A stretch of 62,850 nt of DNA, counting the filler, from Asterionella formosa (Eukaryota), in assembly GCA_002256025.1 (NCBI GenBank). It is 22 parts of 22 records of this genome, joined end to end, with 100 filler letters (N's around TTAATTAATTAA, not from the genome) between each part and the next. Parts side by side here need not be neighbours in the genome. Positions count along the whole stretch, not along the records: positions 1 to 26,604 come from NKIB01001681.1; 21 more parts are not named here. The stretch is one strand, 5' to 3'. Both the position numbers and the translations under genes were made by a program. The notes beneath the pieces were generated by a model, which did not search any database, was not told where the DNA came from, and was given only the letters and a program-made list of their open reading frames with translations. Numbering within the stretch: the stretch's first letter is position 1; every line of letters begins with the position of its first letter. Positions 1 to 62,850 of this stretch are shown piece after piece.

Positions 1-6
1 TTGACA

Positions 7-350
7 TGTTGATGATAATTTTGATATATCAACGGCAGTGTCTGTATGATCAATCAAATTTGTACATTAGGTTAGTAGCATACACATGTTAGGTTATGCG
101 TATATAAGAACTCGTATATATTAGTTAGCTACCAAATCTAATCGGTTAACCAAAATTGTTGATGTATTGATCAAATGTTGTGTTATGTTGATAAAAATTT
201 TGATATATCAATGATTGTGTTGGTGTGGTCAATCAAATTTGTTTGTCAGATTACTTTCTTACACATGTCAGATTACGCATAGATAGAAGGCATATGTATT
301 AGTTATCAAAACTAATATGCTAACCAAATGCTTTGATATATTGATACGTT
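7..350. repeat. Diverged tandem repeat, ~179-bp period, ~2 copies
   Basis: ATGTTGAT...TTTTGATATATCAA...TCAATCAAATTTGT...TACACATGT.AG.TTA.GC.TA...TTAGTTA...TAACCAAA occurs from 7 and again from 186 with the same block order. Confidence 0.7.
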
Positions 351-2126
351 GTTTGATTGATCAATAGCTGTTGCTCTTTGATCAATTATTGTTTTGGTGA
401 AGGTTATGACTTCACACAGATCACCTTACATGTATGTAAACCTTGTACCCAACGATGCTATCAGAATGAATTCTGTGCAACAACGGTGCATTCCTTGTTG
501 CCATTCCGATTTGAATGCTCTACCGGTACATGCTTTGATCCAATTCTTGTACCGGTAGTATTCGTCATTATCTCTCCATTCGCATATCAGTAATCGAATT
601 TCTTACAAGCCATGTGCGTTTGTTGAACAATCCTGTACGAGCTACCTTCTTGCGGGGACGACGATGATCTCAGTCTTATAACGAATGATATGGTCTCGAT
701 ATTGATGGGGAATTATGCTGGCGAAGTTTGATTGTTTGTTTGTTACTCGAAATCAAAAGCTTTGGTCAATTTATACGACAGAGTTGGAGAACGATGCATT
801 GAAGGCCATACCCGATTCCAATTCCAACCGAAATCAAGAAGATAATACCTTTTGATCATAATTCGCCCATTGCGAACATCGATCCGTATTTCGAATCTGT
901 TCTTCAAGATGAGATGTGAATCAAAGTGAAGATGAACCAGATGGCGGCGTAGTTTGTTGCTCATGGCCTTAATCATGGGTTTTCCATTCTCATTGACTAG
1001 CTATTGGCGAGCACATTTGTATGCTGCAGAATTAGAGCTGCAACATCACTAATCAGGAAGTAGCTTCATTTCATTCAGGAAAAAGTAGCATCACATGAAC
1101 CTTGGAAATAACAATCATAACTTTGCTAAATAGCATTGTACTATCCCATTGTTTTAAGAAATCTCTTTATCGGCAACATCAGAGGCAATATTTAGGACAG
1201 CCTAAACCCATTGCCACACATATACTACTTTCCACAAAGTGACCGCTTTACATACATAGCTTAAATACTATATGTAGTGTAGCTTGTCCCACACATATCT
1301 TCTCACCACTCCAAAGTGTAGCAAAAAGCAAAATAAAAGGCAACTCCAGAAATGGTTGCCAATCCGGAAGAAGCAGTCCATGACTTGTTACCAAAGAGTT
1401 CCGAAATTGTAGGAGTGATTGGGAAAGTAAATAAAGAACAGGTCGAGGAGGAAAGTGATTTTCCCATTTATCCAGTAAGGAGTTGGAAATATTGAAACAG
1501 GACATGGTCGCCAGTCTGGATGTAGTTCATGGGTGCATATGGTGGCATATTGTTGTCTTTCTGATGTAGTCTAAAATCTCGAGGAAAGTGCTGAGTTTTC
1601 CATAAAATCATCGCTGGTCCTATATAATTCCGAAATTTCCTTAAAGTTTCAAATGATGTTTTGTTAAACAAGCCAGACTCTAGGACCACAAAAAATTTGT
1701 TGAGAACAAAATCTAGGACACTGTCATCTAGTCTCTTCTCCTTGCCTTTGTCATTATGATCAAAGTATCTAACCAGTAAGAGTCGTTCCTTACTCTTCCG
1801 TTGTCTCTTGAACAGACATGAAATACGCCATAGAAACACGTTTTTCCTGATTGAAAAATCTGCGATCGGTATCCCCTTCACAACCAAGATTGTTTCATTC
1901 CTTGTAGCACTCGGAACATTTGCCATTCCAGATAACAATTGATATATGGCACTATCGATAGCGTGCAAATGTCAAGTTGTCAAGAAAAACGTGACTGTAA
2001 CAGAACAAGGAAGCAGAAAGGGATGATGGTCTGTCAAATATAGGATTATACAGTGGGCAAGTGCTGGATCGGAAGCGATGCAGCACCGAAATACTCAGTA
2101 ATAGACATTAGATTGGTAGCGCAAAG

Positions 2127-2367
2127 CTACAGTTTCATAGTACCAGCTTATTAATAGGTACAGTTTCACTGTAGCCACCACGTCATGTTCCGACCGGGTA
2201 TTCAGACAAGGGAAAGAAGGGAATGCTGGTAGGGCAAACCTACAGTTTCACAGTACCAGCGTAGTAATACATACAGTTTCACTGTAGCAACGTCATGTTC
2301 CGACTGGGTAATGAGACAAGGGGAAGAAGGGAATGCTGGTAGGGCGAACCTACAGTTTCACAGTGCC
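2127..2367. repeat. Tandem repeat, ~110-113-bp unit, ~2.2 copies, with internal TACAGTTTCA subrepeat
   Basis: CTACAGTTTCA starts at 2127, 2240 and 2350. CGTCATGTTCCGAC.GGGTA...AGACAAGGG.AAGAAGGGAATGCTGGTAGGGC.AACC is present twice. Confidence 0.85.
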
Positions 2368-2950
2368 GTGTATTCGAATTCCTGTTAAGTCTTGGATATT
2401 TTATCTAATCATACATACTGGTAAGGTATTAAATGTTCCTTCGAAAAAGTTACAAGACATACAGAGATGTGATGTTATACATACTTTTTGAAGAAGAGGA
2501 AATGTTGAGATATTGTTAAAAAATTCATGCCGGTAGTGCATTCTATTCCAAATAACAAACTGATGAGGGAATGGTGATGGAGAGCCTCCTTCCGGTATCA
2601 AACCAACCGGTGAGAAGAGGTAAGTTATATGATTGTTTTGCTTCTCAACTGTGGCTATCAAGGGGCTTATGATCGGTACCATGTGAGTTCGGAAGCAAAA
2701 TTTAAAATTGTATCGCTGTTCGTGTGCGCTGCTGCCACTCAAAGTTTCTACACTTCCTCAGGAAGAACGATAAAAATCAACCTAATTACGAGGTAAGAAA
2801 CCGCACTTAATATGTTTGTGTACAATGCTGCAAAGGCTTTGTAGTGTCTGTGTCCATTAATTAGGATTTCGACATAAATAACATCATTCCCTTCCATATA
2901 TGCAGATGTGAGGGTTAACAACGCTACCCTGTCACCCATCGATCAACAGT

Positions 2951-3373
2951 GAGAGCATAGGTAAGTTACTATACTCTCATTTGATGCTAGTTATGTCGAT
3001 TCGAACGTGAAGTTACTATATAGATTGTTTATGTCATAAGTTTGTGGCACATGTGTGGCTGGAGATGCTTTAATCATTGTAACACTTTTGCTAACATTGA
3101 TGTTACCTCCTCAAAATCATACAGGAACCTTGGAGAATGTGGCTTGCTACCATTCTTAATGGAAGCAACAATCAACCATGAGAGCACAGGTAAGTTATAT
3201 GGACATTTCCAGCTCATACGGAAATTGGAGTGATGGATTGTTCATGTGATCATTTCGTTGCACATATCTTCGTTTAGATGCCTTGCTTGCTTGATGCAAC
3301 AGTTTTGCTAACATTGTTGTTATTATCTCTTACAGGAAAGTTGTACAAGAACATTGGAGAATGTGACTTGCTG
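2951..3373 (+). repeat. Duplicated ~225-bp unit carrying intron-like signals (GTAAGT...GCTAAC...ACAG)
   Basis: GAGAGCA.AG|GTAAGTTA at 2951-2968 and 3180-3197. TTTTGCTAACATTG at ~3086 and ~3303. TACAG at 3120-3124 and 3331-3335, each followed by a TTGGAGAATGTG.CTTGCT block. Confidence 0.55.
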
Positions 3374-3785
3374 CATTCACAATGGTAGAGGTTCGAATAA
3401 AGCATCATCAATTTCGTTCACTCTCTCATTTCATTTTGAAGAGGCAATGATCTAAACATAGCTACCGGAAGAAGTGAAAATTGAGTTATTGAAGACCACT
3501 GTGTGCTCATTCTGATAGAGTATGCACAGTGGAAAGTATGGGTGACCAGAAGTAGAATATTTGAGTATCAAATAGCAATCCATTTAATTCGATTTGTGTT
3601 CATCATTGATCGAACATGATAATAGGTTTGATCAATGAGAGAAATAAGTTAGATCAGTAGCAATGAACATTAGATCGAAAGCTAAAAATTCTATTTGATA
3701 TTAGCATTCCAACGGTTAGACCAAATGAATAACTGATTTGATCTCATGATTACTATCTTTAGATCGAACACCAAAATGTTAGTTG

Positions 3786-3856
3786 ATATCAATCAGTTTT
3801 TTGGTATGATCAATCAGTATTTCTGTATGATCAATCAGTTTTTTTGTATGATCAAT
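3786..3856. repeat. Minisatellite, ~21-bp unit (TGTATGATCAATCAGTTTTTT-like), ~3.5 copies
   Basis: ATCAATCAGT recurs every 21 bp. It explains the spurious MINQFF repeats in ORF 3746..3976. Confidence 0.8.
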
Positions 3857-3899
3857 AAAAAAATGGCTCGTCATAGTGAGAATTTTTGGGGTAGTGGGT

Positions 3900-5200
3900 C
3901 TTACAGCAAAACTGTTAGGCCAAACGGTTTTTTATTTACAGACGATTCAACATCTTCATCGTCATTCATGTTCTGACGATTTCCACAATGTCGTAAATTG
4001 ATGTGACTACCAGCAACAGCATCTTGTGGAAGTTGATCTCCACCATATTTCTTCATTTGCTCTTCTGGGATTTCAGGGAAAGAAAATTATGTGTTGGGAA
4101 AGTGACTTGGAGGTGCTTTACTGACCAATCCGCTACGGTTCATTGTTGCTTGCACAGATCGATTATCCTTTACAAGATCACCACACAATTGTTGATAATA
4201 TTCCAATAAAACATCAGTACATTGATCAGTGAGACCTCCTGACACTGAACTTTGCTCTCTCGTACTTTTCTTGAAAAGTGGTTTTCCACCGATATCAACA
4301 ACATCCTGCCAGTAACAAGGAAATTGGTCTTGAGGTAGATAAGAGGAAGATGTAAGGAAACAAAATGCTTCTGTAGATTTATTAATAACCGAACCAACAA
4401 ACCTTGATTGTAATTCAGATTAAGCTTGATCACTTTAAAGGAATTTAATTCACCCAACTTTCTATCCTATTAGAGAGGGGTCGCCACGACTGACCCTGCC
4501 TATAACATGAACTCGAGCAAGAACATTAATCCATAGGTGATAGGAATTTCTTGCTCTATCAATGAAACTTGCTTGAGCAAACGCATACAACTTGCATGCC
4601 CAACCAATAAACTCCGAAGGACCAAGCTTGTTGAAGTAATCTTCTGTAACACTAACTAAGACAAGAGAATGTTTAGAACATTGAAGTAGAAGAAATAAAT
4701 GTTTTAACTGTTGAACAAAGTATCACAATTGACTACTTAAAATCGATTAAAAATGATTGTTGAATTTATTTTGTCGTTCTCGCATTTTATTAATGCACAT
4801 ACCTCCAAATGTAGAGTTGATATATTCTAAATGTGCTTTGTTTGCTTGTTCGTTCCATTCTATAACTATCCGGAAGTTGTGCATCACATCCACTCCATAT
4901 GTAATTTGAAAGTTCAGGATCACTCTCTGCTCCTTCTTTGCCTAACTGCGGTTTTAGTTGAAACAACCGGGAGATACATCGGTTAGCAAACCAATCAGCA
5001 TTCACATCCCATATGCCTACGGAGTTGCAACTTGCAGATATGACTGGTTGTTTTATAGCCTTTTTGGGAAATGCAAAAATAGGTTGAAGTGATTTCCTTT
5101 TAGTAACAAAACATCCATAGTATGTCTGATGTACAGCAATACATCACTTACCAGTTCACAGCAAAATTTCTTCGTTTTGAAAATATAACTAACATCTTTT
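3900..5200 (-). pseudogene. Possible decayed intron-containing gene of unknown family
   Basis: Stop-interrupted minus-strand reading segments (4790..5005, 4170..4457 and flanks) with a GTATGT donor near 4800 and a polypyrimidine-TTAG acceptor near 4655. No recognisable domain. Confidence 0.2.
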
Positions 5201-6704
5201 GTGACAACAGAGGGACCCATTTTAGCTAAAAAAACAAACGTTGTGCTGAAATCGCTGTTAAAGCGGTTGAATATTCATAACCACGTAAACTAAATGCGTG
5301 CTTTCTATTCAAGTGTTTATTTGCTTACCTGAATATGTATACTTGTGGGGAAAAATTCAATGTGAAAAAATGACGGTCACAGCAAGTGCTGTTGTTGGAT
5401 CAATGCTCACAAGAATCACCTGTTAGAACATAAGTAACACATCCTTTTACATCTATCAGAGAAATTGTATACAAAGAGTATATGGAAGTTCTAAACATCA
5501 ATGTCTTCACGATTTATTGAGGAATATGGAAACTGAACATGGATTTGTATAATTGTTGCGGTAAGTGACCGTGCCATCATGATTGGAACTGCCTGTTGTA
5601 GAAAAAGCTAAACAAGCCAAACACACATTTACTTCTCATTGTTAGTTAATACAGTGAACAATCAAAATGGATTGATTGACACATTGTCTTGAGAAAACCT
5701 GTGTGACAATACATCTATTCATGTTAATTGAAAATAGAATGGAACTGCATGTTGTTGCATAAGAATAATATGACTAACAAGAATTTGCTCCTCAGATGTT
5801 ACAACATTAACGTGAATACTAATAATGAAGGAAAGCTCTGATACTGATTTCAAGGGAATGGGGAGAGGCAACCCGCCGGTATCAGCAACATCAGTTTATC
5901 CTTCAGAATCAGAGAAGTACAAGGGAAAGGCAGAAGTGGGCAGTTACACTTGTGTCAGAAACTGGGTAGCAGGGAAGCAGCAGACAAGAGAGTGAACAGG
6001 AGTGAGACGGTGTGAGACAAGTCTTTATATAGAGAGATAGAAACAATTCTAAATTTAGTAGTTAAATTGCAATCCGTTTCCACATATTTTGGACAGGTAC
6101 TTTCATAGTAATACAATTGGATTAATATGGCTATGATATGAACAAATACACAATATAGGATGTAGCTAAGGTAAATCGATGATGGTCTTGTAAATACAAT
6201 TAGTAATTCATGGTCATGAGAAGAGCGATTGAAATTCAAAGAGAAGTAGTGATTTCGACTTGAGTTGTTGTTACTCAATTATTGTATTTGTATGATGAAT
6301 TGTGGTTACCGTTATGAGCCAATATTGATCAATATAAAAACATTTTGATCAAAAATTTTTAAGTATAAACATGCTAATCAAAAATTCATGTGTAGTATGT
6401 TATGTACCTATAACACAAATAACAAAATGCTTATCATGCAAGAAAAATTCTGTGTCAGTTATTGTACGATACCCCTGATCTTATATGTACAATACTTTTC
6501 ATTTGCAGACGATGTATCGATATATATATGCATACAATATCTCTCTCACTAGGCCACAAAAAATTCGAAATTCTGCAAATTTAGGGTTAATGGTTCTCCG
6601 GATCACAAGTAAACAGCCGTTACCACGCACCAACACACTGCAGTGGCATAGAAATGTATGACTACCATGTAATTCATTTTTCTGCCCCCTCCTGAGGTTG
6701 CTGG

Positions 6705-6782
6705 CCCCTGAACATTTTTTTGAGATGGCACCAAACACCCAATCATTTTCTAGACATAGACAAAGTAACGTGATATAATTCT
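6705..6782 (+). repeat. Dispersed repeat (DNA-transposon subterminal-like), second copy at 32095-32171
   Basis: CCCCTG.ACATTTTTT.GAG.TGGCACCAAA.ACCCAAT..TTTTCTAGACA.AGACAAAGTAA.GTG.TAT.ATTCT is shared by both sites. Confidence 0.75.
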
Positions 6783-7679
6783 ATTGTTCCTCGTAGACAC
6801 TGGTATATATCTAGCTATGATGTTGCGATTCCTTTGTACATATTAAACACTAGAGAAGACGGTAGCGGTTGTGATCAGCTGGAGAATCCTGCATCATGTT
6901 GTCGCAACCTTGACCATGACGAAAATTCGAATTATCTCTGCGAAAATTGAGAACAATTCTTTTTATATTTTGTGGATGAAGTTGAAACATCTAGAGATTC
7001 CTGATTCCAGATCAGGTTATGAGAGTGTCAATATATTTTCGTCTTTAGTGACCTGATTAGGAACATGTACCACTTTCAGGAGAAGTTCTCTATAACCTTT
7101 TAAATGGACTCTAGTAGCAGAAGGCGATCAGACCTACTAGAGGCCAAATCAGTATATGATTGATTAGACAATTACAGATATGTCCGCAAAATCAAGAAAC
7201 ATATAGAGAAGCAAAATAGATATGATCTAGTAGTTATGATTAACAGTATCATTCTGTAAGCAGTCTTTGATCAAACAGCATCTGGCCTAAGTTGAGACAG
7301 GCCAAGATTAAGACAAATGTGTATTTAGGAAGAGGATGTAGTTTATTCTCAGTTCAAGTTGGGAACACAAATGAACCTCACCTCCAAAAATCACCTCTAT
7401 TTTGAAACATGCATGAGATTGGAAGTTTTAAAATTATACATTCAAATTCTACATTTACATTAAGCTCACTCTTTTATCAAAGCAACTTAATTAGCAAACA
7501 AAGGAAAACAAACAAATTGTGTAGAAACATTTTTCTAGCAACTTTTACTGCTGAGAGCTACAGATACGTAGCATCTACCAACTGATGAACATAAAAATTA
7601 TAAGAATACAAATCAAACAATTTGGTGAAAAAAAGTAACTGTAGTCGTATAGGAAGACGGGTCAAAAATTGAAGTGACC

Positions 7680-8876
7680 ATGACAATACCTACTAGAGTA
7701 CTTCCTTTGATTTCTGGCCTCACGCTACTTGGCGTTGTCGCATGGACCGTGAATACACAACCAGAAGCTACGGGCGACCTTCTGATGACAGTCAGAAGGC
7801 TGATGGACCCACGAACAGTCGAAATTAAAGGATCACACTCTGCTAGTTCCTATCTCCTCGATCCGTTTCCTTTCGCACTCCCCGAGCAAGCCAGAGATTG
7901 GTGCGTTGAAACAGACCTTGGCCGCCTACCGTATGAGCGATGTGATCCAAATAAACCACTGAATGTGATTCGCCTCGTTGGAGGTATGACAAATGCATTC
8001 AAGGGAGTATTGCTGGGAGCGATTCTATCCTTTGAAGAAAACAGGTGTTTTTACTTAGATGAATCAAGATCGCATCTGCGATTACGAAATAAAGATCAGG
8101 GTGAAGACCCTATCCCTTCTATTGTCAACAGATACTTTGAGCCCATTGGTCTTCAAAAGGACCACCCAAAGGTGAAACAAGCCTTCAGCGATGGGTCATA
8201 CGAGGAGCGACCATTCATTACTCTCTGGGATGACATACGTGTCCGTCGGCCACTTAATACTTCATCTTCCATTGAAAACCTCTTTTATCATGAAATTGAA
8301 GGCCATTACTTGAAACGCATAATGATGAGGCGCATGTGGAGATTCTTACCGCAGTTCCGAAATCGTGCCTGTTCGGGATTAGAGACCCATTTGCCATCAT
8401 CAGAGGACTACATCGCAATGTCAGTTCGTCGAGGCGATAAAACAACGGAAGGAATAATTTATCTCGAGATGAGCATGTACATTGACGAAGCACAGAAAGC
8501 AATTGGTACTATATTTGATGGTAGAGTACCGACTATTTTTGTTGCAACCGATGATTGTAGCGCTCTTGGCGAGCTTCGCTCACTTCGACCAAGTTGGACC
8601 TTTGTGAGCGAATGTGATTTTGCAACCAAGGATTCGTCGGACCTTCACGGTTTCGCCCTCACGGATATGAAGGACTGGACTATGGAGCAGACAGATGCGC
8701 ATTTTGAAAAGTTTTTTGTTGAGCTGCTTGGCCTGGTGTCGGCCAAGTATTTTATTGGAACGTCATACACAAATGTGAGTTGGTGGGTGTTTTTTATGCG
8801 CAAGCCGGATCGGAACATGTTTCAGATATTAGATCCTCCGGCTGATAACAAAGATCACCTCTTGAATTTTTGGTAA
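7680..8876 (+). CDS. Type II membrane glycosyltransferase, alpha-1,6-fucosyltransferase-like (GT23/FUT8/NodZ superfamily), copy 1
   Basis: Intact ~398-aa ORF (first ATG at 7680) with an N-terminal hydrophobic anchor. It has fucosyltransferase motif I (AMSVRRGDK), motif II (IFVATDD) and a motif III-like stretch (ELLGLVSAKYFIGTSYTNVS). Paralog at 14917. Confidence 0.8.
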   Translation: MTIPTRVLPLISGLTLLGVVAWTVNTQPEATGDLLMTVRRLMDPRTVEIKGSHSASSYLLDPFPFALPEQARDWCVETDLGRLPYERCDPNKPLNVIRLVGGMTNAFKGVLLGAILSFEENRCFYLDESRSHLRLRNKDQGEDPIPSIVNRYFEPIGLQKDHPKVKQAFSDGSYEERPFITLWDDIRVRRPLNTSSSIENLFYHEIEGHYLKRIMMRRMWRFLPQFRNRACSGLETHLPSSEDYIAMSVRRGDKTTEGIIYLEMSMYIDEAQKAIGTIFDGRVPTIFVATDDCSALGELRSLRPSWTFVSECDFATKDSSDLHGFALTDMKDWTMEQTDAHFEKFFVELLGLVSAKYFIGTSYTNVSWWVFFMRKPDRNMFQILDPPADNKDHLLNFW

Positions 8877-8991
8877 TCTTAAAAGGTTGAATACCTTCAT
8901 GGATTTCGCAATCCTCAGGCTGATAACAAGATCTCCTCTTGAATTTTTGGCAATCTTAATAAGAGGTTGAATACCTTGATGGATTTCGCAA
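8833..8991 (+). repeat. 78-bp tandem duplication of the 3' end and stop region of GT copy 1
   Basis: ATCCTC.GGCTGATAACAA...TCTTGAATTTTTGG(T/C)AATCTTAA...GGTTGAATACCTT.ATGGATTTCGCA at 8833-8910 and 8911-8991. Confidence 0.9.
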
Positions 8992-9613
8992 ACACTGTTC
9001 AAGCTTTGAACGGAAAATTGTACACGACAGCTACTTTATAGAATAGGCTCGCTTTCTATAAGTCAGATTTCATGATTGATTGTGAAACTCGTTTGCTTCG
9101 GATAAAATGAGTGAGGACAGAGTTGGTTTATCTTTTTATGAAAGCAAACGTCAGTCATTCAAAGTATATGATATACTTGTATTAGTCTGGAAAATTTATG
9201 GCAATGGCATATTGTGATGTAGGCACCCGTACATATACTGTATGCCGCGGCATTGGTGTTGTCTATTAGTTGCCGCAACCGCATTTGTGAATTCAATTCA
9301 GCATGATGGTTGGCATTCATGGCTGCCTAAAAATACCCATACCGTGGTAACAATTCCTACCGTACATACGATTGTTGATGTTATTTTTGCTAGAAACATC
9401 ATATGTATGGATTTGCACGAATGAACGATATTATGACCCAAAGTTTGAGAATGACCATTTCGTGACAAGTACTAGCAGAGAAATATTGCAACGTGCCCCG
9501 GGTAAGCAAAGTCATTCAATAGTGAACAGGCACAGTATGGTGGAAATATGTATGACCAATACGTATGTATGTTGAACAACCCATGCATGGATTTATACCG
9601 GGCAGCCAACAGC

Positions 9614-9651
9614 TACCTGGCTGGTATCTGGTACCTGGTACCTGGTACCAG
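9614..9651. repeat. CTGGTAC heptamer / GGTACC-palindrome array
   Basis: CTGGTATCTGGTACCTGGTACCTGGTACCAG. The same motif family recurs at many sites in the window. Confidence 0.8.
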
Positions 9652-9889
9652 ACAGCAGTAAAACCAACAGGGTATTAAATTAATTATATAGCACACAATA
9701 GTAGAATATTATTTGGTAAATAGTTTCTCTGTGGCATCGTCGTGATTGTGTCAACAGGTGTTTTATATCTTTCTTGCCAAGTATAATAGTACTATATTCA
9801 TTCATGGGAATACAAAATGACTTTTGTCCAGATACGCCATTGCGTCCAAGAATAGAATTATCGGTACATATGGTGCCTGGTACCAGGTA

Positions 9890-10897
9890 CTCCCTCTGTC
9901 CAATAACAGTTGCATCGATTCGCCGGCACCACCAGTGTCTTTACTGCTCGCATTTAAAGGATTACGTAGCTAACATACCATCTTTCGGCTTCCTCGAAAA
10001 AATGCGTTTTTTATGAGTTACATAGATGTGAACATATACTCTGTTTTTGTAATTAAATATTTAGCATATAAATAAGTTAATCGAAACCAATTTAACATAT
10101 ATTTATACATCCGTACATGAATATAGATATCAAGCAAGCAAGCAATGCTAATGTGTTGATTTTGCATCATCATTTTTGTCAAAATGGATGTTGACATCGC
10201 CAATGCGCCCATTCCTGATGGTCAAATCCTTAACTTGATGGCCAGAAACAATGGCCGCAGCTGTGCCCACAATCACTGTTGCAGATCAACAGTAAAGGTT
10301 GGCTCTGTGGTTTTCTTCTCTTTCTGTGTTGTGTTGGACGAGATCCTCCAAGGACTCGAGGATGCTATTGATCAATAATTTGCGGGAAAGCGATGCAAAC
10401 ACATAAGTATCATCATTTCAATAGGATTTGAGCACGCGGTTCCAAATACGTTGTATGGTTGTTTTATCAACTTTGAACCAAACCACCAAAAATTTAATAG
10501 TTCCACGCACTAAAATGAGCCAACCATCTATTTGGTCCCCTCCATCAGGTCCTTTTTGGAGGTTCCGTAAACCATAATCCAACACGAGTTGACGCTCTTC
10601 TGTTGTTAGATCCTTTCTCATGTGCTTGTTGACAAGAGGTGGTGGCAAGAAAAAAAGGGGGGGGTCAGGCATCTGCATTTCACTCGAGATAAGCAAAAGT
10701 AAAAGTCGAAAAAGCCGAAAAACGTTTTTTTTCAAATGTAGTTGCCAATTTTAATCTTTCTTGATACACTTTATACATGGATCCGTAGCCTAGAGCAAGC
10801 TGCACCATTGGGCTATTGATCTGGAGAAAATCGTAGGAGTCAAAATGGCCCCGGATTTATTCGAATTATCGATGCAACTGTTATTGGCCAGAGGGAG
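9890..10897 (-). mobile_element. Non-autonomous Tc1/mariner (Stowaway-type termini) element, 1008 bp, TA TSD
   Basis: 30-bp TIRs CTCCCTCTG(T/G)CCAATAACAGTTGCATCGAT at 9890-9919 and 10868-10897 (1 mismatch), flanked by TA on both sides. It contains a truncated transposase N-terminus on the minus strand (MRKDLTTEERQLVL...FKVDKTTIQRIWNR, ~10418-10621). Confidence 0.88.
10184..10378 (+). pseudogene. Passenger ORF remnant inside the mariner element with a GRSCxxxxCC motif
   Basis: DGQILNLMARNNGRSCAHNHCCRSTVKVGSVVFF resembles the decayed frame at ~32295-32410 (DGDELLGQNAFNNGCSCEQHECCGKVV*SDDVIMF). Confidence 0.45.
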
Positions 10898-13800
10898 TAC
10901 CTGGTAGTCCACCTGGCATGAATAATATACTGGTATGAATAAAAGAACAATACTTTCAAAAGTTTCGAAAATGGGAAATGATTCGAAATCCCGCATTTAT
11001 GTGGTATGCAAATAAATATTTAAATTTAAATCCGCATGATGTGCATTTGAAACCCTAGGCAAAAATTAAAATATTGGTTAGGGTTGCCGAAAATCCCTGG
11101 AAATTTGAAATTTTATTAGCTATTTTTGAATGAAGTGATTCCATTTGAAATATTTAAATCAATGGAAATTCGCGCGTACCACATGCAACATGATGTGCTT
11201 AAAATTAGATGCGACTAAAAGGGCATTAATTTTGGTGGTAAAAAGATTTCTAACTTCTTCACATTGTTTACAGCTAAATTAATTTCGTTTTGTCGCTGCA
11301 ATCAAGAGAAAGGAAATGAGGGGTTGATCGAAAACGATTTCTCTCATTTCTTAGCCAATCTTGGCAACATTTAAAATTAATCTCTAATACATGTAAGGCG
11401 AGCTTAAGTATGAAATTTGGCCAAGATTGGCTGAAAGATTTAGAAGTTGAAAATCGCAAAGTAACAATAATAATTTTTTTGGAGTTTTAGCGCTGGTATG
11501 TTTTGACATTGAAACGTCACATTTAGAAGTAGTTTTGTCAGGATGAAGCTAGACAAAACTACTCATATATACAAAGGATTGTCACAATGATGAGATTGAT
11601 TTAAGCGACAATTACTCTAGTACTGCTAACTGGGATGTTTTGCTCCGCTTTTCCGCAGTGCTGCTGACATCGAAGAACACTAAAATCGTGCCATCAGTTC
11701 TACGATTTTACAAAAATAAATCGAAAAAGTTGTCTGTATTTGAATGCAGCTAGTGGAAACGACAATCAACAGGTTGATGCAAGCACCCTCTTCATCCAAC
11801 AACCAACAAGTGTCACAATGGAAATTTATCCCACCAAAGCATCAAATGCTATCACAAGCGCCACAACATCCATGAATGACATTGACAAAATCAAGAACAA
11901 GAGGACTTTTTCCAGTATACCCAAGTGACAACAAGCGCCCACAACAAGCAACAACCAACAAGCACGCAAGCACGAAGATCTTACTGCCAAGAACCAACAC
12001 AAGGCATTATGAGCGCCGCAACAGCAATCAAATCTACGAAGTCAAGAACAAGACTGTTTTTACAACACACAACCTCCCACAACAAAGAACAAGAACCAAC
12101 TAGTGGAATGATGGTACCGGAAGATCTCACTGTTCTGCCAAGGACCAGCCTACACAAGGCATAATGATAATCACATCTACGATTTCGTTAAGAAAACAAT
12201 GTTTGCATAATAATACTCCTTTACATTGCAGCTTCAATGGAGATTTGATTGTTTGATTGATTTTAGACTAAAAATAGTACAGCTTTACTAGCGAATACCG
12301 GTATGACATACCGCCGTCACACCATGATATATGAAAAATACGCGACGAAGCTAGTAAAATCTGGTTCCACTATACTGTCCCTATTTTTGTATAGACAAAC
12401 TCACCCGTTTACTGTAAAAGTCGTAAATAGTCTTCAATGAATTCAAATAGACAGGAATGTTGCCTGTAAAGGTTGTTTTTAGATCCATAGTGGTCTTAAA
12501 AGTTACTGCCATGGTCGTTTGAAAGTCACTAGCTTTGTCGTGTTAAGTGATTTTTCGGGGTATCAAATCAATTTTTAGCGATGATTACTACTATGAACTA
12601 GTATCAAAAAATATTATAGGGTTTATTGAAAAGATTCAAAAGTACAATAGGGATTTTATTGACAAGCCTCATCAAAAAAATCGGGGAAACTAGCAAAACA
12701 AGTTTTAGCTTTAACAGCGAACCACTCAAAGAGATTACAGGGACTAACCCAATCGATAAGCCTCTTCACCTTTTGCCCACCAGCTCTAACACCTTGCTTC
12801 TTTCACGTCAAGATCTTCGCACAACATGTCAAAATGCAAGAAAATACCTCAAGGCATAATTTTGTACTGACTATCATGGACATAACAGTTCTCGTAGTAG
12901 TTAGAATTTCTATGGAATCTTGGGTAGTTCATTTTGAAGTTAAATATAGAAATATAATTAGCATGCAACAATCCACTGCTTGTTCCTTAAGCGACTAGAA
13001 ATGTCGCATCGTTTTGAGAAAAACTAATTCCCAAAAAAACCATTGTGCATTTAGAAACACTTATGTGCAAGGATGGTAATGGAACGTCCCTCCACATACT
13101 CTGGAAATCATCAAAGAAAGGCAACGAGAGGCGGTAGTTCATCAAACAGCTCGCACTGGAGGTACTAGCTTACACTAAGAGGCTACCTTAGCAATCCCCA
13201 CCCTAGCTATCGTCTTGCTTTTCGATGAGAACTGTGGTAATTTAAGTAATTTTTAGTATCTCCAGGTAATTTTTATTTAGGGACAATATAGGGGCCCAGT
13301 GAATTTTTCGGTAGTCCAATTTTAGGTTTGAGCAGGGACCATCGAGCAACATCATAAGTAGAATTTTCATGGGAAAAAGTCTATACACATCAAAAATGCA
13401 TGGAGCACCGAATATACCGGTACCATTGAAAATTCGAACCAATGTTCAGCCAAAGTATGAAACAGAAAATGTCAACATGAACAGATCATAGACAACACAA
13501 TTTTTTACCAAATTCCTAGACGAGGGAGTGACTACCACAACCCACCCTTCATCAACCAAATCTTACAGGGCCATTGAGCGCAATGAATACAATCCTAATC
13601 AAGGCTAGTATTAATTCGCTATAAAAATTAATTTTTATATGTATGCTGGGGATTATTTCATCATCATGAATGCCATCATCACCACATGGTCTGGCTGATG
13701 ATGATGGTTGTTGAGGATAAACGACTACTGTTAGCAGACATACTAAGTATATCTAGTACTGTAATGACTGCACAGTCTGCACGACCGACAGTCATGGTGA

Positions 13801-14916
13801 GGAATTCCATTGAACAAGAAGGTCAGTTCAGGAAAGTATATGCAGGATTCGTAAATGGAATAGCAATTCCTACAGAGCAAGTCCAACATGCAAGATTAAA
13901 TGATAAGACTGAGACGATTGGAATTGCAAATCGTATGAAATCGACCAATGAGAAAGAGTGGATTGAGGTGAAGAACAAATCCAAGAAAGTAATATTCTTG
14001 AAACAAGATCAATTTGGTAAGACCAAGTAATTTGGCAGGATTGATAGAATTTGGTAAGATTGATAGAAAAAGTAATCTGAAGTTATCACAACATTGAAAG
14101 AGGTTAATCTAAAAGTAGATTAAAGTGTTGTCGAAAACTACGGTAGCTAGTGGAGAACTAGTAGTACTGGACACTAGACGCGTAAGTAATATCAAGGAGA
14201 TCTGGAACATCTCAACAGATGGTATTACCAGTACCAGCTACCCGGTGCCTTCAGTACCTGGTGCCAGGAACCGGTGCTACACAGCTGGCATTGATGTCTT
14301 TGTGGAAATCCATGTCCTCTCCACACTGTAGTAGAGCAAGTGAAGCTCCCATTGAACTAGCTTCTAGCACTGCTGCATGGAATGGTATTAATTATTTTAT
14401 ACGTTGAAAACTACTATTTAAAATTTTATTATGGTAGATTTTATCATACTACATACAGTATAAGGAACTTTTATAGTTGACAAAATACATGATATTCGGG
14501 CGATAAGGGGGTCATTCTCGACCGAGATCAAAGCTAATGTGGTCTTGGTCGCCGATGCGGTCGTCGCTTAAATATTTTTGTTTTTTCGACAGACATGACA
14601 CATCATGACATATATATAATGACCCGCAACTTCAATTTACTTGGTATGTGGTCGATGCGGTGGCGATGCTCTTTTATATGTACCGGCATATGTAATCTTA
14701 TCTAAATATTAAAAGAAAAAAATGTGAAAAACTTATGATTTATGACAGCCATTCATGTACACACACATTCCGGTGTATACAGCCATACACGTTATGCTCG
14801 ATGTAAAAATTACCCCGATCTGTTATATACTTTTTATGACTGAGACATAACACCATCCAGGTACCAGTAATCATCCCAATAGCATACCGGCAAAGCACTC
14901 AAATCGACTTTTATCC

Positions 14917-16104
14917 ATGACGATGTTAAGAACCGTTACTCTGATTTCTGGCCTCACTCTACTTAGCTTCGTGGCATGGACGGCAAAAACACAACCAAAA
15001 GCTACGGGCGAACCTCTGATGACAGTCAGAAGGTTGATGGACCCACGAACAGTCGAAACAAAAGGACCACGCTCTGCCAGTTCCTACCTCGATCCGTTGC
15101 CTTTCGCACTCCCTGAACAGGCCAGGGATTGGTGCGTTGAAACAGACCTTGGCCGCCTACCATATGAGCGATGTGATCCAAATAAACCACTGAATGTGAT
15201 TCGCCTCGTTGGAGGTATGACAAATGCATTCAAGGGAGTATTGCTGGGAGCGATTCTATCCTTTGAAGAAAACAGGTGTTTTTACTTAGATGAATCAAGA
15301 TCGCATCTGCGATTGCGAAATAAAGATCAGGGTGAAGACCCTATTCCTTCTATTGTCAACAGGTACTTCGAGCCCATTGGTCTTCAAAAGGATCACCCAA
15401 ACGTGAAACAAGCATTCAGAGATGGTTATTTCCAGTACCGAGAATACACCGATCTCTGGGATGATTTACGTGTCCGTCGGCCTGTAAATACCACATCTTC
15501 CATTGAAAACCTCTTTTATCAAGAAATTGAAGGCCATCACTTGAAACGCACAATGTTGAAACGCATGTGGAGGTTCCTACCGCAGTTCCGAAATCGTGCC
15601 TGTTCGGGATTAGAGACCCATTTGCCATCGTCAGAGGATTACATGGCAATGTCGATTCGTCGAGGTGACAAGACATTGGAAGGCGTTACTTATCTCGATA
15701 TTCGGATGTACATTGACAACGCACAAGAAGCAATTGGTACTATATTTGATGGTAGAGTACCGACTATTTTTGTTGCAACCGATGATTGCAGCGCTCTTGG
15801 CGAGCTCCGCTCACTTCGACCAAGTTGGATCTTTGTGAGCGAATGTGATATTACAACCAAGGATTCGTCGGATCTTCATGGGTTCACCCTCAGAGATATG
15901 AAAGAATGGACTATAGAACAGACAGATGCGCATTATGAAAAGTTTTTTGTTGAGCTACTTGGCCTGGTGTCGGCCAAGTATTTTATTGGAACAGCATACA
16001 CAAATGTGAGTTGGTGGGTGTTTTTTATGCGTCGGCCGGATCGGGACTCATTTCAATTGTTGGATCCACCGAATGGGAAAGATCACCTCTTGAACTTTTG
16101 GTAA
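14917..16104 (+). CDS. Type II membrane glycosyltransferase, alpha-1,6-fucosyltransferase-like (GT23/FUT8/NodZ superfamily), copy 2
   Basis: Intact 395-aa ORF with an N-terminal anchor and SIRRGDK, IFVATDD and FIGTAYTNVS motifs. It aligns end to end with 7680..8876. Confidence 0.8.
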   Translation: MTMLRTVTLISGLTLLSFVAWTAKTQPKATGEPLMTVRRLMDPRTVETKGPRSASSYLDPLPFALPEQARDWCVETDLGRLPYERCDPNKPLNVIRLVGGMTNAFKGVLLGAILSFEENRCFYLDESRSHLRLRNKDQGEDPIPSIVNRYFEPIGLQKDHPNVKQAFRDGYFQYREYTDLWDDLRVRRPVNTTSSIENLFYQEIEGHHLKRTMLKRMWRFLPQFRNRACSGLETHLPSSEDYMAMSIRRGDKTLEGVTYLDIRMYIDNAQEAIGTIFDGRVPTIFVATDDCSALGELRSLRPSWIFVSECDITTKDSSDLHGFTLRDMKEWTIEQTDAHYEKFFVELLGLVSAKYFIGTAYTNVSWWVFFMRRPDRDSFQLLDPPNGKDHLLNFW

Positions 16105-16407
16105 CGTTGATTGAGCTAGAAAGTCTAATTGAGTTTTTTTCGAACATTGTTCACTTTTTGCCGATGAATCGTAGATTGATATTGGAAACTTTGTATCTTT
16201 GTTATTGTTATATATTAGATTCTCATTGAATCCGTGATAAACGTGAAACACATTTCATCCGGAAAAGTCTTCAAACTTTACAGTTTAAAGCTTCCCTCAA
16301 ATGATATGGTATCAAATCCCTTGGGCATGCTAAAAGCAAGCGGTTGGACACCTCCTTGAAGGAGCGTGCCCACACCTAGTATTATTATGTTCCGACTTTG
16401 TAAACAA

Positions 16408-19400
16408 TCATTCGATTGCCGTTTCGAGAATTCTTTTGGCACACATGTAGCTTCCAGCATCCTTCTTGGCTTCGATCACTCGCTTCAATGCAGTGCTGAA
16501 ATCGCAAGCTTTCCTTGGGGCCTTTCCTGGACGCGCAATCATAAGTGGTGTCATCATGAGTGTTTTAGGCAACACACCTAACTTGAGCTGACTTGACTCC
16601 GTTCCACACATTACACTAGCGACAATCTGGAGTGAGTTGCTAGTCGCCGCTTCCCATTGGAGCTGGTCATCATCAACAAGCATGGACTTGGCAGAATCAT
16701 ATCGCCATTGTGTAAGGTTGATCATGGAAACCAGAACATCTTTCTTGGCCACTACAGTGCGCAGGGCATCAATGTTGTATGCCACCATCAATATATGAGA
16801 TATGTGATATGCGAAGAGAGAGCCATGTTCACGGTCTGCTTCAGATCCCATAATACGTGCTACAGTGAAAGTTCGAATAAGAGTAATCCACTGTGGTATG
16901 AGAGATTCCACAATTGGACACTGATGCACTAGAGGGAGATCGGGAAAAATTCTTCCCAACCCTTCGGCAACAGCACTCTTCAGCAAATTCGAGCTCGTCA
17001 GTTGCAGAGCGTCATTTAAAGCAATGGCAAGCTTGAAAATAAAAAGAGACTCCATAGATTCACTAGTTGATGCAAATGGAACAGCCTTGACAAGGAAGGT
17101 GGTTGTTTGGCTGCGAAGATCAACATGTGTCTTTGAATCACTTGTCAGGACAAGAACTGCACTAAGGAACTCTTGATCTTTCAGCGTCCTTTCACGACAC
17201 TCTCGCACAAGGATAATATTGGTCAGGAATGCCAATGCGGCAACCTCGAGTTCTGAACATCCTAGTCCTGGGTTCACCTTTGTCATGGAACAACCCTTAA
17301 CGAATCCTTTTGCCTGGGTTTTGATTGCTAATGTATGTCGTTGTGGTTCTACTTCGGCAGTCCCATCTTCATTGTCAACTCTACCCGGTCCGTCCATTCC
17401 TTGGTTTTTTACTTGATCAGAAGTAACAACAATGTCATCCTCAGGAGTTATCACCTTGACCAATGAAGTTATGAGTTGAATGGCACGAGTTGTGCAGATT
17501 TCAAACTCATCTTTGGTCGTGACAGCACGACGTCCCTTTGAGCTTAGTGAAAGATCAGCCAACACACTGAATGCCGCACCTTCAACTTTCCTCATGGTTG
17601 CCACATTGTGTGTGTCATGGTGCTGACTTCCCACAATCAATTTCATTATGGAAACATGTCCATCCACATCCAACAAAATGGAAGGATTTTCCTTGCAAGC
17701 ATGCTTCAGTGCAAAAATCGCAGAAAGCTCTCCTTCTGCTGCAATCAGACTAAGAGCGTGCAACCCACCAATTGATGCAATAACTTGAAGGCCACTTGGA
17801 TGTTGAGCAATAGCACATAACATTTTGACATCGGGCGCTTCCATGACGTCATCGACATCATCAACATCATATTGCTGAAGCCTTGCTCTTTCAATAAACC
17901 GAGAAGTCACCATCTGGCATATCTTCGTGCCGAGTCTAAGGGCAATTGCTGTTGACTCATCTGACGAAAGTTGCATAACTTTTTTCTCACCTTCGTCAAC
18001 TGTACAGAGCTCCACAAGGCATTGCATGCATCTGCTAGACATTGTTGAAGAGGTGGCTTCTAGTTCGCCGTCTTCGTCTTCCTTGTTACCCTCATCTGCA
18101 AGACATGCTGCCGCAAGAGCGGAAACGGCACTGCTTTTAACAGAGAATTTCTCAACAGATTGTGTCAATAATCCATTTTCAGCCAAAGATCCAAGGATGG
18201 ATGCAATGACACGACGGATTTCACCCACTTGAGAGGAAGAGATGTCAACAGTATGATCAACGTTGAGCATGTCAAAAAGTGACAACAGCGTAGATTTGGT
18301 TTTAACGAAAATATGGAGTAGGTCATCTTCATGAGAGGTCACCATAATTTTGATTATGTCGAAAGCAAGGTCAATTAAAGAAGGGTCTTGCCAGATTGTA
18401 AGGCACATCTGTGGAACTTCAAATGCAACAAGCATAGAAATCATGTAAGGATCCTTTGTGTGATGGACCAAACCATCCTTGAGGCCTTCTAGGAGTCGAT
18501 ATCTCACAAGAGGCCTTGTGATGGATAAAAAATCACTAGACTTTTTCTCATCGATTGGAAAGAAGGGACCCTTGATATCATCCAGTAGCAGGTGCAAATA
18601 ATGGGCGCACATTGTTGCTGCAGTTTCTTGATCTATGCCTGCATTCTTACCATTTCGAAGAAGTAGGGTGTTCCAGAAAGCATCACTAGCATTGTTCTCA
18701 ATCGCACAAGCATACACACACAGGCTAAATAGAAGAGCAAGCGCAGCATGATGCGTTGTGTCATAGTGTAAGCAGTGTTCTTGTACGAGCACAAACGGAG
18801 GACCATAAGACCGAGCAATCTCAAGCATTTCACCTTCATCAGCGTCTTCATCAGAGCGCACAAACTTCATTTGTGTCCTAAGTAGAAGCGTTGAGCACAT
18901 TGCCTTGATAAATAAAGGCTCACTCGCTACAATTGCGACCAACTTGCTTACAACAGGAGATTGGAGTACCATATGAATACCTCCCGGAGCGGATTCCAAG
19001 TCAGACAAGAACAAGTGCAAAATCTCGAGACCCCAAAATGTAATATCAGCGCGGCTATCGGTGGGCTTTCTGGGTGTTTCTGTCGCTGCATTGCCGAGGG
19101 CATGACAAACTGCTTTGATCACTCCACATTCTAGAAATCTGGCTTCTCGTCGGGCTTCCTCATTAGTTGCAATCACATGAAGGACTTCAAGCGCCAACAT
19201 TGGCATCTCATCATCTCCATCAGCTAATGCAGTTCCTGTGGCACACTGTCCCACCATTTTCCCAAGTGGCTCTGCAAGGCCCACTCTTGCCGCCGACACT
19301 GCATGCGATGGAAGCTGGACAATCTGCATAATGGCCCGCAACGCAGCACACCGAGTATCTTTACCATCCTCTCTTCCACTATCGCATGCGCTATGAAGGT

Positions 19401-22400
19401 ATGTCACAATGGCCGGGAGCGCATCTTTCGAAATTGAGCTCCACAATGAAGCGTTGCTGCTCAGAGCCTCAAGAGCGCTAATACATTCGGCCTTGATCGA
19501 TTCATGACGCTCGAGTTCCTCCATGGGCATATAAGGGTCGACTGGAATGGTCAAGACACTAGTCGCTACCTTAATTGCCTCCCTTACAGACTGAAGTCCA
19601 TTACCTTCTCCAGCAGCAACATGTGGGCCGCAGAATCGAACCAACGTTAGACACGCAGAAAATTTGAAAATGTCGCCCTGTGAAAGGGCATTCCGAAGCG
19701 AATCACTAATAGGTACCAGGATTCCACTCATGGCGAGTTTAGCATGGTGTTCCAAGCTTCCATTCTGTGCAATAGCCAAGGACAATCTCAATGATGCTAG
19801 CAAAGTACCTTCTCCAAAGCCACCAACAAGCATTGCTGGAAGTAGTGAGCTCTGCCCACGTTCCTGAGACATTACAATAATATCACATGCAACGCCGCAT
19901 ACTTCTTGTTTTCGAACCTTGAACGAGTTTTCTTGTGGCGTGAGATCACCAATCTTGGCAAGATACTCACTTCCTGGAATCAGTGTTGACCCACACATGC
20001 TCCCAACACATTGAAGCGAGGATTCTACTAAATCCATCAAGGCAGCGTGGTAATGAGGCCCATAATTCAACTGACCCATCAGTGCATTTCGAGCAAGCAT
20101 GGTTGATTTCTGCAGAATTGCTAATGCTCCCGTCATGATATTACGAGGAGGTTTTCGAGAATACGCATCGGAATCGACAACTTCATAGAGGCGATTTTGG
20201 CCCATTCCTTTCTCATCCATACCAGCGATACCGTATATGACGCATAGCATCCGACATGCGACATCTCTAGCTTTCATGGCTCCAACTGCCTTGTCCTGTG
20301 ATTCCCAATCCATCTTGTCGAATAGGATTCTAGAAAGTGTCGATATGGTACCTGCATCAATGGTTTCCAATAATGTGTCCACTAGTTCCGACGAAGATTC
20401 TCCATTGTGCCACGACATTGATAAAAGGACAGTTGCAGTTTGCAGCATCCCAAGGCAGCGAGGTGCGCCGTCACCTCGGAGAGTCGAGGTCGCTGCCATG
20501 CAAGGATCACTCATGGCGGCCAACATGGATGAAACGGCATGGCAGGATTTCAGTTCAGCAATGGCATCCCCAGAGCATTGAGCCAGAGCTGCCAATATCA
20601 TTCCGGCGCACTCTCGGATACGAGACGAGGGGGTATCGGAGGAAAGTGATTGGGACGACGACGATTCCAAAACAGCCAATATGACTGGAATGACGCCCTC
20701 TTCTGTCATGGCATCAACTGCCTTTTGCATCAAATGAGGAGATGCCTTGCCCATCTCACTTATTGCCATGATTATTGCGGCCAAAGCTTCCATTCCGCGC
20801 TTCTTGAGTTCCAAGGGCCTTTTCATCCGACCGCCCGTTTCCGGATCTTTCATCAGAGACAACAAAGCTGGAAGACAGGATCCAGTTGCTATGGCCAAAG
20901 CAGCTTCACGAGATGCCCCAAGTCCGTCCTTGTCATTTGTGCAGTCATAATTCTCCACTAGAGTTGCTGTTCCTCTTGGATCTTCCAACAAGGGCAACAC
21001 TAATGACGAAGCAAAGCCTAATCCCATTCCGGCAACTCCATTATCGGCCGACAAGAGCAGCTGCGAAAGCGACGGGCCACAACCTCCTCCATTGACGATA
21101 GCTCGCACAATATCACCATCCTTTTCTTGCTGGCGTCCAGCCTGGCCTCCCGTCATTTCATACAAAGCACCTAATGACCTGTCAATGGCTCTCGTTGCCG
21201 TCAAGGTAGCCCCCAACGCTCCCATTGCGTGTGCTCGGGTATCAGCATCATCAGCACCGATCAGACTGCACAAAATCATGATACCTCCTGTCGAGACTAG
21301 TTGATCTAAGAAAGATTCATATGTTACATCTGGACGGTCCTGCCCTGTCGCTATGGCTGCGGCAACGTCGTTCGATCCAATCGTTGTACGTCGTTGATCT
21401 TCGACAACTAGATTCCCAATACAAGCAGTAGCCCAGCGCTGTAAGTTCGGATTCTTGGAGGCCGATGAGTGATCCAACATGGACCGAAAAGCTCTAGGTA
21501 GGTCTAAGGAGTTCACACCGCCAAAGTCTTGATTTGGTAGCTCGTCACGAAGTTGAGATTGTTTGGGAATCAATGACGTCAACATGGACGAATCTGTAAG
21601 ATAAAAAATAGCCTGTGCGGCTTGCTCTTGGATAAATAGGGTTTTGCGATCTGATCCACTTCGTTCCAACAAGGTCAAAATATCATCAATTGCTTGTTGA
21701 CCGCCGTATAGGTAGATGGCATGACAAAAGTCCATGTTATTGACAATGGATCCAAGTGCTAACAATGAGGCGATTGCCCGTACAGCTCGATCTGATGTGG
21801 ATCTCAAGGACAAGTGCTTGACAATGGCAGGGATTAAGACATTGACAGGAATTGTCATTTTTTCTTCAAATCCAGAGGAGGACTGCAACATTCCGTCCAA
21901 ATCCGATGTGAGCGCGGACAGCGCAGCCGCCACATTCTTCGCAGTTGCCACACTCGTATCTTCAGCATCTTCCTCGCTCTCTGTTGGGCCCATTTTCCCT
22001 GGCTCATACAAAGTCAGTGGCGTCAAGTATCGACGCATACTAAAGAAATTTCCCTTGTCCACATCTTCGAAACAAAAGTCACAGACGCGTACCGCCTTTT
22101 CAAACTCCGGTCCTTCCAAGGGCAAGGTCACGCGATGATTACTGCATGCGTCACAAAAGACGTCCCCGCACAAGCGACAGTGGTGTCTCCGGTTCCTAAT
22201 GGTGAACAAGACGTCGCAATGTGGACAGTCACGACGGAGCGCATCCGTCACCTTCTTGACTTTAAATTCCAAATTGGGTAGAGAGTCCGAGAAATCAACA
22301 TCCACGGGTGTATGGCTGTGATAGTATGCCGCTTCTTGGAAGGAGGATCTATGTGTGAGATTCGAAGTCGAGGGATCTGGCTTGGTCGTGTAGGAAGAGG

Positions 22401-22797
22401 AAGTGTTTGGTTGGTGCGACAAGACGCGCTGTAAAGCAGAGCTGGTAGAAGGTGCAAAGGGAAACGAAAGAGACGACGAAGACACGGCCGCAGTTAACGA
22501 AGTCGGAATGGGTGCAGAGTTCAACGCATCTGGCTTCGTCCACGTCGTGATCTGCCTCGCGTGATCGACGTAGAAGGGTCGCCCCGTTGTCGGATCATGC
22601 ATGACCTCCCAATTGGGATCTTGCTTCTTTTCTGGCAAAGGAGGAGGAGGAAGCTCTTCTTCGTCTTCTTCTATCCAACCAGAAGGGGGGTCCCATTGCG
22701 TCTTTCTAGTCAAATGATTCGCATAGAAAACACGACCTGATCTGGGATCCTGGGATTTGACCCAGCCCGCTGCTGCCGCTGCGTTGCTGGATGTCAT
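16408..22797 (-). CDS. Large WW-WW-FYVE zinc finger protein with a long ARM/HEAT-like helical region
   Basis: Uninterrupted 2129-aa ORF. WW1 is GWVKSQDPRSGRVFYANHLTRKTQWDPP and WW2 is NWEVMHDPTTGRPFYVDHARQITTWTKP. The FYVE reads CPHC...RRHHCRLCGDVFCDACS...VRVCDFC. The rest is Leu/Ala-rich amphipathic repeats typical of ARM folds. Confidence 0.92.
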   Translation of the reverse strand: MTSSNAAAAAGWVKSQDPRSGRVFYANHLTRKTQWDPPSGWIEEDEEELPPPPLPEKKQDPNWEVMHDPTTGRPFYVDHARQITTWTKPDALNSAPIPTSLTAAVSSSSLSFPFAPSTSSALQRVLSHQPNTSSSYTTKPDPSTSNLTHRSSFQEAAYYHSHTPVDVDFSDSLPNLEFKVKKVTDALRRDCPHCDVLFTIRNRRHHCRLCGDVFCDACSNHRVTLPLEGPEFEKAVRVCDFCFEDVDKGNFFSMRRYLTPLTLYEPGKMGPTESEEDAEDTSVATAKNVAAALSALTSDLDGMLQSSSGFEEKMTIPVNVLIPAIVKHLSLRSTSDRAVRAIASLLALGSIVNNMDFCHAIYLYGGQQAIDDILTLLERSGSDRKTLFIQEQAAQAIFYLTDSSMLTSLIPKQSQLRDELPNQDFGGVNSLDLPRAFRSMLDHSSASKNPNLQRWATACIGNLVVEDQRRTTIGSNDVAAAIATGQDRPDVTYESFLDQLVSTGGIMILCSLIGADDADTRAHAMGALGATLTATRAIDRSLGALYEMTGGQAGRQQEKDGDIVRAIVNGGGCGPSLSQLLLSADNGVAGMGLGFASSLVLPLLEDPRGTATLVENYDCTNDKDGLGASREAALAIATGSCLPALLSLMKDPETGGRMKRPLELKKRGMEALAAIIMAISEMGKASPHLMQKAVDAMTEEGVIPVILAVLESSSSQSLSSDTPSSRIRECAGMILAALAQCSGDAIAELKSCHAVSSMLAAMSDPCMAATSTLRGDGAPRCLGMLQTATVLLSMSWHNGESSSELVDTLLETIDAGTISTLSRILFDKMDWESQDKAVGAMKARDVACRMLCVIYGIAGMDEKGMGQNRLYEVVDSDAYSRKPPRNIMTGALAILQKSTMLARNALMGQLNYGPHYHAALMDLVESSLQCVGSMCGSTLIPGSEYLAKIGDLTPQENSFKVRKQEVCGVACDIIVMSQERGQSSLLPAMLVGGFGEGTLLASLRLSLAIAQNGSLEHHAKLAMSGILVPISDSLRNALSQGDIFKFSACLTLVRFCGPHVAAGEGNGLQSVREAIKVATSVLTIPVDPYMPMEELERHESIKAECISALEALSSNASLWSSISKDALPAIVTYLHSACDSGREDGKDTRCAALRAIMQIVQLPSHAVSAARVGLAEPLGKMVGQCATGTALADGDDEMPMLALEVLHVIATNEEARREARFLECGVIKAVCHALGNAATETPRKPTDSRADITFWGLEILHLFLSDLESAPGGIHMVLQSPVVSKLVAIVASEPLFIKAMCSTLLLRTQMKFVRSDEDADEGEMLEIARSYGPPFVLVQEHCLHYDTTHHAALALLFSLCVYACAIENNASDAFWNTLLLRNGKNAGIDQETAATMCAHYLHLLLDDIKGPFFPIDEKKSSDFLSITRPLVRYRLLEGLKDGLVHHTKDPYMISMLVAFEVPQMCLTIWQDPSLIDLAFDIIKIMVTSHEDDLLHIFVKTKSTLLSLFDMLNVDHTVDISSSQVGEIRRVIASILGSLAENGLLTQSVEKFSVKSSAVSALAAACLADEGNKEDEDGELEATSSTMSSRCMQCLVELCTVDEGEKKVMQLSSDESTAIALRLGTKICQMVTSRFIERARLQQYDVDDVDDVMEAPDVKMLCAIAQHPSGLQVIASIGGLHALSLIAAEGELSAIFALKHACKENPSILLDVDGHVSIMKLIVGSQHHDTHNVATMRKVEGAAFSVLADLSLSSKGRRAVTTKDEFEICTTRAIQLITSLVKVITPEDDIVVTSDQVKNQGMDGPGRVDNEDGTAEVEPQRHTLAIKTQAKGFVKGCSMTKVNPGLGCSELEVAALAFLTNIILVRECRERTLKDQEFLSAVLVLTSDSKTHVDLRSQTTTFLVKAVPFASTSESMESLFIFKLAIALNDALQLTSSNLLKSAVAEGLGRIFPDLPLVHQCPIVESLIPQWITLIRTFTVARIMGSEADREHGSLFAYHISHILMVAYNIDALRTVVAKKDVLVSMINLTQWRYDSAKSMLVDDDQLQWEAATSNSLQIVASVMCGTESSQLKLGVLPKTLMMTPLMIARPGKAPRKACDFSTALKRVIEAKKDAGSYMCAKRILETAIE

Positions 22798-23555
22798 TCT
22801 GGCGCCGCAAAATATGCTATGTACTGACCGTTAGGAGTGCTTCTACCCGTTTAATGGAAGGAGGCGACGAACGCGTGCGCAGAATAGGGCAAGGAATTAG
22901 TAATCAGAGCTTTCCAATCAATAGGCTGATGTAATGACAGCGAGAACGTTGTTCGGTAATGAATGTGATGACACGAGTGAAACTCACATTTACATAATAC
23001 CGGTAAGAATATAAAAATAAATTAACTGATGGACTACCGGTATAACAATAAAACATTGGACATGACGATGGATATTGTGAATACAGGTAGTCTACTGGAT
23101 TACGAAGAAAAATAGCTACATGTATACATGTTACCTGGTATCAGGTAACGTAGCAGTCAGAACGCCGCCTTCGCTTCTTGTGCCGTTCGCATGCTTTTGG
23201 TTTTCTATCGATGCATCGAGAACATCGTTGAATCGAAGGCATAATACACATAGCTATTAATTCATGCCGGTGTATGATATACCGGTACCTGGTACCAGGT
23301 ATACATATTACCTGTACATGCATGAGAATGTTGCTGATCACGTGTGTATTGGCTATCCATATTATTTGTGTTGCATATAACGACAACGGCACGACACGCG
23401 AATCATCCTCAACAAGGTTCACAATGTACTAGATACCTGGTACCTAGTAGTCAACCGGTATAAATATACAGTACAAGAGAAGGGTTGTGAAACAACCTGG
23501 TACCAGGGTACCCTTATACCCAGGTACCTGGTCTACCGGTGGTGGTACCCTGGTA

Positions 23556-23651
23556 CCAGCAAGTTGCGGTAATTTTGCTGAAACTAAAGGTTTATCTATC
23601 TTTATCCTAGATTAAAATGTTAGTTTAAGCAAAGTGACCGCAACTTGCAGG
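23556..23651. mobile_element. 96-bp hairpin MITE-like element with TA on both sides
   Basis: The arms GCAAGTTGCGGTAATTTTGCTGAAACTAA (23559-23587) and TTAGTTTAAGCAAAGTGACCGCAACTTGC (23620-23648) pair with 3 mismatches. TA is at 23554-55 and 23652-53. Confidence 0.7.
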
Positions 23652-23657
23652 TACCTG

Positions 23658-23780
23658 GTGAGCATAACGGCGCATCAATACAGATGTATATAGGGCTAGC
23701 GTTATATCATATGTATCACAACTCAATAATGAGAGAGCTCAACTAACCCTTATTGAATACTTTGGTGTTGACTTAGAGAA
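23658..23780 (+). repeat. Dispersed repeat family: partial direct copy at 24343-24396, inverted copy at ~31892-31993
   Basis: A TATATAG.G.TAG.GTTATATCATAT.TAT...AACTCAA core is present at all three sites. CATCAATACAGATG is shared with the inverted copy. Confidence 0.75.
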
Positions 23781-25759
23781 TGAGTTGCACACAAGGATTA
23801 ACAAATAAGCTCATACATTCAACAAATACTACTACTTCTAGTTAGATACTTCACTTTGAATTCAAAAAGAGTCCAATTAGATTAATAATGTTGACCCATC
23901 GGTCCCATTGATGAAGGATAACAACATACTAAACATCAAGGCTCATCCTCTTTGTGTATCCCTACCAGGTTGATGTTTGGAGTCTTTCAACCAAGAAATG
24001 ATCAATGGACACTCAGTGGAAGCTTGTTGATTGATTTCAGTAAATCCTGTCCATGAGATGGCAACACTGATATATCCACCATACCAGACATGGTATTTTG
24101 TGCAAATCCATCATAATTAAACCATCTGGACAAATAAGCAAACTTGAAAAATATCAAGACCTGCTGGTACTTCTGTTGCAGGATACAAGCTGATGGATTA
24201 AATTTTGGGAGCATCATGTTGTATGAAAAAGTACTGGCAAAGGAAGAAAAGGACCTGCTATTCATGGTACCATATACCGGTATTAATTATAAATGTTCGA
24301 TAGACAACGACGATCTACCATGTAGTACACTGAATTATTCGGTATATAGGGTTAGAGTTATATCATATATATGAGAACTCAATAATCAGAGAACTCTAGG
24401 TAGCTACCACCTAAAAACTGAAAGTCAACGTTTGAAAGATTTTGAACTGAGAGTGAACGTTAAATCGAGTAAATTTGCGTTTTGGGCTAAATGTGCTAGA
24501 TACGAACATTATTAATCAAGCAATGTTGTAGCAATTTATGTACTAACCAATAATGATCATGCTTTGAACTCGTCAATTAGCTAGCATTACTTCCGTATTT
24601 GGTCCCAAAGGATGCTGTCGACAAGAAATGAAATAAAAAAGCTAAATTAATTTTTACTCCTTTCAGCTGGCATCACCTTTAATATATGTATACAGGTATT
24701 AGAAATTATTTCTGTTTGTAGATTCATTTCGTGGATAATTCTTGCTCTTGATTTCCTCAGCTACATGAAGTCTAACTACCTTGCTCAGCAAGCACTTTTT
24801 GTAAGTTCATCGATTGCACTTGCTGTCTGTGATTGCTGATGGACTCCTCTCCTGAAGCCCCATCAATCTCTTCTCATGCAGCATGTTGGTAGAGTAAAGC
24901 AATCCTTGTTTGCAACATGAGATAAATCGAAATTTCTTTTAGCTGAGCAGTTTCTGCACTGCTCCAGTTTTGGGAAAGGAAAATAGGTTAGTTGCCATTC
25001 ACTTTCCCCTGGACTTACATCTATCTCATATGAAACCATGCAACAAACCGATTTTGAATTGCAACTTTCGAACCAGAACTTGATACATTTTTCTTCATGT
25101 GGTCGCCTTGCTTATTTAAAGTATTACACCATAGAGACTTGACCATGATTCGTGCTTCCTCTGTTCCCAAGTTTCGGATTTGGTCAACTGACAATATCTT
25201 CAGGTTGCTTGGTAGCGGCCTTACATTTGACACATACTTTAACAGAGCAGTGTCACGGAAGTCTAATGGAGCGTTTCCAGAGAGGCACCAGGAGATGGGA
25301 ATGCACCCCTTTCTGTATCTGTTGCAGCAGAAGATGCATGAGATCAATGTAAAAACTGATTTTCTTCAAGTTATGAGGGAAGGAGGAGTGAGGCGCCTTG
25401 CAACAGATTCATCAGCGTTCACTGTCCCTCCAGGAGATCTTTGTTGCGTAAAAGCCTTGAGCTTTGTGATCCACTAGACATCAGGAATGATTCTTTGCTG
25501 CCAGGAGACAGAGGAGGACAGCTGTTCCATGTTGTAACCACCATGTTTGAAAGGAAAAGTGGCTGGTTGTTGGAAGTAGCCAACATTGAAAAATATGCTG
25601 ATGATGCTAAAAATCGTCATGAATAATTTATAATTTTATATTACGCTATTGTTAACGAACTCAACTTTGAGGAGGATGTGAAGTCGCACCTGGCCCCCCA
25701 GCCAGGGCCTAAAACCTGCTTCTTGTCTGCCACACAGCGCCCCGGATCCCTGGGGACTA

Positions 25760-26108
25760 CATAAACAAAATTGCAACTCACTTTAAACACGCTTTCTAAA
25801 ACCATGGAGTAACACGTGGAATTTCATAGCATGGCCTGCTGACCACCAGTCTGTGTGCTTCCCTAGTTTTATGAGCATAGGTGAGTCCCCAACCATCTTC
25901 CGCAAAAGGTGATTTTCTTAGCCTCAGCGTTAGGGGAAACTCTGACTGCATAGGAAGGCGGCACACTTCTTGTAGGGGGGAAACCCACTTTTCCTTGCAC
26001 ACCAGGCATACAGACTTGTCAGCAGGCTGTGCTATGAAAATTCCACGTGTACCTCCATGGTATTACTAGAAAGCGTGTTAAAATTGAGTTTCAATTTTTA
26101 TGCCACTG
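25760..26108. mobile_element. Long-arm inverted repeat / MITE-like element (~95-bp imperfect arms, ~150-bp spacer)
   Basis: 25760-25858 is the imperfect reverse complement of 26006-26102 (AACACGCTTTCTA, CCATGGAG, ACACGTGGAATTT, CATAGCA, GCCTGCTGAC). The right end reads CAGTGGCAT on the minus strand, which is hAT-like. Confidence 0.75.
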
Positions 26109-26704
26109 TGTATTCATGACAGTTTGGTTCTGAACGTGAATTTAATTAAGTTTTTGCCAAACATTCTCTGGGGGAAATAAAGCCAGAGAAGTTAGCCAAA
26201 GTGTAATTAGTGAAGGAAAGAATTGATGTGAGATACATCCAGAACCTGAATGATATGTGTAATATTTATATTAGCATTAAGCTCATATTTTGCCATTGCT
26301 GATCCATATACTTTAGTTACTCAATGAAGCATTGACTGGTATTGTCATTACTGAGACTGGTGTGCTTATCTGAGCCTGTTAAATATTGAACGAAATGTTT
26401 TAAAACATGAAATTTTGGTGCTAATCTTACGCTGGAATACAAATCCCTGTATCCGCAACCAGACAAAATAATTACTCCAGCAATGATGATGAAGAATCCT
26501 TCACAATCTCCAAAATTATTTCACCTCTGTATATATCATGTACACATTCCTATTTTCGATTTGCTCTTTCAGGAATGCCAGAATTGTCCGCAATCACATC
26601 CATCNNNNNNNNNNNNNNNNNNNNNNNNNNNNNNNNNNNNNNNNNNNNTTAATTAATTAANNNNNNNNNNNNNNNNNNNNNNNNNNNNNNNNNNNNNNNN
26701 NNNN

Positions 26705-27274
26705 TGTTCTCGCTTAAGCTCCAATTTAGTCTCAACTTTCTCATCAAGTTCACTCTGTTTCTCCAAATCAAACTTGGCAGCAAGTGCAAAGGCAGCAACT
26801 GCTCCAAAATCAATGGCCAAGTTCGTATACTACAAAAGTTGAAACGAAACGAAACAGTGAGTTGCATATAATATTGATGGACAATTCAACGTGGGAAATT
26901 CAAAGCATCCATTTTCCTCTGCCTACCTCAGTAGTAAGGTCCAAATCAGATCTGGCTCCACTCATAGCTGCCAGTGCCCCTGCCAAAGTGATGAACCCAC
27001 CAACTGCTGCACCACTTCCGAGTGATCCATATAAAAAGAGACGAAGAGTTCTCCATGGGGCAATCGACTCAGCAAGAAGTCTACTGCGAACTGCAGGATC
27101 CATCTTTGTCGCTTTCTTGGATTTGGGTATTTCATTGTCGTTGCCTTTGTCTTGTGCCATTTTTTTAACGACAAAAGGAGGCAGTGAATGTCGCGTGATG
27201 GTGGGAGATACAAAGGCTTGACTGCCCCATGAGGCGGAGAGAGCCATTAAAAGAATTGCCGTCAATCGGAACAT
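26705..27274 (-). CDS. Plastid-targeted thylakoid protein, LPA1/DUF3493-like (3'-partial; exons 27274-26927 and 26829-26705)
   Basis: Signal peptide plus ASAFAP-like cleavage site (MFRLTAILLMALSASWGSQA-FVSP). It has an RLLAESIAPWRTLRLFLY motif and TM helices. A 97-bp GTAGGC...CTCAC...TTGTAG intron splices in frame to YTNLAIDFGAVAAFALAAKFD. Confidence 0.8.
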
Positions 27275-27529
27275 GTTACGAAAACTAATATCAAGTAGCA
27301 ACGAGAGTGCGAGCCGAGATGATCTAATGCAATATATGTCGCCTATCACCTCCAAGGTCAGAAGCAATAATATAGCTAATCATGCATCTCGGAGTGAATG
27401 AATCAGCCGTCAATCATAATGTGTCGTCCTCATTTTATTGAAGGCGACACCTGAATCAAGATTTTTAGTCAAAGAGGTCAACGGAAGTGCCGGTGGCACG
27501 ACTACGTACCTTGTACCTGTGTGTACATC

Positions 27530-27805
27530 ACACCAGGTACAGTATGTAGCTATATAACTAGGTGGTACTACTATCGGTACCTGGTAGTCTACCAGTAGTC
27601 GTACATATTCAACAACTCGCAAACGCGTTTGTACCGGTAGCTGCCTCCTATACATTCGTGCCGGCAGACTCGCTTTGTTGCATGCACCACATCCAAATGG
27701 AGTTTGTCTGGTCCATACCTGGTACCTGGTACCAGGGCACCGTAGTCTACCAGGAGCTATGTACCGGTACGGTACCAGGTAATGGATTGCCAGTACCGGT
27801 ATACG
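27530..27805. repeat. Cluster of GGTACC/CCWGGTA palindromic motifs upstream of the LPA1-like gene
   Basis: CCAGGTAC, GGTACCTGGTAG, TACCTGGTACCTGGTACCAGG, GTACCGGTACGGTACCAGGTA and GTACCGGTA. Confidence 0.7.
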
Positions 27806-28433
27806 GTCGTTAGTTAGTATGTTTAAGACTCTGCAGCCATATTTCCCGGTTCATCACGCCTGAAAACTATCATTGTTTTACAGTAGACCACAGACAAGTG
27901 GAATAAAAAAAATGTTCTTACTATAAGCAAAACCAGCTAAATATCTTTTTTACCGCAATTTGCTCTCTGCCTCTGATGGTCACAGGAGTGTCTCTGTGAT
28001 GTGCAAACACAGATGACTATAACTGATATGATGTGCAAAACACAAACACAGAAGACTTTTACTGATGGTATCAGGTACACCAAAATGTTGCAGATTATAC
28101 ACCGGTACCATTGGTGGGATGCGTCAAATTAGCTTACACCTTTTGTTGCCAAATCGAACTTACTGCGCTGTAGCATCAAGGCCACACCGCAACAACGAGA
28201 ATCGTTCCGCGGGATGACAAGACTATCGTTTGGTGTAGGCGATCGCGGGTACTCTGATTTTACACAATTGGTCCACAATGACGAGCTCCTTAGAGACGAT
28301 TCCGACAATTCAACGCTTTGCGAATTGAGACCANNNNNNNNNNNNNNNNNNNNNNNNNNNNNNNNNNNNNNNNNNNNTTAATTAATTAANNNNNNNNNNN
28401 NNNNNNNNNNNNNNNNNNNNNNNNNNNNNNNNN

Positions 28434-30062
28434 AGACATTGGCTGCTGGGGATGAAGTCTCATGCTGAAGCATCCAATGCTCGTGAAAATCGGTGCTTTG
28501 GAATGTTCCAGAGCTCTTCATTTTGTCGAAGATAGTATGTCTACATGGGATACCATATTTTGTGCTGAAGTTACATTCGCAAATTGAGTTTTCAACATTC
28601 TTGGCAGCTTTAAATTCCACCATGAACAAATCTAGGGCATGTTGCGACATTTTTCGATTCAATGCAACAATCATTGGGTTAGAATGCCGGTGGGTTATCT
28701 GCATTGTCTCTTTCCCTATCAAAGCATTAATCTCTGTGACTTGGTTGTCAAGCATTGCGTCTATCTTTTGAATAGACATAAGCAAGTCATTATTGATGTG
28801 TTTGAGATACTTCTTCAAAACAGAATGGTTGCCTTCAATTCTAGAAGTGGTAACTGACCCAAGATGGAGGTGTTTGTCTGCCCAACATTACATAAATTTT
28901 TCCTTTAAAGGAATCCAAATTCTGGCAATATAATCTAATGAATGTTTTGCAATAGAGTTGTACTTATCCTGGAAGACCTGCCAATTATGCTCGAAGTCAA
29001 TTTGTTTCCCAGAATAGAGGAGAGAATTCCAGTCGGACATAAAGTTTTTGAATCTTTCCTCAGAGTCCAATTTATCTGTCATTGTGTTTGTGAAAATATT
29101 GCTGTTGATATGCCAAATGCATAGCAAATGTATGCAATTTGGGAAAACACTATTAATGGCATTCATGAGCGCAAGCTCTCGGTCTGTGATTAGGAGTTTA
29201 GGCTCAACAATTGACCCAAATGCTTCAAGAGCCCATTGGTAATCTTCTTCTTTTTCGGCAGACAAAAAAGCAAAACCAGCATTGAATGTTTTGAAGGTGG
29301 AAGTGATCCCAACAATGTTCAGTAACGGCATCCCCAATCGATTTGTCTTGTAGGTACAATCCATCATAAACACATATTTGTACCTGCATGAGAAAGCCAG
29401 CATGTTGTCCTTCGAGAAAAACAATGCTTTCAAATTGCCATTATCGCCTAGTTTCACTTTAAAAGTATATCCACCAGACGAAATCAAATCATAGAGTGCT
29501 TGTACTGGGGTTCTCCCACTGAGGAATTCTTTCCTTGCAGCTGCCTTCTCATTCGAAATTTCTCTTGCTGTTGTTAGTTCGTTGCCTGTTGTAAACTTCA
29601 AGTGAGTCTGGATTTGTGAGCTGGTCACCCCAGCTTAGGCCATATCTCGGACAATCGCTTTCTCCACCTCTGTCAATCTTCTTGCTGCCGAGTACCCAGC
29701 AACATGCTCAGTGATTTCATGGTTGTGATCTGGAACAGTTTCGCCTTTAAAAGTCCACAACTTCATCTTCTTGCTGTATGTGGCTTTGGCCTTGAAAGGG
29801 CAATCTGTCAATTTTGAGCTGGTTTTTCTTTGCCGAGTTTCATCAGTCAGATCAAGGCGGTTATCATAGACTCCTCCATGATAGCATCCGAAGATAATTC
29901 GTCTACTGTCACTGCCTTTGTACAACTTCAAAAACACGTTCATATCCTTATAATACTTGGTAACAGCTTCAATGCATTTTTCCCGAGAATCAAATGTGAC
30001 TTGATCCATTAGATTGATGTCGGATAAATTTTCATCTCCCTCCTCTGTATTGTCCCCAATAG
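28434..30062 (-). mobile_element. Mutator/MULE (FAR1-like) transposase, disrupted by two in-frame TAA stops
   Basis: One frame throughout: CYHGG...KLTDCPF...HNH, then MDCTYKTNRLGMPL, ITDRELAL, HLLCIWHI, TTSRIEGNH and the SWIM finger CECNFSTKYGIPCRH. Stops are at 29635-37 and 28888-90. Confidence 0.92.
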
Positions 30063-30162
30063 NNNNNNNNNNNNNNNNNNNNNNNNNNNNNNNNNNNNNN
30101 NNNNNNTTAATTAATTAANNNNNNNNNNNNNNNNNNNNNNNNNNNNNNNNNNNNNNNNNNNN

Positions 30163-31198
30163 AGCACCTCGACAACCCAGGCGAAACGCACTGGCAAGCA
30201 TTGGAACGCCTACTCGGGTATTTGTGTCTACATGGGGACATTGCATGCAGAATGAAACTACGTGCTCCCAACGAGCTACGTATTCAAGATGTCGTGGATA
30301 GCCCCTTCGCCTCTAATCCTGATACCGGTACACGAAAGAGTGTCAGCGGTTATTTAGGCACGATCGAAGGGTGCGCCCTAACTCACTGGATATCAAAAGG
30401 ACAGGATATCGTAACGCAATCAAGCACCGAGTTTGAATATGTCGCACTCATTCAGTAACGGCTCAAAGGAAACTGTCTTCGGAACGAATCTACTGGGAGA
30501 AATAACCACTATCGTGATGCCTAGCCTAATGGGTGAGGACAATACCGGCGCGATTTATTTAACGAAAAATCATCAGGTCGGGGCACGTACAAAACACATC
30601 GATGTAAGATACCACTATGTACGAGAACAAGTCGAAAACGGAACGATTAAGGTTGACTACGTCAATACGGAAAAGAATCCTGCAGATGTCCTAACTAAAA
30701 ATGTCACGGACAAGATAATGAACATGCACGGATACGCGATCCAAAACGGGATGATGGATTGTTGGAACAAGGAGAGTGTTAATGTGAGCTCATCTACGTA
30801 GTTAGGACTCGGAGTCAAACGAGTCAAACGATTCGAATGAGTCCACTTTGATGTACCAAGCTCTCATCAACCACACATTATACCTTGTTACTGCGACTAT
30901 AATGAGCAGGACAATAAAAGCTATTTTGGAAGACCGATAGTTTGAAAATGAATGATCATGGTTAAATACCTATGATCAGTAAGTGTGAGATAGACATGGG
31001 TCTATCTATGATTGTATGTTTCTAGAAATGCAAACAGCATTTGGAGAATAGTTTGTTTGTTTGTTCAAACAGAACAACCTAAACTAGATTAGTAAACTCA
31101 CAATAAGAATATAGAAACTGAGAGAGAAACGAACGTCTCTATCTATAGTCTTCTTTGTCTAACGATATAGATCTATACAAAAAGGTAATACTTTAACA
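30163..31198 (+). mobile_element. pol: Ty1/Copia 3' end: RT/RNase H (frameshifted), PPT and 3' LTR
   Basis: HWQALERLLGYL, VDSPFA, RKSVSG, SSTEFEYVAL / EDNTGAI, RTKHIDVRYHYVRE and NPADVLTK. There is a 4-bp insertion frameshift near 30450. The purine tract AAGGAGAG is followed by TG. Confidence 0.92.
30777..31198 (+). repeat. Copia 3' LTR (422 bp)
   Basis: Starts TGTTAA right after the PPT and ends ACTTTAACA. The sister copy at 51478-51895 has perfect 9-bp terminal inverted repeats TGTTAAAGT...ACTTTAACA. Confidence 0.8.
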
Positions 31199-32094
31199 TT
31201 GATTATGGTCATAATCATGTATACTGATCAGAACACACACGTTCATTCGCAGTAGCATTGACATGCTTATTATTGTGGTCATTATTTATATAGAATAAGT
31301 GAAATGCCTTATGCTGAAAATTTAGAACAACCAAGATGAACATCCACTTGATTGTCCAAAGGAATCAAAGTAACAAATACTTGCACCACAGCACCTTGTA
31401 GACATTCAATTTCTGCTGATGATGCAAACAAATCTTCCATCCTAACTTCCCACTCATCTTCCATAATGGCACCACTGGCATTGGTAAAAGCCAACGTGGC
31501 ATTATCAGGGTGATGGTGCTCATCATACAGGTCCCACAAATCTTGCTAGCACCACCTCCTTGCCAAGGCCAGACCCACTTGAAATCATTGTAGCAACACC
31601 TGATTTTAAGATCATCAAACTTTTGAAAATGACAACAGTTATCTAGTAGTACAATGCCTTCAAAAAACCATAAAGAGGTTTTTGGAAACAAGTGACATTT
31701 GGTAAATACTGCCAGTATGGAACAAAGAAGCAAGTACCAAAATGAGTTCACAAAGAAAAAGCGAATTGGCAATTATCCAAAGGAACCCAATNNNNNNNNN
31801 NNNNNNNNNNNNNNNNNNNNNNNNNNNNNNNNNNNTTAATTAATTAANNNNNNNNNNNNNNNNNNNNNNNNNNNNNNNNNNNNNNNNNNNNTTCTCTTAG
31901 TTGATGTATACAATACGTGTTAGTTGAGTTCTGATACATATGATATAACACTAACACTATATACATCTGTATTGATGTGTGGGATTGCTCACTCTCCCAC
32001 ACTAAGGTAAAAACTTTTACCAATGAAAAGGTTTGATACGAAGAATATTAATTTGTTCTTTAATATGCACACAGCATACTTCACTGTACTGGAC

Positions 32095-32171
32095 CCCCTG
32101 TACATTTTTTCGAGGTGGCACCAAAAACCCAATATTTTCTAGACAAAGACAAAGTAATGTGCTATGATTCT
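32095..32171 (+). repeat. Dispersed repeat, copy of 6705-6782
   Basis: Direct alignment by eye to 6705-6782. Confidence 0.75.
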
Positions 32172-33619
32172 GATTTTTGTGGCGGAAATTGAATGACACT
32201 AACATTATAAACTACTGGAAACACCGGTACTACCAACGCATACTATTTATTAATCATGTCAACAACAAGATCAACAACAATCAATGGCCACCAAGATGGG
32301 GATGAGTTGCTTGGACAGAATGCTTTCAACAATGGGTGCTCGTGTGAGCAACATGAATGCTGTGGGAAGGTGGTTTAGTCTGATGATGTGATCATGTTCA
32401 AGCACACTTTTTAGCTATGTATAAAAGCGAGCGTAATAAAGCCTATATCAGTACAATTACAGAGCAGCAAGAAATCTGCTGGCAGTGCAGCTACGAAGGT
32501 TTCCGGATTTCCTTTCGGGAAAACTCTCCTAAAAGCCGCTGTCACCATGACAAAAGCTCAATCGAACGCCAGCGGCCAAAAAAGTACTGGTAAACAGCAA
32601 GCAACATCGTCTAAAACAAAATGCGCATCTAAAGGAGTGAAAGGAAGCGCAGCAATCACAAGAAAATGCGAAAGGTAGCTCACATCACTGGATCTAACTA
32701 CGATTGGGATGATGTTGAATTTGCAATAAAACATTCTCTCTGCACAAGAACAAGATCCGGAGTTCGTTTCCATTCTCAAGGAGGGAAAGCGGGCAAAACA
32801 TTCAGTATTCCAAGCAACAACTCCGGTCACATGGAAATCCACCTAACGGAGCTGGTTGACTATCCGGAAGCGCAAATGGAAGAAAGTCAGTCTATTGAAG
32901 TAACAATGCCACCACCATCTCAGATATCCTCACCTCGTGAATCCAAACCCACTAGACCATCAAACACTCCTGCACTATCAATCAACGATTCCGCAATTGG
33001 ATTAACCATGCTTCAGTGGAAAATGAAAGTTTGCGCAACAGTTAAAACGACGAAAACAATGAAATAAAATTAGAAGGATTTCTGTCTTCACATCAACGAA
33101 CTGTTAAGCAAGATGCTCTCAGGAGATCCAGCAATCAGGTTGTTTCCATGGGTGAAACAACCAACGATATTTCGATCCATAACTTGTTATCAGGAATGTC
33201 AGAGGAGCTTCTCAAGCAATGGCAACGCGGTAAAAGCGAGCAGGCGATCTTCTATTACCAACAACAAAGCAACTTCTACTTACCAGATACCATGACACCA
33301 TGATGTGTGGCAACGCTGCAGTACCAGTTGCAACTGTAATGGCACCACTTCCTCATCCTTTGGTTGCTCCTATTATACAACAAGATTTGATGGGAGGACC
33401 ACCAGTCTAAGAACAATTCCACAACTACTACGAAAAGAATTCAAGGAGTCTTTGATAGAACAGACAAGGTAAAATGGAAATACCACCAATCTAAGAAGAA
33501 TTCAACTACTGCAAAAAAANNNNNNNNNNNNNNNNNNNNNNNNNNNNNNNNNNNNNNNNNNNNTTAATTAATTAANNNNNNNNNNNNNNNNNNNNNNNNN
33601 NNNNNNNNNNNNNNNNNNN

Positions 33620-34900
33620 AATGTCTCTATCCGTTCCCAGTTGCTCTTCGTCTGCCTCAGATAGAAACCACCATTTTTGCTGTGAGCGCATTGTACAACG
33701 AAACAGTGTGAGGTCCTTTCTGGGAACACCGGGCATACCCGTCAGCTGTAATGCATCACTCCTGCGAATTCGAATATTCCGTTGACGAATTGGAGACCTC
33801 CTGCTTGAGACACCTCGAACATATTTGGTGGTGGACGATGATTTTTGCATGCCTCGATACAATCCTTGAGCTTTTCCCAACCAGTTAGTCTCAAGGGAAG
33901 TGATCGAGACGTGATCAACTTCAAGGTGCCAGAAACCGATTTGATGCATCCAGTGATTCAACTGCATTTTTCCATACAACTGCGCATCAAGCCGGAGAAT
34001 GAACGAAGAGTTAGCATTATAGTCATTCAGCTCTGGAATTTCCTTGTCCAAAATTGCTCGTCAGAAATAAAAGATATTTGATCCGGCATACCTATATAGT
34101 ATATTGTATTATTTATACATTCAAGGAGCACTGAACTCTACGTAGAAGCTTGTAGCATTCTACAACGCGAAAGGTTGCAATGAGATTGTTTTCTTCCAAA
34201 AACAAAAAACTCGCTCGCCAAAGTAACATTTACATTGAGTGAAAAGCGATTCATCGCAATGAGCTCAAAAATCCGACCATGACCAGCCACATGCATCATT
34301 TCTCAATATCCTTCCAAAAGAAATTGCGATAGCCTACTAACCCCAAAAGATACAAAGGCTTCAATTTGTAAGCCTCCTCACCTTCATCAAAAACTGAATA
34401 CTTCTTTCATAAAACACTCCATCTTCTGGTTCTGACAAAGCACAACAAACAGCAGATTCTGTGATACAATCAAACTCCTCTTTTCGTTTCTCGTCTCGCA
34501 ACTTTTTAAGAAGCCATAAAATTGAGGGCAATTCATGCCCTTCATATTCGTCAATAGCTAGAAGACTTGAAGAAGGTCAAATTCCTCACTTTCAAGGGGA
34601 CCTAACCAGTCACCTCTCCAATTACCCCTTCTAATGACTGCGACAAGTCGAAACTATTGTCATAATCAGGTTGATATCTGACATTCTCATCTTTGCTGTT
34701 GCTTTCTGTTTCATCTTCACTTTCATTCTCCAAAGCATCCATGATCTGTGCAATTTCTTCTGATTGTCGGTTCTTCATCATTTGACTTCTCAGAGTGTCA
34801 TTCAGGTTGCGCTTTGCTGATTGCAGTTCATGTTCATCCGTCCGATTTTGTGATTTCAACAATTGCAGTTTGCAGTTTGCAGTTTGCAGTTTATACACTC
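33620..34900 (-). pseudogene. Decayed coding sequence of unknown family
   Basis: Successive coding-like minus-strand segments (34602..34898 acidic/coiled coil; LAIDEYEGHELPSILWLLKKLRDEKRKEEFDC; 33620..34051) broken by stops and frameshifts. Confidence 0.3.
34863..34892. repeat. TTGCAGT heptamer x4
   Basis: TTGCAGTTTGCAGTTTGCAGTTTGCAGTTT. Confidence 0.9.
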
Positions 34901-35347
34901 TATATTCCTGTATATCACCCTACAAAAAATGTCCCAATCAAACTGCGAGCTGCTGGCTGAGCAGCATCAGATCCATTGATGCTGATTCCATTTGTTGCAT
35001 TGCTTAGCTTCCCAAAGATTGACCCTGAGTTGACATGACAACATTGTTGGGAGGTACCGTCGCTTTCGCTCTGTTGGTCTTTTTATGGAAACCAGAGAAG
35101 AAGATGATGAGGTCCAAAATAATCTCACCTTGACATGATCATGTATGTTGAGTGAGTGTTAATGAGAGTGATTGTTCAAGAGCGCAAATGCGCAGCGCCG
35201 TAGAACACCTGTATAGGGCCGTCCAGTCCCTCCTCTGTATTGTCCTCNNNNNNNNNNNNNNNNNNNNNNNNNNNNNNNNNNNNNNNNNNNNTTAATTAAT
35301 TAANNNNNNNNNNNNNNNNNNNNNNNNNNNNNNNNNNNNNNNNNNNN

Positions 35348-36974
35348 ATTCTTTGTTGATCGCCTTGATCCACTCTTTCTTGTCTGGTCTTGCCATTGCT
35401 TCATCGTAGCTTGTTGGTAATCCTGGATCAGAAGCCAGACTTGCGTTGTACACACAATTCACCTGTGTATTCTTTGTAATTTCCTTCATGTTATCCTCCT
35501 CGATAACACCAGGCATCTCAGTATCTCCTGAAAATTTCACAATTTTCGTACTCGTAGGATTGAACGATGAGTCCAATCTTAGCATTTCACGTGCCAACTT
35601 CGCTTGCTTTGACTGAGCACTTTCCGCACGTTTAGCCTTCACAATTGGGGTATTGGTACCTGTAACCTCGTATTTTGTAGTACCATCTATCTTAGTTGAT
35701 TGTTCAGTTTTCCTCCCCAATTCTTGCTTGTCATCATCTTCATCTTCATTATCAGACACTTCTCGTGGTTCGAACTCGTCGTAAAAATCGTCATGTAACT
35801 CTTCATTATCTTCTCGTACTGATATCTCCGTATCCTGTTGGTTGGTGACTGGTTTGAACATTTTCTCTAGTCCATCCGTTGGTACGTTTGTTCCATGCCA
35901 CTCACTCCACTTCACGTCACGTGTGTTGACCACAGAATTTGTCTCGTGATTATACATGCGATACGTATCTTGAGAGTGGTCATCTGAGTATCCCAAAAAG
36001 ACACACTTGATGGAATGTGCATCTAATTTCTTGACACCTTCTCTTATAGTAACCCAACCAACACGTCCAAATTGCCTGTAGAGCTTGTAGGGCCTCCTTG
36101 CATTCGTTTCTCCATAGAACACATCATCAGGACTCTTCTTAGTCACTGAATTCACTGTACTGTTCGTCAATCTTGTCGCAGTATGTACCGCTTCTGCCCA
36201 CAATAGCCCCTGATATTCATCTGTAAACTTCGCACTTAGCATCATAGCGAGTGCTCTCTGACGCACTGTAACAAAACCACGTTCCACAACACCGTTGTGC
36301 TGCGGAGTATGAGGTGCCGTAAATTCCATCTTGACACCTTGGTTTTCGCATACTTTCTTTAGTTGCTTGGAGTTCTCACCTGCGTCATCACATCGGACAA
36401 ATTTAGTCTTATGTCCCGCACCTGCAAGTTTTGTGAGTAACGCTCCAATGACAATTCCGATGTCACTTTTCTTTTCAATAAAATAACTCCAGCGTTTCCT
36501 TGTATAATCGTCCACGGCCATCACCCAATACTGATTTCCCATAAACAGTCTTTCTCCTGGTGTCGTAGCCTTCTCTTGCGTCATCTTGGGTACTGCGCGT
36601 GCTTTCGCCTTGGCTGCTGCGCATCCTGCGCACACCTGTAAATTTCCAATAAGTTTCCACCCAAATAATTTCGATGTCTCACGAAGACATTTTTCCCCCA
36701 CATGTCCAAGCATTTCATGCGCTTCATTTATTTCCACAATCACATCATTATTTTCGTTCGCGTTTCTTTTCTCGATCGTTTCATCTATCGCTTTCGTCGT
36801 TTTCTTCTTATCGTTAACTTTCGTCCATTCATTCTCGTCTTCTTTAGTATCATAGTCGATGGATTGTTGTGTTGGCTTCTCGCTTTCTTGTTCAACCTCC
36901 AACACCGTTTCCTTTAGAATAGGCGTTCCTTGCACATGGTACATTGCTCCAATTGTCCTCGTTTCATCACGTTT
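35348..36974 (-). mobile_element. pol: Ty1/Copia pol fragment: integrase (HHCC finger, core with 11-aa deletion, GKGY-like region) to the start of RT
   Basis: AHEMLGH...CAGC, VRCDDAGE, PHTPQHNGVVER, KCVFLGYS and DPGLPTSYDEAM. The frame is open across the whole contig. It is closely related to 43986-45609. Confidence 0.93.
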
Positions 36975-37074
36975 NNNNNNNNNNNNNNNNNNNNNNNNNN
37001 NNNNNNNNNNNNNNNNNNTTAATTAATTAANNNNNNNNNNNNNNNNNNNNNNNNNNNNNNNNNNNNNNNNNNNN

Positions 37075-38701
37075 TGAGTCTTGTGTGTGTGTTGGCAGCT
37101 TCCGCCCAGAGTGTTCCTTGAGCCTCTTCAGAGAATTTCGCTTTTATCATGGCGGCAGAGCTGTGGTCACATATGGTCGCAAATTTACGTTCGACAATGC
37201 CGTTCTGCTGAGGCGTGTAGGGGGCAGTTATTTCGATAGCGAGTCCGTGTTTCTCGCATAGCTCAGTTAATGCCTTGACATTTTCGCCACCATTGTCACA
37301 TCGAAGTTTCTTGAGGATATAATTAGCACTCTTCAACTTGATGACAAGGTTTTCGACAATTTTCGACATTTCACTTTTCTTCTTAGCAAAGAAGCTCCAT
37401 GCTTTGCTGCTATAGCCGTCTACAACAAGGACCCAATAATTGCTTCCAATGATAGACTTTTTGTATGGCCCGCTGATGTCAGTACACAAACGCTCACCTG
37501 CATGAGTTGCTCTTGTTGTAGAGAACTTTGGTACTGCTTTGGCCTTAGCTTTGGCAAATGCGCACCCTTCACAAGGTGTGAGACTGCCTGTGACTTCGAT
37601 ATTCAGTGTCTTCAATGTAGCTCGTAGTGCCACCTCACCAATGTGTCCGAATTTATCATGTGCCTCGTTGATGTCAATTTTGATTTGCTTAGTAGGTATG
37701 ATAACTGGTGGTTGCGTGGTAGTTGAACTAGTCATGACGGTTTCAATAGTACCAAGGTCACGTGTGCCTTCAAAGTAGTACAGGAGCTCTTTGCCTTCTG
37801 ATTTAAATTCAATGTTCTCGAGTTCACTTGTCTTACTTAGACTGAGTGTCTGTCCTTTGATACTGACTTCGTAGTCTGATTTCTGTACGAAGACTCCGAT
37901 ACTCACAATATTCTTGTGGAAAAGCGGAGTATATAGGACTTTTTTTAAAATGTAGGGTCTTTCCATTGCTTGATGTCACCAAAACGTCACCTCGTTTTGT
38001 GCATAGCACTTCCTTTCCATCACCAACAATCACGCGCACCTTGACTTTTTCAATGTTTGTCATACCAAGTTCACTGGATGTGATATGACTGGTAGCTCCA
38101 GTGTCGGTCAACCATCGTTCTTCTCCTCCACACGATGCACAATATTCAAAATTATTATTATTATTATCATCATCAGAAATAAATCCGAAACGATGGATCT
38201 CTTCCTCTTCTTCTTCAGCTTCGACAGCACAACCGACAAAAAACGACGTCTCCTTCTTGTCAGCAGTCTTCTTCTTCTTCTCATCAGTGCAGTCTTTGGC
38301 GATGTGACCAGCGAATTTGTTGCAATTGAAACACTTTATGCCTTTTCCGGTCTTCTCTCCATCCGCTTTTGATCCTTTAGAGCGACAATCCGCCGACTTG
38401 TGTCCTTGCTTTCCGCAGTTGCGACAAAGACCTTTGAACTTTCCTCCTGCTAATAGGGCTATCTCGTTAGATGACTTTTCAGCTTTGAACTTGCGCTTGT
38501 AGAAAGCCTGGATTTTGTTCTTCAGTTCTGTTAGAGTGATTGCCGTCATTCCTTCCACAACTGTGATCACCTCACTATACTCAGAAGGAAGCTTGTCAAT
38601 TATGTGGGCAATGACTTCAATGTCTTGTTTCTGAAAAGAGCTATTGATTTGCGTCATTCTGTTGCGAATCATGTCGAGTTTAATGAACCATTCATCAGGG
38701 T
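37075..38701 (-). mobile_element. Ty1/Copia gag-pol fragment: two zinc knuckles, protease, integrase; one frameshift near 37945
   Basis: CRNCGKQGHKSADC, CFNCNKFAGHIAKDC, WLTDTGATSH, then AHDKFGH...CEGC, TDISGP, RCDNGGE and PYTPQQNGIVER. The frame change is at CATTTTAAAAAAAG. Confidence 0.93.
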
Positions 38702-38801
38702 NNNNNNNNNNNNNNNNNNNNNNNNNNNNNNNNNNNNNNNNNNNNTTAATTAATTAANNNNNNNNNNNNNNNNNNNNNNNNNNNNNNNNNNNNNNNNNNN
38801 N

Positions 38802-40428
38802 AGTCTGGTGGATGATTTGGCCAGCAGAATTGCGGCGGACAAAGAGCCAGTCAAGGTCATCATCAAGATCCAAGGAACCGCGGACAAAGGTACCATCAAG
38901 GGCAAGGATCAGTTTGGTACCAACAACCATCCAAGGAGGGAGGAGGGGGGCAAGGGGATCCCCACTGGAATCATCGCGAGGAAGGTGGGAAAAATCAGGA
39001 TTAAGAGCCTCATCAGGGGAGATAAGGTCGCCAAATGCGGCAGAAAGAGAGGCCCCCTCAAGGAGGTCAATGAGATACAAATCATGTAGGGAGGTGGGGA
39101 CAGAATTGACAATACCCTCAGAGACTTCACCAGCAGAATTGAGGCGGACAAAGACAACACTACCAGGAGGGTAGGCTTCGGAGGCAGAGGTGGTAGGATT
39201 GGTGTACAGGCGCAGGTGGAGGCCACCATCATACACAATAGTAGGAAAAGGGTCTGCAATAGCACGAGTGGAATCAAGAGTGTAATCAGCAGACACACAG
39301 AAGCGGGACAAGGTTGGATTCCAGAACAGCATGCCATTGGCGGTGTCAGCACGACCAAGTGCAATGCCTGTGAAGCTTTGACTCTCAAAGTGAGTGCGTG
39401 CACCCCGAAGGCCATCGCGAGGACGCCTATAGTAGCCAATGCAGCCAAAGGGGAAGAGGGTACGAAGGTCCGGTTTCACCCCATAGAAGAGTTCGAATGG
39501 AGTGGTGTAGGTCTTGGAAGACCCAAGGAGGCAGGGGACCATATTCATCCGAAGGGCAGCCTCACGGACAGCCCAAAACCAGAAGCGTTTGGGGAGGCTG
39601 GCCTCAGCAAGGAATGAGCGAGCCATGGAGGTGGCAACACGCCAGTGGGATTCAACCAAACCATTCTGAGATTGACGGTAAGGGGGAGCAGCATTGACAC
39701 GGATACCCTTCGACAGGAGCAGCTTATTGGTGGGCCCCCCCCAGAAACTTTTGATCAAAGTCACATTGGAGGACACGGGGAAAACTGCCTGTATCAACAA
39801 AAAATCGCCAGAATGCATCAGAGATAGAGGAGCTAGTGAGGTCCTTGAGGCCATAACACCAGGTCTTGCGACTGAATTGGTCAACCAGGAGAAGGCAGTA
39901 GCGGTAACCACCAGGGCTGATGCCATCACCATAGCCAATATCAACACCAACACGCTGGAGGATGGAGGAAGGGCGAGGGAGGGGTAAGCCAGAGGGACCA
40001 CGCTTCATGTTGACAACGTCGCCAACCGAGATGGGAGGCTCGAAATGTTCCGACAGGCAAATGCCATTGGCCACTTTGGTAAAGATGGAATAATTACGAA
40101 ATTTGCGGTTGCCAAAATGTTTGTGGAGATCATGGGAGGAAAAACGGCGAACCTGGGCACCAAAGGATTCAGGGCGTTCACAAGTCATAATGGGAGGGGC
40201 AGGGGCAGCAGAAGGATCCAGGGGCAGGATAATCTTGGATGATTCTGAGGAGGGGAGCCGGAGAAGGGAGGGGTCCGAGGCGGGGTGTGAAGGAGGAACA
40301 ACCCGATGGACAGGCCATGTGTGGTGGTGAAGGGCTGCACGTTTGAGTGCAAACCGAGCAATGGAGGGGGGATCGGAAAGGACTAGAACCGATGGGGACA
40401 AGGTATCATCAAAGGAGAAAGAGGAGGC
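38802..40428 (-). mobile_element. pol: Ty1/Copia integrase fragment (divergent GC-richer family); frameshift in a G8 run
   Basis: VGVDIGYG, LLVDQFSR and QCDFD in ORF 39724..40401 continue as AAPPYRQSQNGLVE, FWFWAV, TPFELFYG, FPFGC and GIALG in the other frame. The switch is at the C8 run, 39735-39742. Confidence 0.88.
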
Positions 40429-40528
40429 NNNNNNNNNNNNNNNNNNNNNNNNNNNNNNNNNNNNNNNNNNNNTTAATTAATTAANNNNNNNNNNNNNNNN
40501 NNNNNNNNNNNNNNNNNNNNNNNNNNNN

Positions 40529-41505
40529 CCACCATCAGTTAGAAAACAATGAAGGTTTGGTTCCAGTTGTTTCTTGGAAACGCAGGACTATTGCCAGTTT
40601 ATGTCACGTTGAAGAAGAATGATGTCATTGCTGACTTGATGGAAGCTGTGAAGATCAAATGTGGTGACAATCTTCAAGGTGTTTCCTCAGCGCAGCTCCG
40701 TGTGAGCCCACCTGGAACTCAAGTGCCGGTTCCTGAGGGAGCTGATGATCCAACCTTGGATCCTGGAGATCTGGTTGTTCATCTGAATTGGGGAACTAGC
40801 AGCAAGCATGCGTTTGTGATCGTGGTCATCCAACCTGATATTGGTACGTGTTTTGATCTCATGGAATACCTTCTATTGTATTGTAGTTCACAGCTCCTAA
40901 TACTCACGTATCATTACGTATCATTTATCCCATACAAATACTCGCTACTGTTGAAAAGACCAAGGAGCGACGAAACGCCAGAAACAAAATGATGAGCAGA
41001 AGGAAGCCTCCTTGATGGTACCCACCACCATCATGTCGACAACAATGAAGGTTTGGTTCCAGTTGTTTCTTGGAAACGCAGCACAAATGCTCTTTAAAGT
41101 TACTTTGAATCAGAATGATGACATTTCTGACTTGATGGAAGCTGTGAAGATTAAATGTGGTGACAATCTTCAAGGTGTTTCTCCAACGCAAATCCGTGTG
41201 TACCCACCTGGAACTCAAGTGCCGGTTCCTGAGGGAGCTGATGATCCAACCTTGAATCCTGGAGATCTGGTTGTTCATCTGAATTGGGGAACTAGCAGCA
41301 AGAATGCGTTCGTGATTGTTGCACCTGATATTGGTACGTGTTTTGATCTCATGGAATACCTTCTATTGTATTGTAGGTCACAGCTCCTAATACTCACGTA
41401 TCATTCCGTATCATTTATCCCCTACAAATACTCGCTACTGTTGAAAAGACCAAGGAGCGACGAAACGCCAGAAACAAAATGATGCTGAGCAGGAGGAAGC
41501 CTCCT
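40529..41505 (+). repeat. Tandem duplication, 496-bp period, 2 copies
   Basis: ATGAAGGTTTGGTTCCAG at 40549 and 41045. The copies are near-identical through GAAACAAAATGATG...GGAAGCCTCCTT. Confidence 0.95.
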
Positions 41506-42157
41506 TAATTGTCAAGGCGGTGGAGAGGCTCAAACTTCAATTGGAGCAGGAGTAGGATCATGATAAAATTAATAACCGGAACGTTGCCTCCTCACGACGG
41601 CTGCTAGAGAAGGAGCTCAACATTCATTTCAAGCGCTTCTTGGAGGTCAATCAGAAAAACGAAGAAGCATTCCAAAGACAATGCGGCATATCTGCAAGAT
41701 TGATCCAAAAGAGGTTCCTTCTATTCCTACTTTACCTTCCTCTGATCCTACTTCAACTCTTTCTGATCCCATTTTACATCCTCTTTTTGATGATACTTTA
41801 CCTTCTTCTGATCCTATCATGCCCGTCGTTCCCCCCGAGAATTGTTGCTGAATGAATGGGCTCCAAAAAGTGCGGTTTGATGATTGCAAGAGACAGGGAG
41901 CGAACCTTATATCGCCCTCAAATTTGGAAGGAAATGGTAAACTCGGTTGAAGATGCCTTCAACAAAGGTGGTCCGGCTGGAATAATGATTAAGGGACCGC
42001 AGGGAATTGGCATGTCGCACTCAGCACTTGTCAACTTGGTTCGTACGTTGCAATATGACAGCAGGTGCAAGTACCTCGTAACTTTCATTCCAGACTATGA
42101 AAAATGGAAAGACTTGTACACTTTAATTTGCAGTTCATTTGGTACTTCATTATCTGC
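40549..42157 (+). pseudogene. Crinkler/CR-effector-like remnant: duplicated ubiquitin-like N-terminal module plus degenerate P-loop NTPase
   Basis: Two copies of MKVWFQLF...I(A/S)DLMEAVKIKCGDNLQGVS..Q(L/I)RV.PPG...L.PGD...AFVIV..P. Downstream, IMIKGPQGIGMSH is a Walker A with K>M. There are internal stops and frameshifts. Confidence 0.6.
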
Positions 42158-42342
42158 NNNNNNNNNNNNNNNNNNNNNNNNNNNNNNNNNNNNNNNNNNN
42201 NTTAATTAATTAANNNNNNNNNNNNNNNNNNNNNNNNNNNNNNNNNNNNNNNNNNNNCCCTGTGCGACAAATTCAAGCCTTGACGGTTGAAAATCTAAAA
42301 CCTTCTCGATTTAACAATCGTGCGATCTATTTTGCTCCCAGC

Positions 42343-43883
42343 ATGTCGGCATCCCGGACTGCTGCATTGAGTCGCTACCTGGCTGCGTTGAACGAAGGAT
42401 CAGCGCCCGAAGGCAGAGTAGGTTCTGTTCAGACTGCTCCAGAAATGATGGTGAACGCAAAAACGATGGACAAAACTGGAGACCCAAAATGCCACAATGT
42501 TGTGGTGAAGCCCCTTGCTGTCACTCCGAGAGGAGGTTTGTCATTTCTAGAGGTGGCAGTGTCCAAGAATCGCGCTAACACTAATGAAAAACCTCAAATT
42601 CGATCTCGAAGTGTTGGGCGGGGGTCTGCTCGCACATCGCGAAATGTGGTGCAGGAGGTCTATGACCGAATGGGCGTTTCTCGAGAGGATCTCACCGAAA
42701 CGAGCAGCGGAGCAGACAAGTTCCAACAGCGCTATAGAGCAGCTGCTGTGATCTCTGTGAAAAGCCCAAATCTTGATCGAGGACGCGCTGACGGGTCATC
42801 TCAGACAGATGGCAATCGACGAGCGCGATCACTGAGCCGCGGAGAATCGATGTCTCGGCGATGGCCACCAGACAAACTCACGGAATCAGAAACGCAAAAT
42901 GCAGCACCGACAATTGTCAAGTCAGTGGAAATTAATGGAGCTAATGATCTGAGGCATAAGTCGCCTCATCGAATTTCAGTCAACAGCCGATCAAACGAGA
43001 ACCAAGCTGCGGGGGGCAAACCGTTGAAAAACGACAAAAAAGAAGAGGCCAGTCTTTGGAAGGGCAAAGAGATAGATCAAGTCAATTCAAATCATTCCTC
43101 ACAGCAAGACGAACAAGAAGAAGATCAGTCAGAGGATAGTGCAATCCCTTCCGTCAAGGAACGAATGCGAGCGTTCCATCAACCGAAACCCTCCTTGGCA
43201 CGAAGCTTTCAACAAGTGCAGCCAAATCCATTACAGTATGCCAAAAAGCGAGATCACCCTCCCAAAATTGATAAAAACTCTAATGTCAAACGAATTGAAG
43301 TCGATCAGGTCTCTCCGATGTCTGTCAAAACAAACTCAAAAGACCGAATTCTTGCTCCTGAACCGAGCTATATACTTCCTTCACCAGCCGCCGCGGCAGC
43401 AGCGGACGCCGCAGCAGACCTGGTTCGCCGGCAACACGAGAGATGGCGAGGAAGTTTTGGGTTTGCAGATTCTGATAAAGTTTCAGATTCCATTGCTGCT
43501 CTACCCAATCCCACACCTGTAATTGAAATAACCGGAGCGGATGCATCTGGTGGAATGAATGTCGACATGCAATCTGTGGCCATGTCTGATTTCTCGCACT
43601 ATGAATTTCCTGCATCTCCTACGCGATCTATTCGGGATGGCCCCTCTTCTACACAACTGCGATCCACGTGGGCTGACCGCAGCCACGTGTCAGTCAATAA
43701 CGCTTATTCTGTTTCAAATGGGAGAAGTATCACTGGACCTGTAGCACCAACCTCTGAGATGTTTGAGAGAATTGTCGAAGAAAGACTCCGTGTAAGAATA
43801 TCTGACTTGGAAAAGAAAATGACGACGCAAATGGTACAGCTGGAAAATCGCATGGAAGAGAAAATGAAGGCTCGAATGGAAGC
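42343..43883 (+). CDS. Hypothetical low-complexity Ser/Arg-rich protein with C-terminal coiled coil (3'-partial)
   Basis: The frame is open for more than 510 codons to the contig end. Likely ATG at 42343. The C-terminal ERIVEERLRVRISDLEKKM...QLENRMEEKMK is heptad-like. Confidence 0.75.
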
Positions 43884-43985
43884 NNNNNNNNNNNNNNNNN
43901 NNNNNNNNNNNNNNNNNNNNNNNNNNNTTAATTAATTAANNNNNNNNNNNNNNNNNNNNNNNNNNNNNNNNNNNNNNNNNNNNCG

Positions 43986-45609
43986 AAAGCACGAGCCGTC
44001 CCAAAAACAACGCAAGAAAAATCGACGGTACCTGGAGAGAGACTGTTTGTGGACATCAGCGGACCCTACGCGAAATCCGGTATGGGCAATCAGTACTGGG
44101 TCATGGCAGTGGACGACTACACAAGAAAGCTCTGGAGCCATTTCATTAAAAAGAAGAGCGATATCGGAACAGTCATTGAAGCTTTACTATCAAGTTTAGC
44201 CGGAGCCGGTCACAAGACAAAGTATGTCCGTTGCGATGACGCAGGCGAGAATACTAAACAATTGAGAAAGGTATGTGAAAATCGCGGCATAAAAATGGAA
44301 TTTACTGCCCCGCACACTCCACAACACAATGGTGTAGTGGAACGCGGTTTTGTCATTGTGCGACAGAGGGCACTAGCAATGATGCTAAGTGCAAAACTAA
44401 CAGATGAGTACCAAGGGCTATTATGGGCAGAGGCGGTACATACAGCTACACGTTTAACAAATAGTACAGTTAACTCAGTAACTAAAAGAAGTCCCAACGA
44501 CATGTTCTACGGCGAAATGAATCCAAGAAGGCCCTACAAGTTATACAAGCAATTTGGGCGCATAGGATGGGTTACTGCAAGACACAGCATTAAGAAATTA
44601 GACGCACGTTCTTTCAAGTGTGTCTTTTTGGGTTATTCGGAGGACCACTCCCAAGATACGTATCGTATGTATAATCATGAGACTAACACTGTAATCAATA
44701 CACGCGATGTTAAGTGGAGTGAGTGGCATGGAACAAACGCACCTACGGACGGACTAGGAAAAATCTACAAGGACAATGCTAAAGAGAAAGTAACAGTTCA
44801 ACCAGAAGCTGAAGTCAATAATGATGGATTAGATGATGATTTCTACAATGAAGATTTACTACCAGAAGTTTCAGACAACAAGGAAGATGACGACGACAAG
44901 GATAAATCAACCGCAGACACTGAAAAAGGAAAATCTACCTCAAGGAGTGATGAAATTTCTGACCTAGAAAAGAGAAATGTTTTGAAGCAACAGGCAAAGT
45001 TGGAACGAGAAATGAAGAAGTTGGACTCATCGTATAATCCAACTAAAAATGTTAAATTCCCTCCAGACACTTCACTACCAAATGTGATTGAGGAGGAAGC
45101 TTCTTCGAATAAGGAAACTGAAGTAAATTTCGTATTCAATGCAAGTCTTGCATCGGACCCAGGTTTACCAAATAGTTATGATGAGGCTATGGTAAGACCT
45201 GATCGCAAAGAGTGGATGAAAGCTATAAAGAAAGAATTTGAAAACTTCAAAGCAAGAGGAGTATGGAAAATAGTTAAGAGAAATGACGTGAACAAGAGAG
45301 CTCTTAAGACAAGATGGGTCTTCCGTATTAAGGAGGACGTGATAACTGGAAAGACAGTATACAAGGCACGGTTGGTTGTAAAGGGATATGAACAGATCCC
45401 GGGAGTTGATTTTACTGAAACATTTGCTCCTGTTGCAAGTGATGCTACAATAAAAACTGTTCTGGCTGTTACTTTGTACTATGGTTGGATAGCGGAAGCA
45501 ATCGATGTTGAAGCAGCGCTTCTAAATGCTGACGTCGACGAAGACATTTATATTGAGCCCCCAGAAGGATTGACAGGGATCGATAAGAATATACATATCT
45601 GCAAATTAA
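43986..45609 (+). mobile_element. pol: Ty1/Copia pol fragment: intact integrase core plus RT N-terminus
   Basis: LFVDISGP, RCDDAGE, PHTPQHNGVVER, KCVFLGYS, then TRWVFRIK, YKARLVVKGYEQIPGVDFTETFAPV and IDVEAALLNA. The frame is open across the contig. Confidence 0.95.
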
Positions 45610-46241
45610 NNNNNNNNNNNNNNNNNNNNNNNNNNNNNNNNNNNNNNNNNNNNTTAATTAATTAANNNNNNNNNNNNNNNNNNNNNNNNNNNNNNNNNNN
45701 NNNNNNNNNGATTGCCACCTGGCATCCCCTGGAAGGCCCAGTAGCACACATTTTATGCATACTTACTCAGTTTCGACTCACTTACAATGACTCATCCCAT
45801 AATACAGCAAGATATGGATAGTTTCTCCAAAATAGGTTTTAGTGTGCGTGCAATACAAGATGTACCTTGTATTGTGTTTTACTATTTCGCATCCACTTTG
45901 TATTGGGAAACCAGTGAGATCATCAATTCCAATTTAAGGTATGCATACCTTGTTTTGGACATGCCCATAAAAGCTGTACCTTGCTTGATTTGGGCCAAAT
46001 TCAATACAGCCCTTGAATTGAACCCAATAAGAACTTATTTGCAACAAAACCATTACAGTATCAGGATAATCATGATTTAGACCCCATAAAGGTAGCAGCC
46101 CTTGAATTGGACACAGTAACTCATTTGCAAAACCCATTACAATATCAGGATCATCATCATTTCAAGGAGAATAGAAAAAGTCTTAAATAATTTATTCCTT
46201 TACAACTGTTCAAATTTATTTAGCTATTCTAACAAAAAATG

Positions 46242-46541
46242 AATTCATTGTAGATTCCTGCAGCAATATCGAATTTCTGAACATTATGTTTGAATCATCT
46301 GTTGGTTCTCAAGCCCCGCCACCTTTGCCTTAATCGCAATAAATTCATTATAGATTCCTGCAGCAATATCGAATTTCTGAACATGATGTTTGAATCATCT
46401 GTTGGTTCTCAAGCCCCGCCACCTTTGCCTTAATCGCAAAGAAACCATTATAGATTCCTACGGCGATATCGAATTTCTGAACATTAGGTTTGAATCATCT
46501 GTTGGTTCTCAAGTCCCGCCATCTTTGCCTTCATCGCAATT
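46242..46541. repeat. Tandem repeat, exactly 100-bp period, 3 copies
   Basis: TAGATTCCT at 46251, 46351 and 46451. TTTGAATCATCTGTTGGTTCTCAAG is in each unit. Confidence 0.95.
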
Positions 46542-47434
46542 CACCAATCCTCTACCAGCCAAAGGAAATTGTAGTGCTGAGAAAGATGTTGACAACGAAG
46601 CTCATCAATGACAGAAACAATAGCATTATTGAGAAATAGCATGCATAAAGAATACAATAACAAAACCTTGACCAATTGGAATACTTGCATCATTTTGCAT
46701 GAATCAATCGGAGCACTCAACAATTCACCGATCCTTCAATTACATCAAAAGGAGCACTGAGACAGATGGTCTTTCTGAAGCACTCCTGAAAATGAACAGA
46801 ATCACGATGACAGGTGAGAAATAATGCACAAGCAAAAATACATCAAGTCCCAGAAAGTGGCAGGACATACATGCTATGACCATGGCGTGAAATAATTTCA
46901 ATTCCTTACATATGGCACCTTCTCTATGATTGTGCATGGTTGCCGCATATCATGATGAAGGATATGAAATAACTTGGAGGAACTATTTTTGTGATGTCAA
47001 TACCGTTAAGTAGCATTGGCTCGTCGGAAATGTCCCAGTATGCATGCTATACACGCTCAGTACAAAATAATATAATTTGAGCAACAAGATATATGCCAGC
47101 CAATCACATTGAAAATTTTGAAAGAATTCATTACTGGATGATCATATGAAACAAAGAATGACGGTTTTATTTGATCAATTTGGATGACAGACGAAGCCAA
47201 AATTTGAAAAATTTGGAAAGTATACTGCAATACTGAATGATGCATCATATAAATCAAAAAATGACGGCTTTATTTAATCAAGGCCAATATGCATTACTAT
47301 GATTTGTATCTACACTTTACCAGCAATCATGACCNNNNNNNNNNNNNNNNNNNNNNNNNNNNNNNNNNNNNNNNNNNNTTAATTAATTAANNNNNNNNNN
47401 NNNNNNNNNNNNNNNNNNNNNNNNNNNNNNNNNN

Positions 47435-48733
47435 GCTACGCCGGATGTTGCTGAGCATGTCGGCGTTCTTGAACACGGAGATTGTCGACTGCGAGTCGAG
47501 AAGGATCCACTTAGGATCAATCCCAGGGTCGCCGGTCTGTGCAAGCATGTATGCATACTGCGTCAATGTAGTGCCTGAGGTCGTCGATCCCTGCCTGTCA
47601 GGGCATTCTCCCGCATAGTGTCCTAGGCTCTGGCAGTTGTAACAGATGATGCCATCATGTTACACTCCATTATTTCCTGCGATTTCGCCACGTTGCGCAA
47701 ACGTCATTGCACTGGCCTCAGGGCTTCCAGTCGGCTGGGAGCGTGGTGTGTCTGTCCTGATGCTGGTGTTCGTTGGAGTTCTGTAGTTGACGAGAAGGCT
47801 TTGGGCTGACAACAAATCGGTGGGGTACTGATCAATTCCCATTGCATACTGGTTTGACAGGTCAGTGATGAGGGTGCCATACCTGGTGGGGTCAGCACTT
47901 CGAATCAAAGCGATTGCAAGGGTGCGTTCGCGTGCGATCTCCTTTCGCTCTTCAGTGCTACGCCCATTCCCGTCCTGATCCTGGAAGGGTACCAGTTTGT
48001 AATTTGCTGCCACGGTGCCACCATGGTACTCGATGGTCTCAGCCCATCCTCGCAAACACTCGACGTAGTCTTCTGCAGACTGTCCTTGTAACTGACGACA
48101 ATTGAGGAAGCTGGTCTGGGCGTCCAAAAGTGCAATGAAACCATTCCTGCTCTGATCGAACTGTAGAGTAATTGACTTGATCTGTTTTAGAAGCCAAAAA
48201 CAATCGTTGTTGACAGTCTTGTCCTTGTAGTCATCGTGCGTTTTGATCTTTGCCTTCATGTCATCACTACACTGGCCCCAAATCACCGCATACACTGTTG
48301 CTAGGTTGCTCTTCAGGGTATGATTGCGCTTGACATACGTTTTTACTTCTTCTGCGAAAATCATTTTCATGGTCAGTCCTGCATCATCATCTAGGTCATC
48401 TGGCATGTCTACCATGGGAACCGCCATGGTGTCGGCAAACAAAGGGGCAAGGTCTTCAGAGTACTTCAGTGTTTTCCTCACATATCCATCTAGAACTTCT
48501 AACGTTTTGGCGTACTGGCGTCTGTCGCTTTGTTCTTCATAGCATTCAAATATGTTTCCGTTCATGCCCTCTGTGCTGCCCTTAAAAATGCCACGGTTGT
48601 TGCTTGTCGCTTGTGTCCTTGCCCGGCCGCCACGGCTCCCGTGCGGACGGTTGTCCCTTCGCCCTCTCCCACCGGTGCTGCCGCGTCCACTCGCTAAGCT
48701 GCCGCTTGTCGTTGCGTCTGGGGTGGCGCTCAT
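47435..48733 (-). mobile_element. gag: CoDi-like Copia gag plus zinc knuckle and protease start; one in-frame TAA
   Basis: Gag-like YAVIWGQCS...L.NQYAMGIDQYP. After TAA (47660-62) the same frame gives HDGIICYNCQSLGHYAGEC and WILLDSQSTISVF. Confidence 0.88.
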
Positions 48734-49159
48734 GGGGTTCGTTGGTTCCTTGATTGGTGGCTGCGGCCTTCAGCTGCGCTACTCGAATCTATAAAGTGTT
48801 CAAAAAACTTGATTAGATTAAAATGTTGAAACTCCAGCCTTCCATGTGAATGGCTGTTCCTTTTGTTTTATTTTTATCTCGAAACAATGTTGTAACAACT
48901 ACCGTATTCGACCGTATCGTAGGCCTTGAACCTAGTACTGTGTTAATCGAATACAGTTGATGAAATTGATAGCAACGAGGAAGTTGTCAAACTTAAACTT
49001 TCACTTTACTAACTGGATTGTTTCGAGATAATGGTCTCGAAACACTCTTATTACTCACANNNNNNNNNNNNNNNNNNNNNNNNNNNNNNNNNNNNNNNNN
49101 NNNTTAATTAATTAANNNNNNNNNNNNNNNNNNNNNNNNNNNNNNNNNNNNNNNNNNNN

Positions 49160-50784
49160 ACTGAAGGTCCCAGCCACATGCCAAGTGACGCTGCTTCCGC
49201 ATCATTCGGCCGCGACTCTCGGAATAGGCATTCTGAGAACCCAACCAAAAAGCAAAAGGTCAGCTCAACAAGCAGCACCCGTAGGGAGCTCGCTGGTGTG
49301 GTGACTCACTGTAAAGTGGGCTACAAGGTTGGAAAGGCACTAGTCATACAGCATCCTAACGACTTTAAGGTCACAGCTCGTCTGGAAGTGGATTCCAGAG
49401 CCGACACATGTTGTTTTGGGAAAACATTCCGCCTACTAGAGCAAAGCGATCGAGTGGCAGATGTTCAGGGCTTCTCTGGGGAGCTCGGATCTTTTTCAGA
49501 TGTTCCAATTGACCTAACAGGGGTACAGGAAACCATCATTGGTGTCTGGAACGAAGGCCTTTACTTTGGCAAGCGTTTAGACGATTCACTCCTCAACCCT
49601 AATCAGTGTCGAGCATATGGTATTGTAGTCGACACCTGCCCCAAGCAATATTCCCAAGGAAAGTCTTTGCACGGAATTTACGTTCCAGAACAAGACCTTT
49701 TCTTCCCATTCAAGATGCATGGATGCATCAGCTATCTCACTACTCGCTTCCCTACCGATGATGAATTAGTCAACTGTCGGCACGTCACATTTACTTCCGA
49801 CGAAGCATGGGACCCTTATTCGCAGTCCTTTGCCAACCTCGAGAAGGTTTATGAAAATGTTGCTCGTGGAGATACAACTGGGGAGTTTTTTAGCACACAT
49901 GGCGACATTGTGCACTGTGTTGGAGCCACTTCCAGCACAGATCGCCGCTCAACTGTGGATGCAGCCACACTGGCCCGACGATGGGGGACAAGTTTGGCAA
50001 CTGCAGCGAGTACCCTGCAGGCATCTACAACAAGAGCAGTACGGTTTTACCCACAAATGGAAGAGCTCTCCCGCCGGTTTCGTACGCGTCAAGGACAGTT
50101 ACGATACCCTCACCTTCGTACTAGGTGGTATACTGATACCATGTTTCCCAAGGACAAGGTGAAGTTGGTGAGGGGACACACATGTGCACAACTTTTCTGT
50201 AATGATCAGTGTTGGGCCAAGGTGTATCCAATGCGCTCTGAGGCAGACTGTGGGGATAGATTCAATGAAGCCATCCGGCAATATGGAATTCCAGAACTAG
50301 GTATCCACTCAGACAATGCAGCTGCGGAAACGGGGGACTTCACAGAGTTCGAGAGAGTCCGGAAGATCCACTTAGTTCCTCGCACAACAACAGAGCCTCA
50401 CAGCCCCTGGATGAACAGAGCTGAGAGCGAGATTGGACAATTCAAGACGCATTGGCGTCGTATCATGAATAGGTACAGATGTCCAGACATGCTATGGTGT
50501 TTTGCAGCGGAATATACCTCCAACATCCGTGAGCTCATGTCTAGACCTGCACTTGAGGGTCGATCTCCATATGAAGTAATGACAGGTGAGACTCCTGATA
50601 TTTCGGAGTATACAGATTTCGATTTCTATCAGTTTGTGATTTTCTATGATCCCAATGATATGGACGAGAGTGGCCTGGCCCGACGGAAACTTGGGAGATG
50701 GCTCGGCCCCTCCAAGAGCGTTGGGCAAGCTTTATGTTACTATGTACTTAAGGCGAATGGGCGGTACATCGCTCGGTCGACTGT
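49160..50784 (+). mobile_element. pol: CoDi-like Copia pol fragment: protease plus integrase
   Basis: LEVDSRADTCC, SLLNPNQCR, LARRWG, YTDTMF, IHSDNA, TEPHSPWMNRAE, GETPDISEY and GRWLGP. The frame is open across the contig. Confidence 0.9.
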
Positions 50785-51477
50785 NNNNNNNNNNNNNNNN
50801 NNNNNNNNNNNNNNNNNNNNNNNNNNNNTTAATTAATTAANNNNNNNNNNNNNNNNNNNNNNNNNNNNNNNNNNNNNNNNNNNNATTGGGTTCCTTTGGA
50901 TAATTGCCAATTCGCTTTTTCTTTGTGAACTCATTTTGGTACTTGCTTCTTTGTTCCATACTGGCAGTATTTACCAAATGTCACTTGTTTCCAAAAACCT
51001 CTTTATGATTTTTTGAAGGCATTGTACTACTAGATAACTGTTGTCATTTTCAAAAGTTTGATGATCTTAAAATCAGGTGTTGCTACAATGATTTCAAGTG
51101 GGTCTGGCCTTGGCAAGGAGGTGGTGCTAGCAAGATTTGTGGGACCTGTATGATGAGCACCATCACCCTGATAATGCCACGTTGGCTTTTACCAATGCCA
51201 GTGGTTCCATTATGGAAGATGAGTGGGAAGTTAGGATGGAAGATTTGTTTGCATCATCAGCAGAAATTGAATGTCTACAAGGTGCTGTGGTGCAAGTATT
51301 TGTTACTTTGATTCCTTTGGACGATCAAGTGGATGTTCATCTTGGTTGTTCTAAATTTTCAGCATAAGGCATTTCACTTATTCTATATAAATAATGACCA
51401 CAATAATAAGCATGTCAATGCTACTGCGAATGAACGTGTGTGTTCTGATCAGTATACATGATTATGACCATAATCAA

Positions 51478-52509
51478 TGTTAAAGTATAACCTTTTTGTA
51501 TAGATCTATATCGTTAGACAAAGAAGACTATAGATAGAGACGTTCGTTTCTCTCTCAGTTTATATATTCTTATTGTGAGTTTACTAATCTAGTCTAGGTT
51601 GTTCTGTTTGAACAAACGAACTATTCTCCAAATGCTGTTTGCATTTCTAGAAACATACAATCATAGATAAACCCATGTCTATCTCACACTTACTGATCAT
51701 AGGTATTTAACCATGATCATTCATTTTCAAACTATCGGTCTTCCGAAATAGCTTTTATTGTCCGGCTCATTATAGTCGCAGTAACAAGGTATAATGTGTG
51801 GTTGATGAGAGCTTGGTACATCAAAGTGGACTCATTCGAATCGTTTGACTCGTTTGACTCCGAGTCCTAACTACGTAGATGAGCTCACTTTAACACTCTC
51901 CTTGTTCCAACAATCCATCATCCCATTTTGGATCGCGTATCCGTGCATGTTCATTATCTTGTCCGTGACATTTTTAGTTAGGACATCTGCAGGATTCTTT
52001 TCCGTATTGACGTAGTCAACCTTAATCGTTCCGTTTTCGACTTGTTCTCGTACATAGTGGTATCTTACATCGATGTGTTTTGTACGTGCCCCGACCTGAT
52101 GATTTTTCGTTAAATAAATCGCGCCGGTATTGTCCTCACCCATTAGGCTAGGCATCACGATAGTGGTTATTTCTCCCAGTAGATTCGTTCCGAAGACAGT
52201 TTCCTTTGAGCCGTTACTGAATGAGTGCAACATATTCAAACTCGGTGCTTGATTGCGTTACGATATCCTGTCCTTTTGATATCCAGTGAGTTAGGGCGCA
52301 CCCTTCAATCGTGCCTAAATAACCGCTGACACTCTTTCGTGTACCGGTATCAGGATTAGAGGCGAAGGGGCTATCCACGACATCTTGAATACGTAGCTCG
52401 TTGGGAGCACGTAGTTTCAATCTGCATGCAATGTCCCCATGTAGACACAAATACCCGAGTAGGCGTTCCAATGCTTGCCAGTGCGTTTCGCCTGGGTTGT
52501 CGAGGTGCT
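51478..52509 (-). mobile_element. pol: Ty1/Copia 3' end (RNase H, PPT, 418-bp LTR at 51478-51895); allelic copy of 30163-31198
   Basis: Near-identical reverse complement of the 30163-31791 contig, including the frameshift and the flank. Confidence 0.92.
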
Positions 52510-52611
52510 NNNNNNNNNNNNNNNNNNNNNNNNNNNNNNNNNNNNNNNNNNNNTTAATTAATTAANNNNNNNNNNNNNNNNNNNNNNNNNNNNNNNNNNN
52601 NNNNNNNNNTG

Positions 52612-52920
52612 AGTCGATTTCGTCCCAATATTGTTATCAAAGGATCACAGCCCTTTGAAGAGGACACATGGAAATTAATTCAAATCGGAGATACCATCTT
52701 GCATCTAGTTAAGGAATGTCCAAGGTGTAAACAATCTTGTACAGATCAAGAGACTGGCAAGGTATCAGATGAACCAGTAGCAACATTGGGGGAATTTAGG
52801 GCTTTGGGTAAGGTACCGGGAGATGTTTATTTTGCTCAAAATGCCGTTATTTACGGAAAATCATTGTCAGTGGGGACAGCTGTCAAAGTGATGAAACGGG
52901 GAGATCCAGTTTGGGAGTAA
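52612..52920 (+). CDS. MOSC-domain protein (mARC/YcbX-like), C-terminal part (5'-partial)
   Basis: SRFRPNIVIKGSQPFEEDTWKLIQIG...KECPRCKQSCTDQETG...EPVATL..FR...VYFAQN, read in frame from the contig start. Confidence 0.9.
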   Translation, partial: SRFRPNIVIKGSQPFEEDTWKLIQIGDTILHLVKECPRCKQSCTDQETGKVSDEPVATLGEFRALGKVPGDVYFAQNAVIYGKSLSVGTAVKVMKRGDPVWE

Positions 52921-53223
52921 TAGTAGCATGTCCTATTATCATAACGCTTCCATCGTGTTTGGACATTCACTAGCAACTTTGCACCAAGGACTTGGTTGAG
53001 GATATGGCAAGTTTCCAATGTCTTCAAACAAATGGCATGTCGTTTTTGCAGTCCATCACGAAATGTGCTAATATGTAATACTACCGGAATTGGTTCCTTG
53101 CATTCCTCCAGACTAGCTATACGGTTAGAATATGCACAGGACAATCATGGTGATATTGTGAATGAATATTTTATTTTCTAACTGTTACGATAGCATCCCT
53201 GCATACATATTTTTGTTGTTTTT

Positions 53224-54231
53224 CTAAGCAGCGTGAGCACCAATTGTATCAAGTGTCACTTCCCGAGACCTTCGGTCGCCGTCGGAAAACTTGGATCGGT
53301 ATGATTTCTTGGTCAATTCAGAAGCATTATTAGACAGTCTCCTGGTTCCATCAGCATCACGTGTACTTGGCCTTGTCCGACTGGGCTTGGTGTTGTCTGA
53401 TCTTGGATTGTAAATGTTACTGGCCTTTGGATCATCACTTACTGCCCTGTAAAAGGAAAGCGTCTCTGGGTCTAGAGTACTCTTTAAGCTCTCCACGGAT
53501 TCCAATGGATGTGGGCTTTCAGATGATTCTTCTCCTGCGCGTTCATAGGGGTCGCGCCTTCTGTGCTGAACGGGTACATAGTCACATGATTTGCGGCGCG
53601 TCCCCTTTTGATGGTGAACGTCTTGAGACTTATCAATGTACCTAGTGGGACTCTCGCACGATCGTCCACGTCGTCTGAGCTCCTCCGTCAAAGTTTCGCT
53701 TGCCCTCCCTCTTTTATCCAATTCATTTCTAGACGCCCGCCGGATACGTTCGGTCTTGCCCGAATGGCGACGGCTGTTGTGGTTCGATTGGCTTGATGAT
53801 TGAGAATCACGCGATAAACTTGATTTTCGTGAAGAAAGCGATTCCACAGATCGAATCGATCTATTTTTCTGAAAGCTATCCATTCGTGATCTGAAAGTCT
53901 TGATCTGATTTCTTCCTGTCTGCACTCCTTCGTATTTTTCTCGCAGTTCGTCAATTTCCACACGAAGATCCTGAATGGTCTGACCTTGTAACACAACTGT
54001 ACTTTCCAGAGTCTCGATGGCTGCCTCGCGTTGTCGCAGCTTCAACTTGATTTCTTCTGCCATTGCGAGATTTTCATCTTGCAAGAATTCCAACTGCCTC
54101 ATGAGGTCCTGTTCGATGCTGGTTTGGATTGCACTTGGTCTCCTTCCCCAGCGACGCGTACCTCCCAGATTCTTGAGGGAATCGGACAAGGAGGATCTCC
54201 ACTTGTTCTGAGCGCTACTAGGATCATCCAG
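53224..54231 (-). CDS. Hypothetical coiled-coil, Arg/Ser-rich protein (5'-partial), convergent with the MOSC gene
   Basis: The frame is open from the contig end for more than 330 codons. It has a heptad segment LMRQLEFLQDENL...IQDLRVEIDELREK. Confidence 0.7.
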   Translation of the reverse strand: MDDPSSAQNKWRSSLSDSLKNLGGTRRWGRRPSAIQTSIEQDLMRQLEFLQDENLAMAEEIKLKLRQREAAIETLESTVVLQGQTIQDLRVEIDELREKYEGVQTGRNQIKTFRSRMDSFQKNRSIRSVESLSSRKSSLSRDSQSSSQSNHNSRRHSGKTERIRRASRNELDKRGRASETLTEELRRRGRSCESPTRYIDKSQDVHHQKGTRRKSCDYVPVQHRRRDPYERAGEESSESPHPLESVESLKSTLDPETLSFYRAVSDDPKASNIYNPRSDNTKPSRTRPSTRDADGTRRLSNNASELTKKSYRSKFSDGDRRSREVTLDTIGAHAA

Positions 54232-54594
54232 ACNNNNNNNNNNNNNNNNNNNNNNNNNNNNNNNNNNNNNNNNNNNNTTAATTAATTAANNNNNNNNNNN
54301 NNNNNNNNNNNNNNNNNNNNNNNNNNNNNNNNNCCAATCCTGTTGGAAGCAGTCGCAATCAAATCCAAACTCAAGCGCAGCAGTTGAATGGTGGCTGCCG
54401 CTAAAGCTCCCAACACGGGAGGATCAGGAGCGGACATGCTGCTCTATAGAAGGGCGGGGCTGGGCGTGTCTTTGATGATGAGATTGCAATGGGTCAGCTA
54501 CCGTATTGTGTAATGTCGGACTCTAGTTTAATATGATTCCATGGTCATATCGATCAACCAAGAATCTGGATTCTTTCGTCATGAAAGATCCTAC

Positions 54595-55090
54595 CTGATG
54601 TTAGGTACCTGGTACCAGGTACCGGGCACCAGGTAGAGCTGCCAATAAGTATCCGGAGATATTTTTACGTACCGGTGCTCCGGAGTAGTAAATAAAAAAG
54701 GTAGAAAAACATCCTCATGTACATAAAAGCAACAACAAAAATCCATGAACATCTCTTGTGTTCTTCATTGATCGATGGAATATCTATAGAAGCACATAGA
54801 GGAAGACTTATTTAGAGCCCATGAATACATTGCAACAGCTTCCTGTGGCGTTATTACGCACAAGTTCAAATACATATACCGGTACATATATAGACGTGCA
54901 TGTGTATTAAAAAACGCAGGCAACAATACACATGTAGGTGCCAGGCACTACTACCTGGTACCGGTATGAATAATACAAAGTACCTGGGACCAGGTACCAG
55001 GGTACTAGCTACAGAGCATATGAAATAAGGTCGAAGGGCTACTGACCAGTACCAGTACCTGGTGAGGTACTAGGTACGAGGTCCCTACCG
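54595..55090. repeat. Clusters of GGTACC/CCWGGTA palindromic motifs
   Basis: AGGTACCTGGTACCAGGTACCGGGCACCAGGTAG (54603-54636), and TACCTGGTACCGGTA and CCAGGTACCAGGGTAC (54950-55085). Confidence 0.7.
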
Positions 55091-55299
55091 ACATTGCTAT
55101 TAGTATACCGTTTTTTCAATTGTCGAACAGTGAAGTACGGTACCTGTATTCCAATATGGAAGCGCTGTGTACTGCTAGCAAAGCAGTATTTTTATTCGCA
55201 CAAAAATGGGATTTTTTTGACCCTCCAAGCATGCTGCAGGCAATAATGGCAGCTACTTTGGTGGTTTGGTTTTATCATGGTTATCTACTTTTATCATCC

Positions 55300-55957
55300 A
55301 TCTCTAGTATGATAGTCCTGCCCATTGCTTTACCAACCACAATCTCATTCCAGTAATGCCTAGTATACAGTTTTAGAAATAGGATTGCTTCAAGCACAGC
55401 TGCTGGTGGTGATGTGCATTGCTTGACTTCCTCAAACAAGTAAGAATGTGTTTGGCAATGGACAAAAGCCTTTCATAACAACTTACAGAATTAGCAATGA
55501 GGAGTTCAAGAAAGTTTTAATTCTCATTGATGGATTGAACAGCATACTTTTAATTCTCATTGATGGATTGAACAGCATACTTGCAACATTTAATCCTCTT
55601 CTGTATCAAATCTTTATAGTTTTGTCACTACTCTGAAGGAACAGCCCCACATGAATTTTCAAGACATGATCATTCTTCAGAGTAATCATCACTCATAGCA
55701 GTGGCAGGTGCAGCATACGCCTTCCTAAATTTAGCAACATTAGTATTGCTCTCTTCAGCATTCAGCTCCTCATCTTTCATTATCTTGTTCATTACCACAA
55801 ACTCAAACAGTTTGTCATGCACAATTTGTACATTAATGGCTAGGTAATTTTTAAACTTGGGAAAGTTTTCAAGCACAAGATCAAAAAATTTACAGACTTG
55901 CAGGGATGTGATTTCTTCTCTCTGGAGTGCTACTGTCGTGACTTGACTGAACTTTAT
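55300..55957 (-). mobile_element. Degraded hAT-like transposase C-terminus
   Basis: YL...IVHD..FE..V.KI...EL..EE, then NSVSCYERLLSIAKHILT..RKSM and, after a shift, VLEAILFLK...YWN...V..AM, resembling the hAT dimerisation region. There is a 33-bp tandem duplication at 55515-55580. Confidence 0.6.
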
Positions 55958-56057
55958 NNNNNNNNNNNNNNNNNNNNNNNNNNNNNNNNNNNNNNNNNNN
56001 NTTAATTAATTAANNNNNNNNNNNNNNNNNNNNNNNNNNNNNNNNNNNNNNNNNNNN

Positions 56058-57681
56058 ATCACAAACATCTTCAGTTATGCCGAAATGGCAGATAGGTACA
56101 GAATTACCTATGACTCTGAGAAAGAAGATGCATTCATTGTTCATTTGCCTGACAAAACAGTTCGATTTGAAAGAATTGGGATGAACTTATATGTTTTCAA
56201 GCCAACTCCAAGAACGAGAGCGGAGAATGCTCAAATGTTAAATACACTTGAAGAAAACAAAACATTTTACACTGAACGTCAATTTCAGAGAGCTAAGCGA
56301 GCTCGTGATCTATTTCATGCCTTGGGTACACCATCAATTAATGATTTCAAGGCAATAATTCGTATGAATACGATCAACAATAATCCAGTGACTACCGATG
56401 ATATCAAAATTGCAGAGAAAATTTTTGGACCTGACATCGGAACACTAAAAGGCAAGACAACTCGTCGCAAGCCGCTGCCAGTCGTGAACGACTACATCGA
56501 GATTCCTAAGGAGCTTATTCAAGCTCAACGCGAAGTGACTCTTTGCATGGACGGAATGAAAGTCAATGGACAATCATTTCTCACAACAATTTCTCGAAAC
56601 ATTATGTATAGGACAGCGCAATGGGTCAAGAATCAGACAGCTGAAGTCTATCGAGATGCTTTGATTCAAGTATTCCGTGTTTATAATACCGGAGGATTTA
56701 AAATTACAACAATCCACTGTGACAACGAGTTTCGACCTTTGATGGAACAAATTTCCAATGAATTTCAAGTCACTATGAACTATGCAAACCCACAAGAACA
56801 TGTTCCCGAAGCGGAGCGAAATAATCGAGTGATTAAAGAACGCGTGCGCGCAGCTTATCATCGATTACCTTTCAAACATTTGCCGCGACTGATGATTAAG
56901 ATTCTAGTGACAGAATCTGCAAGGAAACTGAATTTCTTTCCGGCAAAGAACGGGATATCCCCGTATTACAGTCCTCGTATGATTTTACATCAACGAAACC
57001 TGGACTATGCTCGACATTGCCAGTATACATTTGGCACTTATGTCCAAGCACATGAAGAACCTGTGTTTTCAAACACAAATGCACCTCGCAGCCTAGATTG
57101 CATTTTTCTACGCTACAATGACAATGTGCAAGGAGGTCATGAATTGTTACACCTACCTACAAATTCATTGATCACTAGACGAACAATTACTCCTCTACCA
57201 CTTACCCCAGCAATCATGAATCAAGTACACGCCCTTGCTGTGCAGGAAAATATGCCAGATGGTCTCAAGATAGCAAATCGAACGGGGCAACTATTTTATG
57301 ATAGTGCTTGGATTGCAGGAGTGGATTATGATAATGAAGCATTTGAAGATGCACAAGATGAAGATTATGAAGATCAAGATGCTAGTGACAACGAAAGCAA
57401 TGATGAAATTCTTGGAGAAGAAGACTATGACGAAATGACTCCGGATGAAATATATGAAGCAGAACAGCTCGAATTAAATGACAATACTCAAGAGGATGAC
57501 CCTGAACCTGACGAGGGCAACAATGAGAATAATATTGAAATGAATTCAGATGAAATCCAAGATGAGGATGAAGAGCCAGCAAATGAAACTGAAAATGAAG
57601 AGGCAATGTTAGAAGTCAATCCAAGCACTCAGGATGACTCAGACCCAAATGTTAGAACTACAAGGTCTGGAAGAGTCTCAA
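56058..57681 (+). mobile_element. pol: CoDi-like Copia integrase fragment with acidic linker
   Basis: AEKIFGPDIGTLKGKTTR, LCMDGM, IHCDNEF, EHVPEAERNNRVIKER, FGTYVQ and TTRSGRVS. The frame is open across the contig. Confidence 0.92.
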
Positions 57682-57851
57682 NNNNNNNNNNNNNNNNNNN
57701 NNNNNNNNNNNNNNNNNNNNNNNNNTTAATTAATTAANNNNNNNNNNNNNNNNNNNNNNNNNNNNNNNNNNNNNNNNNNNNTTCTCAGGATCATATTTCT
57801 GCAGCCGGTCAGTCATGATATTTTGGGGGGAAAGCAAGGCAAATCGATTTC

Positions 57852-58425
57852 AAGTCAGCAGTCAGCGATTTCATGTCAGCAGTCAGCAATTTCATGTCAG
57901 CAGTCAGCGATTTCATGTCAGCAGTCAGCAGTCAGCAGCAGCAATTTTTTCAAATTTTCAGCGAATCAAGTCAGCAGTCAGTAGTTAGAAAGTTGAAGTC
58001 AGCATTTTTACGACAGTACATAGTGGTAGCAATATGAAGAAGTAGATAGCAACGATTTTTTTCATGCATCAATGTCTATTTCACACTTTTTAATCATGGA
58101 CGGAGTACCAGGTACCTCTGTGTTACTCCCAATAGTATGAACGTAGTAGAAGGCATCGCTTTTAGTATCCCAACAACAAAAAGATGCGTTTCCATTGTTA
58201 TTCAAATATGAAAAGTAAACACTATTTGTACACTGGAGCAGTAGCTGGTCTCTGCCTGTGTACAAAGTAGGTTTGCTTGACATCAGCATGTTGATGTTAC
58301 TAGCAGTCAGCAACTGCATGTCAGTAGTCAGCAGTCAGCAAATAATTCAAATTTTCAGCAAATCAAGTCAGCAGTTAGCAACAAGAAGTCTGCAGTCAGC
58401 AATTTGAAGTTGGTAGTCAGCGATT
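57852..58425. repeat. AGTCAGC heptamer arrays with a 21-bp higher-order unit, in two blocks
   Basis: (TTTCATGTCAGCAGTCAGCRA)n at 57850-57945. A similar ~100-bp block recurs at 58300-58425. Confidence 0.85.
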
Positions 58426-58649
58426 CTGCTGTGAAAGGTGGCAGCGCTTTTCCATTTCAAACTTTATAACGGTTACAGGTAATATAAATACATGTAAATA
58501 TTTTGAGATTTTTTATCATGTCAGAATTGGTCAGCCAGTCAGCAGACTTCCAATGAAGTAGTTTGAAAGGCCTACATGGAATTTTTAGTATATAATGCAC
58601 GCAATTCGCTGATTACCGGACCTTCCAGTACTTTTATTCACACATAACC

Positions 58650-59073
58650 TACGCAACAAGAATTTAATGGTTCCAGGCAAAACAAGCTGACCATCTATCA
58701 TTGTCGCTTCCACCAGGTCCTCATTTGAGGTTCTGTAAAGTATAATCAAGAATCATTTGACACTCTTCTACTGTCAAATCCTGCCCTTCTTGTATGCTTG
58801 TTAAGATTGAGTTGTGGCAAAAAATTGGGGGATCAGGCATCTGTATTTTGCTCGAGATAGGCAAAAGTAAATAAAAATCGAAAAAACAAAAAAGCCATTT
58901 TTTAAAACCTAGTTGCCAGTTTTAAATTAAAACATTTATATTTTGCTTGTACATAGATCAGTACTTTTTAGGATGGCCCACAATAGGGCAATTTAGCCGG
59001 AGAAAATCGAAGCAGTCGAAATGGCCCCGGAGAAATTTTAAGATTTAATGCAATCGTTTTCCCCGAAACGGAG
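58650..59073 (-). mobile_element. Older, diverged relative of the 9890-10897 mariner (5' end and transposase start)
   Basis: Aligns with ~10480-10860 (CAGGTCCT, GAGGTTC.GTAAA, GGGGG.TCAGGCATCTG.ATTT..CTCGAGATA.GCAAAAGTAAA, TAGTTGCCA, AAATGGCCCCGGA). It ends in CGGAG-TA. Confidence 0.75.
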
Positions 59074-59505
59074 TAGACTAGGTACCGTTCGTTACCTGTA
59101 CAGATGCATAACCCAGGTTCCAGTCCTTTTGTCCTGTGCCGTGGAGGAGTCCACATGAGTTTTTGTGTCTAATAAGAAAGCAACCATCACGTACTGTATT
59201 TATATTTTATGCTCTGGAGTAACCAGATAACTGCCGTTTATTGTATCTGGTGCCAGGTACCTGGTACCGGGTATTTGTGTACAAGTAAAGCCTGGTATGT
59301 ATTGTTGTTCCACCCAAATTCAAAACAGCCAGCAATTCAACATTCCTCCGTATTCACGGTATGTAGACGATAACAGTGATTTCGTTTGCAGGGAAGGATG
59401 TATCNNNNNNNNNNNNNNNNNNNNNNNNNNNNNNNNNNNNNNNNNNNNTTAATTAATTAANNNNNNNNNNNNNNNNNNNNNNNNNNNNNNNNNNNNNNNN
59501 NNNNA

Positions 59506-59685
59506 CGAGCTCGCCAGTACATGTTGGCTTACCATGCTCTTGATTCTGGCTTATTTGAACCAGAACTGCAACAGCAGCGCTCCAAGCATGGCCCTGTCGA
59601 AATCGACAACCTTATAAAGAAGATGAAGACACATCGATGTGCCTTGGACTTCGATTACAAGTTTGTAATGAATGTAGATGAATAA
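59506..59685 (+). mobile_element. C-terminus of a probable DDE (IS630/Tc1-related) transposase
   Basis: RARQYMLAY...IDNLIKKMKTHRCALDFD* read from the contig start. It resembles the RAR.YM.AY...K(S/T)HR tail of such transposases (recalled, not searched). Confidence 0.5.
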
Positions 59686-61009
59686 AGCGATCGCTGATGT
59701 TGTTATATGCTTGTCAACATCACGTAAACTCATGCATGAATATATTTATCCATAAAATATTCCCTATGCTAATTATCTATCATACTAGGGCTACGGTGGC
59801 TACTATATGTACTCTGAGCATGATTCCAGCCATACATGGTGTGGCTATTTTGGTCGTGTTTCCAAACTTTATTTCGGTCATTTTCTTATGAGCATCATCC
59901 ATACGTGTGTTGGGAAATCACATACGTTGAGATGGATGTGTCCAATACAATGATTCTGTTTCAGATGAATGAATTCCTTGACAACTACATAGGATTGATA
60001 AGCAACAATGTTCCTATTACTTCTAGGTTAGCAATTCATGCAAATTTTTAAGCTAGTACCCAGCTTCAAAAGTTGGCATCACTGTCATCATCAGATTTTT
60101 GTTTTAACTTGTTGACCCAGCAATGCTAGTTATTTTGATACTTAGAGTGAGCACCTTATTTAATAATTTAGTGGTGTCTCTATTTTCATAATCTGATGTC
60201 TTTCATGCATCATCAGCATTGCATGGAATGCTTCAGAATGCTGTAATTATAATAATAAAGATAAGTAGTGCTTCATCCAGTTACCAGTAAAATTTGCATC
60301 AAACATCACTCAAAATACATTAGCCTGTGACCACTTGTTTGTGCCTTGAAGGATACTAGTCTTTCATGAGTCACAGTTTCTTGTTTCTTCGGATTAGAGA
60401 TCCGTCAGAGGATACTAGTACAAACAACTTTCCCTAAGGAGACAAATGGCACCATGCTTGGTTGTTACAGCAAGATAGTTTCAGAGGCATTGATATCATG
60501 TAATCCCTATTAGAAAAAACTAGATGAATCTCATGATCAAAGGTCATTGAGACTGATCAAAACTGCTGAATTCAGGGTTTTCCAACTTCATACAGGCTTT
60601 ATCATATGTTGAATGCATATCTATGAATATTCATTTTTACATCTACCAGTAGTTACCTATGCATACATGCAAGTACCACATCAGGTATATGTATACACCG
60701 TTATACCGGTAGTCTACCGATATGAATTCTGTATTAATTAGTCTATCAAGGTGCAGAATTATCTATAACGTACATACAATTCCACCCTCATAATACACGT
60801 AATAGTGTATAGCCTAAATATGAAATAAGTAAAACTGGTATACTACGGGTACCATGATACCAGGTACTATGCACTGGCATGATATGATTTAAAAAAGCGC
60901 ACACGGTGACATCATGATGACATTATACGCACAACACCCTCAACATGCCGGTATTATAAATATAACAGACGTGCATACCGGCATTTTAATAAATTCTGCC
61001 TCGACGACG

Positions 61010-61087
61010 ATGAATGCTTCTCAAGTAGGCCGCCGCTTTGTCCCCAAGGCTACCAAGGCGTGGACCAAATCATTGCCTGTCTTTACG
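61010..61087 (+). CDS. Probable first exon of a host gene (mitochondrial-presequence-like)
   Basis: MNASQVGRRFVPKATKAWTKSLPVFT is basic with no acidic residues and is followed by GTAAGT at 61088. TGACA-rich sequence lies upstream. Confidence 0.4.
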
Positions 61088-61227
61088 GTAAGTAACATGA
61101 GCATGGAAACGGACAGCTGATTTGCTTNNNNNNNNNNNNNNNNNNNNNNNNNNNNNNNNNNNNNNNNNNNNTTAATTAATTAANNNNNNNNNNNNNNNNN
61201 NNNNNNNNNNNNNNNNNNNNNNNNNNN

Positions 61228-62363
61228 TCGATGACACCACACTACTTAGTGATGACGAACATCGAAAGTTTCAGATGTTAATTGGCATGTTGAATTGGGT
61301 AGTAACAATTGGGAGATTTGATGTCGCACACGCCACAATGTCATTGTCAAGATTCTCTGCATGTCCAAGAAAAGGACACCTTGAGCGGGTATTGAAAGTG
61401 TTTGGCTACCTCAAGAGGAGGCCAAATAGGCGAATTGTCGTGGATTCTAGGTCGCCTGACTTCTCAGGATTTGAGGAAGATTTTTCTAAAGACTACGCAA
61501 GTATTCTTGGTGAAGACTACCCTGAAGCATCTGAGGAGGTTGACTGCAACCTACCAAAGCCATTGGTCAATGAGTTGGACATAACTGTGTTTGTTGACTC
61601 AGATCATGCACATGACAAGATCACACGCAGGTCAGTGACCGGTTTGATTATATTCGTTGGAAGAACACCAGTATTCTTTATGAGTAGGCGACAAGGAGCA
61701 GTGGAGACATCAACATACGGCGCTGAGTTTTGTGCTATGCGCATTGCAGTTGAAGAAACCATAGCTATTCGTTATATGCTACGCTCAATGGGAGTGCGGG
61801 TGGCTCATGCCTCATACCTGTTCGGTGACAATCTTGGAGTAGTTCAGAATGTTACTATCAAGGATAGTTTGTTGAAGAAGAAACATGTTGCCATCTCATA
61901 CCACAAGGTGAGGGAGGCGGCGGCATGCGGAATTGTACATCCAGTCAAGATTGATGGAAGGTATAATTTTGCAGATGTGCTCACCAAGGCCCAGACTAAC
62001 AAGGTGTTTGCCATGTTAGTTGGGGAGGTGATGCATGGATAGGGATTAGGGATTTGCATATTCTATGCAAGTATTATTATGGTCAATCAAACTATTGGAT
62101 TATTGATTCAAGAGGAGTGATAAATACGGGAACGAGATTGCTCGGGTTCTCCGGGTAATTGGTGACTTACTGCTTACTGCAACTGATGAATCAGATATCC
62201 ACAGTATTGATGGGTACTGGTACAACGTGGTTGTACCATCTACGTAGATACATACTAACCTAGTAAAATGTACTGCTGGAATGGCCTCAAGTCACAACTT
62301 GTTGGACCTACCATTACAGCAGGGCACTAACAGGCCAATTCGTCTTTAGATAGCATCTTATCA
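61228..62363 (+). mobile_element. pol: CoDi-like Copia 3' end: RT C-terminus/RNase H (ORF 61230-62042), PPT and 3' LTR
   Basis: IGMLNWVVTIGRFD, VFVDSDHAHD..TRRSVTG, ETSTYGAEF, FGDN, LKKKHVAISYH and NFADVLTK. AAGAGGAG is followed by TG at 62118. Confidence 0.93.
62118..62363 (+). repeat. Copia 3' LTR (246 bp)
   Basis: TGATAA...TTATCA termini directly after the purine tract. Confidence 0.7.
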
Positions 62364-62611
62364 ATAGTTCCACAGACTATGTTGTTTTGCAATTCTATGT
62401 GCTGGCGGTGTTCAATTATGCGACTGGTGATCTCCTTTCAGGCGAATCATGGTTGCATGATAATGGAACTGCTTCTGAATATTATTTTTGTGATTGGGAT
62501 AACACTGATTGCAACGACGGTAGGACAGACATCACAGCTTTGTCCCCTTTGGGATCTCAACTTTTTGGATCCGCAACACCGGAGATTGCTTGCTGCCTCA
62601 TTATTCCTTGA
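62364..62611 (+). pseudogene. Leucine-rich-repeat gene remnant (N-terminal cap) interrupted by the LTR element
   Basis: VLQFYVLAVFNYATG...WL...FCDWDNTDC...ITALSPLGSQLFGSATPEIA matches the LRR N-cap/first-repeat pattern. It ends in an early stop. Confidence 0.55.
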
Positions 62612-62850
62612 AATCGACCCTGTCACATGCGGCTGATTGCTGATTATTTCTTCCTGCATTCAGTTCGATGCCCCCCCCCATCAAGTCGGCGTCTCCCCTG
62701 CCGTTCCTCCTCCAGCCACATTGCATCATCCGCTGTGTTTACAAGAGCAACGACAGGACATAAGTGCAAATAACAATCAACAGTTACAACGATGATGATG
62801 GTCTTGCCGAAGTTATGACATCATGATTTTGGACAACTTACCATTTCCTC

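Follow-up and report, generated by a model that had tools for sequence, protein, structure and literature searches.

A mariner-like transposon family of a freshwater diatom is found in TACCWGG-type arrays far above chance, and we favor, with a probability of roughly 0.6, the interpretation that the family chooses such pre-existing arrays as its target. A single insertion of this kind would be ordinary. Tc1/mariner elements are treated as near-random TA integrators with a weak AT-rich palindromic bias, which is why they are so widely used as tools. A mariner family with a defined GC-rich palindromic target would be evidence that strong target specificity can evolve within this superfamily, and it would offer a way to study how the complex that bends the target reads its flanks. 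It would also help explain the abundance, in the intergenic DNA of this diatom, of GGTACC-type palindromes with stacked transposons.

The window analysed here is the whole 62,850-nt stretch of Asterionella formosa DNA, consisting of a 26.6-kb contig and 21 pieces of ~1.6 kb each joined by linkers of the form N44-TTAATTAATTAA-N44. The copy at 9890-10897 is a dead, internally deleted member of an abundant cut-and-paste Tc1/mariner family of the plant 'mariner-like element / Stowaway' type. Its features are as follows.

9890..10897, minus strand (transposase sense): 1008-bp internally deleted mariner-like element, recognised by its ends, TAs and transposase remnant
9890..9919, plus strand: left terminal inverted repeat, CTCCCTCTGTCC..., from end pattern and arm alignment
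10868..10897, minus strand: right terminal inverted repeat, from end pattern and arm alignment
9888..9889, no strand: TA, left copy of the target-site duplication, read directly
10898..10899, no strand: TA, right copy of the target-site duplication, read directly
9872..9887, no strand: left flank of array units TG-CCTGG and TA-CCAGG (GGTGCCTGGTACCAGG), read directly
10900..10918, no strand: right flank CCTGG-TA-GTC-CA-CCTGG-CA, a decaying array continuation, read directly
10373..10672, minus strand: transposase N-terminus remnant, P0001 amino acids 1-99 with one in-frame stop

Across both junctions the sequence reads ...GGTGCCTGGTACCAGG-TA-[CTCCCTCTGTCCAATAACAGTTGCATCGAT ... ATCGATGCAACTGTTATTGGCCAGAGGGAG]-TA-CCTGGTAGTCC..., with CCAGG on the left and CCTGG on the right of the element, and the left flank, read in the frame that continues into the element, encodes VPGTR. 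The inverted ends (9890-9919 and 10868-10897) are complementary at 29 of 30 bases with one mismatch, and a 20-nt end pattern occurs at only two places in the whole window, both of them ends of this element (0.01 expected). The end CTCCCTCTGT agrees with the Stowaway consensus CTCCCTCCRT, as quoted in PMC1925063, at 9 of 10 bases, and the ends also resemble that of the bamboo element Ppmar2, as it appears in PMC6696609. The symmetry extends 9 bases past the element, giving arms at 9881-9919 and 10868-10906 of 39 nt that are 97% complementary. The units that abut the element are perfect and those farther out show decay, with TG for TA on the left and CA for TA twice on the right; the adjoining 10919-11019 is single-copy by depth. 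As the sequence-only reading had claimed, deleting the element along with one TA recreates a palindrome of the CCAGG-TA-CCTGG type, GGTACCAGG-TA-CCTGGTAG, which is enriched in the window. Its emphasis on the exactly central TA is uninformative, since every TA inside (TACCWGG)n has CCWGG on both sides. An alternative CWG duplication was rejected because the flanking triplets, CAG and CTG, are not a direct repeat. A scan of all TA-flanked inverted-repeat pairs up to 6 kb apart in the window returned 9 pairs, comprising this element in three registers and array-to-array matches, and no other real element.

Only the first ~100 transposase codons are kept in this copy, and the catalytic part is lost. 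Amino acids 1-99 of P0001 are 87% identical to the translation of 10672-10373 (tblastn), and the minus strand of 10148-10621, when read through its stops, matches P0001 (398 aa) with an E value of 1.6e-36. The remnant also contains a weak DUF7769 helix-turn-helix (Pfam, E 0.0087). In the three cluster members with a preserved C-terminus (P0026, P0025 and P0020), 39 residues separate the D of QHDNAS from the D of NINDLSFF, and the D of SPDLN lies at 34 residues as well; P0001 and P0022 have V where these three carry the NINDLSFF D. Pfam DDE_3 (profile positions 79-121) was matched by four of four family proteins at E 0.001-0.01, although at 16-19 bits these matches fall below the cut-off of 28.6. 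The nearest Atlas clusters are eukaryotic sets annotated as DUF7769 and as 'Tc1-like transposase DDE', which we treat as a lead only. A phmmer search of the PDB gave no match, and an AlphaFold2 model of P0022, built from 15 near-identical sequences, was unusable (mean pLDDT 30.2). Taken together, ends of Stowaway type, the flanking TAs and the similarity of the remnant to a D..D..D protein support the initial identification of a mariner with a TA duplication.

The abundance of the family is evident from contig depth. Summed over contigs, the depth of the element is ~90-430x that of the unique flanks next to it in X1, and it is many-fold above the flanks in X2, X6 and X7 too. Several internal-deletion joints are common to more than one run, and shorter deletion forms of the family exist elsewhere, the joint 10096->10727 being an example of both. 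The outer 20-mer of the end had no matches in genome contigs or in viral contigs, and the inner 20-mer matched three loci in metagenome contigs, all of them fortuitous, the remainder of the end being absent. A more distant member was found on another contig piece of the window.

58555..59072, minus strand: diverged family relative, from blastn, tblastn and alignment

This region is 71% identical to 10476-10855 over 394 columns (blastn) and 50-56% identical to P0001 amino acids 1-71 (tblastn). Its right end reads ...AACGGAG and is followed by TA-GAC-TA-GGTACC.

We next consider the flanks of other copies, which were taken from public ORFs that run from the flank into the left end and hence report the left side only. 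Six copies were readable, including 9890-10897, five of them as amino acids only, and the upstream parts of the ORFs all differ, indicating separate loci. Immediately before the TA codon, the residues are VPGTR|Y in the 9890-10897 copy and in P0002, LPGTR|Y in P0004 and P0027, VPW|Y in P0003 and LPGTS|Y in P0010, while P0008, in another frame, has YW|L. CCWGG in the further copies was back-translated from these residues, with calibration on the window: PGTR precedes 14 of 7180 oriented TA sites (the 12 listed all read CCNGGNACCAG(G/A)) and VPW precedes 4 of 7180 (all GT(A/G)CCCTGG), so that each context stands before at most 0.2% of TA sites. On this basis, CCWGG directly precedes the TA in three of the five further copies (PGTR|Y, PGTR|Y and VPW|Y), and the other two carry the near-variants CCAGY and YTGGY. 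The motif thus abuts the TA at single-base precision in 4 of 6 copies. CCWGG precedes 63 of 7180 TA sites in the window (0.88%), or 1.1% of those outside long ORFs, and the probability of at least three such flanks among five is ~1.5e-5, a comparison in which the baseline comes from the window and the ORFs from public assemblies, possibly of related organisms. The flanks of other copies accordingly do not look like random TA sites, and the suggestion that the arrays are preferred landing pads is supported for this family.

Several properties of the sample bear on these counts. P0010 is close to the threshold of a search whose profile included flank columns, so its flank may have aided detection. 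On that strand the arrays are free of stop codons in all frames, which slightly favors ORF calls across them. P0005 (5404 aa) and P0006 (1246 aa) were dropped from the copy count because they contain no element peptides. As a small control, the end of the repeat upstream in P0003 was found with four other continuations (P0007, P0009, P0011 and P0012, which share this repeat only and are not copies), and none of the four begins with an array unit. The same ORF search at the right end (10790-10996, minus strand) gave no candidate, leaving a flank sample of left ends. For the right side there is weaker evidence from contigs: two contigs of another subfamily (X2 record 14 and X7 record 30) align up to 10905, that is, to TA-CCTGGT, and one X1 contig joins the right end of the element to GTACCTGGTACC-like sequence. 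Junction contigs were found in X1 (right side only), X2, X6 and X7. The empty-site joint 9889->10898 was absent among the 15 of 166 joints listed (24 of 1847 loose ends were listed).

The motif itself is strongly enriched. Over the whole window GGTACC occurs 44 times against 5.9 expected (shuffle maximum 11), TACCWGGTA 18 times and CCWGGTACCWGG 10 times, and the exact 12-mer CCAGGTACCTGG has two further occurrences, at 23520 and 59253 (0.00 expected). Other enriched words are TACCGGTA (16 observed, 0.43 expected), TACCTGGTA (12, 0.23) and TACCAGGTA (6, 0.24). The sequence-only reading had described these palindromic arrays as running across the window; the enrichment stands, but the window is a set of separate contig pieces joined by linkers, and the arrays lie on separate contigs of a single assembly, outside long ORFs. 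One array to the left of the element is a period-7 repeat.

9621..9649, no strand: (CTGGTAC)x4 array, 240 nt upstream of the element within a very high-copy stretch

Tandem Repeats Finder assigns this array 4.1 copies with 95% matches, and the summed contig depth over 9606-9706 is ~650x that of unique flank in X1.

Based on these data, the element would have integrated at a TA lying within a short array of TACCWGG units and duplicated that TA. The most likely cause of the association is target choice by the transposase complex: mariner transposases bend their target DNA sharply at a symmetric TA and prefer flanks that are palindromic and deformable, and here the favored flank would be the GC-rich palindrome CCWGG-TA-CCWGG, replacing the usual AT-rich one. 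The arrays would then have come first and served as landing pads, with the family not their maker. Since the few further copies examined also lie in arrays, the arrays seem to be favored landing sites and not scars left by this element. The proposal that the arrays arose by insertion, excision and hairpin repair, in a self-reinforcing link between transposon and motif, is not supported for this family. Mariner excision footprints carry the end bases of the excised element itself (PMC4561436), and Mos1 excises with a 3-base stagger (PMC5481204). The enriched TA-CCGG-TA and TA-CCWGG-TA do have the form of Tc1/mariner footprints, namely TA, a few bases and TA, but the family ends in CTC/GAG and the enriched words are of the CC(W)GG type. 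Words expected of CTC/GAG scars are not enriched in the whole window (TACTCAGTA 1, TACTGAGTA 0, TACTCGAGTA 0), and no mariner-family copy adjoins 9 of the 10 CCWGGTACCWGG sites. We raise only tentatively the broader idea that TACCWGG/TACCGG arrays are self-propagating landing pads, made of excision scars of TA-duplicating elements and recognised with single-base precision by at least one unrelated mariner family, the DD39D-type one studied here; we regard it as doubtful. If it were true, short palindromes in intergenic DNA would act as safe harbours into which transposition is directed, and Tc1/mariner elements are not known to make a sequence-specific target choice of this kind.

Alternatively, the units might have grown at transposon ends after landing, as other TA-transposons moved in and out of the flanking TAs or through a repair process, in which case the association would reflect array growth around resident elements and not target choice. 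The gradient from perfect units at the element to decayed ones outside it fits such growth, as does the P0003 contig, where a single unit exactly separates two different repeats at their ends. We nevertheless think it unlikely, given that independent events would be needed at both flanks of one element, and again for several copies, that most TACCWGGTA and TACCGGTA words of the window have no recognisable element end adjoining, and that the four other continuations after the upstream repeat of P0003 show no array unit. It is also unlikely that the true ends are longer, with the element starting CCAGGTACTCCCTC... and ending ...GAGGGAGTACCTGG, and the outer TA (9881-9882 and 10905-10906) being the duplicated one. 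In that case the transposon itself would include the palindromic target, and excision could leave CCWGG-type scars, so that the family would make the arrays. The inverted repeat is indeed 39 nt rather than 30, with a TA next to each of its outer ends, and a further TA lies 5-6 bases outside in all six copies; the ends of some animal mariners, moreover, start with a pentamer that resembles the array unit. Yet the outer unit varies in sequence and length (CCAGG, CCCTGG, CCAGY, YTGGY) while the next codons are conserved, and at least two units precede the element in the 9890-10897 copy and probably in P0002, P0004 and P0010 too, which one extra unit per end cannot explain. The diverged relative, at 59072, ends ...GGAG-TA and continues with GAC-TA rather than CCWGG, and plant mariner-like ends, in the examples given in PMC1925063 and PMC6696609, begin CTCCCTCC directly after the TA.

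The remaining explanations dispense with recognition of the motif altogether. Arrays and transposons could both gather in harmless or open intergenic and promoter DNA, and the neighbourhood of the element is crowded with other high-copy repeats (9404-9889 and 11020-12000, by contig depth), and the arrays lie outside long ORFs. A regional bias of this kind with no sequence-level targeting appears quite improbable, however, because CCWGG abuts the TA in 4 of 6 copies, whereas outside long ORFs only ~1.1% of TA sites have this flank. Coincidence, with an ordinary TA insertion falling in a palindrome, might be entertained for a single copy picked after the fact as the only clean TA-flanked inverted-repeat element of the window, but the flanks of the further copies, with their ~1.5e-5 probability and with PGTR and VPW contexts that are each so rare before TA sites, render chance highly improbable. 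A cruciform target was also considered and rejected, as hairpin support was too weak: the rebuilt 58-nt empty site folds at -9.0 kcal/mol with DNA parameters, compared to -4.8 +/- 1.9 for mononucleotide shuffles, 9 of 300 of which were as low.

Like plant mariner-like elements, whose transposases form the DD39D class (PMC4054914) and which include Osmar and Ppmar, and like Stowaway, the family duplicates TA and has ends of the form CTCCCTC(C/T)GT after the TA. It has many internally deleted derivatives, as they do, and may share with the DD39D elements a D..D..D motif of 39-residue spacing, which is available in the transposase beside a spacing of 34. Its host, however, is a diatom. Unlike a Stowaway MITE proper, which is non-coding and shorter than ~600 bp, the 9890-10897 copy is 1008 bp long and keeps a transposase remnant. 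Target preference is where the family departs from these relatives. The known plant mariner/Stowaway targets are AT-rich, with WWnnT-AnnWW given for barley (PMC5738225), whereas the flanks here are GC-rich CCWGG arrays. Like Mos1 and Sleeping Beauty (PMC5481204), the family integrates at a symmetric TA and appears to prefer flanks that are palindromic and bendable, but instead of their weak AT-rich bias the flank here is GC-rich and the enrichment apparently at least 50-fold. A literature search on the array words and diatom mariner-like elements returned no printed account of the motif or of this target preference. Among the matches listed, the array words retrieved primer and barcode papers only, and a search for 'mariner-like' diatom transposases retrieved no paper on diatom elements.

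Residence in short tandem repeats has its closest parallel in rice Micron/SaTar and Medicago MuTAnT, which likewise lie within such repeats with elements stacked (PMC5907723 and PMC4486113). Those elements are Mutator-like, make 9-10-bp duplications and target (TA)n or other simple microsatellites, whereas the diatom family is Tc1/mariner, duplicates TA only and sits in a 7-base palindromic unit. Short-tandem-repeat flanks occur on both sides of the 9890-10897 copy and as left-hand CCWGG in three of five further copies, the right sides having been sampled with bias.

The junctions of the element in the window read ...GGTGCCTGGTACCAGG-TA-CTCCCTCTGTCCAATAACAGTTGCATCGAT ... ATCGATGCAACTGTTATTGGCCAGAGGGAG-TA-CCTGGTAGTCC..., with the element running from CTCCCTCTGTCCAATAACAGTTGCATCGAT to ATCGATGCAACTGTTATTGGCCAGAGGGAG. 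Its terminal repeats, together with a diverged relative of its group, are as follows:

9890-9919, left terminal inverted repeat, 30 nt, 29/30 complementary to the right end
10868-10897, right terminal inverted repeat, 30 nt, 29/30 complementary to the left end
58555-59072, minus strand, second and diverged member of the element's group, identical at 71% in DNA and at 50-56% over aa 1-71 of the transposase

The 20-nt end pattern of the element matched the window twice, at its own two ends (0.01 expected), and the inverted symmetry extends 9 bases into the flanks, giving arms of 39 nt that are 97% complementary. Taking out the element and one TA regenerates the palindrome described in the sequence-only reading, and the inverted ends, the TA on both sides and the palindromic flanks confirm that the element sits within it. 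The placement "exactly in the central TA" is automatic, because each TA of (TACCWGG)n has CCWGG on both sides. Duplication of CWG by the element was ruled out, the flanking triplets being CAG and CTG, and we regard duplication of TA as established.

A minus-strand frame of the element is open for ~158 codons from MRKDL..., with two internal stops, and with X at the stops it matched P0001, a public transposase relative of 398 aa (E 1.6e-36). By tblastn, aa 1-99 of P0001 share 87% identity with 10672-10373 (one stop), and the remainder of P0001 is absent from the window copy, indicating that the catalytic part has been lost. The P0001 cluster has 55 members, and the C-terminus is kept by three, P0026, P0025, and P0020, with the motifs HIDEKW ... 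QHDNAS ... NSPDLNINDLSFF and spacings from the second D of 34 residues to the SPDLN D and 39 to the NINDLSFF D; mariner-like elements of plants have been placed in a DD39D class (PMC4054914). Pfam matches of the family proteins were sub-threshold, both to DUF7769 (best E 2.2e-5) and to DDE_3 (E 0.001-0.01, at the same profile positions in all four proteins), and the nearest Atlas clusters come from eukaryotes (plants, oomycetes, and diatoms) and comprise DUF7769 and "Tc1-like transposase DDE" sets. A PDB sequence search with the family transposase gave no match, and the structure predicted for it was unusable (pLDDT 30.2). The element ends agree with the Stowaway consensus CTCCCTCCRT in all but one of its 10 bases (PMC1925063) and resemble the end of bamboo Ppmar2 as printed with its TA (PMC6696609). 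We therefore assign the element to a mariner-like family of the plant type, as a copy with an internal deletion; the catalytic fold of the family transposase is putative. The initial call of a mariner was right, given the Stowaway-type ends, the TA duplication and the P0001-like transposase remnant.

Palindromes of the type found at the insertion are strongly over-represented in the window, with 44 copies of GGTACC (5.9 expected) and two further copies of CCAGGTACCTGG (0.00 expected), and under a second-order Markov model of the window TACCGGTA was found 16 times against 0.43 expected, TACCTGGTA 12 against 0.23, and TACCAGGTA 6 against 0.24. Among the 3590 TA sites of the window, the counts are 10 for CCWGGTACCWGG, 18 for TACCWGGTA, and 16 for TACCGGTA. 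Since the window consists of one 26.6-kb contig and, from 26605, 21 pieces of ~1.6 kb (~1625 nt) with linkers N44-TTAATTAATTAA-N44, the arrays sit on several contigs, and any ORF or repeat crossing a linker within the concatenated 26605-62850 is an artefact. The piece at 30163-31791 and the stretch 50885-52509 are reverse complements of each other and 98.8% identical. A third short unit bounded by TAs and palindrome-like in form, TA-GTC-TA (complement TA-GAC-TA), is seen at 27583, 60708, 59072-59080, and 10905-10911; TAGTCTA occurs 7 times (2.0 expected), adjoining CCWGG and CCGG units and the end of the second mariner relative.

Scans of three contig collections with the element-end pattern returned no real further copy. 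In the window, the ORF at 9774-10016 (...HMVPGTRY|SLCPITVASIRRHH...) runs in a single open frame that starts in the left flank, crosses the terminal repeat and continues inside the element, and in public ORFs entering other copies the residues preceding Y (TA + C) spell the flank. A word-index search found P0002 and P0003, and a profile search of 1.84 billion representatives returned 11 proteins at E <= 0.001. Element peptides are present in P0002, P0003, P0004 (cluster mate, P0027), P0008, and P0010; P0005 and P0006, without such peptides, were excluded as copies, and P0007, P0009, P0011, and P0012 have only the upstream sequence of P0003 in common. The flanks read:

P0002, ...APSSVPGTR|Y
P0004, MVHGLPGTR|Y
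P0003, ...DTRFMVPW|Y
P0010, ...YELPGTS|Y
P0008, ...NSYW|L (other frame)

The upstream parts of these ORFs are all different, indicating separate loci. For calibration, PGTR precedes 14 of the 7180 oriented TA sites of the window, 12 of the 14 being listed and all of these CCNGGNACCAG(G/A), and VPW precedes 4 of 7180, all GT(A/G)CCCTGG. At the amino-acid level, CCWGG thus very probably abuts the TA in 3 of the 5 further copies, compared with baselines of 63/7180 oriented sites (0.88%) in the window and 59/5168 (1.1%) outside long ORFs and linkers; the probability of at least 3 of 5 is ~1.5e-5, for a sample of six copies read on their left sides only and at the amino-acid level, with a baseline from one window, a search profile that included flank columns (which bears on P0010), and arrays whose freedom from stop codons slightly favours ORF calls across them. 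The remaining two carry near-variants, CCAGY and YTGGY between two TAs, and in P0010 and P0008 array translations also appear further upstream (VPGYQVP, YLVPGT). The right side adds weaker support, which is subject to bias: the alignment of two contigs belonging to another subfamily continues past the element end up to 10905, and in one contig from sequencing run X1 the right end is followed by sequence resembling GTACCTGGTACC. We consider the association of the family with the arrays to be shown by these copies, and the proposal that the arrays are preferred landing pads is supported for the family by thin but significant evidence. P0003, P0007, P0009, P0011, and P0012 have in common an N-terminal stretch of 34 residues (MLCYFFCTQEIFGS...TRF), after which they diverge; this is the end of another repeated element, apparently with a TA after it, and in P0003 a single unit separates that end from the mariner.

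The converse proposal, that insertion, excision and hairpin repair produced the arrays, was not supported for this family. Mariner and Stowaway scars are described as TA copies plus bases of the element's own ends (PMC4561436), and Mos1 cleavage of the non-transferred strand falls 3 bases within the element end (PMC5481204). The family has CTC and GAG at its ends, not the CCWGG and CCGG of the array units. In the window, scar words expected from CTC/GAG ends were not enriched (TACTCAGTA 1, TACTGAGTA 0, TACTCGAGTA 0, TACTCTA 1); for TAGAGTA the count is 7 (2.8 expected), with two of the 7 inside a duplicated ORF. Nine of the 10 CCWGGTACCWGG sites in the window have no adjoining copy, and hairpin repair, as described for hAT elements, duplicates flanking bases and adds no fixed unit (PMC4561436). 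Taken together, these points leave the production of arrays, and with it their self-reinforcing origin, unsupported for this family.

In the reading we prefer, the arrays would precede the insertions and the transposase complex would pick the target. In the mariner strand-transfer complex the target is bent by ~147 degrees at a symmetric TA, which is taken as the basis of a bias to bendable, palindromic, AT-rich flanks (PMC5481204); the diatom family would retain the palindrome in its target, but with a GC-rich flank and a much stronger preference. The rebuilt empty site folds just modestly better than shuffles, and no cruciform target is proposed. The 39-nt symmetry, and an outer TA in six of six copies, would also fit a longer true end, with one more unit inside the transposon and the duplicated TA further out. 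We consider this improbable, however, as the outer unit differs between copies in sequence and length, several copies are preceded by at least two units, the relative ending at 59072 has no extra unit, and plant-type ends begin directly after TA.

Targeting of repeat arrays has parallels elsewhere. The rice Micron and SaTar elements target microsatellites and stack there, but are Mutator-like (PMC5907723), as is the microsatellite-targeting MuTAnT (PMC4486113), and the target given for barley Mariner/Stowaway is WWnnT-AnnWW (PMC5738225), in contrast with the GC-rich flank of the diatom family. Among the papers listed by literature searches on diatom mariner-like transposases and on the array words, none was found to describe either the array words or a mariner family that targets a GC-rich palindromic array.

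Logan contigs from four runs of four studies (X1, X2, X6, and X7) were compared with 9000-12000. Summed contig depth in X1 was ~83,000-410,000 over the element and ~950-1020 over the unique flanks (9202-9403, 10919-11019), and was likewise many-fold above the flanks in X2, X6, and X7; such depth is not copy number and is read solely as many copies. The internal-deletion joint 10096->10727 was present in X1, X2, and X7, and this joint, 10074->10331, and 10165->10500 lie on contigs of single-copy depth, the same deletions recurring in two or three independent runs, which implies fixed derivatives of ~380-750 bp elsewhere in the genome. Recurrent joints of this kind typify a family that gives rise to short derivatives. 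The right junction is crossed at single-copy depth in all four runs (X1 10889-11028, X2 10844-11056, X6 10668-11170, X7 10748-11071) and the left by one X2 contig (9739-9905, zero differences), indicating that the insertion is common to the samples; none of the 15 joints listed, of 166, bypasses the element as an empty allele would. The neighbours on both sides of the element, 9404-9706 and 11020-11221, are repeated much more heavily than the element, their summed depth reaching ~1000x that of unique flank, and loose ends of many contigs lie at 11042, 11102, 11109, and 11179; these neighbours are probably short MITE-like repeats.

The right end of the relative at 58555-59072 reads ...AACGGAG followed by TA GAC TA GGTACC, placing it beside array-type sequence but not abutting CCWGG; no left end was identified on the 1.6-kb piece that carries it. 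Just to its left, two blocks of 21-nt tandem repeats rich in GTCAGCA (57845-57943 and 58283-58425) lie around a 300-nt segment and may be the subterminal repeats of yet another element. On the long contig, two ORFs of ~400 aa each, at 7702-8876 and 14936-16104, lie ~7 kb apart and are 89% identical over 1175 nt; they are either a gene present in duplicate or a further mobile element.
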